A DNA stretch of 63,489 bases, the filler included, from Actinomycetota bacterium (GTDB taxonomy: Bacteria; Actinomycetota; CADDZG01; JAHWKV01; JAOPZY01): the NCBI GenBank assembly GCA_025963875.1. It is 4 parts of 4 records of this genome, joined end to end, with 100 filler letters (N's around TTAATTAATTAA, not from the genome) between each part and the next. Parts side by side here need not be neighbours in the genome. Positions count along the whole stretch, not along the records: positions 52,669 to 63,489 come from JAOPZY010000120.1; 3 more parts are not named here. One strand, given 5' to 3'. Position 1 is the first letter of the stretch. Each line of letters opens with the position of its first letter. Under the pieces are notes generated by a model. That model was not told the origin of the DNA and did no database searches. It saw only the letters and a program-made list of their open reading frames with translations. A program made the translations under genes and the position numbers. Positions 1 to 63,489 of the stretch are shown one piece after another.

Positions 1-71
1 CGCCACTCCGTTGCCGACAACAGTGATCTGAGACGCGGTTTCCTGTGACGGCGAGCACCCGGGGCGACACC

Positions 72-2135
72 ATGGCGATGAGCAGCGGCACGCACACAAC
101 ACCGTCGCGGACGGCAACTGTCGCGCGTCCCCAGCCCCAACCGGTCCCGGCGCTCGACCCCCCGCCGGGCGAGAAGGTCTACCGGCCAGGACTTGACGGA
201 TTGCGCGCCCTCGCTGTGGTCGGCGTGCTGCTGTACCACGCAGGCGTCCACTGGATGCCCGGGGGTCTGCTGGGCGTCGACCTGTTCTTCGTCATCTCGG
301 GGTTCCTCATCACCTCGCTGCTCATCGCGGAGGTGCAGCGCTCGGGCGGCATCGCCCTGGCCGCCTTCTACGGGCGGCGGGCTCGACGGCTGCTGCCCGC
401 CCTGGCGGCCGTGGTCGCCTTCACGGTGGGCACCATGGCGCTGTTCCACCATGGAGACCTGGTCCGGTTCAAGAGCGACCTCCTCGCCTCGGTGGGCTAC
501 GTGACGAACTGGTGGTTCATCCTGCGGCACCAGTCCTATTTCGTGGCCAGCGGCCGCCCCTCCCCCTTCCAGCAACTCTGGTCGCTCGCGGTGGAGGAAC
601 AGTTCTACATCCTGTGGCCCCTTGGGTTTCTGGCCCTCTGGAGGAGCCTGACCCGGGCCAGGAGCCAGGCGGGAGCCCGTGGGCGGACTGCGGCCCGGAG
701 CCTCGCCCACGTTGGCTGGTACGCCGTCGGGGCGGCTTGCCTCTCCGCAGGGTGGATGGCGTTCATCGCCGTCCGCGAGAACCTGCCCTATGGAGCCGAC
801 TCCTCCCGGGTCTACTTCGGGACGGACACCCACGCCTCCGGGCTTCTGCTGGGGGTTGCGGCTGCGGCCTTCCTCGCTGCGGTGTACGGCCCACTCTGGC
901 AACAGCGCCCCGGTCCCGCCGCGCGGAGGGCATTCGACCTTGCAGGCGTGGTGGCCCTTGCCGCCGCCTCCTGGGCGATGCTGCGGACCAACGAATTCTC
1001 TCCTGGCCTGTACCGAGGGGGATTCTTCCTCTTCGCCGCCGCCGCTGCCGTCGCGGTGACGGCGGTCAGCCGCCCGGGGGGTGTCCTGGCGGGGGTCTTC
1101 GGCTCGAAGCCGGGCCGCTGGATCGGCACCCGTTCCTACGGGTTGTACCTGTGGCACTGGCCCGTGTTCGTCTACACCCGCCCGCAACTGGACGTTCCGC
1201 TCACGGGGGCGGCGAACGTCCTCCTGCGCCTGGCCTTGACCGTCGCCCTCGCCGAGGCGAGCTACCGGTTGGTGGAGCGACCCCTTCGAACGGCCGGCCT
1301 GCAGCGACGTGCCGTCCGCATCTCTGGAGCGAACCGCAGCAGCACGGTGAATCTCAAGGTCAACAGACCGTGGCGGCGGATCCTCGCGACCTTGACCATG
1401 AGCGCCGGCGTCCTCGTCGGCTGCGCCGGGGTCCTCTCCCTCGGCTACGCCGTGTACCAGATCGCGGGCCAACCCGCGGAAGCCAGGCACCTGACGGTCA
1501 CCGCAGCGGCTTCCCGCAGCGGCTTGGCGGCCAGCCCCGCTCCAGCCCAGGCAGCGACGCCGATCACCGCGACGGTGAGCTCATCCGACGCCTCCCCGAC
1601 TCCCCGCACATCCGCCACGCCGGCACCTTCGCCAACTTCGTCGCCGACGCCGCTGCCCCTGCCGGACGGGCACGTCGTCACCGCCATCGGCGACTCGGTC
1701 ATGCTCGGCGCAATGGCCAGCCTCGACGAGGCTCTCCCCGGCGCCACGGTCGATGCGGTGGAGGGACGCCAGGCTTCGAGCGCCTTCACCCTTGTCGACG
1801 GCCTCATCAACGGCGGCCACCTCGGCGTTGACGTTGTGCTCCACATCGGCACGAACGGCACCATCGACCCCCAGGCGCTCGACGGCCTGCTCACGAAGCT
1901 GGCCAACCGGCAGGTCATCGTCTTGAACCTCCACGTCCCCCGGCCGTGGCAGGACGTGAACAACGTGACCCTGTCGGCAGCGGCCCGGAACCATCCCTCC
2001 GTCAGGCTGCTGGACTGGAACAGCGCCGCAGCAGCACATCCCGAGTGGCTGTGGGACGATGGGATCCACCTCCGGCCCGCGGGTGCGGTTGCCTACCGAG
2101 ACCTCATCCTCAACGCCCTCCGACACCAACCGTGA
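72..2135 (+). CDS. OatA/OafA-like acyltransferase-3 membrane protein with C-terminal SGNH domain
   Basis: AT3 motifs LDGLRALAV, GVDLFFVISGFLIT, RRARRLLP, WSLAVEEQFY, SYGLYLWHWP; Pro/Thr/Ser linker; SGNH motifs AIGDSVM, IGTNG, DGIH. Start could be 45, 72 or 78. Confidence 0.9.
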   Translation: MAMSSGTHTTPSRTATVARPQPQPVPALDPPPGEKVYRPGLDGLRALAVVGVLLYHAGVHWMPGGLLGVDLFFVISGFLITSLLIAEVQRSGGIALAAFYGRRARRLLPALAAVVAFTVGTMALFHHGDLVRFKSDLLASVGYVTNWWFILRHQSYFVASGRPSPFQQLWSLAVEEQFYILWPLGFLALWRSLTRARSQAGARGRTAARSLAHVGWYAVGAACLSAGWMAFIAVRENLPYGADSSRVYFGTDTHASGLLLGVAAAAFLAAVYGPLWQQRPGPAARRAFDLAGVVALAAASWAMLRTNEFSPGLYRGGFFLFAAAAAVAVTAVSRPGGVLAGVFGSKPGRWIGTRSYGLYLWHWPVFVYTRPQLDVPLTGAANVLLRLALTVALAEASYRLVERPLRTAGLQRRAVRISGANRSSTVNLKVNRPWRRILATLTMSAGVLVGCAGVLSLGYAVYQIAGQPAEARHLTVTAAASRSGLAASPAPAQAATPITATVSSSDASPTPRTSATPAPSPTSSPTPLPLPDGHVVTAIGDSVMLGAMASLDEALPGATVDAVEGRQASSAFTLVDGLINGGHLGVDVVLHIGTNGTIDPQALDGLLTKLANRQVIVLNLHVPRPWQDVNNVTLSAAARNHPSVRLLDWNSAAAAHPEWLWDDGIHLRPAGAVAYRDLILNALRHQP

Positions 2136-2881
2136 GCCGGCACATGGAAGAGACAGCTCCACGCCGTGATTGGCGACACGTCGCCCTTCTGGTCGCCATC
2201 CTGCTGACCGTGGTCCTCGCGACCGAGGGATCCCATGGGCCTGGGGCGTCGGTTCTCCCCGTCTCCACGACCATGCCTTCCCAAGCGTCGACCGAGCCGG
2301 CCCCGCAGTCCCAATCTCTGCTTGCCCGGACAGCCGCAGCTCCTCCTGCACAAGGCGGCCGCGACGTGACTGCCGTCGGCGACTCGATCATGGTCGACGC
2401 GATGCCCAACCTTCGCTCGGCTTTTCCCAACATGGCCATCGACGCGGTTGCCGGGCGACAGGTGGCCACCGGCCTCTCGGTGATGCAGACCCTGGCCAAC
2501 CTCGGCCGGTTGGAGGCGAACATCGTGGTCGAGCTCGGAACCAACGGCACCTTCACGCCGGCCCAGCTCGACCGGATTCTGTCCCTGGCCGGGGGCCGCC
2601 ACGTGGTGCTGCTCACCAACCATTGCGCCTACTGCATGTGGGTTCCGTCGAACAACGACCTGATGGCCACCCGTTGCACCGCAGCGCGCGCCTGCACGGT
2701 GGCCGACTGGGAGGCCCTGGCCGACCTCCACCCCGAGTGGTTCGGCAGGGACGGCGTCCACATGCCGATCGGCGGCGCCGGGGGCCAGGCCTTCGCCGAG
2801 CTCATCTCGAGAAGCCTCGGGGGGCGCATCGCCACCTCACATCTCGATCCCCTCCCGGTCCGCGCGGGCCGGCCAAGCTGA
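2132..2881 (+). CDS. Stand-alone membrane-anchored/secreted SGNH domain protein (OatA C-terminal-like)
   Basis: GTGA overlap with upstream stop (alternative ATG 2144); N-terminal hydrophobic helix; AVGDSIM, ELGTNG, DGVH motifs parallel the C-terminal domain of the upstream gene. Confidence 0.8.
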   Translation: MSRHMEETAPRRDWRHVALLVAILLTVVLATEGSHGPGASVLPVSTTMPSQASTEPAPQSQSLLARTAAAPPAQGGRDVTAVGDSIMVDAMPNLRSAFPNMAIDAVAGRQVATGLSVMQTLANLGRLEANIVVELGTNGTFTPAQLDRILSLAGGRHVVLLTNHCAYCMWVPSNNDLMATRCTAARACTVADWEALADLHPEWFGRDGVHMPIGGAGGQAFAELISRSLGGRIATSHLDPLPVRAGRPS

Positions 2882-2897
2882 GGCAGCGGGTTTCTCC

Positions 2898-2949
2898 ACT
2901 TCTGTGAGCATATGTTGACGCTATAACGTCAATATTTACTCACAGAAGT
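2898..2949. repeat. 52-bp AT-rich imperfect palindrome
   Basis: Arms 2898-2920 ACTTCTGTGAGCATATGTTGACG and 2927-2949 CGTCAATATTTACTCACAGAAGT are reverse complements at 20/23 positions; loop CTATAA. Confidence 0.85.
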
Positions 2950-3014
2950 TTCGCAGGCGTCGTCGTCGTCGAAAAGCCCCGGAAACGTCAGCGAACGCCA
3001 TAGGATGGCGGCCA

Positions 3015-4919
3015 ATGACCCTGGCCCGCCGTCGACGTTGCCCGCCCTTGCGTCGCACCATGGTCCTCATCGCTGCGGCATGCAGCCTGGCTCTGTTGCC
3101 AGCAGGTGCATCGGCCGAGGGCCACATCCGGGGCGATCTGCCTGCGGGCGGGACGCTGCAGCGGGTGTTCGCCACCGCCGCGAGCGAGTTCCACGTTCCG
3201 GAGGAGGTGCTGCTGGCGCTCTCCTACAACGTGTCGCGGTGGGAGTGGCACGCCGGCCCGAGCACCAGCGGCGGCTACGGCGTCATGCACCTCATCGACG
3301 TCGGTCAGCCACCTCCGTCCGGGGTCCCCGCCCTGCCCGCGGCGGCAGCCCTCCTCGGCAGCTCCGACGAGGCAGTTCGCACCGATGTGGGGGAGAACGT
3401 CCGGGCCGGAGCCGCGCTGCTTGCCCGCTACCAACGTGAGGCGACGGGGTCGCTTTCCACCGACCCGGGGCAGTGGTACGCGGCAATCGCCCGGTACAGC
3501 GGGTCTCCGGACGTGGCGGGGGCGGGCCTCTTCGCCGACGACGCCTACGAGACGATGACCTCGGGGGCCACGCACACGACGGCTGCGGGCGAGACCTTCG
3601 CCCTGCCGGCGGATCCGGCGGTGCATCCCGACCGCGCAGCCCTCGATCGGCTGCACCTGCAACCCTCGTCCCCCCGGGTCGCGGAGTGCCCGCAGCGCCT
3701 GCATTGCGACTTCGTTCCGGCCGCGTATGCCCAAACCGATCCGGCGGACAAGGGCTCGTACGGCAACTACGACACGGCGAAGCGTCCCGGGGACGGCAAC
3801 GCGATCCGCTTCATCGTCATCCACGACACCGAGCTTCCCTACGATGCCACGCTCCAGGCCTTCCAGAACCCGGCCACGGCGGGCAGCGCGCACTACCTCG
3901 TCCGGTCCTCCGACGGCCACGTGACGCAGGTCGTTCCGACAAAGGACGTCGCATGGCACGCCGGCAACTGGTACGTGAATGCGGAGTCGATCGGTATCGA
4001 ACACGAGGGCATCGCCGTGGAAGGGGCGACCTGGTACACGGAGGCGCTCTACCGGTCGTCGGCCCGCCTCGTGCGCTACCTCGCCGAACGCTTCGACATC
4101 CCTCTGGACCGCCGGCACATCTTCGGCCACGACGAGGTGGCCGGGCCGGTGCAGGGCCAGGTTGCCGGCATGCACTGGGATCCGGGCCCGTTCTGGGACT
4201 GGGATCACTACATGGAACTGGTCGGGGCACGGGGTGCCAGCGAGGCCGGCCTGCCTTCCCCGGGCGACGCCGTGACGATCACCCCCGGCTTCGCCCACAA
4301 CACCCCGCCGGTGACCAGCTGCGACGCCTCGGGCTGCCGGCAGCTCCCGGCGCAGCCGTCCAACTTCGTCTACCTCCGCTCCGCCGCAGCGCCGGACGCG
4401 CCCCTGCTCTCGGAGCCGGCCCTGCATCCCGACGGCTCGGCGGGGACCACGCAGATCAACGATTGGGGGGACAAGGCGGTCACCGGGCAGACCTTCGTCG
4501 TCGCCGACCAGCGGAGTGAATGGACCGCCATCTGGTATGGGGGGCGTGCGGCGTGGTTCGACAACCCCGACGGCACCTTGACGGCTCCTGCGGAAGGTCT
4601 CCTCACGGTGACGCCGCGGGGCGGCGCTCCCGTGGCGGTCTACGGGCGGGCCTACCCCGAGCCGTCCGACTTCCCTGCCGGCATCCCCACCCCAACGGTG
4701 GTCCCGCTCGACGCGAGGATGCTGCCCGGCCAGGCCTACACGGCTGACCGTGCGGTGCCCGCTGCCTACTACTACGCAAAGACGATCGATGCCAGCCTCC
4801 CGGGCGACCACACGGTCGTCCGTGGCGAGACGCTCTACTACCCGATCGAGTTCAACCACCGCCAGGCCTACGTCAAGCTGAGCGACGTGCGGCTTGCAGC
4901 ACCATCCCCAGACCATTGA
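3015..4919 (+). CDS. Secreted N-acetylmuramoyl-L-alanine amidase (Amidase_2) with N-terminal lysozyme-like domain
   Basis: Signal peptide; IVIHDTE, SAHYLV, AWHAGN, IGIEHEG, GHDEV, HWDPG motifs; N-terminal GGYGVMHL / NVRAGAALL lysozyme-like segment. Start may be 3060. Confidence 0.88.
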   Translation: MTLARRRRCPPLRRTMVLIAAACSLALLPAGASAEGHIRGDLPAGGTLQRVFATAASEFHVPEEVLLALSYNVSRWEWHAGPSTSGGYGVMHLIDVGQPPPSGVPALPAAAALLGSSDEAVRTDVGENVRAGAALLARYQREATGSLSTDPGQWYAAIARYSGSPDVAGAGLFADDAYETMTSGATHTTAAGETFALPADPAVHPDRAALDRLHLQPSSPRVAECPQRLHCDFVPAAYAQTDPADKGSYGNYDTAKRPGDGNAIRFIVIHDTELPYDATLQAFQNPATAGSAHYLVRSSDGHVTQVVPTKDVAWHAGNWYVNAESIGIEHEGIAVEGATWYTEALYRSSARLVRYLAERFDIPLDRRHIFGHDEVAGPVQGQVAGMHWDPGPFWDWDHYMELVGARGASEAGLPSPGDAVTITPGFAHNTPPVTSCDASGCRQLPAQPSNFVYLRSAAAPDAPLLSEPALHPDGSAGTTQINDWGDKAVTGQTFVVADQRSEWTAIWYGGRAAWFDNPDGTLTAPAEGLLTVTPRGGAPVAVYGRAYPEPSDFPAGIPTPTVVPLDARMLPGQAYTADRAVPAAYYYAKTIDASLPGDHTVVRGETLYYPIEFNHRQAYVKLSDVRLAAPSPDH

Positions 4920-4970
4920 GGCAAAACGGGTAAGGTCAGCTGGACCCGGTTCCGACGAAAGGAGGGGGGC

Positions 4971-6878
4971 GTGCGGCCGAGGAAGTTCGTTCCAATTGCG
5001 GCACTATTGTCTCTGGCAGGAACGCTCATGTCGGTGGGAGCACCACCCACGAGAGCACTGGCCTTCGATGTCAACAAGGCTCCCCTGATCCAGCGCCGCC
5101 TCCTGGATGGGCTCGCCGATGTGGAGCTCAATCCGGCTTCGGCCGCCAACCGCCCGGCGCCGATGGGAAGCTTCGCGCGCAGTGGCAACGACGGATGCAG
5201 CGCGCCGTTGCAGGGCAACGTCAAGGTCAACCAGAACTGCCTCAACATCTCCGACCCGGACCTCCAGGGACGTGGCCAGGCGCAGAACGAGACGTCGATC
5301 GCCGCCGACCCGCTGGACCCGAGTCACCTCGTGGCCAGCTTCAACGACTACCGCCGGGGCGACGGGAACTGCATCGGCTCCTACAGCCTCGACGGGGGCC
5401 GGTCGTGGTCGGACACGCTCCCGCCCATGGGATTCACGCGGGGAACGGCCTTCGGTTCCGCCCGGGAGTACTGGCAGGGAGGGGGCGACACCTCGGTCGC
5501 CTGGGACACGAAGGGGAATGCGTATTTCTCGTGCCAGGTGTTCCAGCGTGGCGCATCCGTCTCGCCCAACGCCGACCTTTCGAGCGCCTTCTATGTCTTC
5601 CGCTCGACGGCCAACCACAGTGCGTCCTGGAACTTCCCGGCCCGCCCGGTCATCGAGAGCCCCGACGTGTCGGGGACGGGGACGGCACCCTTCCTCGACA
5701 AGCAACTGATGACGGTGGACAGCCACCAGGGCAGTCCGTTCCAGGACCGTGTGTACGTGACCTGGACGACCTTCGAGGCCAGTGGGACTGCCTACATCTA
5801 CGAGGCCTACTCCACCGACTTCGCGGAGACCTTCAGCAAGCCCGTGCTCGTCAGCGCCGACAGCTCCCTCTGCGGCAACTCGTACCACCTGCCGACGCCC
5901 AATGGCCGGTGCAACGAGAACCAGTTCTCCCAGCCCTTCACCGGCACCGACGGGGCACTCTACGTGGCCTACGCCAACTTCAACAACCAGCAGACGGGGA
6001 CCGACAACCGCAGCCAGGTCCTGCTCGCCCGGTCCACGGACGGGGGGAAGTCATTCGGCGCTCCCGTGAAGGTGACCGACTACTACGACCTGCCCGACTG
6101 CCCCACGTACCAGAACGGGGCGGACCCGGCACGGGCCTGCGTCCCCGAGAAGGCGACGACGACGCACTCGATCTTCCGGGCTTCGAACTATCCGTCGGGG
6201 GCCGTTTCCCCCGCCGACCCATCGAAGATCGTGGTCACGATGGGGTCGTACATCAACGCCGCCTCCAACGAGTCCAACGGCTGCACCCCGGCAGGACTGG
6301 CTCCGGACGGCATCAACGCGTACACCGGCGTCAAGACCCCGGGGGCGTGCAACAACAAGATCCTGGTCAGCGTCTCGAACGACGGCGGCGCCACGTTCAA
6401 CGGGGCGTCGATCGATCCCCGCCAGATGCCGACGGCCAGCGGGCCCAAGCAGGCGACGTCGAGCCAGTGGTTCCAGTGGGCTGCGTTCGGCAACGACGGC
6501 CGCCTTGCCGTCTCGTACTACGACCGGCAGTACGGCGACGACGAGATGACCGGGTCCTCAGACATCTCTGTCGCAGGCTCGGCCGACATGCAGCACTTCG
6601 GTATCACCCGGGTGACCAGATCCTCGATGCCGCCCCCCACCGAGTTCAGCGGTACGTTCTGGGGTGACTACGCCGGACTGGCTGTGGTCTCCGGCCAGGC
6701 ATTCCCCCTCTGGAGCGACACGAGGACCCCCGACCTGTTCCTGTGTCCTGGGACGGGCACGCCTGGCGTGGCCCCGGCGGTGTGTACCGGCACCACGGCG
6801 ACGACCGGCCCCCAGGCCGGGTTGCTGGCCAACGACGAGGAGATCTTCGGCGCGGCGGTGCAAGTGCCCCAAGGGTGA
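4971..6878 (+). CDS. Secreted BNR/Asp-box beta-propeller (sialidase-like) protein
   Basis: RBS GGAGG; signal peptide; Asp-boxes SLDGGRSWS, STDFAETFS, STDGGKSFG, SNDGGATFN; QNETSIAADP and FWGDY motifs. Confidence 0.82.
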   Translation: MRPRKFVPIAALLSLAGTLMSVGAPPTRALAFDVNKAPLIQRRLLDGLADVELNPASAANRPAPMGSFARSGNDGCSAPLQGNVKVNQNCLNISDPDLQGRGQAQNETSIAADPLDPSHLVASFNDYRRGDGNCIGSYSLDGGRSWSDTLPPMGFTRGTAFGSAREYWQGGGDTSVAWDTKGNAYFSCQVFQRGASVSPNADLSSAFYVFRSTANHSASWNFPARPVIESPDVSGTGTAPFLDKQLMTVDSHQGSPFQDRVYVTWTTFEASGTAYIYEAYSTDFAETFSKPVLVSADSSLCGNSYHLPTPNGRCNENQFSQPFTGTDGALYVAYANFNNQQTGTDNRSQVLLARSTDGGKSFGAPVKVTDYYDLPDCPTYQNGADPARACVPEKATTTHSIFRASNYPSGAVSPADPSKIVVTMGSYINAASNESNGCTPAGLAPDGINAYTGVKTPGACNNKILVSVSNDGGATFNGASIDPRQMPTASGPKQATSSQWFQWAAFGNDGRLAVSYYDRQYGDDEMTGSSDISVAGSADMQHFGITRVTRSSMPPPTEFSGTFWGDYAGLAVVSGQAFPLWSDTRTPDLFLCPGTGTPGVAPAVCTGTTATTGPQAGLLANDEEIFGAAVQVPQG

Positions 6879-6917
6879 TCTGAGATGCCCGGTTCGACTC
6901 CGGGAAGACTGAGAGGC

Positions 6918-7313
6918 GTGAAGGCGTACGGCAGGCTGACCCGGCTGGGTGTGGCTGTGACCCTGGTGCTCGTTGCTGCGGGCTGTGGCCGGGGCGTGGT
7001 GCACTCCGTGGCGCCCATGGTGTCCCCACCGGCCAGCCCTCCAGCGCGGTCCGCGCCGGCTCCCGCCGGCGTGGCCACGCCAGCACCCCGGCCGGTTCCG
7101 GCGCCGGCAACGACCGGGGTGCCGGGCGCACAGCCGGGGTCCGCTTCGAGGGCGGGCGGCGCCGTGGTTGTCGTTCCAGGCGTTCCGACCGCGACCGTCA
7201 CCGCGACAGCGACTCCTGCTCCGATTCCGCAGTCTTCCCAGCAGGCGGCGATCCCGGTGAGCTGCGGCCCCCACACCAGCGGCCATGCGGCGCCGGAGTG
7301 CCCCCCGGGATAA
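6918..7313 (+). CDS. Pro/Ala-rich putative lipoprotein
   Basis: GTG after GAGAGG; hydrophobic stretch ending LVAAGC (lipobox); low-complexity remainder. Confidence 0.55.
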   Translation: MKAYGRLTRLGVAVTLVLVAAGCGRGVVHSVAPMVSPPASPPARSAPAPAGVATPAPRPVPAPATTGVPGAQPGSASRAGGAVVVVPGVPTATVTATATPAPIPQSSQQAAIPVSCGPHTSGHAAPECPPG

Positions 7314-7330
7314 CAATTGGCCGGACCGGC

Positions 7331-7975
7331 TCAGTCACAGGTGCCATTCTCGAGGAGCTCACGCAACTCTCGCAGGCAACGGGCCCTCGTGGGGCCGATG
7401 CTGCCGATCGGCATGCCGGTCAGCGTCGCGATTTCCTGGTAGCTGGGCTGGGGATCGGCAAACAGCAGCCGCAACAGCAATTGTGAACGTACGGGCAGCA
7501 CCGAGAACGCTCTCCACAGCTCTTCGCTTTGGGTACACCTCAGCATGCTCTCGGCGGGTTGATCGGAGAAGTCGCCGTCCAGGGGCTCGCTCAGGGTGGC
7601 CTCCTCCACCGGAACCTCCCGCTGTCTCCGTCTGATGACGGCAAGGGACTCGCGACCGGCGGTCGTGGCAAGCCAGGCACCAACTCGCTCGGGTTCGCGC
7701 AGGCGGTCGATGTGCTCTGCCAGACGAAGCCACGTGGTCTGGCTGACGTCGGCGGCATCCTGTTGACTGAGTCGGTAGCTTCGGGCCACGGACCAGACAA
7801 GCGGCGCGAACCTGTCGACAAGCGCCGACCAGGCGCCCGAGTCGCCACCTGAGGCATCCCGCACGAGCTGCGCCGGCTCACGATGATCCTTCTGGAGCTC
7901 CGGCGATAAAGAGTTGCCGTGGCCAACATGACCGCCGAGAATCGATGCTTCCATCGAATTCATCCCCTTCCCCAT
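7331..7975 (-). CDS. ECF RNA polymerase sigma factor
   Basis: Region 2 DAADVSQTTWLRL...AWLATTA; region 4 PSYQEIATLTGMPIGSIGPTRARCL. Start uncertain (7975/7963/7954). Confidence 0.88.
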   Translation of the reverse strand: MGKGMNSMEASILGGHVGHGNSLSPELQKDHREPAQLVRDASGGDSGAWSALVDRFAPLVWSVARSYRLSQQDAADVSQTTWLRLAEHIDRLREPERVGAWLATTAGRESLAVIRRRQREVPVEEATLSEPLDGDFSDQPAESMLRCTQSEELWRAFSVLPVRSQLLLRLLFADPQPSYQEIATLTGMPIGSIGPTRARCLRELRELLENGTCD

Positions 7976-8233
7976 GAGGTCCCGATGGAGGATCTTTCCT
8001 GCCGTATCACATCCTCCTGCCGCCCAGCAATGGCGACAGTCATGAAGAGCACAGTGGGAGTGTTAGCGTCCTTCCACAATTCGGGCATGTGTCCAGCATC
8101 GGCCCGGCGGAACGCCACTACATCTGCCATCTGGCATACATCGGGAACGGATCTGTGAGGAATTCGCAGGACCTTTGCCTCCCAACGGGTAGCAACCGTG
8201 CAGGAACCGGCAGTCTGAAAGGAGCTCGTAGCG

Positions 8234-8899
8234 TTGGCTCGCCAAGGGGAGTGGCCGGTGCTAGAAGGCTTGGACGCTGTTGCCCGAACGAGCCTTCTGC
8301 AGCGATCCGCCCGGAGAACGTTTGATCGCCACGAGGTGATCTTTCACGAGAACGACCCCGGAGACACGTTTCACCTGGTCGTGCAGGGGCTCGTCGAGAT
8401 TCAAATCACGACCCCACTCGGCGATGTCGCAACCCTCGCCATCCTGGGCCGCGGTGACTTCTTCGGGGAGTTGGCCCTCCTCCTGCCCGGCGGCAGGCGC
8501 ACTGCCACTGCGCGCGCGCTGGAGCCGGTCCAGACCTGGATGGTCAGCAGGGAAGCCTTTGAGGAGTTGTGCCGCGAGCACCCAGCCGTCGCCAGGTTCT
8601 TGACCAACGCCCTCGCGATCAAGGTCCGGAACCTCAGCGCGCAGGTGGTCGAGGCCCTCTACGTGCCGGCAGACAGACGCGTCCTTCGCAGGCTTCTGGA
8701 GGTAGTCGATGTGTTCAGGCGCGACGGGGGAGGCCTCGTAGTGACGCTGACGCAGGACAATCTGGCCAACCTTGCCGGCACAGCCCGTCCCACGGTCAAC
8801 CAGGTCTTGAAGAAGGCCGAACAGGCAGGCCTCGTGTCCGTCGGTCGCGGGCATGTGACCATCCTCGACTACGAAGGCCTGGTCCGGAAGGCTCGCTGA
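8234..8899 (+). CDS. Crp/Fnr-family regulator with cNMP-binding domain
   Basis: IFHENDPGD, phosphate-binding cassette FFGELALL...RTATARA, HTH LTQDNLANLAGTARPTVNQVL. Confidence 0.92.
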   Translation: MARQGEWPVLEGLDAVARTSLLQRSARRTFDRHEVIFHENDPGDTFHLVVQGLVEIQITTPLGDVATLAILGRGDFFGELALLLPGGRRTATARALEPVQTWMVSREAFEELCREHPAVARFLTNALAIKVRNLSAQVVEALYVPADRRVLRRLLEVVDVFRRDGGGLVVTLTQDNLANLAGTARPTVNQVLKKAEQAGLVSVGRGHVTILDYEGLVRKAR

Positions 8900-9034
8900 T
8901 CAGAAGGAGGCCTTCGGGCGTGATCAAGGTCCTCTGGCCTGGAGGCGGTGCGGAGTTCTACAATACCCGATGTTTGCACGAATTGAACGGACTTCACCGG
9001 TGCCGCCCTTTACGACGGGACCCAGACTGGGGGA

Positions 9035-10591
9035 ATGGCCGTGGCGGATCAGACTGGCGGAAACAGGGGTCGGCTGCTGGGAACGTTGCACGATGCCTGG
9101 TGGAGCCTCTATGACTATGGCGGAACTGTGGACCCCATCAGGGGTCCGTTTCAACGGCTGCCCTTGCCGGATGCTCTCCGGATACTTTCGTCCGATGACG
9201 CCGACAAACACCTCACTGAACCCGTCAGGTGGGCGGCGCTGACGGGGCTGGCCCGCTCCGGCCAGGGTGAACTCCCAGGGTACTCGGACTACGAGAGCGA
9301 CTACAAAAACTACTTCCAAAAGGTCCGGACAAAAATATCGTCAGACGTCATTGACAAGGGTGCGAAGGCCGTCCACGAGCACGCCATTCAAAGTGAGCCG
9401 GCAACACCCACCGAGGACATCTGCAACGTTGACCAGGTTGTCGTCGACGGTCAGGATGCCGTTTGGATTTTCTCCGAGTTCCAAACCAAGGCAGATCACG
9501 AACAGCTTGCGAATTGGGTCCAGCCGGAGAACTGGCCCAGGTGGGGGCCCATCCTGTTCAAGGAGATGAGGCCCGTTGGAGACCCCAAGTCTGTCCGGTC
9601 GGCGGCCGGAGAATGGCATGGGAACTATCGGGAAGTGGTTTGGCTCGCCGGGCGAGAACTCCATACCATCCTGCGTTGCGACGTGAAGGACGTCCCTCCT
9701 CAATGGGTCGGCATGACCTACGACCTGGTCCATAGCATCGATGATGTTCTGACCGTGGACCGTGGGTTTCTTCTCGCTACAAAGCTGCCGTCCGGGGATC
9801 ATCTCGTCAAGGCCTTGAAGATCGTGGGCTTCAAGGAGCCAGCGAGCAATTTGTTGGCCAGCCTCGTGTGCCCCCTGTGGACCGACTTCGCTCGCCAGGC
9901 CACAAGGAATGCGGAGCAACTTGCTCGTAAAGAGATTCCCGGGCCTTCCCACGGGCCGGGCAAGGCGAAGGCCGGCAACCCGCCCAACGGAGCGGACAGT
10001 CGATCCCAGGCCAACCCGGTCGAGGCCAGCACCGTCGCCTCCGATCTCAGCGGCCAATGGGTTCAGTCAATGGGCGAGACCGTCAACCACTACACCAAGC
10101 ATGCCCAGGACGTTGGGCTCAGACTCTTGGCCGGCAAGTACGGCCGCGAGGACGCTGCTCGGGACCGCCGTACGCTGTGCGTCTCGCTGGTTCGGGACTG
10201 GGGCCGCGCGTGGAAGGCTGGCATCGACTTCGTGAACGGGGTGGCCTCCATCGACGTGCCTTCCACCGTCGCCGGCCCCGCTGTGGCTGGTGGGACACGA
10301 GAGTTCTCCACCGTTGCGGTGGCACCGCCAGCGAAACAAGTGCCGCTCGGGCTCAGCGACTTCTCCCACGTCGACAGCGATCGGACGCCGCTCAAGTCTG
10401 CCCAGCTCACCCTGACACCGGCAGAGTTGGGCCCTCTGCAAGGCGCGCCAAGCGTCAGTGTCCGCATCGATGTCGACACCACCGGCGTGGAGCCGGGTCT
10501 CTACGTGGGCACCCTGCTGTCGGGCTCGGGCGGGAGCCAGCAGAAGACGGCGGCTCATGTCTACGTCTCCAAGGCTCAAGCGACCAGCTAG
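9035..10591 (+). CDS. Hypothetical protein; possible START/SRPBCC-like central domain and C-terminal Ig-like domain
   Basis: 518-aa ORF co-oriented with the cluster; VQPENWPRWGP followed by alternating beta strands resembles helix-grip folds; C-terminal VRIDVDTTGVEPGLYVGTL beta-sandwich pattern. Confidence 0.7.
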   Translation: MAVADQTGGNRGRLLGTLHDAWWSLYDYGGTVDPIRGPFQRLPLPDALRILSSDDADKHLTEPVRWAALTGLARSGQGELPGYSDYESDYKNYFQKVRTKISSDVIDKGAKAVHEHAIQSEPATPTEDICNVDQVVVDGQDAVWIFSEFQTKADHEQLANWVQPENWPRWGPILFKEMRPVGDPKSVRSAAGEWHGNYREVVWLAGRELHTILRCDVKDVPPQWVGMTYDLVHSIDDVLTVDRGFLLATKLPSGDHLVKALKIVGFKEPASNLLASLVCPLWTDFARQATRNAEQLARKEIPGPSHGPGKAKAGNPPNGADSRSQANPVEASTVASDLSGQWVQSMGETVNHYTKHAQDVGLRLLAGKYGREDAARDRRTLCVSLVRDWGRAWKAGIDFVNGVASIDVPSTVAGPAVAGGTREFSTVAVAPPAKQVPLGLSDFSHVDSDRTPLKSAQLTLTPAELGPLQGAPSVSVRIDVDTTGVEPGLYVGTLLSGSGGSQQKTAAHVYVSKAQATS

Positions 10592-10652
10592 CCCGCTCAT
10601 GCGTGCGGGAAGTTGGGTAGGGGCTTCCTAACTGTATATATGAGGGGGAAGG

Positions 10653-13600
10653 GTGGCCGACACCGGGGGCGGCATGGATCGGTCAGCAGGCAACCAGCTG
10701 GTACAACTCGTCGACCGGTTGCTCGCGAAGGCTGAGAAGGCCTTGGCGCACGGTGCGTGGACCGTCGCCGAGGAGATCCTGGGGGATATCCTCGCGGTCG
10801 CGCCTGAAGACCGGCGAGCTGCCGAGATGCTTCAGCTCGCCAGGCTGCAGGACCCTCTGCCGGGTGGCCTGCGAGCCATGGTGACCCTCCTGTTCTCGGA
10901 CATCGTGCGATCCACTCCGATGGCCGAGCATGCCGAACCCGAGACCATGCGTGACCTGTTCAGGATCTACCGCGACGCGGCAACCGGTGCGATCGATGCT
11001 CTGGAGGGCCAGGTCCTGCAGTTCCAGGGCGACGGAGTCTTCGCCTGCTTCGGGCATCCCAAGGCTCATGGCGACGACGCCCGGCGGGCCGTGCTCGCTG
11101 GCCTGGACATCGTGGAGCGCATGCTCAAGGCCGGTCCGGACATCCGCCGGCGCCTCGGCATCGAGGCTCCCGTCCGCGTCGGCATCCACAGTGGCACGGT
11201 GGTCCTGGCGCCGACATTGGGTGAAGGCGGCCTCCCCGGTGTCGTCGGGGCGGCGACCAACATGGCTGCTCGGATCCAGGCGGTGGCCGAGCCCGACTCG
11301 GTGGTTATCAGCGACGCTACGAGACCCATGGTTGAACACAGCTTCGAGCTGTCTTCCCTCGGGAAACAGACGTTGAAGGGCGTTGGCCGTCCGGTGGAGG
11401 TCTTTCGCGTCGCGCGAACTCGGTCTGCCGGCGCCCAACTGGACGCGGTCAAGCTTCATTCCGCCACAGTCGTCGGCAGGGAGTCCGTCCAGCACCGGCT
11501 GAGCGGCCTGTGGAGCGAGATTCAGCGGGGATCCGAGCGGGGGGATGCATCGGAACGGCAGGCGGTGGTGCTGCGGGGACCATCCGGCATCGGGAAGTCG
11601 CGCCTCGCGGCAGATCTGTGTGATCAAGTGCGCGCGGGAGAAGGAGTTGCCCTTCGGGCTGGATGTTCGCCATTCCATACCAACGTCGCCCTGTGGCCCA
11701 TAGCGCGCTCCCTCGAGCGCCGACTGGGACTCGTTCCCGAGCAGACGCCGGACGAACAGATCAAAATCCTGAGACATCGGTCTGCAGGCATCGGATTCGA
11801 TTCTCCGGCCGCCGTCCCCCTAGTGGCGTCGATGTTGGGGTTGGCCAGCACCGGGGAGACGGCACTCTCAGATCTGGATCCTCTCGCGCGCCGCGCCGAA
11901 TTGCTCAGAGTCATCGTTCAGTGGCTGGCTCTTGTCGCTCGACAGACGCCCTGTCTCCTGGTTGTGGACGATCTGCAGTGGTCGGACCCCACGACAATGG
12001 AGTATCTCGGTCTGCTGGTCGACAAGCCCGTTCCGGGTCTGATGTTGGTTGTGGGAAGCCGGGAGCCTGTGCCGGCGGAGTGGGCGAACTCCGTCGCGGA
12101 CATCGAATTGGAGCCTCTCGGCACGGATCATGCCCTTGCACTTGCGGCCGAGATCGCGCAGAGCCGCGGCCTGGATGCGGATGAGCGGCGCCGGATCGTC
12201 GAGCGCAGCGGCGGGATCCCATTGTTCATCGAAGAGCTGGCACGCAGCGGTGCGACCTCGCGGCCGCAGGGGCACCTGCCGCTGCGGCTCCAGGAGCTTC
12301 TCGAGGCGCGGCTGCGAGCGCCCGGCATCGACCTTCGGGTGGCGCAGCTGGCGGCCACGTTTGGGTCGGTGTTCGATCGCGTCCTGCTCGACCAGCTCGC
12401 CGGCGCCCCGGTCGAACGGGCGGTGTCCGGTCTGGAGGCGGCCGGGATCATCGAACCGCTCGGCGAAACTGATCGACGCGCGTACCAATTCAGCCACGTC
12501 CTGCTCCGCGACGCTGCCTATGAGACGCAGGTGCTCGAGGTCCGCAAGGACACCCACCTTCGGATCGCCGGCTTGCTGAGGGCAGCCCAAAGCCGTTCTC
12601 ATGGCGACCTTGCCGTGGTCGCCCAGCACCTCGACCTGGCCGGCGAAGTCGCCGAGGCCGTGAGTGCCTACATCGATGCTGCAGGGCAGGCCCAGGCCGG
12701 AGCCAGCCACCTCGAGGCCCGGCGATTGCTTACTCGGGCTCTCGCATTGCTGGAGAAGAATCCTCAGAGCGAGGCTCGTGACCTCACCGAACTCGCAGCC
12801 CGAATGCGGAGAGGCTTGAGCGCAAGCTGGGTTTTTGGCTATCCCCATCCTGAAGTCCTGAGCGATTTCCAGACCGCCGACGACCTCTGCCGCCGCTACG
12901 TGCACCGGCCCGAAGTGATGCCGGCGGCCATCGGGGTCTTCAGTGCCTTCTTCGCCAGGGGCGAACTCGGCACCGCACGCACGGTCCTCGAGCGCGTGGT
13001 TCCGCTGACCGAAGGCCCCGAAGGAGCGTGGTTCGCCCCCGAGGTCAAGTCATGCCTGGGGTTCGTGGTTTTTCACACGGGAGACATCCCCCAGGCCCGG
13101 AGCATCCTCGAAGAGGCCTGGGAAGCGTTCCTCCGTCGACCACCGGAGGAGACGGTTTCGCCGTTGTGGCTATTGCCTCATGACCCTGTGGCGCTAACAG
13201 CGGCTGCCCTTTCCTGTTTGGCCGGCCTTCAGGGCCGGATGTCCGACAGCGAGACCTGGCAGCGTCGTGCCGTCGAGCGTACGGAGGGGATGGCCTTCCC
13301 CAAGGGACCGTTCACCCTGGCCTTCATCTCCCTGTACCTGGCATGGCTCCGGATGATCCTCCACGATCCCGCGGGTACCTACCGCTACGGCCGTCAGGCG
13401 ATCGAAATCGCACAGCGCCATGGCTTCCACTACTTCGTCACCGTAGGCCGCCCTTATGTGCTCATACGTGAGCCGGGCGTCCCCGCCGATCCCGAATTTA
13501 TTCGGCGTACCGAGGCAGATATTGAAGCCATCGGCCACGGGGCCTTTCGGGCCGCGTACCTGGGCAATATGGCCAGAAGCCAGGTGTTGCTCGGCGACGT

Positions 13601-13943
13601 CGCACAGGCGCTCGAAACGCTCGACCACGCCCTCCTGCTTACGCAGAAGCAGGGGGAATGGATCCACCAGCCAGACCTCCTGCGCCTGCGTGCCGAGCTC
13701 ACGGCATCGGTTCACCCCGACCGGATGGACGACGTGGTGGACGATCTGCGCTCCGCCGTCGAGGTCGGGCTTGCGCAGGGGTCGCTCGTGCTGGCGCTTC
13801 GCGCCGCCACCGACCTGGCACGGCTTTCCCTCGAGGCCCGGCCCGCCGACTGGCGCAGCGTCCTGAGCAGCGTGTACGACCTGCTGCCGCCCGACTCCGA
13901 GTGTCCCGGGATCCTCGACGCCCGCGCGCTGCTCGATGGCTGA
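10653..13943 (+). CDS. Class III nucleotidyl cyclase fused to STAND/AAA ATPase and TPR region
   Basis: TLLFSDIVRST, QFQGDG, VRVGIHSG, TNMAARIQ; Walker A GPSGIGKS, Walker B LLVVDDLQWSD; GGIPLFIEE; helical C-terminus. Confidence 0.92.
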   Translation: MADTGGGMDRSAGNQLVQLVDRLLAKAEKALAHGAWTVAEEILGDILAVAPEDRRAAEMLQLARLQDPLPGGLRAMVTLLFSDIVRSTPMAEHAEPETMRDLFRIYRDAATGAIDALEGQVLQFQGDGVFACFGHPKAHGDDARRAVLAGLDIVERMLKAGPDIRRRLGIEAPVRVGIHSGTVVLAPTLGEGGLPGVVGAATNMAARIQAVAEPDSVVISDATRPMVEHSFELSSLGKQTLKGVGRPVEVFRVARTRSAGAQLDAVKLHSATVVGRESVQHRLSGLWSEIQRGSERGDASERQAVVLRGPSGIGKSRLAADLCDQVRAGEGVALRAGCSPFHTNVALWPIARSLERRLGLVPEQTPDEQIKILRHRSAGIGFDSPAAVPLVASMLGLASTGETALSDLDPLARRAELLRVIVQWLALVARQTPCLLVVDDLQWSDPTTMEYLGLLVDKPVPGLMLVVGSREPVPAEWANSVADIELEPLGTDHALALAAEIAQSRGLDADERRRIVERSGGIPLFIEELARSGATSRPQGHLPLRLQELLEARLRAPGIDLRVAQLAATFGSVFDRVLLDQLAGAPVERAVSGLEAAGIIEPLGETDRRAYQFSHVLLRDAAYETQVLEVRKDTHLRIAGLLRAAQSRSHGDLAVVAQHLDLAGEVAEAVSAYIDAAGQAQAGASHLEARRLLTRALALLEKNPQSEARDLTELAARMRRGLSASWVFGYPHPEVLSDFQTADDLCRRYVHRPEVMPAAIGVFSAFFARGELGTARTVLERVVPLTEGPEGAWFAPEVKSCLGFVVFHTGDIPQARSILEEAWEAFLRRPPEETVSPLWLLPHDPVALTAAALSCLAGLQGRMSDSETWQRRAVERTEGMAFPKGPFTLAFISLYLAWLRMILHDPAGTYRYGRQAIEIAQRHGFHYFVTVGRPYVLIREPGVPADPEFIRRTEADIEAIGHGAFRAAYLGNMARSQVLLGDVAQALETLDHALLLTQKQGEWIHQPDLLRLRAELTASVHPDRMDDVVDDLRSAVEVGLAQGSLVLALRAATDLARLSLEARPADWRSVLSSVYDLLPPDSECPGILDARALLDG

Positions 13944-16059
13944 CGCGGGGTTTGGGAGGCGGCCTCGGGTCGTCGTCCTGGGTGGCGGGATGGCTGCACT
14001 GTCGGCGGCCCTCGAGCTGTCCGAGGGCCGCTGGCGAGACAGGTTCGAGCACATCACCGTCTACCAGCGGGGCTGGAGGCTCGGCGGCAAGGGCGCGAGC
14101 AGCCGTGGCCCACACGGACGCATCGAGGAGCACGGGTTGCACCTGCTGCTCGGCATCTTCGACGAGACGTTCGACAGCATGCGGCGATGCTACGGGGAGC
14201 TCGACCGGCGCAGAACCGACCCCGCCAGCCCGATCCTCACGTGGGACGACGCGGTAGCCCCGGCCAACCATGTGGGACTGGCCGACCGGGAACGCGGTCA
14301 ATGGGTGCCGTGGGTGGCTTCGTTCAGTGGCACATCCGGGCAGCCGGGTGACGGTGGCGCACGGCCCTGGACGGTTCTCGATCTCGTCGTGCGATCGGTC
14401 CGGTTGCTCTCCGACTTCTACCGGTCGCTCGCCGATCGGCCCGTTGCCAACGGGGGCTCCGTGTACCTCAGCAGCTCGCCAACACGGCGCCGGGCGACCG
14501 CGGCGCGGGGATCCTCCGGAACGCTGCGCCATGCGGGGCTCACCGGCGTGGCCCTGCTTCTCGAGGTGCTGCGGCGGGTCGAGACGTTCCAAGGGGCGGA
14601 CCTGGTGCCGTCGCGGGTCGAAGCGGCGCTCGTCCCGATCCTCGAAGGTCTATCCGCCGCCTGCAAGAACGTCGTCGATGCTGAGCCCGGCGCCCGGCGG
14701 ACGTACGAGCTCGTCGAGCTGCTCACTGCGAATCTCGTCGGCGTCGTCGCAGACAGGCTGCTGACCAACCCCGACGGCTTTGCTGCGATCAACCATCTGG
14801 ACTACCGGGAGTGGCTGCTCCACCACGGTATCGACTGGGCTGCTCTCGAGTCCGCGTGGTTCCGCGGCATGTCCGACCTGGTGTTCGGGTACGAGGGCGG
14901 CGATACCAACCGTCCACGGTTCAGCGCCGGCGTGGGCCTCCAGCTGGCGAGCCGCATGTTCTTCTCCTACTCCGGATCGCTGTTCTGGAGGATGCAGGCC
15001 GGGATGGGGGAAGTGGTCTTCGCGCCGCTCTACGAGGTGCTCAAGGCGCGGGGCGTCCAATTCCGCTTCTTCCACCGTGTGGATGCACTCAGGCTCAGCG
15101 ATGACCGCCGTTCCATCCGAGCCATAGAACTCGGCGTGCAGGCCGAACCGGAGCGAGGTCAGGATGGTTACGAGCCCCTCGTCCGGGTGAAGGGCCTCCC
15201 GTGCTGGCCGGCCGGCCCGATCCTCGAACAGCTTCACGACCCGGACCGGGTTGCCGGCATCGATCTCGAGTCGTTCTGGTCGCCCAGGCGTGACGCTTCC
15301 TCCACGACGCTGGAGAGCGGAAGAGACTTCGACGTTGTCGTGTTCGGCATCTCCCTGGGGATGGTGCCCCACGTGTGCAGCGAGCTGGTGACGCACGCAC
15401 CTCGGTGGCACAGCATGGTCGAGCATGTCGGGACGGTGGCGACCCAGTCGCTGCAGCTGTGGCTGCGCGCCACCGTGCGAGAGCTGGGCTGGCGAGGCCC
15501 CGAGCAGGTGACCGTCAGCGGTTTCGTCGAGCCCTTCGACACGTGGGCCTCCATGGGTCACCTCCTGGCGTTGGAGGACTGGCCCGCCTCCGATCGGCCG
15601 CGGGCGATCGCGTACTTCTGCAGTACGTTGGCCCCCAATCCCACCCCGGCGGGTGTCGTCGATCCGAACGCTGAACACGCGGCGGTTCGCGAACGGGCCC
15701 GCCAGTTCCTCGACCGCGATATCGGCGTGCTGTGGCCGGGCGCCGCCGATGCGCAGGGCTTCCGCTGGGAGTTGCTCTGCAATGGATCGCCGGCAGACAC
15801 GCCGGGACTCGACCACCAGTACTGGCGGGCCAACGTCGATCCCTCGGACCTCTACGTGCAGTCGCTCCCCGGTACCGATCGGTACCGCATCCGGCCGGGA
15901 GATACCGGCTTCGACAACCTCGTCATCGCAGGAGACTGGACCGACTGCGGGTTGAACGCCGGGTGCATCGAAGCGGCGACGCGATCGGGACGCCTCGCCG
16001 CCGCCGCGGTGAGAGAACTCGCCGGCGCTCCCGCGCCGGCGAACCAGCCACATGAGTGA
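13936..16059 (+). CDS. FAD-dependent oxidoreductase (amine oxidase/carotenoid desaturase-like, COG3349-type)
   Basis: Rossmann VVVLGGGMAALSAA, RLGGKGAS, IEEHGLH; C-terminal NLVIAGDWT...GCIEAATRSG; overlaps upstream stop. Confidence 0.88.
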   Translation: MADAGFGRRPRVVVLGGGMAALSAALELSEGRWRDRFEHITVYQRGWRLGGKGASSRGPHGRIEEHGLHLLLGIFDETFDSMRRCYGELDRRRTDPASPILTWDDAVAPANHVGLADRERGQWVPWVASFSGTSGQPGDGGARPWTVLDLVVRSVRLLSDFYRSLADRPVANGGSVYLSSSPTRRRATAARGSSGTLRHAGLTGVALLLEVLRRVETFQGADLVPSRVEAALVPILEGLSAACKNVVDAEPGARRTYELVELLTANLVGVVADRLLTNPDGFAAINHLDYREWLLHHGIDWAALESAWFRGMSDLVFGYEGGDTNRPRFSAGVGLQLASRMFFSYSGSLFWRMQAGMGEVVFAPLYEVLKARGVQFRFFHRVDALRLSDDRRSIRAIELGVQAEPERGQDGYEPLVRVKGLPCWPAGPILEQLHDPDRVAGIDLESFWSPRRDASSTTLESGRDFDVVVFGISLGMVPHVCSELVTHAPRWHSMVEHVGTVATQSLQLWLRATVRELGWRGPEQVTVSGFVEPFDTWASMGHLLALEDWPASDRPRAIAYFCSTLAPNPTPAGVVDPNAEHAAVRERARQFLDRDIGVLWPGAADAQGFRWELLCNGSPADTPGLDHQYWRANVDPSDLYVQSLPGTDRYRIRPGDTGFDNLVIAGDWTDCGLNAGCIEAATRSGRLAAAAVRELAGAPAPANQPHE

Positions 16060-17698
16060 GGAAGTTCAGAGGCTGGCGCTCGACACCGCCCGAGCCGTGG
16101 CCGATCGTCTGGGGGAGATGTTCCAGCGGTTCCGGCGTGAGGGCCCTGAGGGCGCCGACGGCGAAGAGCAGAGGGTGGACAGGACAGATCCTGCCTTCCG
16201 GCGCCTCGAAGGCGCAGCCGAGCGGGCGTTCGACGCCTGCCTTCGCCTGCTCGGTTCCGTGGACGAGCTGGCGGCTCCACTCCTCGCCCGAGGCCTGAGC
16301 GCACTGTCCCGGTCCGAAGGGGGAGCCGACTCGCTGATCCTTCCGCAGGCAGGCCCAGCCGGCCGTTCGAGTGCCAGGCTCTGGCTCCACAACACGACCG
16401 CCGCCGGAGTCCGAGCCCTGCGGCCCTGGACGCCAGGCCTCTACACGGATACGGGGAGGACGCTTCCGGCAACCGCCATCGAGTTTTCGCCCCTGACCAT
16501 CCAGCGCCTCGACGCCGATCAGACCGAGGAGATTCTCGTGGTGGCGGACATCCCCGCAGGGGCGCACCACGGCGTGTACCACGGTCAGATCCTGGTCGAG
16601 AACCTTCCCGACGTGGCGTTCCCGCTGGTGCTCGAGGTGGTCACGAGACCCACAGCTGGCTCCCCGCTCGGGAACGGTTCAGAGCCGGCTGCCAGCCTGG
16701 CCCGCTACGGGCATGTCGTCCGCGAGGAACTGCGCCGGTTCGTCGGCGTCGACGGGCCGGTCGACTACCTCACCGTGCCACTCGCCGACTACCCGAGTCG
16801 CGGGAGCAAGGCGCTGCGGCCCAGCCTGTGCCTGGCCACCTGCGAGGCGTTCGGGGGCCGCCTGGGCGATGCCCTCCCGTCGGCGACGGCCATCGAGCTG
16901 TTGCACAACGCCTTCCTCGTCCACGACGACATCGAGGACGAGAGTCTTCTCCGACGAGGGGACGTCACGCTGCACCGCCGGTACGGAACGCCGCTGGCGC
17001 TGAACGCCGGTGACGCGCTCGCGCTTTTATCAGTGGCGGCACTCCGAGAGAACTTCCAGCGCCTTGGGCCTCGGCTGGCTGAGAAGGTGATGCTGGAGTT
17101 CGACTTCATGAGCCGCCAGACGGTGGCGGGCCAGGCCCTCGAGCTGGGGTGGCGTCGTGACAATCTCATCAACCTGGAGCCCGCCGACTACCTGGATCTC
17201 ATCATGAAGAAGACGTGCTGGTACACGACGGTCCTCCCGTTGCGGGTCGGTGCCCTCACGGGATCCTGGGGGAGCGCGGACCTGGATGCGATGATCACGT
17301 TCGGCCTTCATCTGGGCGCCGCTTTCCAGATCCGCGACGACATTCTCAACCTCGTGGGAGACCCGGCCGATTACGGGAAGGAACGCATGGGAGACCTCGT
17401 CGAAGGCAAGCGGACGCTGATGCTGATCCACCTGCTCGCCGTTGCCGACGAGCCGGATCGTCGATGGTTGCGCTCCTATCTCTCCCGCAGCGCCGCGGCA
17501 CGGCAGCCCCAGGAGGCGGTCAGGGTCTTCGAGCTCATGGGGCACTACGGCAGCATCACGTTCGCGAGCGAGTTCGCCTCCGGCGTCGCTCACCGGGCGG
17601 AGGTGGCGATGGACTACGCCTTTGCGGGCCTGCCCGACACACCGGCCAAGCGCTTCGTCCGGCACCTTGTGCCGTTCATGGTCGAACGAACGGTGTAG
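16052..17698 (+). CDS. Polyprenyl (GGPP-like) diphosphate synthase with ~200-aa N-terminal extension
   Basis: SKALRP, FARM LVHDDIEDESLLRRG, GQALE, KKTCWYT, SARM FQIRDDILN, DLVEGKRT. Confidence 0.9.
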   Translation: MSEEVQRLALDTARAVADRLGEMFQRFRREGPEGADGEEQRVDRTDPAFRRLEGAAERAFDACLRLLGSVDELAAPLLARGLSALSRSEGGADSLILPQAGPAGRSSARLWLHNTTAAGVRALRPWTPGLYTDTGRTLPATAIEFSPLTIQRLDADQTEEILVVADIPAGAHHGVYHGQILVENLPDVAFPLVLEVVTRPTAGSPLGNGSEPAASLARYGHVVREELRRFVGVDGPVDYLTVPLADYPSRGSKALRPSLCLATCEAFGGRLGDALPSATAIELLHNAFLVHDDIEDESLLRRGDVTLHRRYGTPLALNAGDALALLSVAALRENFQRLGPRLAEKVMLEFDFMSRQTVAGQALELGWRRDNLINLEPADYLDLIMKKTCWYTTVLPLRVGALTGSWGSADLDAMITFGLHLGAAFQIRDDILNLVGDPADYGKERMGDLVEGKRTLMLIHLLAVADEPDRRWLRSYLSRSAAARQPQEAVRVFELMGHYGSITFASEFASGVAHRAEVAMDYAFAGLPDTPAKRFVRHLVPFMVERTV

Positions 17699-17727
17699 TT
17701 GGTTCTCCTCTGTTTCTCCACTCCCCC

Positions 17728-19050
17728 CTATCCATTGAGGCGGGCGAGCGCCGACCAGAAGGCGTCCTTTTCGGGGTTCGCCTGGATGGTCGGGAAGTCG
17801 TAGAGGCTGCCCCCGATGGAGCCGGATGCCTTCGTGGCGTCGACGTAGGTGTTGACGTCCTGCGCCTTGAGGCAGTCCGCCACACCGCCGATGGGGTGGA
17901 TCGGCCTGGGAGTCCCCATGAAGGACTCGGTCAGCGTGACGACGTCCCGGATGTACGAGGTTGCATCGACGGCGGGGCAGGCGGCCGGCTTGGTGATCGA
18001 CCAGTACGCCATCGGCAGCACGACGTCGTAGCGTGCCGCGATCTCCGGCCAGGGGAAACCGACCCAGTAGGAGGCCTCTCGATTGACGGCCTCCGCGTCC
18101 AGCACGATGGCACCGAGCGTGGTGCCCGCCGGGACCGACTGGCGGAGCCGGCGGGAGTAGTCGGTGATCCCGGCATTGAAGCGAGCGAGCACATCCACGG
18201 GCGAGGCATCGACGACCACCGTGTTCGTGCAGCCCTTCGGGCACGCACGGCTGCGTGGCAGGGACACGGTGGCAGTGTGCCGCCCGGCCTGCTGGATGGC
18301 GCTGAGGTCCTCGATGTCCGGGGCAAAGCCGTCGAAGTGCTGGCCGCTCGGGCTCGTGTAGGCGAGGACGGCGAGGCTGGCCCGGATGTCGTGGTCGATG
18401 TCGGTGAAGCCAGGCAGGTACCACCCCACCACCCGGATGCCTCGGGCGTGGGCGTGGTCGAGGAAGCTGTCGACGCCCCCTGGGTACAGGATGTCGGGGC
18501 CCTGGCTCCAGAGGCCCGTCTGGAGGAAGAGCGTTCGGACGCCCCGCTGCGCGAGTTGATCGACAACCGATGCCGGGTCCGGGCTCCACGGGTGACCGTA
18601 GTCGAACCAGTCGACCCAGGCACCGAGCCCCCGGTAGGCCACGATCGGGTCCGGCGGGACGGTCGGTGCGGCGGTCGGCGTCACAGCCGATGCTGCGGCG
18701 GTGACCGGCGCCGCGGCGGCGGTGGCGGTCGGGGTGTAGACGACGGTAGCGGCAGCCGCCTTCCGGAGCTTCGAGGCCTGATCCGATGCCGGTTTCGAGG
18801 ACACCGCCAGGGGGTGGCCGATCTGGGCCACCTCGATCCTGGCGGCAATGAGCCTTCTGCGGTCAGCCAGGTCGTGATGCGCATTGGCCTTCAGGACTAC
18901 GGCACTCATCACGCACAGCATGACCGACGCCAGCGACAGCAGCGTCCGGCTGCTGGTGCTTCCGGAGGACAGCGCGCGCGGAACGCCACCGAACCGAGTG
19001 GCCTCCCGTAAGGAGATCCGGCCCGCGGAATGCGCGCCGCGTCGCAGCAT
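17728..19050 (-). CDS. Secreted putative TIM-barrel glycoside hydrolase-like protein
   Basis: Hydrophobic N-terminus, Ala/Pro/Thr linker, VRTLFLQT, AHARGIRVVGW, FDGFAPDIE, DVVLPMAYW. Start uncertain (probably nearer 18920). Confidence 0.65.
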   Translation of the reverse strand: MLRRGAHSAGRISLREATRFGGVPRALSSGSTSSRTLLSLASVMLCVMSAVVLKANAHHDLADRRRLIAARIEVAQIGHPLAVSSKPASDQASKLRKAAAATVVYTPTATAAAAPVTAAASAVTPTAAPTVPPDPIVAYRGLGAWVDWFDYGHPWSPDPASVVDQLAQRGVRTLFLQTGLWSQGPDILYPGGVDSFLDHAHARGIRVVGWYLPGFTDIDHDIRASLAVLAYTSPSGQHFDGFAPDIEDLSAIQQAGRHTATVSLPRSRACPKGCTNTVVVDASPVDVLARFNAGITDYSRRLRQSVPAGTTLGAIVLDAEAVNREASYWVGFPWPEIAARYDVVLPMAYWSITKPAACPAVDATSYIRDVVTLTESFMGTPRPIHPIGGVADCLKAQDVNTYVDATKASGSIGGSLYDFPTIQANPEKDAFWSALARLNG

Positions 19051-19279
19051 CTGGCATTGGCCTTTCTGAGCATGGACCGATCGGAATGGCCTGCGTCGCC
19101 GGCCGACGGCTAGGCCTCGGCTCCGTATGACTACGGCAACGCCGCATAACGCACGAATTCGGTTCTAAATGCTGGCCCCCCGGCTCTTGTGCCCTTCTCC
19201 CATCGGCTTACGGGGGCCGACGGTTGATAGGACAAAGGGGACAACAAATTGAATTTTGCGGTTTCCCGCTGGCTCTGAA

Positions 19280-19330
19280 AATTCTTTGCTCGCCTGACCG
19301 CGCTCTACGCGGTAGGGGAAGCAAAGAATT
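19280..19330. repeat. 51-bp imperfect palindrome
   Basis: AATTCTTTGCT (19280-90) / AGCAAAGAATT (19320-30) outer stem; inner CCT-ACCGCG / CGCGGT-AGG, loop CTCTA. Confidence 0.75.
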
Positions 19331-19472
19331 GCGGGCTGCCGTTCCCGTGGCCTCTCGACCGCCACTCAATGTGGTTACGGCCCAGAACTCGAAGCGCCAC
19401 CGGGGGGCCTCGTGTAACCAGGGCCACTACTACTCGGTGTAACCAGACAAACCACTACAAAGCGAGGTTCCC

Positions 19473-19883
19473 ATGAGAGCACGTCAACTTGCCGCACTTG
19501 CCTCACTTGCCGCCGCCTCCACCATCACGCTCGCCGCCTGTGCGGGTACGGCGGTGAGCCACGCATCGGCGCCTGCGCCGATGGCCATGCCCGCGGCGAC
19601 GCCGTCCCCCACGTTCGGCGCCCCGGTCGCGGCGACCAGCGTAGTGATCCACAACTTCGCCTTTTCACCGCAGGTCATCACGGTGAAGCCCGGTACCGAG
19701 GTCACGTGGACCAACAGCGACGCCGACGCGCACACCGTGACCTTCGATGCCGACCGCACCGGCTCCCAGGCATTCCAGAACGGCGAGTCGTACCGGCACA
19801 CGTTCACCGCCACCGGCACGTTCCGGTACCACTGCTCGATCCACCCCTACATGGTCGGAGAGGTCGTTGTTGCCAACTCCTGA
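19473..19883 (+). CDS. Cupredoxin (amicyanin/plastocyanin-like) lipoprotein
   Basis: Lipobox LAAC; type-1 copper ligands AHTVT ... YHCSIHPYM. Confidence 0.92.
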   Translation: MRARQLAALASLAAASTITLAACAGTAVSHASAPAPMAMPAATPSPTFGAPVAATSVVIHNFAFSPQVITVKPGTEVTWTNSDADAHTVTFDADRTGSQAFQNGESYRHTFTATGTFRYHCSIHPYMVGEVVVANS

Positions 19884-19899
19884 GCGAAAGGAACGAACG

Positions 19900-20871
19900 A
19901 TGGGAGCATTCAAGTCGGACCCGGCACCGGTTGCGCCCTCGGCGGACTCCGACGGCGTCGACCGGCGAGGGTTCCTCAAATGCATGGCCTGGGCGGGCAC
20001 CGCCACGGTCTGGACGATCTCCGGCGGTTTGCTGTCCTCCTGCGGCATTCAGAAGGCGGCCACCCAGCCGAGCCGCACGAAGGATCTGTACTTCGTCCAG
20101 ATCAGCGACAGCCATATCGGGTTCAAGGGGCCCGCGAACCCCGATGTCACCGGGACCTTCACCCACGCCATCGCCCAGGTCAACGCACTTCCCCACCGGC
20201 CGGCCTTCGTGGCACACACGGGTGACCTCACCCACCTCACCCAGGCCGACGAGTTCGACACCGTCCAGCAGCTGCTCGGCACGCTCAAGACCCCGGAGGT
20301 CCACACCGTCCCCGGCGAGCACGACGCAGTCGGCGACACCAACAACCAGAAGTACCTCAGCTTCTTCGGCAAGAACAGCCGAGGGAACGGCTACTACAGC
20401 TTCGACCTGAACGGCGTCCACTTCCTCTTCCTGGTGAACACCAGCGGGGTCGAGAACTTGGGCGTACTGGGGCGCGAGCAGCTCGACTTCGTCAAGAAGG
20501 ACCTCGCCGGTCGTTCCGCCGACACCCCGCTCGTGGTGTTCAGCCACATCCCGCTGTTCGCCATGTATCCCCAATGGGGTTGGTACACGCACGACTCGAT
20601 GGAGGCGCTGAGCAACATGCGGCGCTTCTCCTCGGTGACGTGCCTCAACGGCCACGTGCACCAACTCATGAGCAAGACGGAGGGCAACATCACCTTCCAC
20701 GCCGCCACCTGCACCGCCTATCCCCTCCCCCATCCCGGAGCTCCGGGCGTGACCGTGCCGCAGCCCGTCGTCCTGCCGGCGGGAGAGCTCTACGGAGCCC
20801 TGGGCATCCGTGAGGCAAGCTACGTCGTCCACCCGGGCACCCTGGCGATAAAAGACGACGGGCTGGTGTGA
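19900..20871 (+). CDS. Tat-exported metallophosphoesterase (CpdA/Icc-like)
   Basis: RRGFLK Tat motif; DSH, HTGDLTH, PGEHD, FSHIP, NGHVH metal-binding motifs. Confidence 0.9.
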   Translation: MGAFKSDPAPVAPSADSDGVDRRGFLKCMAWAGTATVWTISGGLLSSCGIQKAATQPSRTKDLYFVQISDSHIGFKGPANPDVTGTFTHAIAQVNALPHRPAFVAHTGDLTHLTQADEFDTVQQLLGTLKTPEVHTVPGEHDAVGDTNNQKYLSFFGKNSRGNGYYSFDLNGVHFLFLVNTSGVENLGVLGREQLDFVKKDLAGRSADTPLVVFSHIPLFAMYPQWGWYTHDSMEALSNMRRFSSVTCLNGHVHQLMSKTEGNITFHAATCTAYPLPHPGAPGVTVPQPVVLPAGELYGALGIREASYVVHPGTLAIKDDGLV

Positions 20872-20881
20872 CCGCCTCTGG

Positions 20882-20940
20882 CCCTGGCCCGAACTTGGGA
20901 GCCGATCGCGCGTATGCGCGCGCTGGGCTCCCAACCTTCT
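20882..20940. repeat. REP-like palindromic element, copy 1
   Basis: CCCTGGCCCGAACTTGGGAGC-N24-GCTCCCAACCTTCT; near-identical copy at 33478-33536. Confidence 0.85.
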
Positions 20941-20965
20941 ACTCAAGCGCCCTTTTCTGAGTCGG

Positions 20966-22219
20966 TCAGCGACTGCACGCCGCGGCGCGCTCGAGGAGCA
21001 CCGTCCGAACGATGCCGTTCCGGGTCATCGACGCCGCCCGCTCGAACTCGATCCTCGCCTCGTCGAGGCGGCCCAGCTTCACGAGGAGGTCGCCACGCAC
21101 GGTCGGCAGGAGGTGGTAGCCCTTGAGGGAGGGCTCCGAGGTCAGGGCGTCGACGACCTCAAGGCCCACCGCCGGACCGAAGGCCATCGACAGCGCGACC
21201 GCACGGTTCAGCTCGACGACCGGTGACGGCACAAGCTGGGCGAGCCCGTCGTAGAGGGCGGCCATCCGCACCCAGTCCGTCTCCTCCGCAGTGCGGGCCC
21301 GGGCGTGGCAGGCGGCGATGGCTGCCTGCAGGGCGTAGGGGCCGAGCGCAACGCCGAGGGCCTCGGCCCGCTCCAGCGCCGCCAGGCCGCGACCGACGAG
21401 GACCCAGTCCCAGCGGGCGCGGTTCTGGTCGAGCAGCGTGACGGGCTCTCCCGACGGGCCGGTCCGGGCCGCCGAGCGCGACGCCTGGATCTCCATGAGT
21501 GCGACAAGGCCGTGGACCTCCGGCTCGCGAGGAACGAGCTCGGCCAGGATGCGGCCGAGACGGAGCGCCTCCTCGCAGAGCGCAGGCCGCATCAGGTCGT
21601 CGCCCGAGGTGGCCGAGTAGCCCTCGTTGAAGATGAGGTACAGGACCTCGAGCACCGACGACAGGCGTGCGGCGCGCTCGGCCCCGGTGGGGACCTCGAA
21701 GGGGACGTGCGCCTCGGCGAGGGTGCGCTTGGCCCGCACGATCCGCTGCGCGACCGTCGCCTCCGGGGCGAGGTAGGCACGTGCGATCTCGTCGGTCGTG
21801 AGCCCCCCGACGAGGCGCAGCGTGAGCGCCACGCGGGCCTCGGGCGAGAGCACCGGGTGACAGGCGGTGAACATGAGGCGCAGGAGGTCGTCGCCCATGT
21901 CCTCGTCTTCGATCGCGGCGTCGAGATCCGGGACAGCCGTCTCCTGCTGGGCAGCGAGCTCCTCGTGTTTGCGCTCGAGCAGCTTGGCGCGCCGGATCCG
22001 GTCGATCGCACGGTGCTTGCCTGTGGCCATGAGCCAGGCGCCCGGGTTATCCGGGACGCCCGACTCGGGCCACTGTTCCAGGGCAGCGACCAGCGCATCC
22101 TGGGCGAGCTCCTCGGCCAGGCCGATGTCACGCACGATCCGTGCGAGACCTGCCACGAGCTTGGCGGACTCGATCCTCCAGACCGCCTCGATCGCACGAT
22201 GCGTGTCGGCAACCGTCAC
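20966..22219 (-). CDS. ECF42-type sigma factor with C-terminal TPR extension
   Basis: AEELAQDALVAALEQWP, DDLLRLMFTACHP, YLIFNEGY, GPYALQAAIAACHA; paired with a DGPF protein. Confidence 0.92.
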   Translation of the reverse strand: MTVADTHRAIEAVWRIESAKLVAGLARIVRDIGLAEELAQDALVAALEQWPESGVPDNPGAWLMATGKHRAIDRIRRAKLLERKHEELAAQQETAVPDLDAAIEDEDMGDDLLRLMFTACHPVLSPEARVALTLRLVGGLTTDEIARAYLAPEATVAQRIVRAKRTLAEAHVPFEVPTGAERAARLSSVLEVLYLIFNEGYSATSGDDLMRPALCEEALRLGRILAELVPREPEVHGLVALMEIQASRSAARTGPSGEPVTLLDQNRARWDWVLVGRGLAALERAEALGVALGPYALQAAIAACHARARTAEETDWVRMAALYDGLAQLVPSPVVELNRAVALSMAFGPAVGLEVVDALTSEPSLKGYHLLPTVRGDLLVKLGRLDEARIEFERAASMTRNGIVRTVLLERAAACSR

Positions 22220-22671
22220 CTCAGAGCTTGCGCCGCCCTCGCCTGCAGGTCGTCGCGGAGCTCCTGCTCCCGGGCGGCTTCATCGGCGGGGAAGATCTCC
22301 GGCGGGAAGTCGGACGCCTCGTAGACCTGGCGGATCTCGATCTCGGCCTCCACGTCCTCGCCCATGGGGTCAGGACAGCGCTTGACCCACTCGATCGCTT
22401 CTTCCTTCGACTTCGCCTGGATGAGCCAGAAGCCCGCGACCAGCTCCTTCGCCTCGGCGAATGGCCCGTCAGTCACGGTACGCTTGCCGCCCGAGAACTT
22501 GACGCGGGCCCCCTTCGAGCTCGGCTGCAGCCCTTCGCCGGCGAGCATCACCCCTGCCTTCACCATCTCCTCGTTGTACCGCCCCATGGCGGCAAAGAGC
22601 TCCTTGCTCCCCTCGGGGAAAATGCCGGCCTCGGTGGTCTTCGTCGCCTTCAACATCACCATGAACCGCAT
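22216..22671 (-). CDS. YCII-related/DGPF protein
   Basis: MRFMVMLKA...VTDGPFAEAKELVAGFWLIQ...IEIRQV; RBS GAGGAGG upstream of ATG 22671. Confidence 0.92.
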   Translation of the reverse strand: MRFMVMLKATKTTEAGIFPEGSKELFAAMGRYNEEMVKAGVMLAGEGLQPSSKGARVKFSGGKRTVTDGPFAEAKELVAGFWLIQAKSKEEAIEWVKRCPDPMGEDVEAEIEIRQVYEASDFPPEIFPADEAAREQELRDDLQARAAQALR

Positions 22672-22710
22672 CCTCGTGCCTCCTCTCGTTAGCCCTGCTT
22701 CTACTATCAC

Positions 22711-22737
22711 GTCGAACGGGGCGCCCCGGGATCGACA
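22711..22737 (-). promoter_or_regulatory. ECF42-type autoregulatory promoter
   Basis: Minus strand TGTCGA-N17-CGAC upstream of the DGPF-ECF42 operon, matching the ECF42 consensus TGTCGA / CG(A/T)C. Confidence 0.75.
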
Positions 22738-22779
22738 CGGCGGTGATCTTTTTTCGGTCCGTCGCCGAGAATGGGCCGC

Positions 22780-23802
22780 ATGCGGGTCGCGATGCTGGCG
22801 CCGATCTCGTGGCGGGTCCCTCCCCGCCACTACGGGCCGTGGGAGCGGTTCGTCTCGCTGCTCACCGAGGGCCTGGTGGCGAGGGGCCTCGACGTCACCC
22901 TCTTCGCCACGGGCGACTCCGTCACGACGGCCCGGCTGGCCTCCGTGGTGGAGCGGGGATGGTCGGAGGACCCCGCCCTGGACGCCAAGGTGGCGGAATG
23001 CCTCCACATCGCCGCGGTCTTCGAGCGGGCGGCGGCCGGAGAGTTCGACCTCATCCACAACAGCTTCGACTTCCTGCCGCTGAGCTACAGCGGGCTCGTT
23101 GCGACGCCCGTGCTCACCACGATCCACGGCTTCTCGTCGCCGAGGATCGTCCCGGTGTACGAGAAGTACAACCGCACGGGCGCCTACGTCGCCATCAGCA
23201 ACGCCGACCGCCATCCCAGCCTCGACTACCTGGCCACCATCTATCACGGCATCGACACCGACGCCTTCCACCTCCATCCGGCACCGGGCGGGTACCTGCT
23301 CTTCTTCGGACGGATCCATCCGGACAAGGGGGCGGCGGAGGCCATCGAGGTCGCCGCCCGGGTCGGGATGCCCCTGGTCATCGGCGGCATCGTCCAGGAC
23401 CAGGCCTACTTCGACGCCCGGGTGGCGCCCCACATCGACGGCGAGCGGGTGCGGTTCCTCGGCCCCGTCGGGGCGGGGGAACGGGCGGAGGTCCTCGGGG
23501 GGGCGGCGGCGCTGCTCCACCTGATCGGCTTCGACGAGCCCTTCGGGCTGAGCGTCGTCGAGGCCATGGCGTGCGGGACGCCCGTCGTCGCCTTCCGGCG
23601 CGGCTCCATGGCGGAGCTCATCGACGACGGGCGGACGGGGTTCCTCGTGGACACGATCGAGGAGGCGGTGGCGGCGGTGGCTCCCGCCGGGCGCGTCGAC
23701 CGCCAGGCCATCCGCAGCGTGGCGGTGGCCCGCTTCGGGGTGGACCGGATGGTCGACGAGTACGTCGCTGCCTACGGCAAGCTGCTCACTAGAGAGGGGT
23801 AA
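22780..23802 (+). CDS. GT4 glycosyltransferase
   Basis: MRVAMLAPISWRVPPRHYGPWE, GRIHPDKG, EPFGLSVVEAMACGTPV. Confidence 0.92.
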   Translation: MRVAMLAPISWRVPPRHYGPWERFVSLLTEGLVARGLDVTLFATGDSVTTARLASVVERGWSEDPALDAKVAECLHIAAVFERAAAGEFDLIHNSFDFLPLSYSGLVATPVLTTIHGFSSPRIVPVYEKYNRTGAYVAISNADRHPSLDYLATIYHGIDTDAFHLHPAPGGYLLFFGRIHPDKGAAEAIEVAARVGMPLVIGGIVQDQAYFDARVAPHIDGERVRFLGPVGAGERAEVLGGAAALLHLIGFDEPFGLSVVEAMACGTPVVAFRRGSMAELIDDGRTGFLVDTIEEAVAAVAPAGRVDRQAIRSVAVARFGVDRMVDEYVAAYGKLLTREG

Positions 23803-24157
23803 CCGGCCCGCCGGGGCCGGCATGGTAGTCTCGGAAGAGAGGGAGAAGCCGGAATCGTATCATTTAAGAGATTCCCGCAGTCGCCCCATATGGCTCCAAA
23901 TTCGGATCCAAGGGATCCGAGCCGAGCATGAGAACCGTCGAAGAAGAGCGCAGCTCGGGCGGAGAAGCTCTCAGGGCTCGGTCTGAGATACGGGCCGGGT
24001 AGAACGCCCGGCGCCTCACTCCGACGCGGTGGCCGCCGTCTTCGGTGTCGCAAGCGTGTAGGGGCATCCGCTCCGACCGTCAATGCTTCGGGCAGTTGTT
24101 CCCGTGGGTTCACAACCCCGCGGCGACGAACGGCCCGACCCTAGGACCGGAGGATGA

Positions 24158-25297
24158 ATGACCACAACCACCTACGGGCTGCTGAGCACGTACCCGCCCA
24201 CCCAGTGCGGCTTGGCCACCTTCACGGCCGCGCTCCGGACGCATCTCGGCGGCCCGGGGGCACGCTCCGAGGACTTCGGCGTCGTGCGCGTGGTCGACCA
24301 GCTCGAGTCAGGGTCGCCGCCTGAGGTCGTGCACGATCTGCTGAAGGGCTCCCCATCGAGCCGGCGCAGGGCAGCGGCGGAGCTCAACGAGTTCGATGTC
24401 GCCATCGTGCAGCACGAGTACGGCATCTTCGGCGGCCCCGACGGCGACGAGGTCCTCGCCCTCCTCGCGGAGCTGACCGTGCCGTCCATCGTAGTGCTCC
24501 ATACGGTCCTGGTGAACCCCACGGATCGCCAGAAGGAGATCCTGGAGGCCGTCGTACGGGCCGCCGACGCCGTGGTCACGATGACGCGCACCGCCTACCG
24601 GCGCCTGCGCGACTACGAGGTCGACATGACGAAGGCATCGGTCATCCCCCATGGAGCCCACGTGCCCTCGCCGGCCATCGCCGCCCGCCCCGACGCCGCC
24701 CGTCCCACCATTCTCACCTGGGGACTGCTCGGGCCGGGGAAGGGCATCGAGTGGGCCATCGAGGCGATCGGCATGCTGGGCCATCTGGACCCCGCCCCGA
24801 GGTACCTGGTGGTGGGCAAGACCCACCCCAAGGTGCTGGAGCGCCACGGAGAGTCCTACCGCGACAGCCTCAGGGACCAGGCCGAACGCCTCGGCGTGTC
24901 GGAGCAGGTCGAGTTCAACGCCGCCTACCTGAGCCTCGATGCCCTGGAGAGCATCGTGCGCGACGCAGACGTCGTCCTGCTCCCCTACGATTCGCCCGAC
25001 CAGGTGACGTCCGGCGTGCTGATCGAGGCCGTCGCCGCCGGCAAGCCGGTGATCTCCTCCCGCTTCCCCCACGCCGTGGAGATGCTGGGCGACGGCGTGG
25101 GCCTCCTCGTCCCCCACCGCAACCCCCAGGCGATCGCCGCCGCGCTGGAGCAGGTGCTGACGCAGCCTGACCTGAAATCCACCATGGCCGCCCGGTCCGC
25201 TCTTCTGTCCCCGCTGCTGGGGTGGCCGGCCGTGGCCGGACAGTACCGAGCGCTGGCAGAGCAGGTCGTCGCCCTGCGCGTGACCGCCGTGGCTTGA
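24158..25297 (+). CDS. GT4 glycosyltransferase
   Basis: STYPPTQCGLATFT, QHEYGIFGG, GLLGPGKGIE, QVTSGVL; RBS GGAGG. Confidence 0.92.
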   Translation: MTTTTYGLLSTYPPTQCGLATFTAALRTHLGGPGARSEDFGVVRVVDQLESGSPPEVVHDLLKGSPSSRRRAAAELNEFDVAIVQHEYGIFGGPDGDEVLALLAELTVPSIVVLHTVLVNPTDRQKEILEAVVRAADAVVTMTRTAYRRLRDYEVDMTKASVIPHGAHVPSPAIAARPDAARPTILTWGLLGPGKGIEWAIEAIGMLGHLDPAPRYLVVGKTHPKVLERHGESYRDSLRDQAERLGVSEQVEFNAAYLSLDALESIVRDADVVLLPYDSPDQVTSGVLIEAVAAGKPVISSRFPHAVEMLGDGVGLLVPHRNPQAIAAALEQVLTQPDLKSTMAARSALLSPLLGWPAVAGQYRALAEQVVALRVTAVA

Positions 25298-26319
25298 GCC
25301 GAGCCGCCATCTCCTTCGCCCATCTGCTCCGGATGAGCGACGACACCGGCCTCCTGGAGCACGCCCGTGGCGCCATCCCCCGGCGCCGGTGTGGCTACTG
25401 CGTCGACGACGTCGCCCGCGGTCTTGTCGTCGTCAGCCGCGAGGAGGACCCCGCGCCCGAGGTTGCCACGGTGGGCGAGCGCTACCTGGCCTTCCTGTCG
25501 CATGCCCTGGCGCCGGACGGAACGTGCCACAACCGGCTCGGCTACGACCGCCGCTGGGAGGACGAGCCGGGCAACGGCGACTGGTGGGGCAGGGCCCTCT
25601 GGGGACTGGGCACCGCCGCTGCCCTCCATCGCGACGCCTGGGTGCGCCGCGACGCCCTGGACTGCTTCGAGGTCGGCGCCCGGTGCCGCTCGATCTCGCC
25701 ACGGGCGATGGGCTTCGCCACGCTGGGGGCCGCCGAGCTCCTCCGCAGCCACCCCTCGCATGCCGGCGCCCGCTCGCTCATCGTGGACGCCGTCGAGACG
25801 ATCGGCCGCCCGGCGGATCCGTCGACGTGGCCCTGGCCGGCGCCGCGCCTTGCCTATGCCAACGCCGTGCTGCCCGAAGCGCTGATCGCGGCAGGGGTGG
25901 CCACCGGTGACGAGGCGCTCCTGGCCGGTGGTCTGGACCTCCTCGGCTGGCTCCTCGACATCGAGACGCGCGGCGATCACCTCTCGCTCACGCCCGTCGG
26001 CGGCTGGGCTCCCGGGGAGGCCCGGCCCGGCTTCGATCAACAGCCCATCGAGGCCGCCGCCGTCGCCGATGCATGCGCCCGTGCGCTCGCCGTCACCCGG
26101 GACCCCCGTTGGTCGGCCGGGATCGACCTTGCCGTGGGGTGGTTCCTCGGGAACAACGACAGCGGGGTGCCGATGTACGATCCCGAAACGGGCGGCGGCT
26201 TCGACGGACTCAGTGCGACCGGCCGCAATGCCAACCAGGGCGCGGAATCCACCCTGGCCCTCATCTCAACGATGCAGCAGAGCCGTAAACTGGTTCCAGC
26301 CATGCCTTCGACTCGTTGA
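25294..26319 (+). CDS. Six-hairpin glycosidase-like protein (GT4-associated domain)
   Basis: HLLRMSDDTGLLEHA, GYCVDDVAR, FDQQPIE, WFLGNND, NQGAESTL; TTGA overlap with upstream stop. Confidence 0.85.
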   Translation: MSRAAISFAHLLRMSDDTGLLEHARGAIPRRRCGYCVDDVARGLVVVSREEDPAPEVATVGERYLAFLSHALAPDGTCHNRLGYDRRWEDEPGNGDWWGRALWGLGTAAALHRDAWVRRDALDCFEVGARCRSISPRAMGFATLGAAELLRSHPSHAGARSLIVDAVETIGRPADPSTWPWPAPRLAYANAVLPEALIAAGVATGDEALLAGGLDLLGWLLDIETRGDHLSLTPVGGWAPGEARPGFDQQPIEAAAVADACARALAVTRDPRWSAGIDLAVGWFLGNNDSGVPMYDPETGGGFDGLSATGRNANQGAESTLALISTMQQSRKLVPAMPSTR

Positions 26320-26361
26320 ATCCCATCCAGATCCACTTCAAATCGCAGAGAGACCACTGAG

Positions 26362-27858
26362 ATGCCACTGAGCGACACGATCGCGTCGTCCGTCCTCCTG
26401 ACGAGGACACCCGTGCGGCTCGAGCCCGACCCGTCGCGGGTCCTCGCGACCCTGTTCATGCCGGGCGAGGAGATGCCGGAGGACCACTCGCGGGCCACGG
26501 CGGTACTCGACCGGGTCATGGCGCTGTCCGACGACGAGGTGGCGGCAACGCTGGCCGACCTCTCCAGCCGTTTCGCCGGGCGCCACCGCGACATCGACAC
26601 CGTGTTTCGACGCCACTTCGACGTCGTCGCCTCACGCCTGGCATCCGACGCCGAACCGTCGGACGACAGACGCCGGCTCATCGGCGCCTACTTCACCCAC
26701 GAAGAGGCGACCGAGGGCGCCGCCTTCACCAATCCCTCCATGGTCGAGCATCCCGACCAGAGCGGCCTCGGCCCGGGCCAGACCCGGTTCGTGTTGAGCG
26801 CCAGGGCAGTCGGCGAAGGTCACACCTCGGTCCTCGAGTTCCGCACCGGCACCATCGGCGCCGACCTCCAGATCTCGCTCACCAAACCCAGAGGCCGGCT
26901 CATCGCTGGGCAGCCGGGCCCGACGGTCTACGAACGGGACGCCTTCCACGCCCTGCTCGCCGAGCTGGGCAGCGACGACGAGACCGCGCAGCTTGTCCTC
27001 GGGGCCCTCGGCCCCCAATTCGACGCGGCGGAGCTCGATCGGGCAGTCGCCGCCCTCGATCGCCACGTCCTGAGCCGGACGGCGGCACGGGAGACCGTCG
27101 GGCGCATCGGCTGGTTGGCCGCCAACAACTACGACGTCAGCTTCCCGGACGACACCGCAATCGACCAGCGGGTGCTCACGCCCACCGGATCGACGGAGAG
27201 TCACGGGATCGAAGACGCCCGCCTCGTGCGGTTCGTCAACGACGACGGCAGCGCCACGTACTACGCGACCTACACGGCCTACGACGGCAGCCGGGTGCAG
27301 CCGCAGCTCCTCGCCACATCGGACTTCCGGACGTTCCGGGCGCACCAACTGAGCGGGACGTCCGCCCGGAACAAGGGCATGGCGCTGTTCCCGAGGCGCA
27401 TCGGGGGGCGGTACCTGAGCCTTTCCCGGTGGGACCGCGAGTCGATCTCGCTGGCCAGCTCGGACGACCTCTGGAGCTGGGGTCCCCCCACCACGGTCCA
27501 GCGCCCGGAGTATCCGTGGGACCTGATCCAGATGGGCAACTGCGGCTCGCCGATCGAGACATCCGCGGGCTGGCTGGTCCTCACCCACGGCGTCGGGCCG
27601 ATGCGCACCTATGCCATCGGAGCCACCCTGCTGGACCTCGACGACCCGAGCCGGCTGGTCGCCACCCTCCCCGAGCCACTCGTGACGGCGACGCCCGAGG
27701 AGCGGGACGGCTACGTGCCCAACGTGGTCTACACCTGCGGGGGCATGGTCCACGGCGAGGCGCTGGTGCTGCCCTACGGCTACGGCGACCGGGCCATCGG
27801 CATCGCCCTCGTCGATCTCCCGACCCTGCTGGACCGCCTACGCAGCTCGGCTCGCTGA
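26362..27858 (+). CDS. GH130 glycoside phosphorylase/hydrolase
   Basis: NPS, GIEDAR, TYTAYDG, NKGMALFP, THGVG, GYVPNVVY motifs. Confidence 0.9.
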   Translation: MPLSDTIASSVLLTRTPVRLEPDPSRVLATLFMPGEEMPEDHSRATAVLDRVMALSDDEVAATLADLSSRFAGRHRDIDTVFRRHFDVVASRLASDAEPSDDRRRLIGAYFTHEEATEGAAFTNPSMVEHPDQSGLGPGQTRFVLSARAVGEGHTSVLEFRTGTIGADLQISLTKPRGRLIAGQPGPTVYERDAFHALLAELGSDDETAQLVLGALGPQFDAAELDRAVAALDRHVLSRTAARETVGRIGWLAANNYDVSFPDDTAIDQRVLTPTGSTESHGIEDARLVRFVNDDGSATYYATYTAYDGSRVQPQLLATSDFRTFRAHQLSGTSARNKGMALFPRRIGGRYLSLSRWDRESISLASSDDLWSWGPPTTVQRPEYPWDLIQMGNCGSPIETSAGWLVLTHGVGPMRTYAIGATLLDLDDPSRLVATLPEPLVTATPEERDGYVPNVVYTCGGMVHGEALVLPYGYGDRAIGIALVDLPTLLDRLRSSAR

Positions 27859-28041
27859 TCGCTCGCGGCCCCCAAAAGGGCCGAAGGTGTCGGACTGGGG
27901 CATCTGAGGCGGAATCTGCTACCGTGGTAGTGGTTGTGGAATCGGTTTCGTTGGGGCACCCAAGAGTAGACAGCTCTGCCTTATCTGGACCCGAACTGCA
28001 GCACATTGGCCGCTTCGGCGGCATGAAGGGAGGGCATAGAT

Positions 28042-28239
28042 ATGCGTGGAACTGTCAAGTGGTTCAGTGACGAAAAAGGCTTCGGGTTCATCTCACAAGA
28101 TGGAGGCGAGGACCTCTTCGTGCATCACACCGGTATCCTCGGAACAGGATTCAAGTCACTTTCCGAGAACCAGGTCGTCGAATTTGAAGTCAACCAGGGC
28201 CCCAAGGGCCTGCAGGCGACTAACGTTCGACCCGTGTAG
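28042..28239 (+). CDS. cspA: Cold-shock protein
   Basis: [38 protein letters not shown]. Confidence 0.97.
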
Positions 28240-28261
28240 GACCCAAATCCAACACGAAAAC

Positions 28262-28287
28262 CAGGAGGGGCCTTCGGGCCCCTCCTG
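28262..28287 (+). terminator. Hairpin terminator after cspA
   Basis: CAGGAGGGGCC-TTCG-GGCCCCTCCTG perfect 11-bp stem with cUUCGg loop; weak U-tract. Confidence 0.8.
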
Positions 28288-28320
28288 TCTCGTTCCGGAC
28301 CCGGCATACTTGTGCACCAG

Positions 28321-28356
28321 CACTCGGCTCGCTCGGCTCGCTCGTCTCACTCGGCT
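28321..28356 (+). repeat. 9-bp tandem repeat x4
   Basis: CACTCGGCT CGCTCGGCT CGCTCGTCT CACTCGGCT immediately before an RBS (GGAGG). Confidence 0.8.
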
Positions 28357-28371
28357 CGGGAGGTGGCTGCT

Positions 28372-28604
28372 GTGATCTTTGGGGATGGGATCATCGGTCT
28401 TGCTCTGCTGGGCCTCTGGATCTTCTGCATCCTGGACGTGATCTCGACCGATGAGGTCCTCTGCCGGAACCTACCGAAGTTCTTCTGGCTGTTCATCGTG
28501 ATCATCCTGCCCGACATCGGGTCCGTCGCCTGGCTCGTGCTCGGCCGGCCGCTCGGAGCCGGCTTCCGGCTCGGGTCGCAGGTCGGCGTCTACAAGCCGC
28601 AGAA
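28372..28604 (+). CDS. PLDc_N-domain membrane protein (3'-truncated by contig end)
   Basis: LWIFCILDVISTDEVLCRNLPKFFWLFIVIILPDIGSVAWLVLGRP. Confidence 0.8.
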
Positions 28605-28704
28605 NNNNNNNNNNNNNNNNNNNNNNNNNNNNNNNNNNNNNNNNNNNNTTAATTAATTAANNNNNNNNNNNNNNNNNNNNNNNNNNNNNNNNNNNNNNNN
28701 NNNN
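28605..28704. other. Artificial contig linker
   Basis: N44-TTAATTAATTAA-N44; stops in all six frames. Confidence 0.98.
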
Positions 28705-28756
28705 TCTGCGCGCCCTTCTCCTTAAACTTAGGTGCGAGGGAAAGGGGGAACGCTCG

Positions 28757-29128
28757 ATGGCCAGCATTGCGCCGTGGCTCTCGGTGAAGAACGCGACGGA
28801 GGCCGTCTCCTACTACCAGGCTGCGTTCGGAGCCGTCGAGCTGGAACGCCTCGAGGATGAAGCGGGGGACGTGCTTGTCGCTCAGCTCTCGATCGACGGA
28901 GCCGACTTCTGGGTTGCCACCGACGCCGCATCCAGTCCGGAAGCGGTCGACGGTCGGTCCGTTCGCATGATCCTGAGCGTTGACGACCCGGACTCGGTCT
29001 TCGCGAGCGCCGTGGCCGCCGGAGCAACCGAGGTCGCACCGGTCTCCGAAGACTACGGCTGGAGAATTGGGCGCATCGCCGACCCTTGCGGGCACCATTG
29101 GGAGATAGGCAGGAGGCTTGCGACCTGA
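28757..29128 (+). CDS. VOC/glyoxalase (PhnB-like) protein
   Basis: IAPWLSV...AVSYYQAAFGA, GWRIGRIADPCGHHWEI. Confidence 0.9.
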   Translation: MASIAPWLSVKNATEAVSYYQAAFGAVELERLEDEAGDVLVAQLSIDGADFWVATDAASSPEAVDGRSVRMILSVDDPDSVFASAVAAGATEVAPVSEDYGWRIGRIADPCGHHWEIGRRLAT

Positions 29129-29489
29129 GTTCGGCGGGACATACACGGGACACGCACAGGCAGGGGTAACCTGGCAGGGCTGGGACTGGGGGATGGACCT
29201 CCCGGTATTGAGGTCATCTCCATCGCTGGCTATCCAGCGGGCAAGGCAGTCGGTGCAACCACCCTGAACCTCGTCCTGTTCACGGGCGACGAGAACATGG
29301 GCTGGCTGGCGGCGATGCCGCTTTCCTAGTGCTGCCGCGGTCCGGACTGGTGGGGACACCTCGGGACCGGAGCGTTTCCTCCGGGGCTGTGAGAACTGGC
29401 CGGATGTGGGTTTGGTTCAACGGTCTGGCGGCCGTCAACGGGTGTCGCGGGTGCGGGCAAACGGCTCAACCGATTTTCTGGTCTCTCAA

Positions 29490-30812
29490 CTAGAAGCCCG
29501 TCACCGGGCCGCCGCAGGTCTGGGGCACGAACGTCGCCGGGGCGGGGATCTCGGCGTCCGCCGTGTCGTTGACGTCCTGGAAGTCGAGCACCTCCACCAG
29601 GTTCCTGGCGTTGCGGTCACGCGTGGTCAGTGGCTCGAGGCCCCAGCGCCACTCGATCATCTTGAGGATGGAGGTGTGCTCGTACGGGCCGCCGTGCACC
29701 ACGCGACCGGGCGAGAAGGGCGAGACCACGACCGTCGGGACCCGGAAGCCGAGCTGGCGATAATCGGGCACCAGCCCCGGAGGCTCGCTGCAGGTTCCTG
29801 CGTTGTTGCAGGTGTGGTCGACCGAGGCGGGGTCGGTGTCGTCGGCGACCTTCGGTGGGGGAACGTGATCGAAGAAGCCACCCCACTCGTCGTAGGTCAC
29901 CACGAGGATGGTGCGGTCCCACTGCGGGCTCGTGCGCACGGCATGGAAGACGGAGGCGATGAAGTTGTCGCCCACGCGTACGTCGGCGAAGGGGTGCTCG
30001 TCGGACTCCGGGCCGCCGATGTTGCTGAACTTGGGGTCCACGAACGCCACGTTCGGGAGCGTGCCGGCGGCGGCGTCGGCGAGGAACCGGGGGAACGGCG
30101 CCACGATCGGCAGGTACTTCGTGCCCCAGAGACCGAGAAAGGGAAGGTCGTTGTAGTAGTAGCGACCGCTGAGGCCTGCGGCCGCAACGCGATCCCAGAT
30201 CGTGGGCATCGTGGCGGTCTTGAAGGGAGGCTTGCCGAAGCCCGGAGGGTTGAGGTTGTGGTCCCGATCCGTCTGCGCGGCGTGCATGTAGAGCCGGTTG
30301 GGGAAGGTCTCGGCCATGATGGCGGCGAAGTAGCCGTCGAGGGCTGTGTACTCACGGGCGAGGGCGCCGAGGACGGGGACGGCCTCCTCGGTGTAGTAGC
30401 CGATGGGGTAGACGTCGTCGACCTTGCGGCCGGGCGGGGTCTTCAGCCAGCCGTCGTTGCGACCGCCGTCGAACTCGACGAGCCCTCCGTACCAGGAGTG
30501 GTCGGGGTCGGTGTTGCCGCAGCCGGTGAAGTCGGAGCCCAGGTCGTGCGTCGGATGGTTGTGACCGTCCAGATCCCGGTAGCGGAGACCCTCCTGCCGC
30601 CCGTCGGCGCCGGGCAGCCATCCGAGCAGATGGTCGAAAGAGCGGTTCTCCATCATGAGGACGACGACGGTGTCGAACGGGGCGTGCTGCGGCATGACTG
30701 GCTGGGCATGCCGCCCTTGGGAGGCCCGGGATTTGACCAGCTCCCAGGGTTGCAGGGCGACGACGCCGGCGGCGATGGCGGTGCGGGCAAGGAATGTCCG
30801 GCGCGTGAGCAT
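29490..30812 (-). CDS. Tat-exported phosphoesterase (phospholipase C/acid phosphatase family)
   Basis: RRTFL Tat motif; VVVLMMENRSFDH, TFPNR, DEHP, TYDEWGGFFDHV, GFRVP, YEHTSI. Confidence 0.92.
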   Translation of the reverse strand: MLTRRTFLARTAIAAGVVALQPWELVKSRASQGRHAQPVMPQHAPFDTVVVLMMENRSFDHLLGWLPGADGRQEGLRYRDLDGHNHPTHDLGSDFTGCGNTDPDHSWYGGLVEFDGGRNDGWLKTPPGRKVDDVYPIGYYTEEAVPVLGALAREYTALDGYFAAIMAETFPNRLYMHAAQTDRDHNLNPPGFGKPPFKTATMPTIWDRVAAAGLSGRYYYNDLPFLGLWGTKYLPIVAPFPRFLADAAAGTLPNVAFVDPKFSNIGGPESDEHPFADVRVGDNFIASVFHAVRTSPQWDRTILVVTYDEWGGFFDHVPPPKVADDTDPASVDHTCNNAGTCSEPPGLVPDYRQLGFRVPTVVVSPFSPGRVVHGGPYEHTSILKMIEWRWGLEPLTTRDRNARNLVEVLDFQDVNDTADAEIPAPATFVPQTCGGPVTGF

Positions 30813-30956
30813 TCGCACGTCCTTTTCCTGGAGCGGGAGCGTCGTCGGCTCCCGTGCGTTGCGATGGTACGGGGAGGTCGGGAGAGCCACAAGACCCTCG
30901 CAGGAGAAACGGAAAAGTTCATATTCCTGCGCTCCCGAGTGCCACGGCGACTGGGC

Positions 30957-32162
30957 TCACGGCATTGGCCGCCGAGACCTGCGGAGAAGGGCCGCACAAG
31001 CCAGCGTGCCGATGAGCCCACCGCACCCCACGATCACCAAGCTCGTGCGCGGCGAGGTTGCATGCAGCACCGGCCCGCCCACGAGATAGCCAAGGGCCGC
31101 TGCCACGGCAACTCCGCCGTAGATGTTCGAAAGCACGCGGCCGAGTAGCTGCGGCGGCACCGCCCGCTGGATGTGGGTTGCAACATGGCTGTCGGCCAGC
31201 GGAATGGCCAGGCCCCGGATCATCTGGGCAGCGAAGGCTGCCGCGAGCCAGGGCGCGGCGGCGGTGAAGAGATTGCCGGTTGCCATCACGGCGAACCCGG
31301 CAACAATCGCCGTGGTCGCTCCCAGCCGCCTACCGAGCGGGCCGACAAGGGGCAGGCCCACCAGCAACCCGACGGACGCAGCGGCCAGGAGCACCCCCAC
31401 CCCGACCGGTCCGCTTCGGAATGTCGTCCTGGCAAGGAAGGGAAGGATGAGGTCGTCGGGAGCGGTGAAGAAGACCACGACCCAGAAGCCCGCCGCGATG
31501 GCCAGCAGCGACGGCGTCCGGGCGACGAAGGAGAGTCCCCGCCGGACATCACGCAGGAACGTGGGAGCCGAGCTCAGGTGAGCCTCCGGCGCCGACCTTG
31601 CTGCGGGCAGGCCAAGCACAAGAGGGACCGCCAGCAGGAAGGTGACGGCGTCGACGCCGAGCACCAGCCGTGCGCCCGATGTGGCGAAGATGAGCCCGGC
31701 CAGCGGCGGCCCAAGGACGGCCCCGAGCTCGCGCATCCCGCCTCGCAGCGTGTTGGCCGCAACGAGGTCTTCGTCGGCCACGACGAACGGGATGCATCGG
31801 CCGACCGCCGCCCCGAGGGGCGTGTCCACGAGCGCGAGGAGGAACACGATGGCGAGCAGCGGTCCCAGCGACGGCAGGCGGAGGGAGAGGATGCCGGCAA
31901 GCACGGCCTGGACCAGCAGTCCGGCGCCGAGGAGCCGGGCCGGTCGAACGCGATCGGCGATGGCGCCCGCGAACGGGGCTGCAACCGGTGGGATGGCCTG
32001 GGCGAACAACAGCAGGCCGACCGACGTCGGAGTCCCGAGGGTCTGCTGCAGGTGCAGGATCAACGCCGTCGTGGCCATGGCGTCGCCCAGCGGGCTGATG
32101 GTCTGGGCAGCGAGCAGGCGGGCGTAGCCGGGTGAGCGCCCTATAGGACCCAATCCGCCCAT
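30957..32162 (-). CDS. MFS transporter
   Basis: About 12 hydrophobic segments; motif A-like GAIADRVRPARLL. Confidence 0.88.
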   Translation of the reverse strand: MGGLGPIGRSPGYARLLAAQTISPLGDAMATTALILHLQQTLGTPTSVGLLLFAQAIPPVAAPFAGAIADRVRPARLLGAGLLVQAVLAGILSLRLPSLGPLLAIVFLLALVDTPLGAAVGRCIPFVVADEDLVAANTLRGGMRELGAVLGPPLAGLIFATSGARLVLGVDAVTFLLAVPLVLGLPAARSAPEAHLSSAPTFLRDVRRGLSFVARTPSLLAIAAGFWVVVFFTAPDDLILPFLARTTFRSGPVGVGVLLAAASVGLLVGLPLVGPLGRRLGATTAIVAGFAVMATGNLFTAAAPWLAAAFAAQMIRGLAIPLADSHVATHIQRAVPPQLLGRVLSNIYGGVAVAAALGYLVGGPVLHATSPRTSLVIVGCGGLIGTLACAALLRRSRRPMP

Positions 32163-32230
32163 GGCGGCATGCTCGCACAGGCCCTGGGGTTGCTCGGGAC
32201 GCCGCCGCATCGCCGCGGCAGACTGGCGGC

Positions 32231-33052
32231 ATGGGCGAGAACTCGAAGAGAACCGTCGCGGGACTGCTGTCCGTGGGCCACGAGGCGATTGGCCTTGCCG
32301 CCGCGCTGATCCGGACACGGCGCCCCGCCACCGTCCGTGCCAAGGCCGACCGGGACCCGGTCACCGATGTCGACCTCGCGGTCGAGCGCACCGTCCGGGA
32401 CCTGCTGGCCAGGAAGACGCCGGGTATCGACTTCCTGGGGGAGGAAGAGGGCCGCAGTGGGACCAACGGCAGGCCCGTGCGGACGTGGGCCTTCGATCCC
32501 ATCGACGGCACGGTCAACTATGCGGCGGGCAGCCCGCTCTGCGCCGTGTCCCTCGCCCTCCTCGAAGACGGCCAGCCCCTCCTCGGTGTCGTCGACCTCC
32601 CATTCCTCGGCGAGCGGTACTGGGCCGCTGCCGGCGGGGGCGCGTTCGTCAACGACCATCCCATCCATGTCCCCGACACCGCCGGGACGATCAACGAAGC
32701 CATCGTGGCCCTCGGTGACTTCGCCACCGGCCTGGACGCCGGCGAGCAGAACGACCTCCAGATCCGCCTTGCCCGCCTCCTTGCCGGGCGAGCCCTCCGA
32801 CTCCGGATGCTCGGCTCCGCCGCCATCGATCTCGCCTGGTTGGCGTCCGGACGGCACCACGCCAGCGTCACGCTCTGCAACCGACCCTGGGACATGGCGG
32901 CCGGTGTGGTCATCGCCCGGGAAGCCGGTGCCACTGTCGCCGATCTCGACGGGTCCGCGTACTCACTGGAGTCGCGGTCGGTCATCGCTGCTGCCGGCCG
33001 GCTCGGACCAGAGCTCCTGGCCACCGTCGAGGAGGCCCAAGGAAGGGCATGA
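32231..33052 (+). CDS. Inositol monophosphatase family protein
   Basis: FLGEEEG, FDPIDGTVNY, RMLGSAA, PWDMAAG. Confidence 0.92.
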   Translation: MGENSKRTVAGLLSVGHEAIGLAAALIRTRRPATVRAKADRDPVTDVDLAVERTVRDLLARKTPGIDFLGEEEGRSGTNGRPVRTWAFDPIDGTVNYAAGSPLCAVSLALLEDGQPLLGVVDLPFLGERYWAAAGGGAFVNDHPIHVPDTAGTINEAIVALGDFATGLDAGEQNDLQIRLARLLAGRALRLRMLGSAAIDLAWLASGRHHASVTLCNRPWDMAAGVVIAREAGATVADLDGSAYSLESRSVIAAAGRLGPELLATVEEAQGRA

Positions 33053-33905
33053 GCCACTACAGCCCCGCGTGCCACACGCCGGTGGAGCGGGCGGCGCTGG
33101 TCAACTGGTGGGAGGGCGTCACCTTCCTCCCCTGGCAGGTGCTGTTCCGCGTGCGCGTCCGCCCTCCTCGGCCTCCCGCCGGTGCTGGTCGGCAGGTCTA
33201 GCCAAGGCCAAGCAGAAGAACCGAGGTAGAAATCACGCGTCGACGGGCTGTCGCGAAATTCCACCCCAGGCCTGCGAGGCCGCATACGGGTGTTTTTACG
33301 ACCCGAATCACTGCGTCTCTGACCAACCTTCGGCCTCATCGCAGCGCGTAGGAGCCTTCGTCTGATGTTTGCGCCAAACTGGCCTCAGAGCCTCCCTGTT
33401 CCACCCGCACCCCGGGGCGCGCCATGCCTCGCGGGCGTTCGGCAGCTCGATCGGGGGGGACGAACCAGGACAACGGCCCCTGGCCCGAAGTTGGGAGCGT
33501 ATCGCGCGCATACGCGCTCTAGGCTCCCAACCTCCTCCGCCCCCCTGGGTGGCGCGGAGCTCCCGAGAAGCCATACTCCCGACTCGCCATTTTGCGACAG
33601 GCTCTCGAGCGCGTGATTCCTCCCTCACCTGGCCTACCGCCGGCGGTACTACTGGTCGAAGATGTCGATCATCCGGTCCGGGCCCACCATCAGTACCCCA
33701 CACACAGGTGCTGGCCCGGCCCCCGGGGCGCCATGACTGATGCCGGCATCGAGATCGGCGAGCCGCCCACCGGCACACCGGGCGAGCTTGGCGACCTCGA
33801 TCACTTCCTGACTGCACGACGAGTTGGTCCCAGCGAGCGGCCTTCCTCCCCCGAACCGGGAGCCGATTGCCCACTACGCCCCCTCGGTCGAGATCCGCAT
33901 TCGGC
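33049..33905 (+). pseudogene. Fragmented DUF2071/YqjF-family gene
   Basis: N-terminal piece 33049-33201 PVERAALVNWWEGVTFLPW; later pieces WPGPRGA..IEIGEP..ELGDLDHFLTAR and, in another frame, DELVPASGLPPP..EPIAHYAPSVEIRI; middle replaced by unrelated DNA. Confidence 0.7.
33478..33536. repeat. REP-like palindromic element, copy 2
   Basis: CCCTGGCCCGAAGTTGGGAGC-N24-GCTCCCAACCTCCT; homologous to 20882-20940. Confidence 0.85.
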
Positions 33906-34096
33906 TGGCCATCGAGGGTGCCAGGCTGACGCAATCCGCGGAGCCCCCCTCGGCGGCTACCACCGGTATCCCGAAGCGTATTATCCCTTCAAGGGTGTCG
34001 AGCGGGGTGTCGAGCGGCGAGAACGGCTCCTGCGACGGGCGGCAGCAGACGGGCGGCGTCGGTCGAGTTGGCCGGCCGATGAGAAGGAGGCCGAGC

Positions 34097-34681
34097 ATGG
34101 GCACACCACCTGACGATCCGCCGGGGGGCGGGTTCCCGCCTCCTCCGGACAGCGGCGGGTCCTACCCTCCACCCCCCGGTCCTCCACCCCTTGGCGGCGC
34201 CTACCCCCCACCACCGGGCGGGGGGTACATCCCGCCTCCCCCCGGCGGCTACCCGCCACCGCCCCCCGGCAGCTGGGGCGGCCCCGGCGGTTACGGCCCG
34301 CCGCCTCCCGGCTACGGGCCCCAGCAGACCAACGGCCTTGCCGTAGCCTCGCTCGTCCTCGGCATCATCGCCGTCATCTCGTTCTTCTTCTTCGTCGGGG
34401 GCATCATCGGCATCGTGGCCCTGGTGCTCGGCATCGTGGCCATCCAGCGGGCTCGGAAGGGGCAGGCCGGCGGCAAAAGCATGGCCATCGCCGGCACGAT
34501 CCTCGGGGGCACGGCCATCGTGATCACCGCCATCTACGCGATCGCCGTCGGCACGTTCTTCGCCAAGTTCGGCTCCCAGTTCTCCAATTACCAGGACTGT
34601 CTCAGACACGCCACGAGCTCCCAGGAGGTACGGGACTGCCAGACCCGCTTCCGGAACGACCTCCTGTCCCCCTCGCCATAG
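34097..34681 (+). CDS. DUF4190 membrane protein with Pro/Gly/Tyr-rich N-terminus
   Basis: RBS AGGAGG; GYPPPP repeats; TNGLAVASLVLGI...GKSMAIAGTILG. Confidence 0.88.
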   Translation: MGTPPDDPPGGGFPPPPDSGGSYPPPPGPPPLGGAYPPPPGGGYIPPPPGGYPPPPPGSWGGPGGYGPPPPGYGPQQTNGLAVASLVLGIIAVISFFFFVGGIIGIVALVLGIVAIQRARKGQAGGKSMAIAGTILGGTAIVITAIYAIAVGTFFAKFGSQFSNYQDCLRHATSSQEVRDCQTRFRNDLLSPSP

Positions 34682-34712
34682 GGGCCCGCGTCGCCGAGAC
34701 CTGCTCCAGCAG

Positions 34713-35516
34713 TCACCGGCTGTCCCGGCTCACGGCTCGCCGGCCGGGCCTTGGCGGGACGACGACGAGTGTCCCGTCGCTGTCCACCACCGTCACCGGT
34801 GTCCCGTAACAGCGCTCCAACAGCTCGGGCACGAGGACCTCGCTCGCCATCCCGTCGGCGACCACGACGCCGCCGTTGAGCAGGAGGAAATGCTCGGCGT
34901 ACTGGCCGGCGAGGGTGAGGTCGTGCAGCGCCGAGATCACGGTCAGCGACCGGGCCAGCCGGAGCTCGTCCACCAGGGTCAGGACCTCGTGCTGGTGGCC
35001 GAGGTCGAGGGCGGTGGTCGGCTCGTCGAGGAGTAGCAGGGAGGGCTCCTGCGCCAGCGCCCTGGCGATGACCGCCCGCTGGCGTTCGCCCCCGGACAGG
35101 GTGGAGATCGGCCGCCGTGCCAGCGCCTCCAGGCCGAGGTGGTCCATCAGGCCGCCGACCACCCGCTTGTCCGCCACGCCCTCGAAGCCGAACAGCGTGA
35201 TGTGGGGCGTCCGCCCGAGCAGCACGTAGTCGGCCACCGACATCCCGTCCGGGAAGACCGGGTGCTGCGGCACGACGGCGACGGTCTGGGCCCGGCGGCG
35301 GGCGGTGAGCCCTCCGAGGTCGCGTCCCTCCAGCCGGATCGAGCCTTCGTAGCCGACGCTGCCGGCGAGGCAGCGCAGCATCGTGGTCTTGCCCGCCCCG
35401 TTGGGGCCGATGACCGCCAGCCACTGGCCGCCGCCCACATCGACGTCGACCCGGTCCAGGATGGTGGCCCCGTCGATGGCCACCGTCAGGCCGCGGATGC
35501 TCAGGGCGCCGGTCAC
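34713..35516 (-). CDS. Cobalamin/iron-chelate ABC transporter ATP-binding subunit (BtuD-like)
   Basis: GPNGAGKT, LSGGERQR, LLLDEPT, LHDL; GTGA overlap with permease stop. Confidence 0.92.
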   Translation of the reverse strand: MTGALSIRGLTVAIDGATILDRVDVDVGGGQWLAVIGPNGAGKTTMLRCLAGSVGYEGSIRLEGRDLGGLTARRRAQTVAVVPQHPVFPDGMSVADYVLLGRTPHITLFGFEGVADKRVVGGLMDHLGLEALARRPISTLSGGERQRAVIARALAQEPSLLLLDEPTTALDLGHQHEVLTLVDELRLARSLTVISALHDLTLAGQYAEHFLLLNGGVVVADGMASEVLVPELLERCYGTPVTVVDSDGTLVVVPPRPGRRAVSRDSR

Positions 35517-36625
35517 TGCCGGGGCACCCGCCGGGCTAGGAGCGCCAGGAAAAAGGGCGCCCCCACGAGGGCCGTGATGACGCCGATGGGCACCTCGCCG
35601 GGGGCGATCACTGTCCGGGCGAACAGGTCGGCCACCACGAGGAAGGCGCCGCCTGCCACCAGCGAGAGGGGGATCACCGCCCGGTTGGCGGTGCCGACGA
35701 GGAGGCGGACCGTGTGCGGGACGATGATGCCGACGAAGCCGATCAGGCCACTGACCGACACTGCGGCCGCCGTGGCGAGTGAGGCGGCGATGACCACGGT
35801 CATCCGGATTCGGTTGACGGGCAGCCCCAGGCTGGCGGCTTCCTCGTCGCCGACAGCGAGGACGTCGAGGGCCCGCCGGTGCAGCATCAGCGCAACCGTG
35901 GCGACGACCGCCCACGGCAGCATCAGCTCGACGTCGTGCCAACCGGCGGTGGACAGCCGCCCCAGGATCCAGGAGTACACAATCCGCAGGCTGGCGTCGG
36001 CCCGCTGCTGGAAGTAGGTCTGGAGCGCGGTGAACAGGCTTGTCACGGCGACGCCGGCGAGGATCAGCGAGGCGGTCGATCGGATGCGGTTCCGGCCACG
36101 ACCGAGCAGCCATGTCGCCGCCACGGCGACGAGAGCCCCGGCGAAGGCAGCCGCCTGGACCGGCCCGACCGGCCCGATCCCGCCCTGGATGTCCAGGGTG
36201 ATCACCAGGGTCGCCCCGAGGCCCGCACCGGCGGCGGCGCCGAGAAGGTAGGGGTCTGCCAGGGGGTTGCGGAAGACGCCCTGGTAGGCGCTGCCCGCCA
36301 GGCTCAGCATCGACCCGACGAGCAGGCCCAGCACGACCCTCGGCAGCCGGATCTGCCAGAGGATCGCCGACTGGGTGGCGGAGAGGCCCGATCGTGTGTG
36401 CACGACGGGCAGCCGCCCGAGCACCTCCAGTGCGATGGCCCTGGGAGGAAGCGGCACCGGGCCGATCAGCACACCGGCCGTCACCGCCCCCACCAGCACG
36501 GCAAGCACGCAGGCCCACCCGACGACCGGCGGCCGGCCCCGAACCTGCCCCCACCGGCGAACCCCGGCCGGCGCGCCCACAGGGGCAGCCGGGACCTTGG
36601 GCCGGTGGACCGCAGGCGTGCCCAC
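35513..36625 (-). CDS. Cobalamin/iron-chelate ABC permease (BtuC/FecCD)
   Basis: IRLPRV, FRNPLADPYLLG, GDEEAASLG, GLIGFVGIIVPH, IGVITALVGAPFF. Start approximate. Confidence 0.92.
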   Translation of the reverse strand: MGTPAVHRPKVPAAPVGAPAGVRRWGQVRGRPPVVGWACVLAVLVGAVTAGVLIGPVPLPPRAIALEVLGRLPVVHTRSGLSATQSAILWQIRLPRVVLGLLVGSMLSLAGSAYQGVFRNPLADPYLLGAAAGAGLGATLVITLDIQGGIGPVGPVQAAAFAGALVAVAATWLLGRGRNRIRSTASLILAGVAVTSLFTALQTYFQQRADASLRIVYSWILGRLSTAGWHDVELMLPWAVVATVALMLHRRALDVLAVGDEEAASLGLPVNRIRMTVVIAASLATAAAVSVSGLIGFVGIIVPHTVRLLVGTANRAVIPLSLVAGGAFLVVADLFARTVIAPGEVPIGVITALVGAPFFLALLARRVPRQ

Positions 36626-36627
36626 GC

Positions 36628-37572
36628 TCAGGAGGCCGGGACGGATCGGTCGGCGTCGACGATCTTCGAGAGCAGGTCCGTCACCCGGGGGCCCCACCGC
36701 GAGGCGATGTCGTCGTCGAGGGCGACCACCCGCCCGTTCTTCACGGCGGCGATCGTCGAGTACCCGGGCCGGGCCGACACGGTGGCGGCGCTCTGGCCAC
36801 AGCACTTGGTGTCGGCCAGGAAGATGAGGTCGGGGTTGTTGGACAGCAGCGTCTCGGCGTTGAGCTGGGGGTAGTCGGTCGAGGAGCCCGCCCGGTCGGC
36901 GATGTCGACCATGCCGGCCGCCGTGAACAGGTTGCCGACGAAGGTGTGCGAGGTGACGGTGAACAGGGTCTGATCGAGTTCGTAGTAATAGGTCAGCGGC
37001 TTGGCCCGCTTCGGCAGCTTGGCGAGGAGGCCCGTCACCTTGCCCTTCATGGTCTGGACGAGTCCGGCTGCCTCGGAGGTGTGGCCGCTCGCAGCGCCGA
37101 GCTGCGTGATCTCGGCGTAGGAACCGTCGAGGTTGCTCGGCGCCGGGTCGAGCAGCGTCGGGATGCTGAGAGCCTTGAGCTGACCCACCAGGCCCTTGAC
37201 GTCGTCGCTCACCACGACGAGGTCGGGGCGGTACCCGGCAATGGCCTCGACGTTAGGCGTGAAACCCGACAGGCTGGTCTTCGGGACCCCCGTGGGGTAG
37301 TTGGACTGGTCGTCGACTGCCACAACCTGCGGCCCGGCCCCGATGGCGAACAGGTCCTCGGTCAGGCTTGCCGACAGGGAGACGATCCGTGACGGCCGTG
37401 CCGGCAGCGTGACCGGGCCGTTGGTGGCCTGGAGCGTGGCAGGGAAGGTTGCGGACGCCACCGGGCTTGGCGACGGCGTCGCCTTGACCGCCTTCGACGA
37501 GGAACATCCGCCGAGCGCGGCTGCGGGGACGACGGCGGCCAGGACAGCGAAGGACCAGACCCGAACTCTCAC
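36628..37572 (-). CDS. Cobalamin-binding lipoprotein (BtuF-like)
   Basis: RBS AGGAGG + GTG; lipobox LGGC; RIVSLS..TEDLFAIGAG, PDLV, SRWGPR; downstream of cobalamin riboswitch. Confidence 0.9.
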   Translation of the reverse strand: MRVRVWSFAVLAAVVPAAALGGCSSSKAVKATPSPSPVASATFPATLQATNGPVTLPARPSRIVSLSASLTEDLFAIGAGPQVVAVDDQSNYPTGVPKTSLSGFTPNVEAIAGYRPDLVVVSDDVKGLVGQLKALSIPTLLDPAPSNLDGSYAEITQLGAASGHTSEAAGLVQTMKGKVTGLLAKLPKRAKPLTYYYELDQTLFTVTSHTFVGNLFTAAGMVDIADRAGSSTDYPQLNAETLLSNNPDLIFLADTKCCGQSAATVSARPGYSTIAAVKNGRVVALDDDIASRWGPRVTDLLSKIVDADRSVPAS

Positions 37573-37667
37573 ACTGCACCTCCTGTCGGTCGAAGAGCGG
37601 CCTCGGTCGACAGGAGGCGGTTGGCCTTCTGACACGAGAACCCCTTCCTCGAGGGCGTTCGTGGTCC

Positions 37668-37760
37668 TTTCCGGCAGGCGACCTGGCTCGGTCCGCGATG
37701 AGGGACCTCACAGTTGCGGGACAGCGCCGGAATCGCACCGGCTTCGCTGCCGTAAAGGCT
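37668..37760 (-). ncRNA. Cobalamin riboswitch (compact form)
   Basis: Minus strand GAAGCCGGTGCGATTCCGGCGCTGTCCCGCAACTGTGA...GAGCCAGGTCGCCTGCCG with B12-box elements, upstream of a Btu-like operon. Confidence 0.9.
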
Positions 37761-37889
37761 GGCGTGAGTTTAGTACCGCCGGGCGGGCCGGGCTAGCGCC
37801 CCCGTTGGGGAGGCGCCGTGGGCCCGGAGTGCGGCCGGCGGTAGGCTAGAATCTGGCCCGAAGGAGCGGCCCAGCCGCTCCTTTTGAAT

Positions 37890-37960
37890 GGCGGCGTGGC
37901 CGAGTGGTTAGGCAGCGGTCTGCAAAACCGCGCACGGCAGTTCAATTCTGCCCGCCGCCT
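37890..37960 (+). tRNA. tRNA-Cys (GCA)
   Basis: Acceptor GGCGGCG/CGCCGCC + U73; anticodon loop CTGCAAA; T-loop TTCAATT; no encoded CCA; TAGAAT -10 at 37847-52. Confidence 0.95.
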
Positions 37961-38175
37961 CTTCTTCTTTCCTTGGGGTGTTCCCGAAAGGGAGCGTCCA
38001 GTGTTCATGAAAGTCCCGGGCGGGGGCCCCGTTGGGCATCTCCAGGGCTGATGAGGCCTTCCGATTGCCTCCTTACAGCGTCCTTCGGGCCTCGGGCTCT
38101 GCTCCTTCGCCCACCCAGAACGCGCTGAAGCCGGCCCTGGTTCTTGGCCGGCTAGTTGCTCGGGATGGCGGTGGG

Positions 38176-38610
38176 CTACGTCGGTGGGGGAGTCTGGCTG
38201 CTTTCGACGATCTCGGACCACACGCCCGAGCGTCGACGTGGCTTGGGCTTGTCGACGGCCTGTCCATCGGCGTCCAGGCCATGCTTGGCCTTTGTTCGAT
38301 CGAACACGGTCGAGGTTGTACGCAGCAAGCGTGAAGCCGAGAGCACCGTCGTTTTGACCAGCCCCATGACCCGGAAGAATCCTCGGTTGAGATTGGCGAA
38401 GGCGCCTTGAGGGCGGAGTTCGCCGACCCCACCACCTGCCGCCGGGCATGCTGATTCGCCAAGCCGTGGTCCCGAACGTGATCGACTGTCACCGGGCAGC
38501 TCGGCCGGCATCACCGTAAGGATCCCCGCTGTCCGCGACCGACGCATCGTCTTGGGGAACGATCGGCTCCGCAACAGCCCCGAGCAGAACGGGCGGCGCC
38601 ACCTCGTTGC
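38176..38610 (-). pseudogene. Decayed DDE (IS4/IS5-superfamily) transposase C-terminus
   Basis: Frameshifted pieces RWRRPFCSGLLRSRSFPKTMRR / HARRQVVGSANSALK (degenerate Y-x2-R-x3-E-x6-K) / GAFANLNRGFFRVMGLVKTTVL / LGFTLAAYNLDRVRS / ..SQTPPPT*. Confidence 0.75.
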
Positions 38611-38754
38611 TCCATGACCTCCAGGCCAGGCAGAATTCAGGGCCAGCCCTGATGACCTTGGGATCCCGGGGATCTAGCGTTTGCGGAGCAACGACCTGCC
38701 ACACGAAGGCGGGCGCGAAACGATCCGTCCCCCGACGGGAGGAATCGCAACACC

Positions 38755-39513
38755 ATGTATGCAAGAGGCTGGCCAGGCCCGGCGGCGGCCCTCGTCGCGG
38801 CGATGATCATCTTGGGTGGGTGCTCGGGCGGCAGCCCGGACGCCCGGACGTCCCCATCCACGGTCGCTGCGACCCAGAGCACGGCCCTGGGTGTCGTCGT
38901 CTGTCCCACGACGTTCGGCATCACCAGTCCCTCACTTCCCCGGCTGCCGACCCAGTTGCGCACGAGCGTGCCCGCCGCCCTGGCCGGGCGGCTCTCCGCT
39001 TACACCGATCAAGCGGGCACCGTGTTCACCGTCGCCCCCCAGGGGTGGCAATGTGCAGGGGCGGTCGCCGCCGACGGGAGCTCGTCGGTGATGGTCGTGC
39101 CGCCCGGGGCATCCACCCAGCCCTTCCCCCGGGGCTTCACCGTCGATGGCAGGGAGGGCGTTGCCACTTCAGGGACGAGCGCCTGTCGCGGGTGTACCTA
39201 CGACCTCGTCTGCCCCCTCCTGGCCGACGCCGCAGATGCCCCCCTCTATCCTCCCTGTTCGCACGTCCCCCCGCCGGCCGAGTCCGTCACCCACCCGTCC
39301 GCCACTGCGGTGGGCTTCCAGGACCCGCCCGGCGTCGCCGGAGACGGGGCACCCTCCGGGGGAGCGTATCCCGCCAACGGCGTGATCGTCTTCCATCCCC
39401 CCACTCCCAACCCCGACGCCGAGACCGGATTCATCGAGACGTGCACCCTGCCAGAAGCGGACCACGCCCTCTGCACAGCTGCGCTGAACGACTTTCTCCG
39501 TCGTTATGAGTAG
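38755..39513 (+). CDS. Cys-rich putative lipoprotein (cargo)
   Basis: RBS GGAGG; lipobox ILGGC; several Cys; VAPQGWQCAGAVAADGS. Confidence 0.72.
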   Translation: MYARGWPGPAAALVAAMIILGGCSGGSPDARTSPSTVAATQSTALGVVVCPTTFGITSPSLPRLPTQLRTSVPAALAGRLSAYTDQAGTVFTVAPQGWQCAGAVAADGSSSVMVVPPGASTQPFPRGFTVDGREGVATSGTSACRGCTYDLVCPLLADAADAPLYPPCSHVPPPAESVTHPSATAVGFQDPPGVAGDGAPSGGAYPANGVIVFHPPTPNPDAETGFIETCTLPEADHALCTAALNDFLRRYE

Positions 39514-40339
39514 TGCGGGTCGCTCCAGGCCGGCGATCGGCCGATCCGTCCCTGGGGTGTGGATGGAGAGCCTGCCCCTCGCCGGTCTGCTCGGCCTCCT
39601 TCTCCAGGCCGCGCTCGCCACCGCCCTGCTGCGCTTCTGGCTCCGCCAGGGTGAGTCCTTCTATCTCCTGAACGTCGGCAACGCCTCCGGGGTCGTCTAC
39701 GTCGTGGAGCTCGTGGCGTGGGTGGTTGGCTTCATTCTGCTCATCCTCGGACGCGTCCGGGCCGCGCTCCAGATGGTGATCGCGGCGGCCGTCCTCAGCC
39801 TGGTTCTTCTCGTCTTGGACCTGGCGTTCTTCGGCGACTCGGTCCTCTGGCGGAGTGCCGTCGGCGTGAGCCTCGTGGGTCTCGTGCCTGCCGCCTGCCT
39901 GCTCCTCTCGCGGGGAAGCCTCACGCCTCCTCGCCGGCCCCTGGTCTGGCTGGCGGCCTTTGTGGCGATGGCAGTGGCCGTGAACCTGACCAGTGATGGG
40001 ACCGCCGTGGGGCAGGCAACGCTGCGTCTCCTGCGGGCCGGTCCGTTCACCGTCGTGTTCGTCGGCCACACAATCACGACCATGTCTCTGCTCGATGCCA
40101 TGTGGCTGGCCGGCCTGGTCGTCGGGGCGGTGGCCTGGTGGAGATGGCCCCGGGTCACCGCGGCGATCGCGGTGCTCATGCTGCCCCACCTTGTGGAGCA
40201 GTTTCCGCTTCGGCTTCTCGCCGGACGGGCGCTTGCGCACTACTCGCTCGATCTCGCGGCCGTCGGCCTGCTGCTCGGGTTGAGCGCGTTCGGCTACCTG
40301 AAGCCAGCGCGAGGGGCGGAGGGCAGTTTGGCTCGATAA
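39506..40339 (+). CDS. Hypothetical multi-pass membrane protein (cargo)
   Basis: About 8 hydrophobic segments; start overlaps the upstream stop. Confidence 0.68.
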   Translation: MSSAGRSRPAIGRSVPGVWMESLPLAGLLGLLLQAALATALLRFWLRQGESFYLLNVGNASGVVYVVELVAWVVGFILLILGRVRAALQMVIAAAVLSLVLLVLDLAFFGDSVLWRSAVGVSLVGLVPAACLLLSRGSLTPPRRPLVWLAAFVAMAVAVNLTSDGTAVGQATLRLLRAGPFTVVFVGHTITTMSLLDAMWLAGLVVGAVAWWRWPRVTAAIAVLMLPHLVEQFPLRLLAGRALAHYSLDLAAVGLLLGLSAFGYLKPARGAEGSLAR

Positions 40340-40382
40340 GGCTCCCTTGCCCCTGACCTCCTGGACACAGGAGCTGGTGCGG

Positions 40383-40510
40383 CTGGAGGTGGCCTGGGAG
40401 GAGTAGACAGAATCGTTTCTGGCGACCGGCATCTACTCAGCATCGAAAGCTTGGGAAGGCATTTCCATCGTCGCTCCAGCAGCCTTCCTCGAAGGCTACG
40501 GCTGGAGCTC
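40383..40510 (+). pseudogene. PIN-domain toxin C-terminal remnant
   Basis: Frameshifted LEVA / GGVDRIVSGDRHLLSIES / WEGISIVAPAAFLEG, typical of PIN toxin C-termini (IVSGDxHLL...GIxIVxPxxFL). Confidence 0.65.
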
Positions 40511-40886
40511 AAGGCCGAACCTCCCGGCTGGTCGCACATGGACCATCTCTTTTTCGCTCGGCTGAGACGCGTCGGCGTGACGTCGCTGATGTGGAGACGA
40601 CCCTGCTTAACCCTGTGGCGGCTTGGCGATCAAGCACATGTTTCCCCTCGTCAGAAAGTTCCATGAACAACCCTCTTTGGGGTGTCCCCGAAAGGGAGGG
40701 CCCTGTGTTCATGAAAGTCCCCCGGAGTCGCTCCTCGGGCGCATCGAACAGGTGTTCCTGCCATCCTCGACGCCCGACTGGCGGCTCCGACCCCAGAATC
40801 GTTGGCGTGGCGGTCTTGGCCCGGTCCGAGACGCGCTGAAGCCGACCTGAAGAAGGTCGGCTTGTTGATTGGGGACTGCTCGGTGC

Positions 40887-41142
40887 TTACGTCGGTGGGG
40901 GGAGCCTGGCTCGTTTCGATGACCTCAGTCCAGGCACCACTCCGCCGACGAGCCCTCGTCTGTTTGGGTGTGGGGACGGCTTGGCCGTTGTCATCCAACC
41001 CGTGTTTGGCCTTGAACGACCGGATGCGGTCGAGATTGTAGGCGGCCAGCGTGAAGTCAAGCAGCACCGTTGTCTTCGCGATCCCCACGACCCGGAAGAA
41101 CCCCCGGCTCAGATCGGCGAAGGCGCCCTTGAGGGCGGAGTA
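40887..41142 (-). pseudogene. Second decayed DDE transposase C-terminus
   Basis: SALKGAFADLSRGFFRVVGIAKTTVLLDFTLAAYNLDRIRSFKAKHGLD...SQAPPT; one extra G puts the TAA out of frame; homologous to 38176-38420. Confidence 0.78.
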
Positions 41143-41238
41143 GGCTCCGCCGTCGCTGAGAAGCTCCCTGTCGAGCTGGCCCGTCATCCCGTAGGTTCCG
41201 GCGTCCCTGTCTGTTCGAGGACGCCGAAGCCCTGCGGC

Positions 41239-41652
41239 TCATATGGAGACGGAAATGATTTGTCGGTGGCCGGCCACCAAGCGCATGTCGTCGGGGTCGC
41301 TTGTCACCACGGTGATTCGATCGGCCGGTGCTGACTGGATGGCGGCACCTAGGTGGGCGTCGGCCACAGACACCCCGGTTCGGTTACGGATGGCAGCTGC
41401 AGTGTTGGCATGGACAGAGTCAAGGGGCATGTCGTTGATCCGCAGGCGGTTAGGGAACGCCCAAGCGGATGCAGTGCGGTCCCACCCAGCTTCGACCCGG
41501 ACGGCAGTCGGCACGACGACTTCTATGGAGGCCGCCCGGCGCTTGCGCTGTGCGACCACCTGAGCCTGAGCCACAACGCGGCGGTGCTTGGGATGCATCG
41601 GGTCTTCGAGGGCTTGGACCGCCTCGTTGTCCAACAACACCACCTGGCTCAT
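41239..41652 (-). CDS. PIN-domain (VapC-like) toxin
   Basis: VVLLDNEAV, VPTAVRVE, SVADAHL, VVTSDPDD acidic PIN motifs; ATGA overlap with upstream gene. Confidence 0.82.
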   Translation of the reverse strand: MSQVVLLDNEAVQALEDPMHPKHRRVVAQAQVVAQRKRRAASIEVVVPTAVRVEAGWDRTASAWAFPNRLRINDMPLDSVHANTAAAIRNRTGVSVADAHLGAAIQSAPADRITVVTSDPDDMRLVAGHRQIISVSI

Positions 41653-42062
41653 GCTGCTGGGAGCGCTCGTGCCTCTGCCCAGAGCACCACGTCCTCGGGG
41701 CTGGCGTCGGGGTGTCGCTCGACGAGCTCCGAGGCTGCCTGGTGGATCCGCTCAGGCTCATCTGCTAGGGGGTGGCCGTCGAGCTCTGCCGCGGCGACGG
41801 CGAGGTCGCCGAGACTCGGGCGGGCATCCGGGTGGCGTTGATAGTGGTCGTCGAGGGCCGCTTGCATCACTGCTGCCTCAAGTGTCGCTCGCAGCGCTGC
41901 GGCTGTCAGCGCTGTGGTGGACGGCGCCACACCAAGCTCTTTGACCGCAAGTGCAGCCGCATCTCTGAGCGCGGTTGGGATCCTCATCGATGTGTTGGAG
42001 GTCTCCGGCCCCCGATTATCAAGAAGGTGGTTGATCGTCTCGATGACGCTTGCTCTCTGCAC
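41649..42062 (-). CDS. Putative antitoxin (RHH-like N-terminus)
   Basis: NTSMRIPTALRDAAALAV beta-alpha pattern; translationally coupled upstream of PIN gene; start inferred at GTG 42062. Confidence 0.7.
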   Translation of the reverse strand: MQRASVIETINHLLDNRGPETSNTSMRIPTALRDAAALAVKELGVAPSTTALTAAALRATLEAAVMQAALDDHYQRHPDARPSLGDLAVAAAELDGHPLADEPERIHQAASELVERHPDASPEDVVLWAEARALPAA

Positions 42063-42071
42063 CGTGCGACT

Positions 42072-42098
42072 GTACCACGTATCTGTGGTACGTGGTAC
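42072..42098. promoter_or_regulatory. TA operator inverted repeat
   Basis: GTACCACGTA-N7-TACGTGGTAC perfect 10-bp IR just upstream of the antitoxin start. Confidence 0.75.
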
Positions 42099-42253
42099 GA
42101 CTACGTGAGTGCATCGCATCCGAGCGCATACCGCCCAGCGATACTTTGAGGAAGGCTCGATCAGCAACGTGGAGACTGCCGGCCTTAACCTGTGGACCCC
42201 TCTTGTCGGGTGCCACGTTCGGGCTGGTCAGCAGGTTCCATGAACATCCCTCT

Positions 42254-42327
42254 GTCTTTCTTTCTCTCTCTCACTCTTACTTTCTCCGGGGTGTTCCAGA
42301 AGTGGGGGCCCAGTGTCATGAAGGTCC
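42254..42327. mobile_element. Left end of tRNA-Cys-associated mobile unit 3
   Basis: 34-nt pyrimidine-rich tract then GGGGTGTTCCAGAAGTGGGGGCCCAGTGTCATGAAGGTCC, a diverged third copy; no right end found before the contig gap. Confidence 0.65.
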
Positions 42328-42504
42328 GTCGGGCCACAGCCGCCAGGTCGGAACCCGAGGGCGGTCCAGGGTGCTACCGGCGGTCGTGGTGCGAGGGCGG
42401 CCTTTTCCCGGATTGTGACGGCTGCCGCCTCGTCCGGTGGCGTCCGGGCAAGTGCTCCCCATCGGACGCGGACAGATGCCAAGAGTTCCTGGCGAGTAAC
42501 TTAG

Positions 42505-42525
42505 TCTTAGCTTATATAAGTAAGA
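42505..42525. promoter_or_regulatory. ArsR-type operator palindrome
   Basis: TCTTA-G-CTTATATAAG-TAAGA AT-rich dyad 20 bp upstream of the ArsR gene. Confidence 0.7.
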
Positions 42526-42544
42526 GGTGATATCATCACGGCAC

Positions 42545-42913
42545 ATGCATGCGTTTGATGTTCTCGGCGAACCGGTGCGTCGCAGGATCCTCGAGCTGCT
42601 CGCGGACGGTGAGACGAGCTCCGGTGTGGTGTGCACAGTCATCCAGGACGAGTTCGGGATCTCCCAGCCGGCAGTGTCGCAGCATCTCAAGGTGCTGCGT
42701 GACAGCGGCTTCGCGACGGTACGACCCGAGGGGGCCCGGCGCCTTTACACGGTGAGGTCCGAGCCGCTGCGGGATGTCGACGCGTGGCTCGATCGCTTTC
42801 GGTGCTTCTGGACGCCGCCCCTGGAGGCGCTGGCGACGGAACTGGCCCGGGGCAAGGCTGAGCGTCGTCTCCGTGATTCCGACGAAGACGAAAACCAGAG
42901 GAGGACTCCATGA
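42545..42913 (+). CDS. ArsR/SmtB-family regulator
   Basis: AFDVLGEPVRRRILELL, ISQPAVSQHLKVLR, GARRLY. Confidence 0.92.
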   Translation: MHAFDVLGEPVRRRILELLADGETSSGVVCTVIQDEFGISQPAVSQHLKVLRDSGFATVRPEGARRLYTVRSEPLRDVDAWLDRFRCFWTPPLEALATELARGKAERRLRDSDEDENQRRTP

Positions 42914-43545
42914 TCGAAGTTGCCCATCAGATCAATGCCGTCCGGCGACAGGTCGGTACGTGCGTGCTCGAAGCAGGCGAGGCGCGCACCATCACCATCA
43001 GCCAGATATACGACGCCTCCATCGACGACGTATGGGACGCCTGCACCAATCCGGAGCGTATTCCCCGGTGGTTCCTGCCCATCTCGGGTGATCTACGAGT
43101 CGGGGGCCGCTACCAACTCGAGGGCAACGCGGGCGGGAAGATCGAGCGTTGCGACCCGCCGAACAGTTTTGCCGCCACCTGGGAGTACGGCGGGGACGTC
43201 AGCTGGATCGAAGTCCGACTGTCGACCCAACCGAAGAGCGGGACGCGCTTCGAGCTCGAGCACATCGCTCACGTCGACGACGAACGGTGGGCCGAGTTCG
43301 GTCCCGGCGCAGTCGGTGTCGGGTGGGATATGGGACTCATGGGCCTGGCTTCCCACCTGTCGTCGGGACAGGCTGTGGACCCACGAGAGGGCGCGACATG
43401 GGCCGCGTCCGACCAGGGCAAGGAGTTCATGTCGCTCAGCAGCCAGCGGTGGTGCGACGCGAGCGTCGCAGCCGGCACGGACCAGGCCGACGCGCAGGCC
43501 GCGGCAGCTCGCACCACAGCCGCCTACACCGCGACCGTCCCCTAG
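42910..43545 (+). CDS. SRPBCC/Aha1-like protein
   Basis: DDVWDACTNPERIPRWFLP, GPGAVGVGWD; ATGA overlap. Confidence 0.9.
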   Translation: MIEVAHQINAVRRQVGTCVLEAGEARTITISQIYDASIDDVWDACTNPERIPRWFLPISGDLRVGGRYQLEGNAGGKIERCDPPNSFAATWEYGGDVSWIEVRLSTQPKSGTRFELEHIAHVDDERWAEFGPGAVGVGWDMGLMGLASHLSSGQAVDPREGATWAASDQGKEFMSLSSQRWCDASVAAGTDQADAQAAAARTTAAYTATVP

Positions 43546-44218
43546 CATCCAATGAGTCCTATATCCAGCCGGCCCAGCCACGCCGAAGGCCCGGCAGCGA
43601 ACCGGTGCTCTCGCGGCGGGGAGACATGGGTTTCGTCCAGGGGTTGGATCGCCTCACGCTCACCGAACTGGATCGCGCAGTAGCCAGGGACACCAATCAA
43701 TTTTCGAGCATCTTCGCTCGATCAACACGATCCGACCGCACAGGGAAGCCCGTCAGTTGACGGCCGAGGAGCGTATTGCTCAAGCTCGCGCAGAGCGGGA
43801 GTCGGAGGAAGACTCGTTCTTCCCTACAACACCCCTTTCATGTGACGGTCGTCATAAAAGAGCCTGAGGTACATCTCCCTCAGTTACTACAACATGGGCT
43901 CGTACGACATCATCGCCTTCGTCGCCGGCAACAACCGGACAGCAAGACCCTTCCGGTCGACCTACGACGGGGAGCCCCCTCCGAGCTGGCTGACAGGTGA
44001 ACCTCCCTAACGGGGGGCAGTGCCTAGCCTCAGTAGGTTAGGGTGCGGATGTATCGCTGGTCTTCGCACACGCTATGGTGGGCGTGGCCCATATTGGGAG
44101 GCAGGCCGTTGCGTGACCCGGGACGTACCTTCAAACCAAAGGGTGCACGCTTTCTTCACTATGATTTAGCGAGCCCTTGTCGACGGTGGCATCCGAGCCT
44201 TTCTTTCAAGGGGTGACT

Positions 44219-44381
44219 ATGGAGACACCCGAGGGAACCAAGCTCGTCAAGGCCCGTCCGGGCAGGTGGTTGCCGGAAGACCACCAGATCATCAACGACT
44301 GGATCCGCCGACTGAAGAAAGCGGTCGCTGAGAGCCCGCGCGAGCTCGTGCCACCTATTGCGGTCTTGCGCGAAATGGTGG
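44219..44381 (+). CDS. Phosphatidylserine decarboxylase-related (PSDC-domain) protein, 5' part only
   Basis: RPGRWLPEDHQIINDW...LVPPIAVLREMV resembles the PSDC-associated N-terminus; cut by contig end. Confidence 0.55.
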
Positions 44382-44481
44382 NNNNNNNNNNNNNNNNNNN
44401 NNNNNNNNNNNNNNNNNNNNNNNNNTTAATTAATTAANNNNNNNNNNNNNNNNNNNNNNNNNNNNNNNNNNNNNNNNNNNN
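44382..44481. other. Artificial contig linker
   Basis: N44-TTAATTAATTAA-N44. Confidence 0.98.
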
Positions 44482-44483
44482 TC

Positions 44484-44615
44484 TTCCGGGCACGTCTTGC
44501 AGACCAGTTCGACCTGGTCATCCACATCGACGAGACGCGGGGGGTGGAGCCGCTCGAGCGGACGGCCGCCTGGGAGCGGGGCGAGGTCCCCGAGACCTAT
44601 CCCTACGCTGTGTGA
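44484..44615 (+). CDS. Erythromycin esterase-family protein C-terminus (Rv2030c-like), partial
   Basis: [43 protein letters not shown]; not in ORF track. Confidence 0.8.
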
Positions 44616-44694
44616 CGCTCGGGACGCCAGGATCTCCTCCTGGCAGCGGGTGGGGGATCCGACAGGAAACCCCCGACAGGGACCGAGCGGCATA

Positions 44695-44718
44695 TACAAT
44701 ACGGAGCGGATCCGTATT
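44695..44718 (+). promoter_or_regulatory. -10 box with overlapping inverted repeat
   Basis: TACAAT (44695-700) overlapping AATACGGA-N5-TCCGTATT. Confidence 0.55.
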
Positions 44719-44767
44719 AGAAATAGCTATGCGTCGGGATCGTCGAAACACGCCCTCTCCCGAGGAG

Positions 44768-44854
44768 ATGAACGCATGGGATCGCTTTCACGAGCTCGCT
44801 CCCTTTGATCCGTTCCGTGAACTCGACCGGGGCCACGGTGTGTTGAGGGCATGA
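44768..44854 (+). pseudogene. Hsp20/alpha-crystallin N-terminal remnant
   Basis: RBS GAGGAG; MNAWDRFHELAPFDPFRELDR then early stop; FDPFRELDR is typical of actinobacterial Hsp20 N-termini. Confidence 0.55.
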
Positions 44855-45247
44855 CTGCGTGAGCACGTAGGCCTGCTCCGCGGCACCGCTCTTTGAGGCC
44901 GTACTCCCTACGAGAAGACTGACCGGCTCTGCCTTCGCGAGGATCTCCGGGTCCTGGAAAGCGAAGTACCCTCCCCACTCGAGCTGGCACTCACGGGAGG
45001 GTCCAAGGCGGTTACGCGATCGCGATCGTATGGCCCTGTGCCATGGATGTCGAGTCCTACGAGGCTGCCGGCAGGAGCGTCGGTAGGCCTCGGCGGGCGT
45101 GCCCTGGCCGAGGGGCTCGACAAGGCCTGGCGGAAGTACAAGAGTCCGGGCGATGTGGCCTGAATGTAGCCTCCAGGGGCCTGTCAGGCGATTTGTGATT
45201 CGCTCGCCAGACGGATAAACCGGCCTTCTACCTGCGGAAACACTCTT

Positions 45248-45294
45248 GTGGGCGCACGAGGATTTGAACCTCGGACCTCTTCCGTGTCAAGGAA
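45248..45294 (-). other. 3' half of tRNA-Val(GAC): integrative element att core
   Basis: Minus strand TTCC-TTGACAC-GGAAGAGGTCCGAGGTTCAAATCCTCGTGCGCCCAC; no D-arm or 5' acceptor strand; flanked by TCTACCTGCGGAAAC repeats. Confidence 0.85.
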
Positions 45295-45404
45295 TGCACG
45301 ACACGCCGTCTACCTGCGGAAACGCAGCTTGACCTGCGGGAATGCGTTCGTCATCGTTCGTTGTTTACTCGTTGTTGCTATATGTTTCGCGGGATTTCCG
45401 CAGG

Positions 45405-45621
45405 ATGGAATGGCCAGGCCGTCGGCCGGCATCGGTACAGTCTGCTCCTCGGGCGTGGCGCCCCAGTGGCGGTAGGCCCTTCGGAGCAACGGAGCGCCGA
45501 CCAGAGTCGGCGCGATCTGCGCAGCCCCTGCCGCGGCCTCGGTCGCGACGGCGGCCGGTCGTCTCGTCGCGGTCGCCGGCTCCAAGTCCTCCTCGTGGGC
45601 TCTCTGCGTTTCGGTAGCCAC
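45405..45621 (-). pseudogene. 3'-truncated gene (WGAT..E...P.D motif family)
   Basis: RBS GGAAGGAG, GTG start; RRAYRHWGATPEEQTVPMPADGL then runs into att-arm sequence. Confidence 0.55.
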
Positions 45622-45697
45622 ACCACGCTCCTTCCGGTGACGGGAGCCGGCTGGATCCGTCCTCCTCGATCATCCGCAACCTCGGGACGGAACGGCA

Positions 45698-45734
45698 GGG
45701 CCGAACGGCCCGCCTCGTCAGGTCCGCAGGTCCC
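45698..45734. promoter_or_regulatory. Tandem DevR/DosR-like boxes
   Basis: GGGCCGAACGGCCC (45698) and GGTCCGCAGGTCCC (45721), 23-bp period. Confidence 0.65.
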
Positions 45735-45853
45735 GCCCGCCCTGACCTGAAGGGCCGGGATCTGGAGAGCGGGCCGAAGTCCGTACGAGAAAACCGTGTG
45801 GAGCACGGACTTATCCCGCGAGCCTCTCGAGGAGCCAGCTCAGCCTGGGGAGC

Positions 45854-47524
45854 TCAGGTCCCCAACTCAAGCGGAACCCGGAGACTGTGGCGCGTTCCCC
45901 CGCCCTCCCGCGGGAGGATCTCGAGGGAGCCCCCCAGCGCCGCAACCCGGGCTTCCATGTTGCTCAGGCCTTGCCCTCGTGCCACGCTCGAAGGGTCGAA
46001 CCCCAGTCCGTCGTCGTCAATGAGAAGCGCAAGGAAGCCGTCGCGGTCCTCCACCCTCACCGAGACCACGGACGGCTGGGCGTGGCGGGCGATGTTCGAA
46101 AGAATCTCCCGGACGACCTGGATCACATGGCCCTGCTCCTGCCGCCCGAGGGCCTCGGTGGCCCGGGGGGACAGCTCGACGGTTGCGTGGGCCGTTGTGT
46201 TGACCTCGAGCTCGCGCACCAACACCAGGATGGCACCCTCGAGCCCACGGTCTTCGACGAGCTGAGGGCGCAGTTCAAAGATGTAGTTGCGAACGTCACG
46301 GACGACGTTGTCGAGCTCCGCGATGGCTTCCTCGATGCGTCGGGCACCTCGCTCCGGCTGGGTTCCCATAAGGGACAACGATCCCTGGAGGCTGAGACCC
46401 ACGGAGTAGATGGACTGGATGACGCCATCGTGCAGCTCCTTCGAGATCCGTTCACGTTCCTCCAGGACGGCAAGGTTCCGGAGGAGGAACGTCAAGCGGT
46501 CGTTCTCAATGGCGATCGCTGCCTGGTTGGCCAGGATCTGCAGGACGGAGAGGTCGTCGGAGGTAAAGGGGCGCCCCTCCGAGCTGCCGTACACAGCCAG
46601 AGCGCCGATCGGCCGGTCTCTCACCAGGAGCGGCGCGAATGCCCCGTCGAGGGGATCGCCGAGAAGGTGAAGCACGCTCTCGTTGATCTCGGGATCCTGC
46701 GACAGGTGGGGAACGAGTTCGGCCTCGCGGCGACGCACCACCGAGTGCGACTTGGAGGTGTCGGGCTTGAGCCTGACGCCAACCAGGTCGCCTGCTCCCT
46801 CGCCCCCCACGGCGTGCCGGATGATCAGCTCACCGGTCGTGTCGTCGAGCATCATGAGGGTGGCTCGCGTGCCGCCGGTGAGAAACCGGGCCTGCTCGGC
46901 TGCGAAGTCGAGCACGTCCCCGGCGGAGGCGCTCTCGGTCAGCAGCATCCTCGCAACGACGTCGAAGGAGGCGAGCTGGGCCAGCCTTCGTCCGAGTTCC
47001 ATCCCCCGCTCCTGAACCTGTTCATACAGGGACACGTTCTCGATCGCCACCCCGGCCTGCGCCGCGAGCATCATGGCAACGCGCTCGTCTGCCTCGGAGA
47101 ATTCGGCGCCGCCCTCTTTCTCGCTCAGGTAGAGGCGGCCGAACACGCGGCCGCGCACGACGATCGGGGCACCGAGAAATGAATGCATGACCGGATGATG
47201 TGCGGGGAAGCCACTGGAGCGCGGGTGGTCTGAAATCTCCTTCAGGCGAAGAGGGTGGGCCTGCTCAAGCACGACTCCCAGGACCCCAACACCCGTCGGC
47301 AGCTCCCCGATTTGGCGAGCGGTGTCTTGGTCAATCCCCGCATAGACGAACCGCGCAAGGTCTCCAGAGGGACCGATAACCCCCACGGCTCCATAGGCAG
47401 CCTGGACCACGCGCCGGGCCAGCTCGGCGATCCTGGAAAGCAGGGTGTCTAGGTGCGACTCGGAGGCCAGAGCTATCCCCGCCTCGACGAGGGCTTCGAG
47501 CCGCAAACTCTCCGGGAGGACCAT
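45854..47524 (-). CDS. Double-GAF sensor histidine kinase (DevS/DosT-like)
   Basis: GAF-A HPRSSGFPAHHPVMHSFLG; second GAF; HisKA_3 ERERISKELHDGVIQ; NIARHA, DDGLGFD, GQGLSNM. Confidence 0.92.
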   Translation of the reverse strand: MVLPESLRLEALVEAGIALASESHLDTLLSRIAELARRVVQAAYGAVGVIGPSGDLARFVYAGIDQDTARQIGELPTGVGVLGVVLEQAHPLRLKEISDHPRSSGFPAHHPVMHSFLGAPIVVRGRVFGRLYLSEKEGGAEFSEADERVAMMLAAQAGVAIENVSLYEQVQERGMELGRRLAQLASFDVVARMLLTESASAGDVLDFAAEQARFLTGGTRATLMMLDDTTGELIIRHAVGGEGAGDLVGVRLKPDTSKSHSVVRRREAELVPHLSQDPEINESVLHLLGDPLDGAFAPLLVRDRPIGALAVYGSSEGRPFTSDDLSVLQILANQAAIAIENDRLTFLLRNLAVLEERERISKELHDGVIQSIYSVGLSLQGSLSLMGTQPERGARRIEEAIAELDNVVRDVRNYIFELRPQLVEDRGLEGAILVLVRELEVNTTAHATVELSPRATEALGRQEQGHVIQVVREILSNIARHAQPSVVSVRVEDRDGFLALLIDDDGLGFDPSSVARGQGLSNMEARVAALGGSLEILPREGGGTRHSLRVPLELGT

Positions 47525-47622
47525 TTCTAACGGATTCTACGGTCCCCGAGAGGGATGAGCCTTTCCGGTTACCCTGGAGAGCGGCCGGAGGACGGCGAAG
47601 ACGCTCAGCATGGGGAAGGGCC

Positions 47623-48285
47623 CTGGACAAGATCCGCGTCATGCTCGTCGACGACCATGAGGTCGTCCGCAAGGGCTTGGCCGCCCTGATCGAGGCCGAG
47701 GAAGATCTCGAGGTCGTCGGTGAGGCAGGGGACGGGGCCGAGGCCGTACGGCTCGCTCGCATCTTTCAGCCACGAGTCGTCGTGATGGATGTCCGTATGC
47801 CCGGTGGCGGAGGTGTCACGGCTTGCCGTGAACTACGGGATCAGAACCCCGACGCGGACGTCATCATGCTGACCTCCTATTCCGACGACGAGGCGCTCTT
47901 CAATTCGATTATGGCGGGGGCTGCGGGATTCGTCCTCAAGCAGATCCGGGGCAGAGACCTGATCGACACCATCCGCAAAGTTGCTGCCGGTCAGTCGCTC
48001 CTGGATCCAAGCGTTACCAAACGGGTCCTGGAACGTTTGCGCAAAGCGAAGGTAGACGACCGTGACCCCAAGCTCTCTCGCCTCTCCGCCCAAGAGGAGC
48101 GGATCCTTGACCTGGTGGCGGAGGGATCGACGAACCGGGAGATCGCGGAGGCCATCCATCTCTCGGACAAGACGGTGAAGAACTACGTCTCCAGCATCCT
48201 CAGCAAGCTGGAGGTCCAGCGTCGCTCGGAGGCAGCGTCCTACGTCACACGGGCCCATGCCCGCACGTCGCACGCCGAGGACTGA
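47623..48285 (+). CDS. NarL/DevR-like response regulator
   Basis: IRVMLVDDHEVVR, MDVRMP, LTSYSDDEALF, LuxR HTH TNREIA..LSDKTVKNYVSSIL; likely CTG start at 47623 (ATG 47641 would cut beta-1). Confidence 0.92.
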   Translation: MDKIRVMLVDDHEVVRKGLAALIEAEEDLEVVGEAGDGAEAVRLARIFQPRVVVMDVRMPGGGGVTACRELRDQNPDADVIMLTSYSDDEALFNSIMAGAAGFVLKQIRGRDLIDTIRKVAAGQSLLDPSVTKRVLERLRKAKVDDRDPKLSRLSAQEERILDLVAEGSTNREIAEAIHLSDKTVKNYVSSILSKLEVQRRSEAASYVTRAHARTSHAED

Positions 48286-48321
48286 CCAGGCTCCCTTCCC
48301 GCGGCGCGATTGACCCCCCGG

Positions 48322-48358
48322 GTGCCATTCGGCTCCCCAGCCCTGGGACCATCGCCCC
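48322..48358. promoter_or_regulatory. Tandem DevR/DosR-like boxes
   Basis: GTGCCATTCGGCTC (48322) and GGGACCATCGCCCC (48345), 23-bp period, upstream of the CBS/ATPase operon. Confidence 0.75.
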
Positions 48359-48432
48359 TACCGCGCAAGCCCCCGCGCGCGGTCCACTGAACATCACGAA
48401 TCCCGTTGCGGACCTGGTCATGGGAGGGCCAC

Positions 48433-48726
48433 ATGGACGTCGGCAGCATCTGCGAACGACCCGCAGTGACGTGCAGCCCGGCGACCACGTCGGCAGATGC
48501 CGCCCGGCTGATGCACCAGCACAACGTGGGGTGCCTGATCGTCGTCCACCACGGTGCGATGGCCGGCGTGGTGACAAACAGCGTCATCGAGGTTGACCAG
48601 GACGCGCCCGCTGCCTATGCGGCATGGCAGATGAAGGCCAATGGGGTTCACCACGTCGTGGTCGTGATCGACGGCGAGCCGAGCGGCATGATCTCCTCGC
48701 GGGACCTCCTGCGTGGCTTCGACTGA
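48433..48726 (+). CDS. CBS-domain protein (short, probable internal deletion)
   Basis: AARLMHQHNVGCLIVV and MKANGVHHVVVV...GMISSRDL; the usual DRD-helix linker between the CBS repeats is missing. Confidence 0.75.
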   Translation: MDVGSICERPAVTCSPATTSADAARLMHQHNVGCLIVVHHGAMAGVVTNSVIEVDQDAPAAYAAWQMKANGVHHVVVVIDGEPSGMISSRDLLRGFD

Positions 48727-48743
48727 CCGGGCGCAGGAGACCG

Positions 48744-51077
48744 ATGATGAGGGAAACTTTGCGAAGGGGGGCACGGGTGTGGCTCCCGCCCGTCGTTACC
48801 GGTTCAGGGCTGGCTACCGGGCTCATCCTTCATGCAGCTGGACGAGGGCAAGCCGGCGACTGGGCGTGGGGTGCGGTCGCCGCCGGCGTGCTGGTCTGGA
48901 TAACCCTGTCGGTGATCCGGAGTCTTGTGCGACGCCGGCCCGGGGTCGACCTCATCGCGCTGCTGGCAATTGCCGGTGCGCTGGCGCTGGGCGAGTACCT
49001 CGCGGGCGCCGTCGTGGCGGCGATGCTCACAGGCGGCCAGGCCCTGGAGGCATTCGCGGGATCCAGGGCTCGGCGGGAGCTGACCGGACTGCTGGAGCGG
49101 GCTCCCCGCATGGCGCACCGATACGAGGATGGCGCCCTGGCGTCCCGGCACGTTGGCGAGATTGTCGTGGGGGACCTCATGCTCGTCGCACCTGGTGGGG
49201 TGGTCCCCGTCGACGGACTGGTGGTGACCGCCGCAGCCGTCCTTGACGAATCCGCCCTGACCGGCGAAGCCCGTCCGGTGGAGCGCGTGAGCGGCGAGCC
49301 CGTCCGCAGTGGTTCTGTGAACGCAGGCGGGCCATTCGACCTCCGTGCCACCGCATCGGCCGAGGAGAGCACGTACGCGGGCATCGTGCGCCTCGTCGCT
49401 GAGGCCCAGGAGACGAAGTCGCCCTTCGTTCGCATGGCAGACCGCTACGCCGTGGTCTTCACTCCGCTCGCGATCGGGATCGCAGCCCTGGCGTGGGCTC
49501 TTTCGGGCGACGCCGTGCGGGCGCTCGCCGTCCTCGTGGTCGCGACCCCCTGCCCGCTGATCCTCGCCGCCCCGGTGGCGGTCGTGTGCGGCATCTCCCG
49601 CGCCGCCAGGCGCGGCATCGTCGTCAAGGGGGGGCAGGCTCTCGAAGGCCTCGCCCAGGCCCGCCGCGTCGTCATGGACAAGACGGGGACGCTCACCGCT
49701 GGATCAGCCGTCGTGAATGCCGTCGAAGCCGAGAGCCCGGCCGAGGCCACAGAGTTGTTACGCCTGGCCGCCTCACTCGACCAGGTGTCGGCACACGTCT
49801 TCTCGGCGGCAATCGTCAGAGCTGCGCTTCAGCGGGGATTGGTTCTCTCGTTCCCGACCGGGGTTGTCGAGCATCCGGGCACGGGCATCGAGGGTCTCGT
49901 CGATGGCCGGCGCGTCCGGGTCGGCGGCGGCCCCTGGGTGCTCCCGGGAGGAGAGCCGGAGCGCCTCCAGCGTCTTCGCCGCCAGGTGATGGCCGAGGGT
50001 CATTCGTCTGTCTTCGTCAGCGCCGAAGGTTCGGGAACGGCCATGATCGTCGTCGAGGACCCCCTGCGGGCGGACACGCCCCGGACCATACGTGCACTTC
50101 GCCGGGCCGGCGTCCAGGAGCTCGTCATCCTGACCGGCGACCAAGCCGATATCGCCGCGATCGTCGGCGAATCGGTGGGAGCCGATCGTGTCCTCGCAGA
50201 GCGTTCTCCTGCCGAGAAGGTCGAGGCCGTCCGGGCGCAGCACGGTCCCGGCACGACGGTCATGGTGGGCGACGGGATCAACGACGCGGCTGCCCTGGCC
50301 GCCGCCGACGTCGGCGTCGCACTCGGTGCCCGGGGTGCTGCGGCCCACTCCGAAGCTGCCGACGTGGTGATCGTCGTGGACCACCTGGACCGCCTGGTGG
50401 AGGCCATGACGATCGCTCGCCGCTCGTACCGGATCGCCCGACAGAGTGTCGTCGCCGGCATGGGGCTGTCCGCTGCCGCCATGGTCGCCGCGGCCCTGGG
50501 GGCCCTGCCGCCGGTCGCAGGCGCCCTTCTGCAGGAGGCCATCGACGTCGCCGTGATCCTCAATGCGCTGCGAGCCCTCTCCCCCGGCCGCCGACCCGCC
50601 ACCGACACCGAGGGGCCGGCGGTGGCCCAGCACTTCCGGCTGGAGCATCGCAAGATCGTCCCCGAGCTCGAATGCCTGCATCGTCTGGCGGACGTCCTCG
50701 ACACCCTTCCCCCGCCTGAGGCGCTTCGGGAGCTTGGCGAGGTGCGAACATTTCTGACGGAGAGGCTCGTCCCTCACGAGGCTGAGGACGACCGGATTCT
50801 CTACCCCGTCGTCGCCGGAATCCTCGGGGGCGACGATCCCACTGGCGCCATGAGTCGCGGCCACCAGGAGATCCAGCACCTGATCCGCCGGTACGCGAGC
50901 ACCGTCGACGAGCTGCCCGCAACGGGGCCGGATGTTGACGACCTGCGAACTCTCCGCAGCCTGCTGTACGGCCTGGACGCCGTGCTGCGCCTCCACTTTG
51001 CGCAGGAGGAGGAGTCCTACCTCACCCTGAGCGCCTTGGAGTTCCCACCGGCGCGGGCCCTGGGCGCGAGCAACTGA
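48744..51077 (+). CDS. P1B-5-type heavy-metal ATPase with C-terminal hemerythrin domain
   Basis: TGE, ATPCP, DKTGT, GDGIND, QEAID in last TM; C-terminal EH..PHEAED..GHQEI..LHFAQEE. Confidence 0.92.
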   Translation: MMRETLRRGARVWLPPVVTGSGLATGLILHAAGRGQAGDWAWGAVAAGVLVWITLSVIRSLVRRRPGVDLIALLAIAGALALGEYLAGAVVAAMLTGGQALEAFAGSRARRELTGLLERAPRMAHRYEDGALASRHVGEIVVGDLMLVAPGGVVPVDGLVVTAAAVLDESALTGEARPVERVSGEPVRSGSVNAGGPFDLRATASAEESTYAGIVRLVAEAQETKSPFVRMADRYAVVFTPLAIGIAALAWALSGDAVRALAVLVVATPCPLILAAPVAVVCGISRAARRGIVVKGGQALEGLAQARRVVMDKTGTLTAGSAVVNAVEAESPAEATELLRLAASLDQVSAHVFSAAIVRAALQRGLVLSFPTGVVEHPGTGIEGLVDGRRVRVGGGPWVLPGGEPERLQRLRRQVMAEGHSSVFVSAEGSGTAMIVVEDPLRADTPRTIRALRRAGVQELVILTGDQADIAAIVGESVGADRVLAERSPAEKVEAVRAQHGPGTTVMVGDGINDAAALAAADVGVALGARGAAAHSEAADVVIVVDHLDRLVEAMTIARRSYRIARQSVVAGMGLSAAAMVAAALGALPPVAGALLQEAIDVAVILNALRALSPGRRPATDTEGPAVAQHFRLEHRKIVPELECLHRLADVLDTLPPPEALRELGEVRTFLTERLVPHEAEDDRILYPVVAGILGGDDPTGAMSRGHQEIQHLIRRYASTVDELPATGPDVDDLRTLRSLLYGLDAVLRLHFAQEEESYLTLSALEFPPARALGASN

Positions 51078-51105
51078 CTCGGTTCGCTCCTCGGCGGGCT
51101 CGTGG

Positions 51106-51142
51106 GGACCTTTTGGCCCTAGGTGGTCGGGACTTTTGGCCC
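51106..51142. promoter_or_regulatory. Tandem DevR/DosR-like boxes
   Basis: GGACCTTTTGGCCC (51106) and GGGACTTTTGGCCC (51129), 23-bp period. Confidence 0.78.
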
Positions 51143-51169
51143 TACCGGCGAGGAGCGCTCCAGCGTTCA

Positions 51170-51838
51170 ATGGTCAGCGTGAGCAACCATCGTGGCAACG
51201 GCAAGTCGCCAGGCAACACCGGCAAGTCTTCGGGCGTTGAGCTCTACTGGATCCCACTCGGGGCGGGCGCATCCGTCGTGCGCGCCAGCGGCAAACTCTT
51301 TGAGGCCATCTCGGGTCTTGTCCAACGACGCCGGCAGGGCGATCTGTTCCACTCGGCGCTTGAGGTGACCGTTCCGGCCGGTCGATTCGTGATCGAGATG
51401 ACGCCCGTTCCCGACATCCATGGGGAACGACGCGGCGTCGTAGCCGAGGGTGCTGTTGGGATGAGGTGGGCGGAGCGATGTCGGACCTTCCGCTACGAGA
51501 TTCGGCGGTGGCGGGAAGGCGTCATCCCCGACGCCGGCGAAGCCATCGGCGGCCCGCTGCGCCTGACCGACGATCTGGCCACCGCACTACGAATCCTCCA
51601 TCTGGTGCCATTGGTACCGACGCCGGTGTGGGGCCGAGACGAACTTGACGCCGGCGAGATGTGGAACTCGAACTCGGTCACGTCGTGGCTGCTGACGCGA
51701 GGCGGGGTCGATACCACGTGGACCCAGCCTCCATGTCGCGGCCGGGCGCCCGGTTGGAACGCTGGTCTCGTCGTGGCAGCACGTTGTCTCGAACCCACAG
51801 CATACGTTGGAGAGAAGGCGGCGAATGATCGACCTTGA
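51170..51838 (+). CDS. Conserved hypothetical protein (permuted papain-like pattern)
   Basis: ELYWIPLGAG, FHSALEV, WNSNSVTSWLL, APGW. Confidence 0.75.
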   Translation: MVSVSNHRGNGKSPGNTGKSSGVELYWIPLGAGASVVRASGKLFEAISGLVQRRRQGDLFHSALEVTVPAGRFVIEMTPVPDIHGERRGVVAEGAVGMRWAERCRTFRYEIRRWREGVIPDAGEAIGGPLRLTDDLATALRILHLVPLVPTPVWGRDELDAGEMWNSNSVTSWLLTRGGVDTTWTQPPCRGRAPGWNAGLVVAARCLEPTAYVGEKAANDRP

Positions 51839-52208
51839 CGGCCGATCGGGTCTGATCCCGCAGGGAGCCGAAGCCGCGGCGCGTGACCGTTGCCGGCTGG
51901 ACCGGTTGGCCGACTCTATGGTGACACCGTGGCAGCTGGCCCCGTTGGCATCGCACACGGACGCCGCCGCAACCCTCCCGACGCCGGCGCCTCTCCAGCC
52001 GCCGCAGGCCAAGGTCGCTGAGACCGACTTCGTCGTGGTCTGGCAACTCCGGCCCGCCACGCGGGCCACAGGCCAAAATGACGGCAGTAGACTTCGTGGA
52101 GAACAACCAATCGCCCAAACGACCCGCCGCCAGAAAGCAAGCGTGGCGCAGGTTTCTCGGCTCTCCGGAGTAAGTCCGAACGGCTCTGCTACCCCGCCGG
52201 GCAAGAGG

Positions 52209-52240
52209 GGATGCTGAAGAGAGGATGCTGAAGAGAGGAT
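52209..52240 (+). repeat. 14-bp tandem duplication
   Basis: GGATGCTGAAGAGA x2 + GGAT. Confidence 0.85.
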
Positions 52241-52274
52241 CTGCCGTAGCTTGTGGGACAAGGAGAGCCAATCA

Positions 52275-52568
52275 ATGTTCATCTACTACTTCGCCCACAT
52301 CCCACAACCCTTCGCACAGCTGGCCGAGCCTTTCGAGAACCACCCAGAGACCTGGCTGCCCGGCTGCGTTGCAAGAGCGTGCGATGAGGCGGGACAAACC
52401 ACCATCAAGGAGAACTCTGGCCCCTGTCCGACCACCGTCGCCGTTGGCCCTATCAGCCGGAGCGAAGGGTCAAGGGCCCTTTCGATCCGGGTGGAGTCGG
52501 CAGCACCGGGCGTCCTTTTCACGCACCTCGAAGCCGACCTTGAGATCGGCGACCTGGGGCCGAGCCAG
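52275..52568 (+). CDS. Hypothetical protein, 3'-truncated by contig end
   Basis: RBS AGGAG; MFIYYFAHIPQPF...LFTHLEADLEIGDLGP. Confidence 0.65.
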
Positions 52569-52668
52569 NNNNNNNNNNNNNNNNNNNNNNNNNNNNNNNN
52601 NNNNNNNNNNNNTTAATTAATTAANNNNNNNNNNNNNNNNNNNNNNNNNNNNNNNNNNNNNNNNNNNN
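52569..52668. other. Artificial contig linker
   Basis: N44-TTAATTAATTAA-N44. Confidence 0.98.
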
Positions 52669-52669
52669 G

Positions 52670-55486
52670 ATCGACTACCCAGCCGAGTTCGCCGGGGCCG
52701 ACCTGAGCGCCCTGGCGGATCTCGGCGTCGGGAAGGTCCTCACCCTCACGAGCACCTACGACCACCGGGTGATCCAGGGGGCCGAGAGCGGCGAGATCCT
52801 CCGCCGGGTCCAGGGGTTCCTGATGGGCGAGCAGCTCTTCTACGAGGACGTCTTCCGCAGCATGGGCGCCCCCTACGTGCCGGTCGCCTGGAGCCGTGAC
52901 GTCAACCCGCCGGCTGACTCGCTCGAGCTCCGCGCGAAGCGGGGCCGCGTGCGGTCGCTCATCAACATGTACCGGGTGCGGGGGCACCTAATCGCCGACC
53001 TCGACCCGCTCGCCGCCAAGCCGCCGGAGATGCATCCCGAGCTCGACCCCGCCACCTACGGGTTCACCATCTGGGACCTCGAGCGGAAGTTCCTCGCAGC
53101 CGGCGTGGCCGGGGTCGACGGCGAGCTGACGCTCAACGAGATCCTCGCCATCCTCCTCGATGCCTACTGCCGGCGCTCGAGCCCCGAGTACATGTACAGC
53201 CAGGAGCCTGACCAGAAGCACTGGATCCAGGCCCACGTCGAAGGCGTCAATCCGAAGCTCGATCCCGGCGACATGCGCCACATCCTGGAGGAGCTCTCCG
53301 AGGCCGAGGCCTTCGAGCGCTTCATGCACACAAAGTACGTGGGCCACAAGCGCTTCTCGCTCGAGGGGGCCGAGTCGCTGATCCCCATGCTCGACGCCAT
53401 CCTGGCCGACGCCGCCGACGCGGGGCTGACCGAGAGCGTCATCGGGATGAGCCACCGAGGGCGCCTCAACGTGCTCGCCAACGTCGTCGGCAAGAGCTAC
53501 GGCCAGATCTTCCGGGAGTTCGAGGGCGACATCGACCCGTCGGCGGCCCACGGCTCGGGCGACGTGCAGTACCACACCGGTGCCGCAGGCGAGCACGTCT
53601 CACGGTCGGGCAACTCGATCAAGGTCACCCTGGCGCCGAACCCGAGCCACCTGGAGTCGGTCGACCCCGTCGTCGAGGGCATGGTGCGGGCCAAGCTCGA
53701 CCTGCTCGGCAGTGTACGGGAGGCGCGAGTCCTGCCGCTGCTCATCCACGGCGACGCCGCCTTCGCCGGGCAGGGCGTGGTCGCCGAGACGCTGGCCCTG
53801 TCCAAGCTGAAGGGGTACTGGACCGGGGGGACCGTCCACATCATCGTGAACAACCAGCTCGGCTTCACCACCGGGCCGACCTTCGGGCGCTCGAGCCAGT
53901 ACGCCAGCGACGTGGCCAAGATGATCCAGGCGCCCGTCCTGCACGTGAACGGGGACGACCCCGAGGCGTGCGTGCGGATGGCCCGCCTGGCGTTCGAGTA
54001 CCGCCAGGTCTTCCACCGCGACGTCGTGATCGACGTGTGGTGCTACCGGCGCTGGGGCCACAACGAGGCCGACGACCCCGCGTTCACCCAGCCCCTGATG
54101 TACCGGGCCATCGACGCCCGGCGCTCGGTCCGCAAGCTCTACACCGAAGCCCTCGTCAACCGGGGCGACCTCGGCGTCGAGGAGGCGGAGCAGTTCCTGG
54201 AAGGCTTCCGCAGCCGCCTGCAACAGGCGTTCGACGAGACCCGTGGCCCGTCCGAGCCGCCGAAGATCGAGTGGAAGCTGCCTGCCCCCCTCTCGCCGGT
54301 GTCCGTCCCGACGGGCGTGGACCGGGAGGTCCTCGACGGGGTGCTGACCGCGCTCGTGACCCTCCCGCCCGGCTTCGACCTGCACCCCAAGCTCGCCAAG
54401 TGGCTGGAGACCCGCCGCCTTGCGCTCCAGGAGGACGCCGTCGACTGGTCCCTGGCCGAGGCCCTGGCGTTCGGTTCGCTGCTGACGGAAGGGCGGACGA
54501 TCCGCCTCGCCGGGCAGGACACCCGGCGGGGGACCTTCAGCCAGCGCCATGCCGTCCTCGTCGACCAGACCACCGCCACCGAGCACGTGCCCCTCGCCAG
54601 CCTCGCCGGTGGCTTCGAGGGCGGGCAGCCGACCAGCCCGGCCCGCTTCTTCGTCTACGACAGCCCCCTGTCCGAGATGGCCGCCCTCGGCTTCGAGTAC
54701 GGCTACGCCGTCGCCAACCCCCAGGCGCTCGTCGCCTGGGAGGCTCAGTTCGGCGACTTCGCCGACGGGGCGCAGGTGCTGATCGACACCTACCTCTCCT
54801 CGGCGGAGGACAAGTGGGGCCAGGGCAGCGGACTCGTCCTGCTCCTGCCGCACGGCTACGAGGGCCAGGGTCCCGACCACTCGAGCGCCCGCCTGGAGCG
54901 CTTCCTGCAGCTCGCGGCCGAGGACAACATCCAGGTCGCGGTCCCCTCGACGGCTGCCCAGTACTTCCACCTCCTGCGCCGCCAGGCCCTCCGCTCCCAG
55001 GGCAAGCCGCTGGTGGTGATGACGCCGAAGTCGCTGCTCCGCCTGGCCGCCGCCCGCTCGGCGGCGGAGGACTTCACGGACGGCTCCTTCGCCCCGGTCC
55101 TCGGCGACCCTGCCCCGCCCGCTCAGCCGAAGCGGCTCATCTTCACCCAGGGGAAGGTGTTCTACGACCTCGTCAAGGCCCGAGACGAGCGGAAGGTCCC
55201 CGTAGCCATCGTCCGGATCGAGCAGCTGTACCCGTTCCCCGCCGAAGCCATCCGCCGCGAGCTCGACGCCTATTCGGGCACCGGGCAGCCCGTGTGGGTG
55301 CAGGAGGAGCCGGCGAACATGGGGGCCTGGCGGTTCCTGCAGGCCAGCTTCAAGGACCGCCTTGGCGTCGACCTCGCCTCCGTCGCCAGAGAGGAGAGCG
55401 CCAGCCCCGCCACCGGCAGCCTGAAGGTCCACAGCCGGGAACAGGCGGTCCTGGTCGAAAGAGCGCTCGGAGGCCTGGAGGGCTGA
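52670..55486 (+). CDS. kgd: Multifunctional 2-oxoglutarate decarboxylase/dehydrogenase (E2-E1 fusion), 5'-truncated
   Basis: E2 motif TSTYDHRVIQGAESG followed by E1o KRFSLEG, HRGRLN, HGDAAFAGQG, WEAQFGDF, LPHGYEGQGP. Confidence 0.95.
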   Translation: MDYPAEFAGADLSALADLGVGKVLTLTSTYDHRVIQGAESGEILRRVQGFLMGEQLFYEDVFRSMGAPYVPVAWSRDVNPPADSLELRAKRGRVRSLINMYRVRGHLIADLDPLAAKPPEMHPELDPATYGFTIWDLERKFLAAGVAGVDGELTLNEILAILLDAYCRRSSPEYMYSQEPDQKHWIQAHVEGVNPKLDPGDMRHILEELSEAEAFERFMHTKYVGHKRFSLEGAESLIPMLDAILADAADAGLTESVIGMSHRGRLNVLANVVGKSYGQIFREFEGDIDPSAAHGSGDVQYHTGAAGEHVSRSGNSIKVTLAPNPSHLESVDPVVEGMVRAKLDLLGSVREARVLPLLIHGDAAFAGQGVVAETLALSKLKGYWTGGTVHIIVNNQLGFTTGPTFGRSSQYASDVAKMIQAPVLHVNGDDPEACVRMARLAFEYRQVFHRDVVIDVWCYRRWGHNEADDPAFTQPLMYRAIDARRSVRKLYTEALVNRGDLGVEEAEQFLEGFRSRLQQAFDETRGPSEPPKIEWKLPAPLSPVSVPTGVDREVLDGVLTALVTLPPGFDLHPKLAKWLETRRLALQEDAVDWSLAEALAFGSLLTEGRTIRLAGQDTRRGTFSQRHAVLVDQTTATEHVPLASLAGGFEGGQPTSPARFFVYDSPLSEMAALGFEYGYAVANPQALVAWEAQFGDFADGAQVLIDTYLSSAEDKWGQGSGLVLLLPHGYEGQGPDHSSARLERFLQLAAEDNIQVAVPSTAAQYFHLLRRQALRSQGKPLVVMTPKSLLRLAAARSAAEDFTDGSFAPVLGDPAPPAQPKRLIFTQGKVFYDLVKARDERKVPVAIVRIEQLYPFPAEAIRRELDAYSGTGQPVWVQEEPANMGAWRFLQASFKDRLGVDLASVAREESASPATGSLKVHSREQAVLVERALGGLEG

Positions 55487-55606
55487 CGCAGCAGGGGGGT
55501 CCAGGGGGGAGGAGCAGACGCCGCGCGAAGCGAGGCGACAAGCTGCATATCCCCCCGGCTCGTGGGACGCTCCGGAGGAGCGGGCCACGAGTGGAAGAGT
55601 CCGCCG

Positions 55607-56317
55607 TCAGGTCGGCTGGGGTTCCGTGATGCCGAGGCGCCCTGCGATGCCGGTCGCACGGTTGTTGATCCAGCCGGCCTGCGCCGGATCGCAGACCCGT
55701 ACGTGCGCCGCCACTTCCCGGCCCACCGTGACCAGGCCCCCCTCCCCCTCGAACGTCAACGGCCCGTCGAAGGGGGCGGCCTCGATCATCGTGAGGACGG
55801 TCGCCGGCCGGATGCCGATCTGGTCGAGGTAGGCGAGCAACTCCTCGGAGATCTCGGAGATCTGTGCCACGGCCGCACGCTCGCCCGACTGCAGGGCCTC
55901 GAGGGGCCGCAGCTCCCGGCGGTCCACCGGGCAGATGGGGTGGCCGTGGGGGCAGTACTCGGGATAGCCGAGGGCCGCCGCCAGGTGCTCCTCGACCCGG
56001 CTCGAGATGGCGTGCTCCAGGCGGTGGGCCTCCCGGTGTACCTCGTGCCACGGCATGCCGAGCATGTCGGTCAGCAGGCGCTCGACGAGGCGGTGCCGGC
56101 GCAGCACCATGTGGGCCAGCGGGCGCCCGTGGGCCGTGAGGTGGATCGCCCCGTCCTGGGCCCGCTCGAGGTAGCCCTCCTCGGCCAGGCGCTTGAGCAT
56201 TTCACTTGCGGAGGGCAGCGAAACGCCCAAGGTCTGGGCCAGCACGGTGGCCGTACAACGCTGACCGAGCTCCTCGAGCCGCTTGATCTGCTGGAGATAG
56301 TCCTCGACGCCCCGCAC
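55607..56317 (-). CDS. DtxR/IdeR/MntR-family metal-dependent regulator with FeoA-like domain
   Basis: VEDYL, RRHRLVERLL, HREAHRLEH, CPHGHPI; TATGAT 6 nt upstream of GTG suggests a leaderless mRNA. Confidence 0.92.
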   Translation of the reverse strand: MRGVEDYLQQIKRLEELGQRCTATVLAQTLGVSLPSASEMLKRLAEEGYLERAQDGAIHLTAHGRPLAHMVLRRHRLVERLLTDMLGMPWHEVHREAHRLEHAISSRVEEHLAAALGYPEYCPHGHPICPVDRRELRPLEALQSGERAAVAQISEISEELLAYLDQIGIRPATVLTMIEAAPFDGPLTFEGEGGLVTVGREVAAHVRVCDPAQAGWINNRATGIAGRLGITEPQPT

Positions 56318-56423
56318 CCCACCATCATAGGGGCCGATGCGGGCCCCGAATAGGGCCGGGGGCGACCTGGCGGGAGGAACGCTGGTAAGGTGGACATCGG
56401 GTTCGAGACCGACAGGGGGACAC

Positions 56424-56963
56424 ATGTCCGAAGCGTCACGAAGAACCGTGGACCGGATTTTCGATCCCTCGTACGTGGACAACCTCGCGACGGTGCCGGT
56501 CGAGGAGCTGCGCAAGAAGAAGGCGGAGTGCGAGGCGCTGGAGGCGGAGGTCTCCTACGCCCGTCGCCTGATCCAGGGCAAGCTCGACATCCTCCGCCAC
56601 GGAGTGGAGCGCGTCGCCGGCGGCGACAAGCTCGAGGTCACGGAGATGGTCGAGGATCTCCCCGGCATCCTCTCCGAGGGTGTCGGCGGCTCGGCATCCC
56701 GGCTCCCCCGCATCATTGCCCCGGCCAACGCCGACACGCAGCGCCGCGAGGTGGAGCGCCTCGCCTCGGAAGCCGACCTCACCAGGCTCGAAGAGTTGTC
56801 GGCCGCCGAGCTGGAGGAGATCGTCGAACGGCTCAGCGAAGCCGAGAAGGAGACCTCCCACCGCCGCCGCCGCATCCAGGGCGTCATGGACTCGGTCACC
56901 GGCGAACTCATCCGGCGCTACCGGGAGGGCAAGGAGGACCCCACCGCCATCCTCTCGCGCTGA
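56424..56963 (+). CDS. rsiG: RsiG (AmfC)-like c-di-GMP-binding anti-sigma factor
   Basis: Two complete E-x3-S-x2-R-x3-Q-x3-D motifs: EAEVSYARRLIQGKLD and EKETSHRRRRIQGVMD; RRTVDRI..PSY N-terminus; ELIRRYREG C-terminus. Confidence 0.88.
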   Translation: MSEASRRTVDRIFDPSYVDNLATVPVEELRKKKAECEALEAEVSYARRLIQGKLDILRHGVERVAGGDKLEVTEMVEDLPGILSEGVGGSASRLPRIIAPANADTQRREVERLASEADLTRLEELSAAELEEIVERLSEAEKETSHRRRRIQGVMDSVTGELIRRYREGKEDPTAILSR

Positions 56964-56981
56964 GGCGAACTGGCACACAAG

Positions 56982-57008
56982 ACGGGCTCCGATGAGGAGC
57001 CCGTTTTC
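56982..57008 (+). terminator. Intrinsic terminator after rsiG
   Basis: ACGGGCTCC-GATGA-GGAGCCCGT-TTT. Confidence 0.82.
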
Positions 57009-57037
57009 AATTCCGGTGGTTGCCGTGCAACCCGGCC

Positions 57038-57910
57038 TCAGTGGTGCCGGTCTCCCGGGCGGGAGTCGTCCCCGAAGAGGAGGGAGAGGAGGGAGTCGGG
57101 CCTGGCCTCGCGGCTGGCGACCTTGCCGTTGTCATCGTCGTCGCCGTCGTTCTCCTCGTCCCCGCTCTTGGGGTCCGTCGTGGAATCGTGACCGGCGGGG
57201 GCCGCGGTGAGGTCGGGGCTGGAGATGCTCTTGTCACTGTGGTGGCGGTGGTGCGTCTCGCCGCTGGACGCGATGCCGTCCCCGAGGTCGGAGTCGACGG
57301 TGACGGTGACGGTGCCGGTGGCCTCGGTCACAAGGTTGGGCGAGGGTGGGACGACCGCGGGCGGCCTGACGACGATGACGACCGGGAGCGGGACCGGGAT
57401 GACCGTGGGCAGGACCGCCGGCACGGTGGTGACCGGGGTCGGGACCGTGGGCGGCTGGGCACCGGCCGGGGGCGCGGGCGCGAGCGGAATGGCGGGAGCG
57501 GCTCCGGGCTGAGCGGCCTTCGCGCCCGCAGCCAGGCTGGCCGCAGGCTTCTTGGCGGCCGTCCGGACCGCCGGTGGCGCGGGCCTGGCGACGGCGTGGG
57601 TCGCGGCTGGGCTCGAATTGGAGCCAGCATTGAAGCCGGGGTTCGCGCCAGAATTGGTCCCTGCATTGGAGCCGGGGTTGTCGCCCGAATTGGCACCGGA
57701 ATTTGCTATCGACGGGGCCGCCGTGTTCTGCAGTACCGGGGGGCCAGCTGTCGGGCCCACGTTGATGGCTGGGGCGCCTACCTGCTCCACGGTCGGCGCG
57801 AGCGCCGACTGGAGCCTGGCGTTGATGGCAAGCATCGTCGCGATGACGAGTCCCGCCATGAGGACGGCGGCAGCTGCGATGAAGGTCCTGCTGTCACCGG
57901 CCTGGCGCAT
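57038..57910 (-). CDS. Membrane-anchored low-complexity (Pro/Ala/Asn-Gly) protein
   Basis: RBS AGGAG; N-terminal TM helix; N(S/P/A)Gx tetrapeptide repeats; acidic C-terminus. Confidence 0.65.
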   Translation of the reverse strand: MRQAGDSRTFIAAAAVLMAGLVIATMLAINARLQSALAPTVEQVGAPAINVGPTAGPPVLQNTAAPSIANSGANSGDNPGSNAGTNSGANPGFNAGSNSSPAATHAVARPAPPAVRTAAKKPAASLAAGAKAAQPGAAPAIPLAPAPPAGAQPPTVPTPVTTVPAVLPTVIPVPLPVVIVVRPPAVVPPSPNLVTEATGTVTVTVDSDLGDGIASSGETHHRHHSDKSISSPDLTAAPAGHDSTTDPKSGDEENDGDDDDNGKVASREARPDSLLSLLFGDDSRPGDRHH

Positions 57911-58008
57911 ATGGGCTCCTACCTGCAATGTCGCCGCCTCGACCCGCTCCGGCCCGCCGGTGGTGGGTCAAGAGCCTGTGGTCAGAAGTAACTAGTGCTG
58001 CGATCTAT

Positions 58009-58036
58009 GCGTCGGCTGGAACGGCCCGCGGCTTTA
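58009..58036 (-). promoter_or_regulatory. sigma28/WhiG-type promoter
   Basis: Minus strand TAAA-N16-GCCGACGC about 100 nt upstream of ATG 57910. Confidence 0.65.
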
Positions 58037-58094
58037 GAACAATCGATGAAAAAAACCTTCACGGAAGGCGCCTTCCGCCCAGTATCTTCCGGGC

Positions 58095-58217
58095 TCCCGG
58101 GGGGCCGTCCCGGAGGGCCGGCATCCTGGCAACTGCATTGAGAGACTCGGGAAGAGTGAGCCTCCCCGTGCAAGGATCCGCGGCTGGACCTTTCCGCCCG
58201 TGCTAGCGTCTCCGGGA
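58095..58217 (+). ncRNA. Candidate rod-shaped structured leader/sRNA
   Basis: Six nested helices (95-103/209-217, 111-117/190-196, 118-122/183-187, 123-127/173-177, 134-137/169-172, 145-148/154-157; add 58000) after TATCTT at 58083. Confidence 0.4.
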
Positions 58218-58233
58218 CTTAGGAGGTGGCCGG

Positions 58234-59250
58234 TTGGACGTCAAGCTCACGGAGGGTCCCGAGGCCTTTGACCTCCCCGAGTGGCCCGTGCTGCTCGAGC
58301 GTGACCCCTACCGCCACATCTTCGCCACCCTGGAGTGGAGCCGCGTCTGGTGGGAGGAGTTCGGCGCCGGGCGCCGCCTCCTGGTGCTGAGCTTCTGCGA
58401 CCCCGAGCCGGTCGGCCTGGCCCCCCTGGTGCTCGACCCCGAGGCCGCCGTGCTGAGCTTTCTCGGCGGGGACGACCTCACCGACTACATGGGCCCGATC
58501 TCCGCCGGTCACGAGTCCCAGCGGGCCATCGCCGACACGCTCCTCGACTATGCCCTCGAGGACATCCCCTCGTGGTGCAGCTTCGATGCCCGCTGCCTGC
58601 CCGTGCCCTTCGGGTTTGCCGAGTGGCTCGTCGAGGCCGCCGACCGCAGGGGCCTCCCGTTCCAGATGGACGAGCACGAGATGACCGCCGTGCTGAGCCT
58701 GCCAGGGTCCTTCGACGCCTACCTGGAACAGCTCGGGCGCAGCCGCCGCCACGAATTGCGGCGCAAGCTGCGGCGCTTCGAGGAGGCAGCCCCCGATGCC
58801 TGCCTCACCACGGCCACCGAGCAAACCCTCGAGGCCGACCTCGAAGACTTCTTTGCCATGCACCGCTCCAGCCAGGGCGAGAAGGGCAAGTTCATGGGCG
58901 TCGAGCGTGCCGGCTTCTTCGCACGGATCGCCCGCACGTTCCAGCCCCTCGGCCTCCTCTCGCTCGACTTCCTCGAGGTGGGGGGGAAACGGGTCGCGTC
59001 CACGTTCTCGTTCACCTACTCGGGGACGTTCTACCTCTACAACTCCGCCTTCGATGCCGGCGCCGCCGCCTTGTCACCCGGGATCATGATCGTGGTGCTG
59101 CTCATCCGGCGGTGCATCGAGCAGGGCATGGGGCGCTTCGATTTCCTGCGGGGCACCGAGCGCTACAAGTTCGAACTGGGTGCGGAGCGCCTTCCGCTCC
59201 ACGCGGTGAAGATCACCCGTCCCGACGGGGCGAAGGGGCCCTGCGGGTAG
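58234..59250 (+). CDS. GNAT acetyltransferase (CelD/BcsL-like)
   Basis: FATLEW..WW, TDYMG, SFDAYLEQL..SRRHELRRKLRR, SPGIM, FDFLRGTERYK; RBS AGGAGG. Confidence 0.88.
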   Translation: MDVKLTEGPEAFDLPEWPVLLERDPYRHIFATLEWSRVWWEEFGAGRRLLVLSFCDPEPVGLAPLVLDPEAAVLSFLGGDDLTDYMGPISAGHESQRAIADTLLDYALEDIPSWCSFDARCLPVPFGFAEWLVEAADRRGLPFQMDEHEMTAVLSLPGSFDAYLEQLGRSRRHELRRKLRRFEEAAPDACLTTATEQTLEADLEDFFAMHRSSQGEKGKFMGVERAGFFARIARTFQPLGLLSLDFLEVGGKRVASTFSFTYSGTFYLYNSAFDAGAAALSPGIMIVVLLIRRCIEQGMGRFDFLRGTERYKFELGAERLPLHAVKITRPDGAKGPCG

Positions 59251-59301
59251 AGTTCGTTTGGTCCCTGACTAGTTGCTCTCCTTCGGTAACATGGGGTACC
59301 A

Positions 59302-60744
59302 GTGGGGCACCAGTCGCCGATTCCCCCCGGGAGGGGCACCCTGGCTGTTCGGGAAGCATCCGTCACGGCACTACCGCACCGCCCGCTGCGCCGCGTCGCG
59401 ATGCTCGTGGTGCATTCGAATCCGGTGGTCGAGCCGGGGGTTGGTGACGCCGGGGGCATGACCGTGTACGTCCGGCAGATGGCCAGGTCGCTGGCTGCCC
59501 GGGGACTGGACGTCGACATCTACACCCGGCGGGACAGCGCCGAGACACCGGACGTGACGAGCCTGTTCCCCGGCGTCGTGGTGCGCCAGATCCCGGCCGG
59601 CGCCCCGGGGCTGTCCAAGGGGGAGATCCCCGCCTACCTGCCCGAGTTCACCGCCAACCTGCTCCACGAGGTCGAGGCCCTCGGCGTGCGCTACGACCTG
59701 ATCCACAGCCACTACTGGCTCTCCGGCAGGGTCGCCTCCATCCTCTCGGCCCGCTGGGGCATCCCGTTCGTCCACACGTTCCACACGCTTGGGCGCGTGA
59801 AGAACGAGGGCCGTGCCAACGGCGAGCCGGTCGAGCCCGACTGCCGGCTCCGGGGGGAAGCGCGGGTGATCGCCGAGGCGAACGCCATCGTCGCCTCCGC
59901 CCCCGACGAGCGGGAATGGCTGATCGACCTCTATGCCGCCCATCCCGAGCGGATCCACGTCATCCCTCCCGGCGTCGACCATTCCACGTTCCGCCCCGGC
60001 GACCGTAAAGCCGCCAAGGTGGCGTTGGCGTCCTCGGGAGCCTTGTCGGGCGGACTCTCGGGCAAGCGGGTGCTGCTGTTCGTCGGCCGCCTCCAGCCGC
60101 TGAAGGGCGCCGACACTGCGATCGAGGCGCTCGGTCACCTCATTGCCTGGGGCCGCCTCCGCAAGGAGGAGGCGGTGCTCGTGATCGTCGGCGGAGCGAG
60201 TGGCGTCGCGGGGGCGTCCGAGCCGGCGCGCCTGCAACGCCTCGCCGAGGACCTCGGGCTCGCCGACGTGGTGCGGTTCGTGGCCGCCCAGCCCCAGAAC
60301 GAGTTGCCCGGTTACTACCAGGCGGCCGACGTCTGCCTCGTCCCGTCCCACGCCGAGTCATTCGGCCTCGTGGCCCTCGAGGCCCAGGCCTGTGGCACGC
60401 CGGTCGTGGCGGCAGGGGTCGGCGGGCTCCGCTCCATCGTGCGGCATGGCCAGACCGGCTTCCTGGTCCAGCCCGGGGCGAGCGCCGCATTCGCGGAGCG
60501 GGTATGGCGGATTCTCTCGGACCAGCCACTCGCCGCGAACATGGGCAGGCTGGCGGTCTGCGGCTCGTCGGACTTCTCGTGGGAGCGCTCCGCCGATGAG
60601 CTAATCGACCTTTACACGCATAGTGTCCGCCAATTGGCGGAGGCTTCCGAGGTCCAAAGAGGCGTCGTCGCTGGAGCGGGAAGAAACTTCACAGCGCGGG
60701 AAGAAATCTCCGGTCACACGCTTGACGCACCCGGCGTCGGATAA
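59302..60744 (+). CDS. mshA: D-inositol-3-phosphate glycosyltransferase (MshA-like, GT4)
   Basis: GDAGGMTVYV, YDLIHSHYWLSG, HTFHTLGRVKN, GRLQPLKG, ESFGLVALEAQACGTPV. Start uncertain. Confidence 0.82.
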   Translation: MGHQSPIPPGRGTLAVREASVTALPHRPLRRVAMLVVHSNPVVEPGVGDAGGMTVYVRQMARSLAARGLDVDIYTRRDSAETPDVTSLFPGVVVRQIPAGAPGLSKGEIPAYLPEFTANLLHEVEALGVRYDLIHSHYWLSGRVASILSARWGIPFVHTFHTLGRVKNEGRANGEPVEPDCRLRGEARVIAEANAIVASAPDEREWLIDLYAAHPERIHVIPPGVDHSTFRPGDRKAAKVALASSGALSGGLSGKRVLLFVGRLQPLKGADTAIEALGHLIAWGRLRKEEAVLVIVGGASGVAGASEPARLQRLAEDLGLADVVRFVAAQPQNELPGYYQAADVCLVPSHAESFGLVALEAQACGTPVVAAGVGGLRSIVRHGQTGFLVQPGASAAFAERVWRILSDQPLAANMGRLAVCGSSDFSWERSADELIDLYTHSVRQLAEASEVQRGVVAGAGRNFTAREEISGHTLDAPGVG

Positions 60745-60751
60745 GTATCTT
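60722..60751 (+). promoter_or_regulatory. sigmaA-type promoter
   Basis: TTGACG-N18-TATCTT; predicted +1 near 60758. Confidence 0.7.
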
Positions 60752-60757
60752 GCCTCC

Positions 60758-61071
60758 TGTCCCAAGCGGTCGGCAGAGGGTTCGACAGAGTCGAAGCCAG
60801 CCCGCCGGGAGCGCACTGGAAGGGGCATCGGGCAGACTCGGCGGTCGGCGGGAGCGTTGGGAAGGGCCTTTCCCGACGCCTCGGTGATAGCCAGGGCACG
60901 CCGGTCCTGGTAGGAGCACTTCACGGTAGGCGAGCGAGATTCGACGGCCTCCAAGGTCGCTTGGGACACTTAGGGCCCAAGGTGCTGAAGGGCCGGCGGT
61001 TGGAGTGTGTGGGGAAGTGCGCTCCGGCTGTCGTCCCCGAGTACCTTGGGCCTTAACGCGTCTCGGTTTTT
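60758..61071 (+). ncRNA. Candidate large structured ncRNA (6S/Ms1-like or new)
   Basis: 11-bp terminal stem 60758-68/60958-68; internal hairpins; 3' rod with 17-bp stem 60970-86/61040-56 and many G-U pairs; T-run 61067-71. Confidence 0.65.
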
Positions 61072-61105
61072 CCGTCCCAGAGGCAGCGTGCTAATTTCTC
61101 CAGCG

Positions 61106-61951
61106 ATGCCCACCACCACTGAAGTGCCCGAGCGCACGATCCCCGTCGGCTTCCAGGGCGAGGCGGGGGCCTACAGCCAGCGCGCCGTCAAGCGGCTCTT
61201 CGCCGGGGCCACGTCCGTGCCCTTCCATTCGGTCCACCGGGTGTTCGAGGCCGTCGAGATCGGCACGGTCGCCTACGGGGTGGTGCCGCTCGAGAACAGC
61301 CACGCCGGGTCGATCAACGAGAGCTACGACCTGCTCGTGCGCCACGGCGTGTCGATCGTCGCCGAGACCATCGTGCGGATCTCGCACTGCCTGCTCGGCC
61401 TGCCGGGCACCCCGCTCGACGAGGTCCGCACGGTCTACTCGCATACCCAGGCGCTCGACCAGTGCTCGGAGTTCCTGGACTCGCTGCAGGTCGAGCGCAT
61501 CGCCGTCCACGACACCGCGGGGGCCGCAAGGATCCTCGCCGAGCGCCGGCAGTCCGCCTCGGCGGCCATCGCCTCGGCGGAGTCTGCGGAGTTGTACAAC
61601 CTCGAGGTGCTGGCCGCCGACATCGAGGACAGGGCCGACAACTCGACGAAGTTCGTTGCCATCGCCCGCGGCAACTCCGACCTCTTCGGGCCGCCGGAGA
61701 AGACCTCGGTCGTCTTCGCCACCGCCGACATGCCCGGCGCCCTCTACCGCTGCCTCAAGGAGTTCGCCGACCGCCACCTCAACCTCTCCAAGTTGGAGCA
61801 CCGGCCCTCGCGGGCCAAGGCGTGGCAGTCGAACTTCTACGTGGATTTCGACGCCCCGGTGCACGACCCCGCCGCCCAGGAGGCGCTGCAGGCGGTCGCC
61901 GAGCTCACGTCGTTCCTGCGCGTGCTCGGCTCGTATCCCAAAGCCCGCTGA
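61106..61951 (+). CDS. pheA: Prephenate dehydratase
   Basis: FQGEAGAYS, PLENS, SHTQALDQC, NSTKF, ACT domain PGALY..NLSKLEHRP, LGSYP. Confidence 0.95.
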   Translation: MPTTTEVPERTIPVGFQGEAGAYSQRAVKRLFAGATSVPFHSVHRVFEAVEIGTVAYGVVPLENSHAGSINESYDLLVRHGVSIVAETIVRISHCLLGLPGTPLDEVRTVYSHTQALDQCSEFLDSLQVERIAVHDTAGAARILAERRQSASAAIASAESAELYNLEVLAADIEDRADNSTKFVAIARGNSDLFGPPEKTSVVFATADMPGALYRCLKEFADRHLNLSKLEHRPSRAKAWQSNFYVDFDAPVHDPAAQEALQAVAELTSFLRVLGSYPKAR

Positions 61952-63024
61952 TCCGCATCCCGGGCAGTCTGAGGGCGGCAGCCTGCGCGGCGGCGCTGCT
62001 CCTGGCGGCCGGCGCCTGCTCGAGTGGCAGGGCGGCATCGCCGCCAAAAGCCTCGCCGTCGCCGTCCGCCTCGCCGTCGCCGCCGGGGCCGGATCTCACG
62101 CGGCCATTCGCAGGCCGGCTTCTCATCGCCGACCGGGGCAACAACCGCCTGCTCCTGGTCAACGCCGCCAAGCAGGTCCTCTGGACCTATCCGTCGCCAA
62201 CCGCCGGCGCGCCGCCCGGCGGCTTCTACTTCCCCGACGACGCCTTCTTCGTCCACCACGGGACGGCGATCGTCTCCAACCAGGAGGAGAACCACACCGT
62301 CGTGCAGATCGCCTTCCCGACGGGGACCGTGGACTGGCAGTACGGCCATCCCCGCAAGCCCGGGTCGGCGGCGGGCTATCTCAACCAGCCCGACGACGCC
62401 TACCTGCTCTCCAATGGGGTCGTGGCGGTCGCCGACGCCTCCAACTGCCGCATCCTCCTGTTCGACCCGGCCCAGATCTCGCCCGCCACCCAGCTGGGCA
62501 CCACCCGCAACTGCACCCACAACCCGCCCACCTCGTTCGCCTATCCCAATGGCGACACGCCCTTGCCCAACGGGAACCTCCTCATCTCCGAGGCGAATGC
62601 CGCCTACATCGATGAAGTCACCCAGAGCGGGCAGCTTGTCTGGAGCGTGCACCTGGCGATTGCGTACCCCTCGGATCCGCAGCAGATCGGCCCCGACCTG
62701 TATCTGGTCGCGGACTACGCCAAGCCCGGCGGCATCTACGAGTTCACGAGGGAGGGGCAGATCGTCTACGCGTACCATCCGGCCGCCGGCGAGGGGATGC
62801 TCGACCACCCGAGCCTCGCCGAGCTGCTGCCCAACGGCCTGCTGTGCGCCAACGACGACTACCGCCACCGCGTGGTCATCATCGATCCGGCGACCAACAC
62901 CATCGTCTGGCAGTACGGCACGACCGGGGTGAAGGGGACGGCACCGGGCCTGCTCAACATCCCGGACGGCTTCGACGTGCTGGCTCCGGACAGCACCACC
63001 CCGACCCACCCGAGCACCGGCTAG
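61948..63024 (+). CDS. NHL/PQQ-like beta-propeller lipoprotein
   Basis: Lipobox AGAC; LLIADRGNNRL, PDDA repeats, VWQYG; start inferred at CTG overlapping the pheA TGA. Confidence 0.8.
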   Translation: MIRIPGSLRAAACAAALLLAAGACSSGRAASPPKASPSPSASPSPPGPDLTRPFAGRLLIADRGNNRLLLVNAAKQVLWTYPSPTAGAPPGGFYFPDDAFFVHHGTAIVSNQEENHTVVQIAFPTGTVDWQYGHPRKPGSAAGYLNQPDDAYLLSNGVVAVADASNCRILLFDPAQISPATQLGTTRNCTHNPPTSFAYPNGDTPLPNGNLLISEANAAYIDEVTQSGQLVWSVHLAIAYPSDPQQIGPDLYLVADYAKPGGIYEFTREGQIVYAYHPAAGEGMLDHPSLAELLPNGLLCANDDYRHRVVIIDPATNTIVWQYGTTGVKGTAPGLLNIPDGFDVLAPDSTTPTHPSTG

Positions 63025-63032
63025 GGGTGTCG

Positions 63033-63107
63033 TCAGCCTCGGGCGATGGCCTCGAGGAACAGGCGCAGGTTGGCCGGCCGTTCGGCCATGCGGCGCATGA
63101 GGTACGC
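63033..63107 (-). pseudogene. Proline dehydrogenase C-terminal remnant
   Basis: AYLMRRMAERPANLRLFL matches the PRODH C-terminal YxxRRxAERPAN signature; rest of the gene absent. Confidence 0.7.
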
Positions 63108-63280
63108 GCTTGACTCGGTTTGACGGAAAGCGCCTGGCGCAGGCTGCACGCGGCTCCGGTGGTGCCCCTGGTGGTCGTCGCCAAGGCCAGCACCGTCTAC
63201 GAGCGGTTCGTCCAGGGCTGCGCGGTCCCACGCCCGCCTGGGTTGACTTGCATACCGCCGCAATGGCATGAAGCTTGAGG

Positions 63281-63489
63281 TCAGGCCTTCCGATGGCGGC
63301 GATCGAGCCCGCCCATGGCGCTAAGGACGGCGCGCAGTGATGCCGTGACGATGCTTTCGTGTAGGCCAACACCCCAGCGGAGGGCCCCATCGCAGCGGAC
63401 CTCGACGTAGGCGGCCGCTTGGGCGGCGGCGCCCGCACCGACGGCGTGTTCCGCGTAGTCCAGCACCTCGATAGGAATGTGCAGTTGGC
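63281..63489 (-). CDS. leuA: 2-isopropylmalate synthase C-terminal regulatory domain (runs off window)
   Basis: IEVLDYAEHA..AGA.AQAAAYVEV...WGVGLHESIVTASLRAVLSA. Confidence 0.9.
   Translation of the reverse strand, partial: QLHIPIEVLDYAEHAVGAGAAAQAAAYVEVRCDGALRWGVGLHESIVTASLRAVLSAMGGLDRRHRKA

Follow-up and report, generated by a model that had tools for sequence, protein, structure and literature searches.

A candidate structured RNA of a new family between an mshA-like gene and pheA in uncultured Actinomycetota

What lies between an mshA-like gene and pheA in an uncultured actinobacterium whose lineage is known only from metagenome-assembled genomes? A sequence-only reading of the window (the whole stretch of DNA that was analysed, 63,489 nt with filler) had placed a large structured RNA with its own promoter here, possibly of a new family, and had likened it to the RNA polymerase-binding RNAs 6S and Ms1. 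The element as we delimit it spans window positions 60758–61056 on the plus strand, which gives a predicted length of ~300 nt from a start at 60758/60759 to the end of its second hairpin (rod 2), or ~313 nt if a downstream T-run is included, and it is very probably a real structured non-coding RNA. Its parts and its immediate surroundings are as follows.

59395..60744, plus strand: MshA-like GT4 glycosyltransferase gene (NCBIfam TIGR03449)
60676..60689, plus strand: upstream direct repeat 1, GCGGGAAGAAACTT, spanning about −82 to −69 relative to the predicted start
60696..60709, plus strand: upstream direct repeat 2, GCGGGAAGAAATCT, offset from repeat 1 by 20 bp
60722..60751, plus strand: predicted promoter TTGACG-N18-TATCTT, sigma-A/sigma-70 type, a scan match
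60758..60968, plus strand: domain 1, an imperfect rod of 211 nt with P1 (14 bp) as its closing stem (helices from the MFE fold)
60854..60879, plus strand: apical hairpin of domain 1 with a second G-rich motif, UGGGAAGG (MFE fold)
60970..61056, plus strand: rod 2, an 87-nt hairpin that starts 1–2 nt after P1
61005..61022, plus strand: invariant 18-mer GTGTGTGGGGAAGTGCGC, the G-U-rich top stem and apical loop of rod 2
61067..61071, plus strand: T-run 10 nt past the rod 2 stem, a possible (uncertain) 3' end
61089..61108, plus strand: extended −10-like box of pheA, TGCTAATTT, 8 nt upstream of the start codon (ATG, 61106), of leaderless type and outside the RNA

A homologous element was found between an mshA-like gene and pheA in five of the 80 loci that we fetched, all from uncultured Actinomycetota, and the comparisons below draw on these six sequences (the window plus L001, L002, L003, L010 and L011), which represent one narrow clade and were gathered by a genome scan seeded with PheA. 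In all six, pheA follows the element in the same orientation, and mshA lies upstream of the element in 5/5 loci; mshA is therefore linked as tightly as pheA, and synteny cannot single out the latter. Searches of 81 sources (663 kb) for further copies, by nhmmer on the basis of the full alignment and by cmsearch with our model R1, recovered only the six, the next-best matches standing at E 2.2 and 15.2 bits, respectively. A second model, R2, likewise retrieved only the six from the 16 of the 81 sources over which it was run, and blastn in its ‘distant’ mode gave zero matches in plasmid and phage collections. Literature searches with the apex motif led only to unrelated eukaryotic papers that contain a 12-mer, and searches at the level of listings for pheA-linked RNA motifs and for new polymerase-binding RNAs since 2024 returned no report of the element.

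The plus strand of the locus folds far better than its shuffled versions: the MFE of the 318-nt plus strand is −172.7 kcal/mol, compared with −143.8 ± 5.1 for shuffled sequences (z −5.69, 0/100 as good), while the minus strand is unexceptional (z −0.51, 34/100 shuffles as good). In the six sequences together, the plus strand gives z values between −5.3 and −8.9, and the minus strand values between −0.06 and −4.8. The perfect inverted repeat of 11 nt that had been read as the closing stem of a 211-nt domain is present at 60758–60768/60958–60968, and the MFE fold lengthens it to the 14-bp P1 (60758–60771/60955–60968). The helices that had been proposed inside this domain are recovered in part: the MFE fold contains GAGG/CCUC and GCGUUGGGAAG/UUUCCCGACGC, but CCAGGG/TCCTGG is absent, its bases pairing elsewhere within one long rod. 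Internal loops in the MFE folds measure 1–4 nt only, G-U pairs make up 24 of the 117 pairs of the whole fold, and the fold is an unbranched rod with neither a junction nor a pocket-like core. At the domain 1 apex, a motif like UGGGAAGG is seen at the same place of the alignment in five of the six sequences and is missing from L002, as read from the alignment.

Covariation among the relatives, which had been named as a check, bears this structure out, and the plus-strand fold is conserved with compensatory changes. Over the 52 pairs of P1, P2 and rod 2 in the six sequences, 95.2% of the cells pair, compared with 33–49% when partners are slid, a control that is free of the weakness of kinship but favours a structure derived from the same sequences, and whose outcome is clear. 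Compensatory changes on both sides affect 13/52 pairs, as opposed to 4.3 ± 1.6 in column shuffles (0/500 reach 13), a test that related sequences, here six from one narrow clade, can beat without any structure. For P1, 96% of the cells are paired and 3/14 pairs are compensatory; for rod 2, the corresponding values are 96–98% and 8 of the 34 pairs tested. The interior of domain 1 holds in the four closest sequences (89% of cells paired, 7/70 pairs compensatory, 0/500 shuffles) and fits poorly in L011 (44.7 bits) and L003 (20 bits).

Rod 2 carries a tip that never varies. The 87-nt size and the 17-bp basal stem of the sequence-only reading stand, whereas the inner stem comprises 16 bp rather than 14. 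Nine of its 36 pairs are G-U, and the plus-strand polarity that had been deduced from such pairs agrees with the strand difference in z described above and with the scores of model R1, which reach 80–104 bits on the plus strand of the six sequences and 19–31 bits on the minus strand. Rod 2 as a whole is 76–95% identical to its relatives (pheA DNA, 74–91%), and the 18-mer GTGTGTGGGGAAGTGCGC at its apex is identical in 6/6 sequences. Its top five pairs never vary and are thus neither supported nor refuted by covariation. The apical loop, GGGGAAG at 61011–61017, has a mean unpaired probability of 0.93 and, at 7 nt, is the longest conserved unpaired run. We note that GGGAAG, a motif chosen post hoc, occurs four times on the plus strand of 60678–61017 compared with a density of roughly one per 1.8 kb on the rest of the window's plus strand. 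End-to-end stacking of rod 2 on P1 is possible in the modelled fold. As for the 3' end, a T-run after the rod is indeed present at 61067–61071, but it lies 10 nt beyond the stem, and our scan called no canonical terminator after rod 2 in the window or the five relatives; U-rich runs within 0–20 nt after rod 2 are found in the window, L003 and L011 only.

The near-consensus promoter that had been recognised upstream is in place at 60722–60751 and is the sole promoter-like site that our scan returned for 60400–61400 (shuffles, mean 0.0). The scan also calls the homologous site in L001, L010 and L002, i.e., 4/6 with the window, and misses it in L003 and L011, where boxes can be read by eye (CTTGAC, a 19-nt spacer and TATCTT in the former; CTTGAC, a 17-nt spacer and TACTCT in the latter). 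CTTGAC at −35 is invariant in 6/6, the −10 box is conserved as TAnnnT, and the gap from the −10 box to TGTCCC measures 5–6 nt in all six. Given the conserved −35 and −10 boxes and the two upstream repeats, the start of transcription is placed at the first base of P1, and the earlier prediction of a +1 at about 60758 fits the box placement in the six sequences. The repeat motif GCGSGAASAAAYYT has exact matches in the 63-kb window only at repeats 1 and 2; none of its core positions varies among the six sequences, and the segment of repeat 2 is 62–97% identical to that of the relatives, above the promoter spacer. Repeat 2 may be an UP-like element or an activator site. Elsewhere in the window, a single site with two mismatches (9764–9777) was found, three matches in all compared with 3.2 expected, which gives no hint of a regulon. 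The idea that the RNA loops act as decoys by mimicking GGGAAG of the DNA repeats was discarded, as the repeats of the relatives read GCGAAG or GCGAAC and the likeness is superficial. The element is likely an independent transcription unit, separate from pheA.

Four other explanations of the locus have to be weighed. That it encodes a protein, in the minus-strand ORF 60601–60969 or in another overlapping frame, we consider hardly credible. This 122-aa ORF is open in the window, and public sets contain five clusters of similar predicted proteins (E 2e-67 to 2e-6); however, their matches to the window, to L001 and to L010 fall in two frames in each case, and similarity that hops between frames implies that the reading frame is not conserved. 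What is conserved in the predicted proteins runs antisense to the promoter, to the repeats and to the 5' strand of P1, and the cluster members are all unnamed and on short contigs. In addition, stop-free frames differ among the relatives; L001, the nearest of them, lacks a comparable open frame, and the most similar sequences differ by indels of 1 and 4 nt. Pfam assigned 0 families to the 122-aa ORF, and no homologues were found for a 55-aa minus-strand ORF over rod 2. The frame conservation that had been put forward as evidence against an RNA is hence not seen and the RNA reading survives; the element also corrects spurious ‘hypothetical protein’ calls on its antisense strand. The element could also be the 3' untranslated tail or terminator region of mshA, perhaps processed and with no function of its own. 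The mshA-like ORF does reach the promoter region in the window, L001 and L010, with no terminator between. Its protein scores 433 bits with TIGR03449 (cut-off 462.5), and the match stops at residue 411/449, or window position 60627, while the last 38 codons cross the repeats and the promoter. Against such a tail stand the conserved −35/−10 pair, set in each of the six sequences precisely where P1 begins, the conserved repeats upstream of it, and the invariant 18-nt apex, which is more than a mere terminator calls for; in L002, moreover, the ORF stops ~230 nt earlier and a terminator-like hairpin precedes the promoter. We therefore regard the mshA tail as improbable.

A cis-acting leader of pheA, riboswitch-like or working by attenuation or transcriptional interference with rod 2 as a conditional terminator, has the constant position and orientation of the element immediately 5' of pheA in its favour, as well as the U-rich runs in half of the sequences. 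The spacer from rod 2 to pheA argues otherwise, being 21–61% identical and varying from 40 to about 285 nt with no conserved expression platform, as does the −10-like box that abuts the pheA start: besides the window it is present in L001, L010, L011 and L002 (in L002 without TGn), and it lies 6–9 nt before the start in 5/6 of the RNA-bearing loci, as it does in the RNA-free relatives L004 and L006. Since pheA mostly has its own start-abutting promoter and the spacer is unconserved, a pheA leader is unlikely. The exception is L003, which has a Shine-Dalgarno-like sequence instead of the box, and where read-through from the element into pheA would be possible. A switch by strand swap between P1 and the base of rod 2, which have CCCAAG/CUUGGG in common, is sterically possible and compatible with 92% of the cells, but it shows zero compensatory change and shuffles do as well in 500/500 cases, and we did not adopt it. 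An unbranched rod without a pocket-like core, the absence of any match to leader, riboswitch or T-box models in Rfam and the equal linkage of mshA (5/5 loci) weigh against a leader as well, and we hold it to be rather unlikely. We also rejected the idea that PheA is longer at its N-terminus, starting at GTG 61007 and reading through rod 2: the window, L002 and L003 keep this frame open, but in L001, L010 and L011 it is closed just upstream of the ATG, and the open pheA frame there begins no more than 1 to 6 codons ahead of that ATG. Somewhat less unlikely, though still doubtful, is a base-pairing sRNA or sponge, in which G-rich loops would pair with C/U-rich target RNAs while the rods present the loops and add stability. 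The exposed and invariant GGGGAAG loop, the second GGGAAG-like motif at the domain 1 apex in 5/6 sequences and the (post hoc) enrichment of GGGAAG are what such an RNA would have. On the other side, the invariance extends over 18 nt including the stem, which exceeds the needs of a seed; the reverse complement of the apex has 10 matches in the window compared with 8.4 ± 2.7 expected, the closest, apart from the apex itself, with two mismatches; and no target RNA was identified within the window. Moreover, sRNAs that present a seed are seldom built on as much as 300 nt of rod.

Our preferred reading, which we offer tentatively as a whole, is that of a clade-restricted, independently transcribed structured sRNA that probably acts in trans through its GGGGAAG hairpin, most likely by binding a protein. 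In this model, an RNA of ~300 nt would be made from its own housekeeping-type promoter, with the two conserved A-rich repeats upstream. Transcription would begin at the first base of the 14-bp P1, which would close an imperfect rod of ~100 bp, with the 87-nt rod 2 following after 1–2 bases and exposing the invariant 18 nt and the GGGGAAG loop at its tip. A partner, most probably a protein, would then dock specifically on the invariant hairpin, and the rods, which evolve fast yet are always paired, would serve as a scaffold. Taken by itself, the proposal that the element is a trans-acting binder of protein is a plausible one, held at a little under an even chance. To our knowledge, stand-alone structured RNA genes of ~300 nt are few in bacteria, and those that are understood are central to transcription or translation (6S, Ms1, CoRP, tmRNA, RNase P and SRP). 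By analogy with Ms1, 6S and CoRP one may guess at RNA polymerase as the partner, the leading guess though an unlikely one in our view; the predicted folds and the locus speak against it, with conserved unpaired runs of ≤7 nt, flanks other than those of Ms1 and no 6S match at E ≤ 10. Still less probable is the specific version in which the element would stand for an abundant, lineage-specific kind of regulator RNA not seen before, the functional counterpart of 6S, Ms1 and CoRP in this uncultured clade, and would dock on RNA polymerase or another global factor without a bubble, via the GGGGAAG hairpin on two end-to-end rods of ~140 bp in all. Even if it does not bind polymerase, the element would still be a new RNA family, and it is a concrete, covariation-supported candidate with a defined predicted promoter, start and invariant hairpin, which can be tested in vitro; that it is narrowly distributed and has no cultured host limits its immediate impact.

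How, then, does the element compare with known RNAs? No Rfam family was matched at the gathering score by the window or the five loci, and at E ≤ 10 (window, L011 and L003) there were only sub-threshold chance matches to microRNA, snoRNA and lncRNA models; the match of rod 2 to microRNA-precursor models scores 23.3 bits where the gathering score is 150. This agrees with the suggestion that the RNA may be new. The 6S model in particular gave no match at the gathering score (window and five loci) nor at E ≤ 10 (window, L011 and L003), where E-values are multiplied by 4227 families and a very weak 6S match could be hidden. A tmRNA- or tRNA-like reading of a UUCGA-like stretch was rejected, as the stretch is not conserved and ARAGORN returned 0 genes for 60000–61500, its only call in the whole window being a tRNA-Cys. 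A central single-stranded bubble defines the 6S and Ms1 families, and that of 6S RNA, which binds the sigma-A/sigma-70 holoenzyme and templates product RNA, mimics an open promoter. In the ensemble folds of the six sequences, a thermodynamic prediction, no run of more than 7 columns has a mean unpaired probability above 0.6, the longest being the apical loop. The proposed likeness to 6S and Ms1 thus stops at size and rod shape, with neither the bubble, the Ms1 neighbourhood nor a 6S match to extend it. With 6S (RF00013) the element has in common the rod shape, the type of an abundant stand-alone RNA and a 5' end in the closing stem, whereas it has two rods instead of one, no open-promoter-like bubble and ~300 nt compared with ~200 nt for 6S (excerpts of PMC11077062).

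According to the excerpted text of PMC4191392, Ms1 (MTS2823/scr3559) is a single-gene unit of ~300 nt with a sigma-A-like promoter, folding into a long hairpin with a conserved internal bubble that core binding requires and two short hairpins near the ends. As far as these excerpts and those of PMC9130861 describe it, Ms1 shares with our element the size, the stand-alone gene, the promoter type, a long hairpin with an extra hairpin near the end, an actinobacterial host and weak sequence conservation outside close relatives. In contrast, the element has no predicted central bubble and one long extra hairpin (87 nt) instead of two short ones, and its 5' end closes domain 1 only, leaving rod 2 outside the closure. 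Its flanks, an MshA-like GT4 gene and the prephenate dehydratase gene pheA, also differ from the conserved neighbours of Ms1, which the excerpts of PMC9130861 give as genes for a HAD-IB hydrolase (phosphoserine phosphatase) and for an oxidoreductase; no HAD-IB hydrolase was found among the 36 window proteins scanned, the sole HAD-named match being a P-type ATPase. Four 9-nt motifs of the element have 0 occurrences in the supplement of PMC9130861, which prints S. coelicolor Ms1, in what is a comparison of short motifs only. A parallel in distribution is CoRP of Corynebacterium, for which the excerpts of PMC11077062 report 516 nt cleaved to 318 + 198 nt, a place between tRNA genes, and experimental polymerase binding in a lineage where neither 6S nor Ms1 is recognised. 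Compared by these descriptions, CoRP and the element have clade restriction and a structured RNA in common, and the example of CoRP indicates that polymerase-binding RNAs can be lineage-specific. The same excerpts put forward the view that a single abundant RNA associates with polymerase in every species, possibly unlike 6S and Ms1, and that many such RNAs go unrecognised because they are lineage-specific.

The plus strand of the predicted structured RNA between the mshA-like gene and pheA (window 60758–61056, hereafter the element) is far more stable than expected from its composition: the 318 nt from 60758 fold at an MFE of −172.7 kcal/mol vs. −143.8 ± 5.1 in shuffles (z −5.69; 0/100 shuffles as good), while the opposite strand, at z −0.51, is matched by 34/100 shuffles. 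The following features make up the predicted fold.

Structural features of the element in the window
60758–60771 / 60955–60968, plus strand: P1, the closing stem, 14 bp (MFE fold)
60758–60968, plus strand: domain 1, closed by P1, one imperfect rod with 78 pairs and an apical stem of 11 bp (MFE fold)
60970–61056, plus strand: rod 2, beginning 1 base after P1, 87 nt, 36 pairs including 9 G-U (MFE fold)
60758–60768 / 60958–60968: perfect inverted repeat, 11 nt
60970–60986 / 61040–61056: 17-nt inverted repeat, 88% complementary

The perfect 11-nt stem proposed by the sequence-only reading is thus present as an inverted repeat. Its CCAGGG/TCCTGG helix is absent from the MFE fold, and the inner stem that it described in rod 2 exists with 16 pairs rather than 14.

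To collect relatives, GTDB genome contigs were scanned once with PheA as the protein query, which yielded 80 loci out of 252 confirmed stretches. The element was found in five of these (L001, L002, L003, L010, and L011), on which blastn, nhmmer, and a rod 2 covariance model agree, and the same three methods detected no copies beyond these and the window (together, the six) among 81 sources (663 kb). All five loci originate from metagenome-assembled genomes titled ‘Actinomycetota bacterium’ and carry an mshA-like gene upstream, so that the order mshA-RNA-pheA holds in 6/6, and the pheA loci with a different upstream neighbour (L004–L009, L012–L015) are without the element at the fetched locus. 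The family is narrow, comprising six species-level genomes plus traces in eight short unnamed sequences; plasmid and phage collections returned no match, and motif and topic searches of the literature, judged from listings, returned no report of it.

Across the six, z-scores range from −5.3 to −8.9 on the plus strand and from −0.06 to −4.8 on the minus strand (60 shuffles each), and RNAalifold predicts 81 pairs, with compensatory changes in 21. Pairs were counted in P1, P2, and rod 2 (52 pairs), where columns are reliably aligned. Here 95.2% of cells are paired vs. 33–49% with partners slid by 1–3 columns, a control that retains relatedness, yet can favour a structure derived from the same six sequences. 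Both sides have changed in 13/52 pairs vs. 4.3 ± 1.6 in shuffles (0/500 reach 13), within the limits set by six related sequences; in P1, for example, AAGCG/CGCUU in the window is GAGGA/UCCUC in L011. The plus-strand fold is conserved. For the domain 1 interior, the four closest sequences (70 pairs, including P1 and P2) are 89% paired with 7 compensatory changes, reached in 0/500 shuffles, and interior identity is 35–74%. A model built from these four scores only 44.7 bits in L011 and 20 bits in L003, a poor fit indicating that the interior drifts, and by fold prediction it may be partly branched in L003. L002 has, in place of the domain 1 tip, a short hairpin and then seven T’s (3678–3703); the scan calls this a terminator (2 in the region, 0.8 expected), and, if active, it would cut the L002 RNA short. 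Rod 2 is on par with adjacent coding DNA (identity 76–95% vs. 74–91% for pheA and 71–86% for mshA), its model scores 80–104 bits on the plus strand and 19–31 bits on the minus strand, and its 18-nt tip (61005–61022, GTGTGTGGGGAAGTGCGC), with apical loop GGGGAAG, is identical in 6/6.

A scan of 60400–61400 confirmed the near-consensus promoter of the sequence-only reading, TTGACG-N18-TATCTT at 60722–60751, as the sole promoter-like site (shuffles mean 0.0). The site is also called in L001, L002, and L010 (4/6 in all), with no call in L003 (19-nt spacer) or L011 (weak −10). CTTGAC is invariant in 6/6. The −10 box reads TATCTT four times and TATCGT and TACTCT once each, and in 6/6 it precedes TGTCCC, the first bases of P1, by 5–6 nt; the promoter is conserved and aimed at P1. 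Two conserved 14-nt direct repeats (GCGGGAAGAAAYYT), 20 bp apart, lie 5′ of the −35 box and could act as either a factor site or an UP-like element. The plus strand carries four copies of GGGAAG in a 340-nt stretch (60678–61017), in both DNA repeats and at both rod tips, compared to about once per 1.8 kb elsewhere on the plus strand of the window, although the motif was chosen after seeing the data and is not conserved as such in the repeats of relatives. The predicted 3′ end has no consistent marker: only 3/6 sequences show U-rich runs after rod 2, and the T-run noted earlier exists at 61067–61071, 10 nt beyond the rod 2 stem, with no canonical terminator called by the scan.

Less probably, the element might be the tail of mshA. 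In the window the mshA-like ORF (protein 433 bits, just under the MshA cut-off of 462.5) continues for 38 codons after its family match (60628–60744, plus strand), through repeats and promoter, with its stop 2 nt ahead of the −10 box; in L002, L003, and L011 the ORF terminates short of the repeats, and the window tail hence looks like accidental read-on. A coding gene is a further, very unlikely reading: the 122-aa minus-strand ORF has no Pfam family. Stop-free frames vary among the six, with no equivalent in L001, the closest relative, and between the closest sequences there are indels of 1 and 4 nt. Searched exhaustively with HMMER, 1.84 billion representatives gave eight matches, three of which were dropped as spurious (long proteins, with 5 short stretches matched each). 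The remaining five, all short predicted proteins, differ from the window and from every fetched locus. Each matches the window, L001, or L010 in two frames, and their conserved stretch is antisense to the repeats, promoter, and 5′ strand of P1. The codon-level constraint that the sequence-only reading had named as counting against an RNA was not found, as the similarity is spread over two frames and conservation is at the nucleotide rather than the codon level. These five clusters represent 8 unnamed sequences (where contig data exist, the contigs measure at most about 1 kb), which shows that the element also occurs in public sequences outside the fetched set; the 8 antisense predicted proteins (window 60604–60969, minus strand; RNA 5′ half plus promoter) are probably false gene calls. 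No reading frame is conserved in the element.

Against a cis leader of pheA, the spacer after rod 2 is unconserved (identity 21–61%) and runs from 40 to about 285 nt; the longest, in L010 (about 3715–3997), is an unrelated insertion of ~285 nt, other loci having 40–100 nt. Also against a leader, pheA has its own TAnnnT box, mostly TGnTAnnnT, 6–9 nt before the start codon in 5/6 RNA-bearing loci (window, at 61089–61108, L001, L002, L010, and L011), and L004 and L006, without the RNA, have the same arrangement. Such a start-abutting −10-like arrangement marks leaderless mRNAs in Actinobacteria, and in L001, L010, and L011 just 1 to 6 codons of open pheA frame precede the ATG; the sequences suggest that pheA mRNA is leaderless where the box abuts the start. 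Shine-Dalgarno-like leaders occur instead in L003, L005, L007–L009, and L012, making read-through into pheA possible in L003. The hexamer pair CCCAAG/CUUGGG is shared by P1 (60761–60766 / 60960–60965) and the base of rod 2 (60977–60982 / 61044–61049), so the four strands could swap partners; 92% of cells would allow the swap, which shows zero compensatory changes and is not above shuffles. The element is probably not a pheA leader, and nothing links it to pheA beyond position.

We favour a stable transcript, made independently, with P1 protecting its 5′ end; in this reading the invariant hairpin would serve for specific docking, and the variable rods would be the scaffold. A base-pairing sRNA or sponge is a competing reading, although an invariance of 18 nt is better explained by a protein partner than by a 7-nt pairing seed. 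Purely by analogy, RNA polymerase is the leading guess for a partner of such a transcript, and the missing bubble speaks against it.

At gathering score, Rfam 15 matched nothing for the element in the window or the five loci; the loci had no match of any kind and the window only two, both away from the element.

Rfam matches in the window
37629–37772, minus strand: AdoCbl (B12) riboswitch, 54.1 bits (gathering score 50)
37890–37961, plus strand: tRNA-Cys gene (GCA anticodon), oriented divergently from the B12 riboswitch; the window has no other tRNA

Downstream of the riboswitch, also on the minus strand, is a gene for a BtuC-like ABC permease (35516–36805). The window also holds two ECF-type sigma factor genes (7334–7975 and 20969–22219, both minus), one fused to a long C-terminal extension, and a 1096-aa protein (10653–13940, plus) resembling a TOMM-system kinase/cyclase fusion (352 bits, below cut-off).

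For the element, Rfam 15 at E ≤ 10 gave chance hits only and ARAGORN nothing. The resemblance to 6S and Ms1 raised by the sequence-only reading survives for Ms1 in size and stand-alone promoter, and fails for 6S in the absence of any Rfam match and for Ms1 in two further respects. According to PMC4191392, Ms1 is about 300 nt and has two short hairpins close to its ends and a long hairpin with a conserved bubble, which core binding requires, whereas the longest conserved unpaired run predicted in the element is 7 nt, with no bubble. Likewise, PMC9130861 places Ms1 beside genes for a HAD-IB hydrolase and an oxidoreductase, unlike the mshA-like and pheA flanks here. By motif search, four 9-nt element motifs had 0 occurrences in its supplement, which prints the S. 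coelicolor Ms1 sequence. Polymerase-binding RNAs can be lineage-specific, as CoRP illustrates, its authors expecting more kinds (PMC11077062). Claiming no membership in these families, we propose at most, by analogy, that the element could work like Ms1- or CoRP-type RNAs.
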